Shown: positions 1-22,375 of the stretch, piece by piece
Layout: every line of letters begins with the position of its first letter
Numbering within the stretch: position 1 is the first letter of the stretch
Notes under the pieces: model-generated
Seen by the model: only the letters and a program-made list of their open reading frames with translations
Databases searched by the model: none
Told to the model about the DNA's origin: nothing
NCBI GenBank assembly: GCA_964035545.1
Contig: CAXIUT010000248.1
Coordinates: 1-22,375 of the forward strand
Reading direction: 5' to 3'
Length of the DNA: 22,375 nucleotides
Source of the DNA: Bugula neritina
Lineage: Eukaryota; Animalia; Bryozoa
Translations under genes and position numbers: made by a program

Positions 1-71
1 CCCAACCCCAACCCCAACCCCAACCCCAACCCCAACCCCAACCCCAACCCCAACCCCAACCCCAACCCCAA
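1..71. repeat. Left telomere, (CCCCAA)n
   Basis: Perfect CCCCAA hexamers at the contig start, C-strand on +; Tetrahymena-type repeat. Confidence 0.97.
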
Positions 72-111
72 ATACTAATATTTTTAAATTATATCAATAT
101 TCATTTTTAAT

Positions 112-138
112 AATAATAAATGATAAATAATAAACAAA

Positions 139-217
<79 letters not shown>

Positions 218-258
218 ATGAATAAATAAATAAATAAATAAACAAATAAATAAACAAA

Positions 259-329
<71 letters not shown>

Positions 330-383
330 ATGATAAATGATAAATAAATAATAAATAATAAATAATAAATAAATAATAAATAA
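112..383. repeat. Subtelomeric (TAAA)n microsatellite
   Basis: About 270 nt of TAAA tetramers with occasional CAAA/TGA variants. Confidence 0.95.
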
Positions 384-397
384 GTCGATATATAGGA

Positions 398-1449
398 TCA
401 TTTTTTAGGAATGAAGCCTTTCGACAACTTAGTGCCAAATGTAAGTGATTGTCCAGCAGGAATTATTCCCTAAGTTTTTGGTTTACTAGGTCTAACAATC
501 TTTTTGAATATATGTTTAAACTTGCAGTCTTATCTAGTGCAACGATTTCCGTAAATACAATATACATGAATAAAAAGACAAGTATTACCGTATCTGCAAT
601 TAGGTTAATTTTTGCATAAGATTGTTGGATGGTAAAATGGACAATCTGGTTTGGTGCAAGCAGGAGCAAATTTACATTTTATTTTATTCTGTCCTTATAG
701 CTTTTTCTTTTTGTTTTAAGAGCCTTGAAGGCTAATAGATGTATAGCTCTTAATAGAAGGCTAGTCTTTTTTACTTGAGGCTTACAATTGTTACTTTTTT
801 TAATCTTTATGCTCCTTATTTGCTCTTTTATATAAAATACTGCCTTATTAGTTCTTTATTAATTTATTTCTAGGCTCTTCAGGCTCTTATTAAAGTTATT
901 CAATTCTTTGTTGTTTTCTACTGTTACTAAACAATTTCTTTTATTAAGATTTTTTTTCTTATTGATTTGTCTGATTTAAAATTTTAAAAAAAATCTATTT
1001 TGATAGATATTTGGTTGTAGTTAATTGCTATTTTGATTTTTTTCGAATGACATCAATAAATAGACTGTAACTACTTGTTATTTACTACCATTTGATCAAT
1101 TACTTTGAAAGATCATCAATTGTACATTACTTATTTAAATATTTTTCTGCTAGATTTGTCAATTTGTCTTTTTTTTATTAACTCAAAGCTGTAAAAGAAC
1201 CAATTTTTTTAATTTTTATAGAATCACATCAATATTTTAAGGATCTTCACTTTTATTATTGCTTTATTACTATTCTTATGATTCATTATTGCCATCAAGT
1301 AATATTTAAGCCTTCTATTATATTTTCTATAGCTAGGCAAGAAGTAAAGATTGTTTTGTAGTAGTTGTAGGAGGAGAAGATATTACTTATTCGGGTTAAT
1401 CTTAGTCGTTTGATTTTTTAAGATTGCTATTTAAAATATTGGAAGACAT
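398..1449 (-). CDS. NAB2: Nab2/ZC3H14-like poly(A) RNA-binding protein with three CCCH zinc fingers
   Basis: With TAR=Glu the C-terminus reads CKFAPACTKPDCPFYHPTILCKNEPNCRYGNTCLFIHVYCIYGNRCTREDCKFKH (C-x5-C-x4/5-C-x3-H fingers). ATG at 1449, TGA at 398-400. Needs one 1-nt frame correction at the T7 run 1204-1210, or a 62-nt intron. Confidence 0.8.
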
Positions 1450-1506
1450 AATAATATAATGTTAGATTTATTTTTTTTATAAAAAACTACCTATTTATAG
1501 AAATGA

Positions 1507-4500
1507 ATGTCAACTTCTAAGTTGATCTTTCATGATAACTCTACTATTGTCAATTAATTTTTATCTTATTTTATATTTTATATTTAATTTAATTTGTCTT
1601 TGGTGAATTAATTAGTTAAAAATAATAGTGGCAAGAAGATATCTATGAAAAACAGCATCATCAAAAAAGGAAAGCTTATGGTTGATTTATTCGTCAAAGA
1701 ATAAGTACAACGTAGCTTTGAAATCCATAGAGATTTAAAATCTTGTTTATCTCTACGTTCAGCTATGTCCGTTTTCAGAAATAGTGAAAGTCACATCATC
1801 GAAAACTAGAAAACTGCCTTTCTAGAGTTTTTAAACAACTACCCTTTGAGCTACAACTACAAGTTGCTCAATGGTCCTCTTTGTATATATCTAGAGGTAT
1901 TGAAACTTACATAATTATCTGTCTATTAAGAGGAACTGAGATGCTCCATCCTCAATAAACTTAGAGAATACACAAGTAGAGAAGGTAGACCTTTCATAGA
2001 AAATGAAATTCAACTACAAGAAAGTAAAATGTTAGCACGCATGAAGAAAGGACCTTTTGATGCAGTTCATGCAATGAACTTTTTTCATTATCACAAAGAT
2101 TCAACAAGTGACTTACTTCACTTCTGCATAGAATCTCTCAAAGGATCATAATACCATTTATTTCAGTCAGTTTTTCCTAAATTAACTCCTTTAGTCCTCA
2201 AAAGTAAATATCTATTGATCAAAGGATTGACTCTCAATGATTGGGGAGTTATTCGACGTTTTAAACACCTATTAGACTTTATAGTACATTAATGGAATCC
2301 TAAATCTATGCCAATTAAAATTAAAATAGAAAATTTTTATGTAAAAAATTGTTTATTTAGCTTGTTGCTCAGCTGCAATTGCATCTTCTAGGCTACAATA
2401 AAATACCATTAATAGTTAAGCATCTCATGGACGAGATTTGTATAATTTTAGAAAGAAAATAAAAAGGTGTTTTATCTATTTTAAATTTGCAGGTGGTTTT
2501 TTAATCATTCAAATATTTGCCAGGTAAGTATCATGAAAAAGCTTTCAATATGATAAAAATAAATATATTTTAAGCGCTAAAAGAGAACAAATAAGTCATT
2601 TATGCAGATAAACTACCCTACAACAAATTGAGTTAATAAGATATACGAGATTTCTATGAATTGATCTTTACAAAATAAGGTATTTCGAATCACTTTATTT
2701 TTGTTGGAAATAAATTTAGTGTTAGAAAATGGATATTAAAAACTAAATGCATAGATACACTATTCTAAGTATTTTCTCAATAATCAACTAATAGCAAAAA
2801 AAAATATTCACAAATGATAATTACCTGTAGCATTTTATAATAAGCCTTCTCTTAAGATAAAAATAAAACAAAGAAAATAAAATAATTATTCAAACAAATG
2901 CACAAAGACATCAACAGTCCATAAAAAAGAAATAAAATAGGGATGTATCTACCACTTGCCTCGATATTTCATCTGATCAAACTAGAAGAAAGATTCGAAT
3001 TAAATGTAGGAGCAAAGTAGTATTTTGACATTTTTGTAAAAAGAGAACACGAGTATGATTTACGATCTTTCCAATCAAACGTACTTGAAGCCTTAGAAAT
3101 ATATTTTAACACCAATAATAATACTATTCAACTCTTAATGAATTAAATCATCTCCAAAATGGCCATCAAGGCGAATAAATTTTACTTCTATCACTTTAGT
3201 AACTTTATCTTACTCCTTTAACGCTCAGGACACCAAAAATAATATACTAATACTCTAGATAAACTATATTCCAAATTAGATCAAAAAGATTGTCCATACT
3301 TTATAGAAATCTATAACAGATTTCCTCAAAAAACAATCAGACAAACATCTTCTGTCCTTCATCAAACTTACAAAAAAGATCCTTCTTTCAAAAGTTTAGG
3401 CAAGTTTTTAGTTTCTAATAATTATAGTTATTTTACCTCTCCTTTTGGCCTTCTATAATTCAAATTAAGAACTAAACTAAATTAATTATAACCTCTCTTA
3501 AACGTATTAATATTATTACTTAGATATAAGATTTAAAAGAATTCATGCCTTCTGAAGTCATATTTATTCTTAAATTTTGTAACAAGTTCCATCAAAACAT
3601 CCCAACTTTCTCAGAAAAAATACTATTACTTGCCTTCAACTATTTTGAAAATATTGATTTATCGAAATAAGGTATTAGAAATTCAGTAATGTTTATATAG
3701 GTAACATCGATTCTAATAAATTCTCTTGACCTTTTTCTCACATTCAAGGCTCCTATTTTAAAGTCACTTTAACGAGTAAAAGAATAATTTCCTTCAGTTA
3801 TGCTCGTAAAAGCTATTTAAGTTCAAATAAAATCTCTTTTTGAAGTGTCTAAAGAAAAAGATCAAATAATTTTAATAGTTGCTTAAATATTATAAGATTT
3901 ATCGAAAACTGGTTATTCAACTGTTAATTTCGATGTAATCCTAATCTTGATGAAACTGCATGCATTCTAGGTAATATAATTATCACCTCCTATCCTTAAT
4001 AAGCTATAAAAGATAGTCCTTGAGGCAGTTTCAGTAGGATAAGCTCGAATTAGTTAAATGATCACAAATATAAGGATAAACTTTCAAAAAGATAAATAAT
4101 TCAACATAAAAAGAGTATAACCTCTGCTTAATATTATGAAAGCCTGTCTAAAGAAGATCGGTAGAAATCAAAATTACTAATATTACTAAAATTTTATTGA
4201 TTTTGCTCATCGATGCAAAGATTCATAATTTTTGAGAAAAATACTAACACAAATGGCTAATCTACATCTCTATCCAGTTCAAGTAACCAATATCATGAAA
4301 ATATTAAATTTCTATCCTAATATTTAAATCAACTAGTTCAGATAAAAAATAGTTGTTTCAATAAAATTTAGTCTACATCTTTTTGATAATAATCTAATCA
4401 ATATTACATATATCTTACATTCACTTCGAAATTAAATACCAACTCATCAAGTAGATCTCTATAATTAATTCAAAACTTAATGTTAGTTATTGTTATTGGA

Positions 4501-5206
4501 AAAAACAAAAGTCTATTCTAAATAAAATATTCAAAGGAAATAATAAAAAACTTATAAAAAGAAAGATCAAGATTTATCTCTATTAGTCAAACAAATATTA
4601 CAATTTTTATGGATATCTATCAAAATTGACTAATTTAATGAGAACTCTTTTATTCTCTTTCGTTTTATTCTAAATCATTCAGAAAAAGTGTTTTATCTCT
4701 TCAAAAGTCTCAAACTTAAACAATTCCATTGGAAAAGTTTACTTTATATCTATCTAGCTTTCTCCAAAAAAATAAAAGTACATTTCTAATAAACTAACAC
4801 TCTCAATCATCCTGATTCTATCAAAAATAAAGAAATAATATTTTTCTTAGGCAAAATGTTCCCAGATAAAACAAGCTTAAATTCCAATTTTAACCATCTT
4901 GATCCTGAAGAGCAAAGTTAATTTTTGTAACAAATTATAGAACTTGGCCTGCATCCAGCTAAAAGTAGATAAGAAAAAGGTAACTGCTATATCTGCAACT
5001 GTTAAGTAGAAGGATAAACTTTCTCTGTTTGGCTTAGAATGAATGATAAAGAATATGGAATCTTTATAGCATAATAATCATACTTTAATTCTGAAAAAGA
5101 AAGAAAAGGTGTTTTCGATTTCATGACGAATGCAGTAAAAGCTGTTACTGACTTAAATATAATCATTGTAGCTCCAGGATAAAGCATTAAATCTCTAATT
5201 TCATGA
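1507..5206 (+). CDS. Large (about 1200 aa) predicted alpha-helical protein, possible C-terminal RAP-like domain
   Basis: Open frame without TGA after removing 20-nt introns 2341-2360 and 3504-3523; TGA at 5204-5206. Start may instead be ATG 1645. The RAP resemblance of the C-terminus is weak. Confidence 0.8.
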
Positions 5207-5276
5207 TTATCAGAAATAACTATAATAAATATATATTTAAGTGATAAATAAGAATGCAAATCAATAAAGGTAGATA

Positions 5277-6157
5277 TCAAAATTTTCCCTTGTAATCTCC
5301 CCTCCAAAAGTCTTAATCATCATTTTTCGCACTATAATTCAAAGGTTTCAATTTTGATTGAGTTTTAAGTTCTCTTGTTGGTTGTCTGTTCTGACTCTAT
5401 CGACTTGGTAATTCTACTCTTTGTATTCTTTGTTCTCTTAAATCCATTTTTTCATCAAAAAGATCGTCATTGGTAAAGAAACGGTTGAGAACAGCCTTGA
5501 TATCATTCATCCTATCTAAAGCTACTTTCATTTGAAGGTATTTGTTTTAAAGAGATTCTTTTTTTTCTTTGAATTAAGCAAAAGCAGCTTCTTGTTCTTT
5601 TAATTCGTTTTCTAAGTTTGCATTCTGTTCTTAAAAAGAGGTAATATCAGCATTAAGTTGTTCTTATTTAGTATTTTGCTAAGTAAGTCGATAAGTTATA
5701 TTTTTTTCCTCCCATTTAAGTTACTAATATCTACATAAAAATGTTGACTACCTTTGTTTAAACTAGTAATTTTTACTTTTCTCATCAGTTAACTACTCCT
5801 CTGCATCAACCTTCTGACTAATAGTTGTTGTAAGTATCTCAGTTAATTTTTATCTTATTTTTTATGGCAATCCTCGTTGATCAACTTCATATAACTTTTC
5901 AAGTTGAGAATTTCTTTGCTAGACTAAATTCGATATTTTTTATCTTTACTTAACTTATGAATCTAAAAGTTATTAAGTATCTCCAAGAGCATCCTATTTT
6001 AGAGAAAAAGTACTTCAGCCTGAGTGATTCGTTAAGAAAGATATTGAATAAGTTAGTTTTTATCTGTTGGGGCTTCAGTTTTTTACTGAATGCGTCTCAT
6101 TTCTTTGACATTGCTTTGAGGTTGCTCGACTGGAGCTTCTACTACTTCTTCTGACAT
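5277..6157 (-). CDS. Coiled-coil protein of unknown function
   Basis: MSEEVVEAPVEQPQS...; Glu/Lys/Gln-rich heptads; introns 5994-6013 (20 nt) and 5731-5751 (21 nt); ends DFWRGDYKGKF-TGA. Confidence 0.85.
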
Positions 6158-6318
6158 ATATATAAAATGACTAATTGCTAATAAAAGCCTTAAAAATCAT
6201 AAAAATAGTTTTAAAAAAGATTACCAAAAGTCAATGTGATTGACTAGTTATTAATAAAACTTAATTTTTTAATTATTTGATATTTTAAAAAGAATAAATA
6301 AATAGATGAACATAGAAA

Positions 6319-7473
6319 TCAGTCATAGGTATGCTTAGATGTTTTTGGGGCAACAGTAACTGCTAAAAAGGATTCAGCTATATAGTAGGTCCAGAAAACG
6401 TGAAGAAGTTGCAAGCAAGCCATCATAAAGACCATATATCTATAACAAGGAACAAGGATTTAGAACTAAAACTCTGACAATGTATCCTTCATTCCTTCAA
6501 TGAAAATACAATAAAAGCTGGGTATGATGCATGTCATTGCAAATAATACTAGTCTGCAGCCTACCCAACTGATAAAAGTATGAACAGCTAGTACATACAA
6601 AACATATTTCGAAGAATGTTTATAGTCCTGAATAAATGCATTGATACCTTATAGGCACGAGCTGATATTAAGCCAAAATCGCTATAATCATGAAGAATAA
6701 GTACTAAAATACCAACTAACCATTGGTTAGTAAGATAACTAAACATTATCAAAAAGATTGATAGTCCATGATGCAAAGCATATTAGAAAAAGTTACCTTC
6801 AGATCTGATGAAGACATGACCAAAGAAACGGCTAAAGTGTTTTCCAAATTGAGCGATGTAGTAGACTTTCATCTCTAAAGTAATTTGCATAACTTTTGGG
6901 ACAGTTTAAGTCATAGAATAAGGAGTTCCTAAACCTCCTAACCAAGTAGGCATAAAAGTTGTTTATTTGATAATTCTATACCCCCAAATCGATATAAAGA
7001 GGTAATAGACGATGGAATATGACCATTTGACTAAAGTATAGCACCTTTTTTTTCGTGATTATGGCTCTAAGTATTTTTGTTAAGTAATATAGTGCTTTTC
7101 ATACACATCATCCAGATAATAATGGAAAAGCCATTCAGCGACCTAACTAATATCAGTTTTACAAAGAATATTAGAGCATAAGGAAGACCATATAGAAGCA
7201 TTTCTGGAATATTTCCTTCTCGAATCGAATCAAAGTAAGGATGGGTCTGGAAGATATAAACTTTATGGAATATGTAAGCTGATCCTATGAAGATAAGAGC
7301 TAAAATTGCTCTAAAAAGGTATTCATATTTCTACATAGATGAACAATTAATTTAAAAACAGAGATCCCTTAAAGGATCTACTGAGTAATTTATGGTACTT
7401 TTTTAGAAGAGGTGGTAGGCTCTTCTTTGACAGGAGGAGTTAATTGTTCAGTTTAAGCATTAACTGTGGACAT
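6319..7473 (-). CDS. LAG1: Ceramide synthase (LAG1/LAC1, TLC domain), paralog 1
   Basis: Lag1 motif FFEYALHHGLSIFLIMFSY...GILVLILHDYSDFGL and multiple TM segments; introns 7331-7398 (68 nt), 7143-7162, 6628-6647; ends HTYD-TGA. Confidence 0.92.
7362..7379 (-). promoter_or_regulatory. Conserved intronic hairpin in intron 1 of ceramide synthase paralog 1
   Basis: Sense strand AGATCC-TTTAAG-GGATCT; same stem at the same intron position in all four paralogs. Regulatory function is inferred. Confidence 0.7.
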
Positions 7474-7617
7474 TTTGTTGATATTATTTCAATTTAAGTT
7501 ATAAAATTTGAGGTACTTTATCAGAACATATATTTATCGTTTTACTTTTTCAACTTATTTCATTAATATTAAATAATCAATTAACTTTTATCTAATTGCA
7601 TATTCAACTATCAAACT

Positions 7618-8751
7618 TCATTTATTCTTCTAAAGAACTGAGTTTAAAATCTTCTGCCTTTGATCTTCATTTTTTATCAGTTCAATATGTTTATTATTCC
7701 TTATTTTAATTAACACTTGATCTTTATCAAATTCAGGTTCACATTTCTAGCAAACGGGCTCACTTTTCTCACTAAGATAGAAAGGTATTGAATTAATTCT
7801 ATTTTCACATTGGAAGCAAAAAGCTTCACTAGATTTCTATTTTCCTTTTGGTTCTTGAATATCTTTTTTAAAACAACTTTTATTTAGGATTTCAGGTAAT
7901 CTTTGACTTATTTTTGCAAATAGAGATTGAATTAGATATTAATTATCAATCAAAGTCTAAATTATTTGATTATTAATTAAATTTTACTTTTTTTCAGGTT
8001 TATATTCTTAAAAGAAACCATTATTCGTCATTGAAGAGATATCTTTTGTTTATTTTTTATTTTCTTCTTCAGTCATAGAGCATATATCTATTTTCTATGG
8101 CTTCTTAATATCTAAAGCTTAGCCTTTTTCAGGCTAACTTTTATTTTTAATAGAATGATTGCTCTGTCCAGAAGATTCCATAAAAAAATCGTCTTAGTCT
8201 GAAGATGAATCAAACCGACGTTCCCAAGGTTTTGTATTTGGATCTTATACTTCTAATTTTTTTTATACATTTTATACTTGTAGTTACTTGATTTTATTAT
8301 TGGAGTTTTCAATAGATTAATTCTTTTTCAAACTCTATTATTGATTTATTTAGATTTTATTTTCTTAGATTGGAGATTATTCTTCTACACCTGACATATA
8401 AGTCGCCTTTATTGATTCAGATTCTTAAGATTCATCTAAAATATCTTTCTAGATCTTTTATTCATTTGATTCTTTATTAATCAAATACTCCTTATCCACT
8501 TTTATATCTACATGAAAGACTATTGTATCATTTTCAAGAGTTTGTTCCGCAATTGAATAATCTTATTCGATAGCAGCCATAATTAAATCATTTTCTGAAT
8601 CCACATAAAACACTTAATATTGAGATGGATTCAAACTTGTAATATCGAGAAGTGCTTTGTCTACTTTTTCCTTGACTACTGCTAAGTCCTCAATCGTGTG
8701 ACTGCTCAAGAGTTCTCCTTCTTTTTCTATTTAAAAGATGGCTTTAGGCAT
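7618..8751 (-). CDS. PB1-domain protein with degenerate ZZ-like zinc finger (p62/NBR1-like architecture)
   Basis: N-terminal OPCA-like motif YEVFYVDSENDLIMAAIEEDY; C-terminal CFQC-x18-CEKC...VLIKI; uninterrupted frame to TGA at 7618-7620. Confidence 0.75.
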
Positions 8752-8815
8752 TATACTTTAATAATAATAAACCTATCAAATAGCTTAGAATATATAAAAT
8801 AATGATAGTACCAAA

Positions 8816-9499
8816 TCAGAAATGTTCAACTTTTTTTAGCAACCTTACAGTATCATTTCTAAGTTATTGATTTTCTCTCTTAAGGTTATCGATTTAATAA
8901 AATATCTATTAAGGCAATTGAGAGGCTCTAGAAAGGGCTTGTCTAAGTCTTGCATTCTCTTGTTAGAGTTGTTGAGTTTGAAAATTGCCAGCCTGATTCA
9001 TTTGACACTCTCTTTTGAGATATTTGTTCTCTTATTCAAGGCGAGATAAGCGAGATATAAGGTCATCATTTCTGTTGTTTTCTTAGTTTATTCTATTTCT
9101 GAGAATCATTGGTTCTTCTTGAACATTTTTTCTTACATCTTGATAAGAATTAGGACCTCCAAAAAAGGTTGAAGTATTTTCTTTATCAGAGTAACTAAAG
9201 TTACTTCTAAAGTTGTCACGAATTTATGAGTTAATACTCTTTACTTCTCTAATAGCTGAGTTATTAAGTTCATTTTGATCTTCAAGATCTGTGATAACTG
9301 AGTCAATTGTTCTTCTAGCTTCTTCAAGGCGGGAAATATTTCTTGAAGGATAAGGAGATTGAGATCCAACTTCAGTACTTTTGTGTCCAGTATATGATTT
9401 ATTCAAGTTAGAGTAAGTTGGAGAGTTTGGTTTTCTATTGCTCCACTCAGTTTTAGAGTGGCTTTGTTGATGAGGACTGTAGAACATTTCACCTAACAT
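8816..9499 (-). CDS. Coiled-coil protein of unknown function
   Basis: The supplied ORF 9224-9499 continues through TAA=Glu to KKVEHF-TGA; repeats such as RLEEENKYLK, LEQENARLR, LKRENQELR. Confidence 0.85.
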
Positions 9500-9602
9500 T
9501 CTTCTTTAAAATTCTTTATAATAGAAGAATTAAAATTAGCTTACTAAACTTTATAATATATAATTAATTGATTGGTTATATTGAATTCAGATTTATCAAA
9601 TT

Positions 9603-9712
9603 TTGGGGTTGGGGTTGGGGTTGGGGTTGGGGTTGGGGTTGGGGTTGGGGTTGGGGTTGGGGTTGGGGTTGGGGTTGGGGTTGGGGTTGGGGTTGGGGTT
9701 GGGGGGGTTGGG
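9603..9712. repeat. Internal telomeric tract (TTGGGG) about 18 units, right-end orientation
   Basis: Perfect hexamers with one G7 variant near the right junction. Confidence 0.97.
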
Positions 9713-10081
9713 AAACAACTTTCTTCTGAAAATAAATTTGATCTTAACGAGTACAAGTCTGATATTCAATTTAAAGATGATAAGTCTGAATATTAGCTCA
9801 ATTACAGAAGACAAGTTGCGAGTTAGTTTGTATTCAGCAAATAAAGAGGCAATTAATACAATTTCATCTTCTTGATTAGTCATTATGGCATAAGCATATT
9901 CATTGCTTGAAGATTTAATAGCATCATCAAATCTTTTACAATTACCTTGAACTCTCTATTTGGAATTTAACCATTTTTGCAACAAAGTTTATTTTATTTC
10001 TTTATTAAATACTTTTTACTTTGGAGTAATTTTTATTCTTTATGAGAGACCACAGCTACTTTCATTATTTATATATTACAT
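9713..10081 (-). CDS. GNAT/GNA1-like acetyltransferase-fold protein, 5' part only, interrupted by the telomeric tract
   Basis: ATG 10081; EDEIVLIASLFAEYKLTRNLSSTYHLE resembles the GNA1 segment IVATGTLLIExKFIR...GHIE; 20-nt intron 9786-9805; the frame runs into the repeat as SQPPQPQPQ. Confidence 0.55.
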
Positions 10082-10089
10082 CGATATAA

Positions 10090-11097
10090 ATGGAGGCAGG
10101 ACAATGTGAACCAGTTCGTCCTTTTAACTTCTATTCACTTGAGGAGTTTGACTATCAACAACTCATCAGTCGAAGCCATTATTTTGTAGGTTAATATCTT
10201 AATAGATAAACTAAACTCAACCTTTGTGATTAAACAAATTCCCTATAGTTAAAAAAATGTGACATTCATAAAAAATTAGATAAGATTAGACATAATAACA
10301 TAACTCCTCTACTTGGGGTGAGTCTTCATAGATCAAAAACTAATTATCAAGAAGGACAAAGAATGAAACCTTAGATTAGAGATTCTAAAGAATATCTATC
10401 TTTGCTATTATTCATGGAAAAATATGAAATGAATCTTCAAGAGTATGTCGTTTATCGACGTAAAAAAAAATCAACCTTTCAATAGAGAATAAATTAGCAA
10501 CTTTTTAACTCAAATGGAATCTGTACTTGAAAAACTACAAACTAAAGGAATCTCACATAGAGATATTAAACCTTAAAATATTCTCTACAATAAAGGAACT
10601 TATCTCCTGATAGATTTTGATGATGCAATTTAAGTCAATTCAAAATAAAGACCTCAAGTCGAATTAACCACTGTCTAATATAGCTCACCTGAATTTTTAA
10701 AAACAATTAGAAACCCAAAAGATAAATATTATGATCCCTTCAAACTAGATCTGTATGCTTTAGGTTTAACTCTTCTCTACATGTGCTCGATGGAAGGTTT
10801 AGCTTACAAGAAAGATCTCAATATATCTATTAATCTAGTGAGAGATCTCATGCTGATTTTATAAAAGAATAAAGGCGTAAATGGGTGGCAAAAAATCGAT
10901 AATTTAAGCCATTTAATTTAATTTTAAAGATGTTACTTGAGGAAGACGAGTATAAACGAGATGACTTCGTTACTTTATCTATTAAAAATAAAAATCCAGG
11001 TGAATACGAAAGAGCATATTCTGACTACAATAAATCAGAAGATAAATCAACTGGTAGCAAAGCAACTACTAAGAAGAACAACAAGCCAAAAAAATGA
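10090..11097 (+). CDS. Protein kinase domain (divergent; DFD instead of DFG)
   Basis: Motifs FVIKQI, LFMEKYEMNL, HRDIKPENIL, LIDFDDA, YSSPEFL, DLYALGLTLL, LEEDEYKR; four 1-nt frame breaks at homopolymer runs; may continue into the RING region. Confidence 0.8.
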
Positions 11098-12126
11098 TAC
11101 AAAATAGGAAACAATAATAACTCAGAGATAAGTAATGTTGTGTATATGGAGTTCTTACTTTACTAATGATTATGACCTTTATCCTACTGTGTCTTCTTTG
11201 ATTCTTCAATATTAAATACAAAGAGTTTTGATTATTTATTTAATATTTATTTTTACCTGCTCTTGTTTATTAGATTTATAATCTATTGCTCTTATGGTAC
11301 CTAGATAAAATCAAGCAGAACTTCAAAAGTAAAAAATCGTAAATTCCATAAACTCTTCTATCTAATCAATATTAGTCTATGTATTGTAGTTTTAATAATC
11401 AGCTTCATTATGGTATTCAAGCCATGTGGTATGGCTTTCTTTGCCTTTTTTAGTATTCTCTTTTTAGGTCAGGCAACTATGCACTACTTTTGTTTCAAAA
11501 TGCCAGAAATAGATGTAATAAAATACGAAATTATGATAAAAAGAATGTTAACCATCAACGCTATCATATAAATCACATATCTTTTGCTATGTTTTATGTA
11601 TTGGATTCATTCAAATATGCACCCATTTTATTGCTTTCTTGTATCAAACCTTGGATTACCTTTTCCGATCGGTATTATCTTCTCTATTCATTTTCTAGTT
11701 TCACTTTTCCTTTATATTCAGTTTCTTCATGGCTTTATAACTAGGAAATATTACCTTTTAGCACTTGGTGGGTTTTAAGTAGAACTTAGACTTACGAGAC
11801 AAAGAGAATAAAATCTGAGACATGTTGCTCTGCTTGAACCGATTTACAATGATGATCCCTTACCTGAACCTTCAACGAATGAGAAAGAATATTAGTTTGA
11901 AGAAATAATCGAAGATGTCGAAGGTTAAGAAGTCTGTTCGATTTGTCTAAATAGATAAAAAGAAGGATGTCATCCCATTTTGACTCCTTGTAAACATTAT
12001 TTTCATAGATAGTGTATATAAGATTGGGCCCGGATAAATTCTAAATGTCCTGAATGTCGTGCTGATTTCAAGTAATTGAATTTCTAGGTAAAAAAGTAGT
12101 AAAAGGATGTTAATGATGATTCTTGA
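11094..12126 (+). CDS. Multi-pass membrane RING-H2 E3 ubiquitin ligase (possibly the C-terminal half of the kinase gene)
   Basis: Several hydrophobic segments, then CSICLNREKEGCHPILTPCKHYFHRECIEDWARINSKCPECR; TGA at 12124-12126; 5' frame ambiguous between 11094 and 11240. Confidence 0.8.
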
Positions 12127-12166
12127 TATTAGTTTGATGTAATACAACTGAATATAATAGTTTATT

Positions 12167-13328
12167 ATGATGTAAGAAGACTCTAGTTAATCAGCCATCA
12201 TCAACATAGCTATCAACATCTTTCAAAATGTTGGAATTAGAAGGTGGATAGAAGAGATATAAATCCTTAAAAATGAACAAATTTACTTCTAGATATGTAA
12301 AATCATCTTCCCAGAAACTATTATCCACCTTTTCAGACTCAGCTAAAATCATAATCTTACTACAGGACAAAAAATCCAAGGAGTCATTGATCTTATTGCT
12401 AAAATTATCAAAAATGATCTATATCACATTTCTGGATAAGCTATTGCAAATGGTAAAACTACTCATCTTAAAAATTTTCTTCAGTTACTTGAAGCTTTGA
12501 GCAATAGCATGATAACTAAAGATCGACTTGAAGTATAGTCAGCTCCAGATAATGATCAGAGTCTTACTTACAATTAACACAACAAATCATACTACACAGT
12601 CATTGGAATGCCGAATGAGTTTGTTAATATGATATACTATACAGACTCCAGCACAGATAGTGAACCTAAAGGAAATAAGCCCAGATCAGAAAAACAAAGT
12701 TAAAATAGCCATAGTAGTAGTGAACACTCTGGATCAGTTCTAGGTCCAGTTGATGATTAAGGAGGTATAAATGAAGGATAAGTATCTACTGGTGATATAT
12801 CTAAAGAAACTGCTCCTTATCCTGAAGGAAAATCATCGAGAAATCTTCAATATCCTCAACCTTTTTATGAACAAAATCGAATTTAATTTGAAAAATAAAA
12901 TCGTAAGTGGCTAGCGATGATTAAAGGAATGTATAAATATTAATATATAGGGATAAACAAAGATCAATCTTGAAAAAGAAAGAGTACAATAAGTAAATGA
13001 TGCTTTTCTTCGAGAAAGAGATAATATCAACTACTAAAGACAAAGAGTTAAAAGAAAAATAGAAAAATAAAGCAACAAAAGAAAAGAACACATCAATAAC
13101 AGAATCAATGAAAGAGATGTCCTGTTAAATTCTCTGAAAGGAGAAATACAAGCAGAAAAAGCAATTAAGAATTTATTTATAAGAGAGAAAAAAGTGAGAG
13201 CTCAAAATAAATAGAAAGTCAAAGAAAGAGAAGAATAAAATTTAAAAAGAATAGCCAATTTTAACGAACTTGACGACCTTTTATAACAAGCAGTGCTATC
13301 TACAAAACAATCAGGAAGAAGAGAATGA
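12167..13328 (+). CDS. CEP95-like protein (DUF5745 calponin-homology-like N-terminus plus coiled coil)
   Basis: IDLIAKIIKNDLYHISGEAIANGKTTHLKNFLQLL resembles CEP95 LSHITGENIVKGD...IKNLLEIF; 20-nt intron 12931-12950; one frame break at the A run 12891-12895. Confidence 0.7.
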
Positions 13329-13382
13329 TTTATGATAAGATACACATATTAGTTAACTCTATTTATCAACAATAAAAGATAA

Positions 13383-14286
13383 TCAAATCAACTGTTTAAG
13401 ACGAGATTCAAATATATCACTTCTTTTCTCATAAGGCATCCTGAGAATGATTCCCATTATCGATTGACCTAACTAAATTATAGTTTTGTTAATTTATCCT
13501 TTTTGCTTTTTAAATATCTTCTTTTGTTAGAATAGCCTAAGATAAAAGTAATATTTTGAGACATTCTATGTTTTTATAATGAATAGCATATGATATAGCA
13601 CTATTACCAAGAAGATCTTTCTTATTGATAAGACCTCCAACTCCTAATAGCATCAATAGAATAGAAGAATGTCCTCGAATGGCTGCCCAAGTAAGAGGAG
13701 TTTTGTTGGTACTGTCCAGAGAATATACTACAAATTTGTTTTAAATATAATATCTCCATACTTTTGTTTATTCTCCCACTTTAACAGCTTCAAAAATAGC
13801 CTTTCCAAAACGATAAGATTCATTGCTAAATAGTTTTTGTTAGAAAATGTCTTTCATCGTCAATTTGTACTTTTTTAGTTTTTTGATGATTATTTTTATG
13901 TTTTTTCTAAAAATATAGGCATAATGTCTGAATTTAATCTCTTTTCCAGCTTTAGTAACTTTCTTTTTGGGTTTGCTGGGAGATTGCTGAACAGCAAGAG
14001 GAACTTCTTTGACAAGAGACTTTTAATAATGTTTTCGAATATTATGAAACTAATCATTTTTGAGTTATTAATAGGATCCAATTCTTCAGGATCTGCATGT
14101 AAATAGTAATATCTATTATTATTATAGTAGATGAAATAGTCATCTTAAATTTTTTTACAGTGCTAAATCACTTTTGGATTGATTTGCATTTCCTCATATA
14201 GTACTAGTTGCTATCCTACATCTTCTTACTCTTTCTCCTTCTTTTTTGAGTTGATTTTTTTGCATTTCTCTAAAGTTAAACTCCAT
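13383..14286 (-). CDS. Ankyrin-repeat protein
   Basis: DSTNKTPLTWAAIRGHSSILLMLLGVGGLINKKDLLGNSAISYAIHYKNIECLKILL; frame breaks at T runs make both ends approximate (alternative stop near 13429). Confidence 0.8.
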
Positions 14287-14309
14287 TTATTTATATTTAT
14301 TTTATATTT

Positions 14310-15096
14310 ATGTAATAATCACCTCTTGAAATCGCTAAAAAATTCTATTAATCATTTGTTGCTTAGGTTAAGTTCAAAGAAGTATAGACTGTTCCGAACT
14401 AATTCATTTAAGCTTAATTTAGCATAGGATAGGACTGTCTTTGTGTTCGCTATAGTTGTTTTGAAAAATATTATGTTCCTTTAATGAAATATCTTAAGTT
14501 AGAACAAGAATCTTAGACAATTAACTGGGCATGCGAAATGTTGCTTGTAATGAATGGTTAAAATGATAATGCTTGGAATTTAAAGAAGAAGTTACTTGCA
14601 AAATAAAAGCTTGATCCTGATAGAGAGCTTCGATTTAATGCACCTATCTGCTACAAAAATAAAAAAAGTAGCTCTTATTATGAGTATAGATTCAAAATTT
14701 TCGAATATTTAAAAACAAAAAGAAACAAAGAAGAACTCATAGCCTATTATAAAACAGAAACTGAATTGATATCAAAAATTTTAGGAAGATTTTTTAGAAA
14801 CTATTACTGTTGGATGTATAGAAACAGACTATTCAAACTTTTGCTACCTATTGTGGTTAAGAACTTTTTTTACTCGAACTTTCCTCTCTCCATAAATTCC
14901 TTTAGCTGAACCCAAATGACTATAGTGGATATAGTAGACTCATTGCTGTCCTAAAGCAAATAAAATTAGTCTATATTAATAAATTAAATGGCTAAATGAG
15001 CTTTAAGAGTTCTGTAAATTTGCTTTTGGAAATCCTGATTCTTACAGACATATCTAAACCTATAGATCTTTTCTTAAATAAAGCTTTAATAAGTGA
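14310..15096 (+). CDS. Protein prenyltransferase alpha-subunit repeat protein (PTAR1-like)
   Basis: PPTA repeats: LLVMNGENDNAWNLKK, KNKKSSSYYEYR, RFFRNYYCWMYR, LNPNDYSGYSRL; two 1-nt frame breaks (near 14836 and 14959). Confidence 0.8.
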
Positions 15097-15157
15097 TAAA
15101 TTGTGAATGATTGTTATAAAATAATATTTGGTATAAAGATTAATATTATAACTAAAG

Positions 15158-15994
15158 ATGAAAATACATAATTAAGGCAAAATTGCTTTGGTTTCAGGTC
15201 ATGTAGCCAAAATGGTTAGTGAAACAAAAAAAATAATTCGATCTAATTGTAATCTACCATCAATACAAAAATAAATCTAAAACTTGCAAAAACCAATGAC
15301 TCAAAATAGCATTGAAAAGCTACAATCATATTCAAAATAAGGATATTTAAAACTTAGCCGTATCTAGAAAAGGAAAAAGAGAGGTTCAAGTGATTTGAAA
15401 AAGATAATTATCTCTTAAAAGTAGAAAAAATAGAAAAAATATAGCTAAGCTATTAAAAGTCCAACTTTTTTCAATAAGATTAATGAAAAAAGTTCAATCT
15501 TAAACCAATATTAACTTGATTTATTGAAAACTGTAACTCCAAAGTCACCAAAAACTATCCGTCAACTTTATTCGAAAAAAATGATAAATTTATTACCTGA
15601 ACTTCCTGAAAAAAAGACTAAAAATAAGAAGTAAAAATACTTATTTGATTTTTAAAAATCAAATAGATATGAACATAACGCAACTATAAATATAAATTCT
15701 ACTCTTCTTAAAGAAAAATATCAATAATAAGAAAAAGCTTCAAGAACAATAGATTATGAAGTTCATTTTGTTAAGGAAATTTAGATGTCTCCATCGAGAA
15801 ATTTCAGTCAAAATAGTAGATAAATCAAAGAGAGAATGAAAAATAGAAGGGGAAAATCCTAAATAAGTCATTATTCTAAAGATTACTATATGAAATCAAG
15901 ATATCAGAACAATAATAGATACAACATAGAAGATTTATAGACATATGAGCCTTGGAAAGCTGACGATGAAGAAAGATAGGAACTTTTTAGTTGA
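15158..15994 (+). CDS. Hypothetical Lys/Glu/Ser-rich protein (278 aa)
   Basis: Single uninterrupted frame from ATG 15158 to TGA 15992-15994 under TAR=Glu; no recognisable motif. Confidence 0.8.
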
Positions 15995-16047
15995 TAACGG
16001 AACTACTATTTAATGATATTTTAAAGATGAAAATAAGATGTTATTGA

Positions 16048-17078
16048 TCAGACATATGAATGTTTGGAAGTCGAAATGGCATGGAATTCAGGAGACATAG
16101 CTTTAAAGTCAGTATTTTCAGCAAAGTTGTTCTTCGAGTTGCTGAAACTTCCTTGATTCCTAGTTTCCAGCTTCACCTTAGCAGGACAGAGAGGATTGTC
16201 TTTATTGATAAAATCATTTTTATAGATTGTTTCTAAATAACTCTAAATGTACGATATTGGCGACCAAAGTCAGGATTGTCTTCTTTCTTTTCTATGATCT
16301 TTACCTTTTTAGCCATATATTCTGGATTAGGATTACCAAAGAAGTTTCCATAGCTTGTATTTCCTAACCAATCATAGCCAGTCTTCAATTGATCTGGATA
16401 GTATTTGTAGTCATCCTTTTTAGGATCTTTTGTAATGAATTCTTTCGCATAAGTTGATTTGCTTCTTAGAGGGAAATATCCTCTGGCATGTTTGTCTGTA
16501 GGCTTAACATATTGATTGTCTCCTTTGTATCCTGGAAATTGATGACTATAAGAACTCAATTTCGGACAAGGTCCACTACTATGAAGAAGATCATCAGGGT
16601 GAGGTCTTTCAACATCATCTCCTTTAACTCCTTTAAATCCCTAGCCATAGGTTGAACCCATATCAAGATGAGGTCCTTTGAGCTTGCTGTACTCTTGATC
16701 ATGATTGACTAAATTAGGTATAGCCTTTTGTTGATAGAAGCTCTTTTGATAGACAGTGTTCTTGGTGAGGTCAGGCTTAATGACATGGAATTTGCATAGA
16801 TGGCGCCCACAAGTGCAATCTTAGCAGACACAACTTTCTTGGTTGTGATGAGAGAAATTACTTTTAGACAGCTTTGTAGCTGTTTTATTAAATATATCTC
16901 CTTTCATAAGGCATTATGAGTGGTCATGCTTGCTTCTTTGTGTTTGCACCATTCTGCTATCTACGGATGAATTTAGAGAGTCAAAGTTGAGTTGTCCTCC
17001 TGGGCGTGACTTCATTTTTGTCTGGAACTCAGGTTTTTTGTTTGAATTGGAGCGCTAGCGTTGGGAATTGGGTCTCAT
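16048..17078 (-). CDS. SAXO/FAM154-like (STOP/Mn-repeat) microtubule-stabilising protein
   Basis: CVCEDCTCGRHLC matches the SAXO N-terminal CxCExCxCGRHxC motif; repeated [ST]xYxxxF motifs (NTVYQKSF, STYGEGF, SSYSHQF, STYAKEF, TSYGNFF, TIYKNDF); 20-nt intron 16233-16252. Confidence 0.88.
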
Positions 17079-17202
17079 CAAATATTTGTGTTGAACCTAA
17101 TAGTAATAAATTTATTTAAGTGCAACTTCATGTAATAAATACGAATTCTTCTAAGTAATTAAACATAATAAATACAATAAAATGAATAAAGTTGAAGTAT
17201 AT

Positions 17203-18356
17203 TCAATCATAAGAATGCCTAGCAGCCTTTGGTGAGATCTTAACTGAAATAAACGATTCTGCAATATAATATGTCCAGAAAATGTGCAAAAATTCCAAGC
17301 AAATCATCATAATTATCATGAAACCATAACAAATAAAAAGAGTGTTATACTCTAACTCAGTTAGCTTGTTTTGCCAATCAGATAGAAAGAGACTATGGAA
17401 ACTAGGAATGATACAGACAGCGATAAAGAGAAAGATTCTACATCCACACCAAGCAGTAAATGCGTGTACATAAATTATATCAAGTAATGTCTTTGAATAA
17501 TATTTGTAGTCCTGAATAGACAAACAGATACCTTATATGCCCGAGCCATGATCAAAGCAAAATCACTATAATCATGAAGAAATAGAACCAAAATACCCAA
17601 TAACCATTGATTAGTAAGATAACTAAATACAATCAAGAAAATTGATAACCCATGATGTAAGGCATATTCGAAAAAATTACCTTCAGATCTGATGAAGACA
17701 TGGCCAAAGAAACGACTAAAATGTTTTCCAAATTGAGCAATGTAGTAGACTTTCATTTCAAAAGTTGCATCTACGACTCTTGGAGAAGTTGAAGCCAAAA
17801 TATATGGAGATCCTTTACCTCCTAACCAAGTAGGCATAAAAGTTGTTTCAATTAGTATTGTGTATGCCCAAATTGATATAAAGAGGTAGTAGACGATGGA
17901 ATATGACCATTTGACTAAAGTGTAGCACCTTTTTTTTCGTGATTATGGATCTAAGTATTTTTGTTAAGTAATATAGTGTTTTTCATACACATCATCCAGA
18001 TAATAATGTAAAAGCCATTCTGCAATCTACCTAATATCAATTTTACGAAAAATACTAAAGCATAAGGAAGACCATATATAAGCATTTCTGGAATATTTCC
18101 TTCTCTAACAGAATCAAAGTGAGGATGTGTTTGAAAGATATAGACCTTATGAAAGAGAAAAGCAGCTCCTATGAGAATTATGACAAGAAATATTCTAAAA
18201 AGGTATTCGTATTTCTAGATAAAATGCAATGAATTCAAAAGGTTAGATCCTTGAAGGGATCTATTGTGTATTAAATGATACCTTTTTGGAAGAAGTAGTT
18301 GCTTCTTCTTTAGATAAGTTAGCTTTCTGTTCAATTTTGACACTTTAATTGGACAT
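17203..18356 (-). CDS. LAG1: Ceramide synthase (LAG1/TLC), paralog 2
   Basis: FFEYALHH...LHDYSDFAL; introns 18215-18281 (67 nt), 18027-18046, 17512-17531; ends HSYD-TGA. Confidence 0.92.
18244..18263 (-). promoter_or_regulatory. Conserved intronic hairpin in intron 1 of paralog 2
   Basis: Sense strand TAGATCC-CTTCAA-GGATCTA, 7-bp stem. Confidence 0.7.
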
Positions 18357-18429
18357 CCTTTGTTGATATTTTAAATAAGAGTTACTATATATTTACTTTA
18401 TAATTCAATAAGATGATATTTCATAGAAA

Positions 18430-19583
18430 TCAATCATATGATTATTTTACCTTATTTGAAATACTTTCAGAGACAAAAGCCTGAATAATATAGTAGAGCC
18501 AAAATCCATTCATCAATTACAAACAACACATCATAAATGTCATAAAAACATAGCTGAAATATAACGTTTCATATTCAAACTCTGTTAATTTCAATTCCTA
18601 TCTTGATGAAGTAATAGTAAAAAAACTTGGAATTATACAAACTATGGTAAATAGAACAAGTCTACATCCAATCCATCCAACTAATGCATGAATACCACAA
18701 AAGATAAAAATTATTGGATTGCTATTCTTATAATCCTAAATAAATCGTGTTATACTTTATACCCTCTAGCTGCAATCAAGGCAAAGTCACTGTAGTCGTG
18801 GACTAAACACACGAAGATGCCAATCACCCACTGGTTAGTAAGATAGCTGAACAATATCAAGAAGATAGTTATTCCGTGATGTAAAGCGAATTCAAAGTAG
18901 CCGCCTTCAGGTTTGATAAAAGTATGAACAAAGAATCGACTGAAGTGCTTGCCGAACTGAATGATATAAAAAACTTTCATTTAGAATGTTACTCCTGTGA
19001 CTTTGGGGAGATTTTCAGCGATTGTGTAAGCTGAACCTTTCCCTCCGAGCCAAGTTGGCATGAAGACCGTTTACTTGAGGATCAAATAGGCCCAGATAGA
19101 GTTGCTTAGGTAGTAGATCGAAGAATATCCCCACTTCACTAAAGTATAGCTCCTTTTTTTCCTTGCTTCTGGCTATGAATGCTTTTTTTTATGATTAAGA
19201 TAGTATTTATCGCAGAGATCATCAAACCAATAGTGAAATAGCCAGTCCATAATCTAAATATCTTAAGCCTTACTGAGTAAATGACCGCAAAAGGAAGACC
19301 AAATAAAAGAATCTCGTAAATATTTCCTTCCCGAACTTCTTCGAAATGAGGATGAGTCTGAAAAGTGTATACTTTTTGACCAAGGTAAGCCGCAACAAAA
19401 ATTACAAAGACCAGTCCTAATTTGAAAGAAAACTCCCATCTCTAAATAGAAAATATAAAATTCAAAAAGCAAGATCCTTGAAAGGATCTACTAAGTCCTA
19501 GATGATACCTTTCTGGTCAAAGAATTTTCTGGTTTCTCGACAGGAGTTCCTGCTTCTTCTGATTTTGTATTTTATTTCGACAT
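18430..19583 (-). CDS. LAG1: Ceramide synthase (LAG1/TLC), paralog 3
   Basis: YFEFALHH...VHDYSDFAL; introns 19442-19508 (67 nt), 19254-19273, 18736-18755; ends SYD-TGA. Confidence 0.92.
19472..19489 (-). promoter_or_regulatory. Conserved intronic hairpin in intron 1 of paralog 3
   Basis: Sense strand AGATCCT-TTCA-AGGATCT. Confidence 0.7.
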
Positions 19584-19712
19584 TTTGGCGTGTATTGAAT
19601 TTCAATTATAGATTAAAAATTTAAAGGTTCTCGAGGTGATATTAAAATCTATGATTAAATATGAATAAAATATAAGTATAATTGAATACTAAACATAATT
19701 CAGACCAAAAAG

Positions 19713-20505
19713 TCAACTATTATAAACTTAGTGGAGAGCATCTTGATATTTTTTGATGATTATATCATATTGCTCATTAAAAGAAGAATCTTTCAAATCT
19801 TTTCGATAAAATTAAACGATAAACTGAAAGATTTGAATAGAGTCTGAACAGCAAAGTCCAAGTTTATCTTTGATAGTTTCCTTACTAAATAAAAAACTAA
19901 CTACGTTACTATTTATCCCTTTTCAAAGTCTTCTTCTAGAAAAGATTCGAATTCTGTTTATGAAAGATTTCTCTGAATCTTCAATCGATCAATTTTATCT
20001 AATTTTATTAAGTTTTACCTTGAAGAATGTACTATACTGCCTCAAGAACTTTCAGCTTATTAATTTTTCGACTAACTATCATTTATCTTTATGGTCTAAT
20101 ACCCATCAAACTTTTTTGATACTCTTCTTTAAATTGATGCTTTTGCTAAATTACATCTCCATCGTCTTTATAAATTACTTCAGTTGCTTGCTTTACCTAT
20201 TCTTCATCAAAGTCTTTATAAACTTTACTATTGATAGATTATAGCTCAAGTTTAATAGCTGGGTCTGCTAGAACTAGTTGCTAGTTTTATTGAGGAGTTA
20301 AACCTCTACTGATAAATTTAGAAGCAACTAGATCAGCAATTTTAATAAGAAGAGGATAGAATTATTATCTAAATGAAATGAGAAGATTCAAAGTTTCATT
20401 CTTTGATGGTACCTTTTTATGACTGTTATTAAGCTTCCAGAATGTCCAACCTCCAAGAGCTAGTAAAGCCAAAGCACCAGCACTCACTGTCTTTACTAAA
20501 TTCAT
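19713..20505 (-). CDS. Hypothetical protein with N-terminal signal anchor
   Basis: MNLVKTVSAGALALLALGGWTFWKL followed by a helical soluble part; 20-nt introns 19999-20018 and 19885-19904 give an open frame to TGA at 19713-19715. Confidence 0.85.
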
Positions 20506-20708
20506 GATATAAATATAAACAAAATTAATCAAAACTACATTTTAAAATCTTTAGAACAATAGGTTGATCAAATAAATATGGGGAAGTAAAATAAATAAGA
20601 ATCTACCCTATTTTAAAAGGTTTTTTCTCAATTAACACCTTTTAATCGGATTCATTCATTAATATTTTAATCAATAGCTCTTATAATTTGAAATATTGTT
20701 TTTAAACA

Positions 20709-21862
20709 TCAATCATATGAGTGTTTAACTTTCTTTGTAATAGCTTATGATATCAAAGTTTCACAAAGGAAGTAAAGCCAAAAGCAATTCAATATCTCCA
20801 AGCAACACATCATAAAAGTCATAAAAGCATAGCTAAAATATAAAGTATCATATTCAATTTATGTAAGCTTTAACTCTTACATAGATAGAATAATGAGATC
20901 AAAACTTGGAATAATACAAACAATTGTGAATAGAATAAGTCTGCCCCCGATTCAACCAAAAAGTGCATGAATCCCACAAAAGATAAGAAAATATTGCTTT
21001 GAATTTTTGTAGTCCTAAATAAATTTTATTTTTACCCTATACCCTCTAGCTGTAATCAAGGCAAAGTCACTGTAGTCGTGGACTAAACACACGAAGATGC
21101 CAATCACCCACTGGTTAGTAAGATAGCTGAACAATATCAAGAAGATAGTTATTCCGTGATGTAAAGCGAATTCAAAGTAGCCGCCTTCAGGTTTGATAAA
21201 AGTATGAACAAAGAATCGACTGAAGTGCTTGCCGAACTGAATGATATAAAAAACTTTCATTTAGAATGTTACTCCTGTGACTTTGGGGAGATTTTCAGCG
21301 ATTGTGTAAGCTGAACCTTTCCCTCCGAGCCAAGTTGGCATGAAGACCGTTTACTTGAGGATCAAATAGGCCCAGATAGAGTTGCTTAGATAGTAGATCG
21401 AAGAATATCCCCACTTCACTAAAGTATAGCTCCTTTTTTTCCTTGCTTCTGGCTATGAATGCTTTTTTTTATGATTGAGATAGTATTTATCGCAGAGATC
21501 ATCAAACCAATAGTGAAATAGCCAGTCCATAATCTAAATATCTTAAGCCTTACTGAGTAAATGACCGCAAAAGGAAGACCAAATAAAAGAATCTCGTAAA
21601 TATTTCCTTCCCGAACTTCTTCAAAATGAGGATGAGTCTGAAAAGTGTATACTTTTTGACCAAGGTAAGCCGCAACAAAAATTACAAAGACCAGTCCTCT
21701 TTTGAAATACCTTTACCATCTCTAAATAAAGAAAAAATCAAAAAAAAAAGAGATCCTTGAAAGGATCTACTAAGTCCTAGATGATACCTTTCTGGCTTTA
21801 GAAGTTTCTGGCTTCTCGACAGGAGTTCCTGCTTCTTCTGATTTTGTGTTTTATTTCGACAT
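20709..21862 (-). CDS. LAG1: Ceramide synthase (LAG1/TLC), paralog 4, with an in-frame TGA at a conserved Trp (possible pseudogene)
   Basis: Same exon structure (introns 21722-21787, 21534-21553, 21015-21035); TGA at 20952-20954 in HALFG*IGGRL; downstream frame intact to HSYD-TGA. Confidence 0.85.
21751..21768 (-). promoter_or_regulatory. Conserved intronic hairpin in intron 1 of paralog 4
   Basis: Sense strand AGATCCT-TTCA-AGGATCT followed by a T tract. Confidence 0.7.
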
Positions 21863-21985
21863 TTTGGCGTGATTTACTTTCAATTATATTTTTTCAAAAA
21901 ATAAATCTTTCAAATTAATGATAGAAAACAATGAATCATCATCAATGAAAATATATTTTTTGAAATTATTTGATAAAATATAATT

Positions 21986-22375: not shown

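Follow-up and report, generated by a model that had tools for sequence, protein, structure and literature searches.

Two kinds of intronic RNA structure described in budding yeast come closest to the element analyzed here. In the one, a stem within the intron reportedly occludes AGs and splicing goes to a more distal AG; the structure is said to lie between the branch point and the 3' splice site, shortening that distance, and in APE2 it is said to melt with temperature. In the other, pairing internal to long yeast introns reportedly shortens the distance from the 5' splice site to the branch. Structure-guided 3' splice-site selection in budding yeast is the subject of Meyer et al. 2011 (Mol Cell 43:1033, doi 10.1016/j.molcel.2011.07.030), as cited in PMC9198270. 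Amongst the ciliates, peritrich intron lengths are narrowly held (PMC13685798), while in Paramecium bursaria introns off the optimum are spliced less efficiently and a frameshift results from 94% of alternative 3' splice-site events (PMC12862383). Term searches of three papers on ciliate introns (PMC13685798, PMC12862383, PMC9505925) returned no mention of an intronic hairpin of this kind.

The window, a stretch of 22,375 nt of DNA from an assembly of the bryozoan Bugula neritina (GCA_964035545.1, contig CAXIUT010000248.1), carries on its minus strand four ceramide synthase paralogs (g1–g4), and the first intron of each is long and contains a short hairpin. Like the budding yeast stems that occlude AGs, the stem in the window covers a well-placed TAG; unlike them, it probably lies upstream of the branch, has a predicted stability too high for melting, and persists in lineages where no AG is there to be hidden. 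The likeness to yeast donor-branch pairing is that the structure sits between the donor and the presumed branch, is independent of sequence, and occurs in an intron that is long for its genome, whereas the yeast pairing is long-range in introns of hundreds of nt and the structure here is a local hairpin of 15–22 nt in an intron of 58–70 nt, with a position that varies by only a few nt and an association with a single gene family. The setting is that of short-intron ciliates generally, for which PMC12862383 and PMC13685798 describe narrow intron length, less efficient splicing of off-size introns, and alternative 3' sites that are mostly frameshifting. A speculative resemblance to the histone mRNA 3' stem-loop (RF00032) had been raised in the initial annotation and extends to a stem of 6–7 bp and a 4-nt U-rich loop in g3 and g4; unlike the histone element, the hairpin is intronic, its stem and loop vary freely between lineages and are not conserved in sequence, and it has no match in Rfam, and the resemblance was not sustained.

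All four gene models have a coding sequence of 1047 nt (348 aa) that is interrupted by three introns and closes in frame, beginning with an ATG (at 7473 in g1, 18356 in g2, 19583 in g3, and 21862 in g4; minus strand) and an exon 1 of 25 codons. The genes occupy, again on the minus strand, 6319..7473 (g1; exons 7473-7399, 7330-7163, 7142-6648, and 6627-6319), 17203..18356 (g2; exons 18356-18282, 18214-18047, 18026-17532, and 17511-17203), 18430..19583 (g3; exons 19583-19509, 19441-19274, 19253-18756, and 18735-18430), and 20709..21862 (g4; exons 21862-21788, 21721-21554, 21533-21036, and 21014-20709). PF03798 (TRAM_LAG1_CLN8) matched all four genes at 45.3 to 59.2 bits (curated cut-off, 24.6), including a match of 45.3 bits at 6579-7025 in g1. 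The Lag1 motif of ceramide synthases consists of HH plus a downstream HD.SD...K, and the translations of g1–g4 contain YALHHG and LHDYSDF..ARAYK; on both counts, the domain and the motif, the genes are predicted to be TLC / Lag1-type ceramide synthases. In-frame TAA and TAG codons in the four genes align mostly with Glu of the other paralogs (30 Glu vs 1 Gln), a pattern consistent with the peritrich code. Contigs of >23 Mb in the 216 Mb assembly also carry TLC genes, so the assembly is read as a host assembly that includes ciliate contigs.

Several features of the surrounding sequence bear on the structure of the contig and the individual genes. Approximately 18 TTGGGG telomere repeats lie mid-contig at 9603-9712, so that the contig seems to join a ~9.6 kb macronuclear chromosome (with g1) to another piece, and in a contig from one DNA run CCCCAA repeats stand directly before position 20264, which suggests that in that sample a telomere was added, or the chromosome has an alternative end, between g3 and g4. 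An in-frame TGA in g4 (20952-20954, minus) falls where g3 has Trp (VGWIGCR), and the frame of g4 is conserved for 80 further codons, up to the common ...SYD TGA end, suggesting either context-dependent decoding of UGA as Trp or a nonsense mutation that arose very recently. Between the start codon and intron 3, g3 and g4 (18755-21862) are near-identical, with sharp divergence in the last exon, a pattern that suggests partial gene conversion. Downstream of g2, a long open frame on the minus strand (16200-17050) is rich in short repeated motifs (…GYKGDNQYVKP…, …KSTYAKEF…) and could encode a candidate SAXO/STOP-like microtubule protein.

The initial annotation had placed a first intron of 66–68 nt in each ceramide synthase gene amongst introns of 20–21 nt, and coordinates and lengths held in all four cases. 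The long first introns span, on the minus strand, 7398-7331 in g1 (68 nt, with GT...AG ends and a frame restored by removal), 18281-18215 in g2 (67 nt; hairpin 18245-18262), 19508-19442 in g3 (67 nt; hairpin 19472-19489, with a 7-bp stem and the loop UUCA), and 21787-21722 in g4 (66 nt; hairpin 21751-21768), and the in-frame joining of exon 1 after removal (K|KYEY, K|RWE) was confirmed in the four gene models. Introns 2 and 3 of g1–g4 are 20 nt with a single exception of 21 nt, which bears out the earlier length range for eight ceramide synthase introns, two per gene (minus strand; 7143..7162, the 20-nt intron 2, and 6628-6647 in g1; 18027-18046 and 17512-17531 in g2; 19254-19273 and 18736-18755 in g3; 21534-21553 and 21015-21035 in g4). 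An ORF-joining scan of the window for further introns was noisy, since only UGA ends ORFs, and a hairpin-bearing intron candidate at 16401-16469 (+) was rejected as antisense to a coding exon.

The common layout that had been reported for the long introns was present in 4/4, with 19 nt beginning GTAYCAT followed by AGATCC, a 6-nt loop, GGATCT, and a U-rich tail of 29–31 nt that ends in TAG, so that AGATCC-N6-GGATCT occupies intron bases 20-37 in each. In g1, the hairpin (7362..7379, minus) reads AGAUCC / UUUAAG / GGAUCU, the proximal TAG ends at 7378, and the stem can be extended by a U-G pair plus CAG/CUG; the 31-nt tail (7331..7361, minus) consists of a U-tract with AAAUU and then a 3' end like that of a tiny intron (UCUAUGUAG). 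As previously calculated, splicing at the proximal TAG (bases 19-21) would retain 47, 46, 46, and 45 nt and shift the frame in paralogs 1–3. The minimum-energy fold contains the hairpin in 4/4 long introns, and the g1 hairpin is more stable than its shuffles (p = 0.0095). Within the window, AGATCC-N6-GGATCT has four matches against 0.03 expected, and in the whole 216 Mb assembly only the same four intron matches occur (reversed-pattern control, 3); the assembly-wide count of four is near chance level, and the signal is that all four fall in these introns. The claim that the arms are invariant between divergent paralogs while loop and flanks vary was also upheld, with arms identical at 12/12 positions between g1/g2 and g3/g4 and loops and flanks that differ. 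Between these pairs, protein identity is 50–54% and identity at four-fold sites is 36–40%, close to saturation, with 30–50% of free intron positions differing and homologous tiny introns differing at approximately half of theirs. The proteins of g3 and g4 are 88% identical and the 5' halves of the genes are near-identical.

Orthologs were sought with a profile of exon 2 (the 56 aa right after the intron), which returned five metagenome loci and 44 ORF fragments; a scan of genome contigs with the profile found no relatives. The DNA of twelve fragments, from metagenome and Logan contigs, gave eleven lineages with an intron at the same site. All eleven have a long first intron (58–70 nt) beside an intron 2 of 20–22 nt, and a short version of the first intron was found in none of them. 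A perfect stem of 5–8 bp with a loop of 3–9 nt is present in 11/11, at a distance of 12–20 nt from the donor and 27–34 nt (mode, 30) from the acceptor, such that fourteen introns (the eleven lineages plus the window paralogs) share a perfect stem at the same place. Loss of the stem from orthologs that keep the long intron, which the initial annotation had named as evidence against its proposal, was not seen, the stem being kept in every such ortholog. The 5' arms read AGACCC(U) in L013, CUUCCU in L019, GUGAUUC in L020, GGUUC in L022, UUUCGA in L026, ACAGAAUU in L027, GAUCCC in L028, CAUCCA in L031, GGAUCCU in L033, and UUCCUUU in L037, while L017 represents a second locus of the L013 type and differs in the loop only. 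The window, L028, and L033 have a GAUCC...GGAUC core in common, which L013 shares apart from one compensatory change; the organisms range from 29 to 49% GC, and the core may be ancestral or may hint at a factor that reads the sequence.

In the protein tree, genes with the intron are found on either side of the deepest split (support 94/98), which argues that the intron and its stem are old. An AT-rich (25% GC) ciliate lineage (L034, 1501-2541, and L035) has a ceramide synthase ortholog without introns 1 and 2 and is nested amongst intron-bearing genes (support 80/84), which looks like intron loss. In one further locus, intron 2 ends in CTG (L016:3169-3190) and that of the near-identical relatives L013 and L017 ends in CAG; the CTG may be a sequencing error or a splice-site variant.

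Across the lineages, it is the pairing that persists. There are 12 distinct 5' arms among 13 stems, and arms pair with their own partner at 100% and with the arms of other lineages at 44–53%; in seven lineages, the stem sequences are unrelated. The stems of L019, L027, and L033 include a G-U pair, which on the opposite strand is a C-A mismatch. Because most of the stem sequences are unrelated and the G-U pairs hold on the sense strand only, the hairpin is very probably a selected RNA structure of that strand, neither a DNA site nor a product of shared descent. As judged by sequence comparison, pairing has been kept through sequence change in independent lineages, the generic mark of conserved structured cis-regulatory RNA. 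Hairpin energies compared to dinucleotide shuffles gave a combined Fisher p of 2.6e-8. For the broad covariation count, the stem register was set by hand in the script, as MAFFT and the covariance model put divergent stems out of register. The formal covariation tool was run on the close clade, where it counted a compensatory U-A to C-G change, and 94% of cells in this clade are paired vs 16–57% with the partner column shifted. The covariance model of the close clade (R1) is highly sequence-specific and gave weak scores for L020, L033, and L019 only.

Known classes of intronic RNA and of unusual introns did not account for the element. A search of Rfam returned no match at the gathering score and, on the intron, only chance-level hits; a snoRNA or miRNA hosted in the intron was set aside with no match to a known family there. 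U12-type introns have an RTATCCTT donor and a TTCCTTRAC branch site 10–15 nt from the acceptor. The GTAYCAT of the window merely resembles such a donor, orthologs start GTAAGC, GTAACC, GTAGAA, or GTATGA, and a CCUUU tract lies at least 20 nt from the acceptor, and a U12-type intron was rejected; minor snRNAs are reported as absent from Stentor and P. bursaria (PMC9505925, PMC12862383). Neither IRE1-type nor tRNA-type splicing fits, and recursive or stepwise intron removal was discarded, an internal GT being absent from most of these introns. In g2, L019, and L028, the U-tract that follows the stem can be drawn as a helix with the A-rich end of exon 1, but both sides are of low complexity and the exon side is fixed by Lys codons.

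The evidence on splicing comes from transcript contigs of relatives. The six runs that contain this stretch are all DNA, with contigs of the four aligned runs crossing the introns without splice joints, and RNA-labelled runs under the same species label contained none of the words sampled from this stretch. Two Logan contigs of relatives (L036 and L018) represent spliced transcripts, in a type of assembly that drops rare isoforms. The contig L036 is 100% identical to genomic L037 over 975 nt except for gaps of exactly 65, 20, and 21 nt, of which the 65-nt gap corresponds to the hairpin intron, while L018 (81% identity to genomic L015) has the 64-nt intron and both 20-nt introns removed and joins K|KYEY. 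For the species of L036 and L037, RNA as well as DNA runs exist (ERR1988827, SRR27422812, SRR5421608). The whole 65 nt is lacking from L036 and K|KYEY is joined in L018, and therefore in these relatives the hairpin segment is intronic and the distal acceptor is the productive site, as had been proposed from the window. No proximal-site or intron-retaining transcript was seen among the relatives' contigs, which omit minor isoforms.

In anatomy, the long introns share both ends with the 20-nt introns. The start (GUA, often GUAUC) resembles the 5' ends of 20-nt introns, the last ~10 nt (e.g., UUUAUCUAG, CUUAUUCAG) resemble their 3' ends, and both kinds have a YUNAU motif 6–10 nt from the acceptor. 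The long intron thus reads as a tiny intron plus an insert of ~45 nt (spacer, stem, and a U-tract often followed by RAAUU). Branch-like sequence lies ~7 nt from the acceptor, and the branch site is probably near the acceptor, which would place the stem upstream of the branch. The explanation favored here, with a probability of about 0.5, is that a selected stem-loop acts in cis as a constitutive insulator or spacer and not as a demonstrated switch. The setting would be a clade of tiny-intron ciliates in whose peritrich-type code UAA and UAG stand for Glu, and the intron would be composed of four modules: a 5' splice-site module (GUA...) with its spacer, 12–20 nt in all; the hairpin of 5–8 bp; ~20 nt of U-rich sequence, often U4-6 then RAAUU; and a ~10-nt 3' end like the 3' half of a 20-nt intron (YUNAU, a few bases, YAG). 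The hairpin would fold co-transcriptionally, compacting or insulating the middle or 5' third of the intron, and folding would take splice-site-like sequence out of play, which here is a complete 21-nt pseudo-intron whose TAG sits where the stem begins; as the next step, the donor would be brought together with the branch/acceptor module that follows the stem by ~30 nt.

That the hairpin is a cis-acting element in the splicing of its oversized intron, the functional part of this explanation, seems slightly better than an even bet. It is favored by a stem position fixed relative to the splice sites in eleven lineages and by the less efficient splicing of off-length introns in the short-intron ciliate P. 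bursaria, as described in PMC12862383. However, an intron with the hairpin left out of the path would still measure ~45–50 nt, vs an effective length of 20 nt, and deletion of the insert would be simpler if the stem only aided its own intron; in L034, introns 1 and 2 have been lost. The persistence of the insert without a short version possibly reflects a further gene-specific function, or a fitness valley between ~20 and ~60 nt. By analogy with the length optimum and the frameshifting alternative 3' splice sites of P. bursaria, regulated unproductive splicing of ceramide synthase transcripts is plausible.

The initial annotation had offered a different role for the stem: when folded, it would hide the default acceptor (bases 20-21) and the distal one would be used, while melting or an opening protein would lead to a frameshifted dead-end mRNA, tuning ceramide synthesis. 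In this genome, the premises are in place, as intron bases 1-21 form a canonical tiny intron of normal length (GUA...UAG), the proximal AG forms the first two stem pairs, the stems of g1 and g3 can be extended over a second upstream AG, and use of the proximal AG shifts the frame in 3/4 paralogs; an AG lies within the hairpin in 7/11 lineages, and frameshifting alternative 3' splice sites are common in P. bursaria (PMC12862383). However, L020, L022, L028, and L031 keep the hairpin without an AG in or near the stem, and outside this genome the proximal AG, where there is one, falls within bases 16-29 (in either arm or in the loop) and not at normal intron length. AG counts, observed vs expected from composition, are 3/3.7 upstream of the stem, 15/11.8 inside, and 3/5.8 in the tail, differences that are not significant, and the relatives' contigs showed no proximal-site transcript. 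Of the hidden-acceptor claim, then, the part that stands is that the stem covers a TAG at normal intron length in this genome, while four lineages without an AG and AG counts as expected make it doubtful that hiding an AG is the core conserved role of the hairpin. Such a switch is unlikely as a whole, and control by temperature, the trigger that had been suggested, is unlikely as well: in silico, at least 92% of the window stems' structure is predicted to persist up to 65 C, with no melting in the physiological range, and an RNA thermosensor was rejected. More weight, if still that of a minority view, can be given to a gene-specific regulatory platform, in which the stem, the U-tract, and RAAUU would bind a trans-acting factor controlling intron retention, nuclear retention, or transcript fate. 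In this assembly, the element occurs only in ceramide synthase genes and all four paralogs (4/4) carry it; the insert has persisted over a very long period in genomes whose other introns are all minimal, the arms show no change between paralogs near four-fold saturation, the U-rich motif after the stem is conserved, and organisms from 29 to 49% GC share the GAUCC...GGAUC core (the window, L028, and L033, and L013 but for the one compensatory change). Stems and loops unrelated in seven lineages weigh against it, since co-evolution of a sequence-specific reader would have been needed in every case, as does the loss of the intron in one lineage. Its extension to a clade-wide riboregulator, the one long intron that tiny-intron peritrich-type ciliates could not do with in shortened form, whose stem and U-rich motif would let the cell adjust the rate of productive splicing in concert for all ceramide synthase paralogs (e.g., as sphingolipid feedback), is a tentative idea and rather improbable, together with the related notion of a second splicing grammar for long introns built on a central stem and a ~30-nt 3' arm.

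The remaining explanations do without a selected hairpin in the intron RNA and fare worse. A DNA-level palindrome, either a site for a dimeric transcription factor or a cruciform in the first intron, is suggested by the perfect inverted repeat, and the window alone cannot tell strand or molecule type; between lineages, however, the half-site sequence varies and complementarity is always kept, in DNA or on the opposite strand the G-U pairs of L019, L027, and L033 would turn into C-A mismatches, and the position of the element is fixed relative to the splice sites, which together leave this reading very improbable. The initial annotation had itself listed an alternative of two tiny introns around a microexon, to which retention of the hairpin segment in the mRNA is related; the first 21 nt do end in TAG and GA-initiated segments of 18–22 nt could close the frame in paralogs 2–4, but the orthologous 65-nt intron is missing from L036 in full, K|KYEY is joined without a break in L018, and an internal GT is absent from most of these introns, so that the microexon is excluded in the relatives and scarcely credible overall. 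Equally negligible is the prospect that the arms have no function and are identical through recent copying or gene conversion, as could be argued from g3 and g4 (88% identical in protein, with near-identical 5' halves), given that g1/g2 and g3/g4 are only 36–40% identical at four-fold sites and differ at 30–50% of free intron positions, that eleven other lineages keep the stem at the same place, and that the combined shuffle test gave p = 2.6e-8.

Extra intron sequence with covarying pairs that has survived deep divergence in genomes of ~20-nt introns is very likely functional, and Rfam holds no family that matches the hairpin. The long first intron is a compact natural substrate on which to study the handling of 65 nt by a spliceosome that is adapted to introns of 20 nt, and it is a natural test of the choice between a perfectly sized proximal acceptor and a distal acceptor. 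Present in every paralog and across eleven lineages, the element singles out one family of enzymes, which stands at the entry to sphingolipid synthesis; if it is regulatory, it would represent a new post-transcriptional control point for ceramide synthesis.
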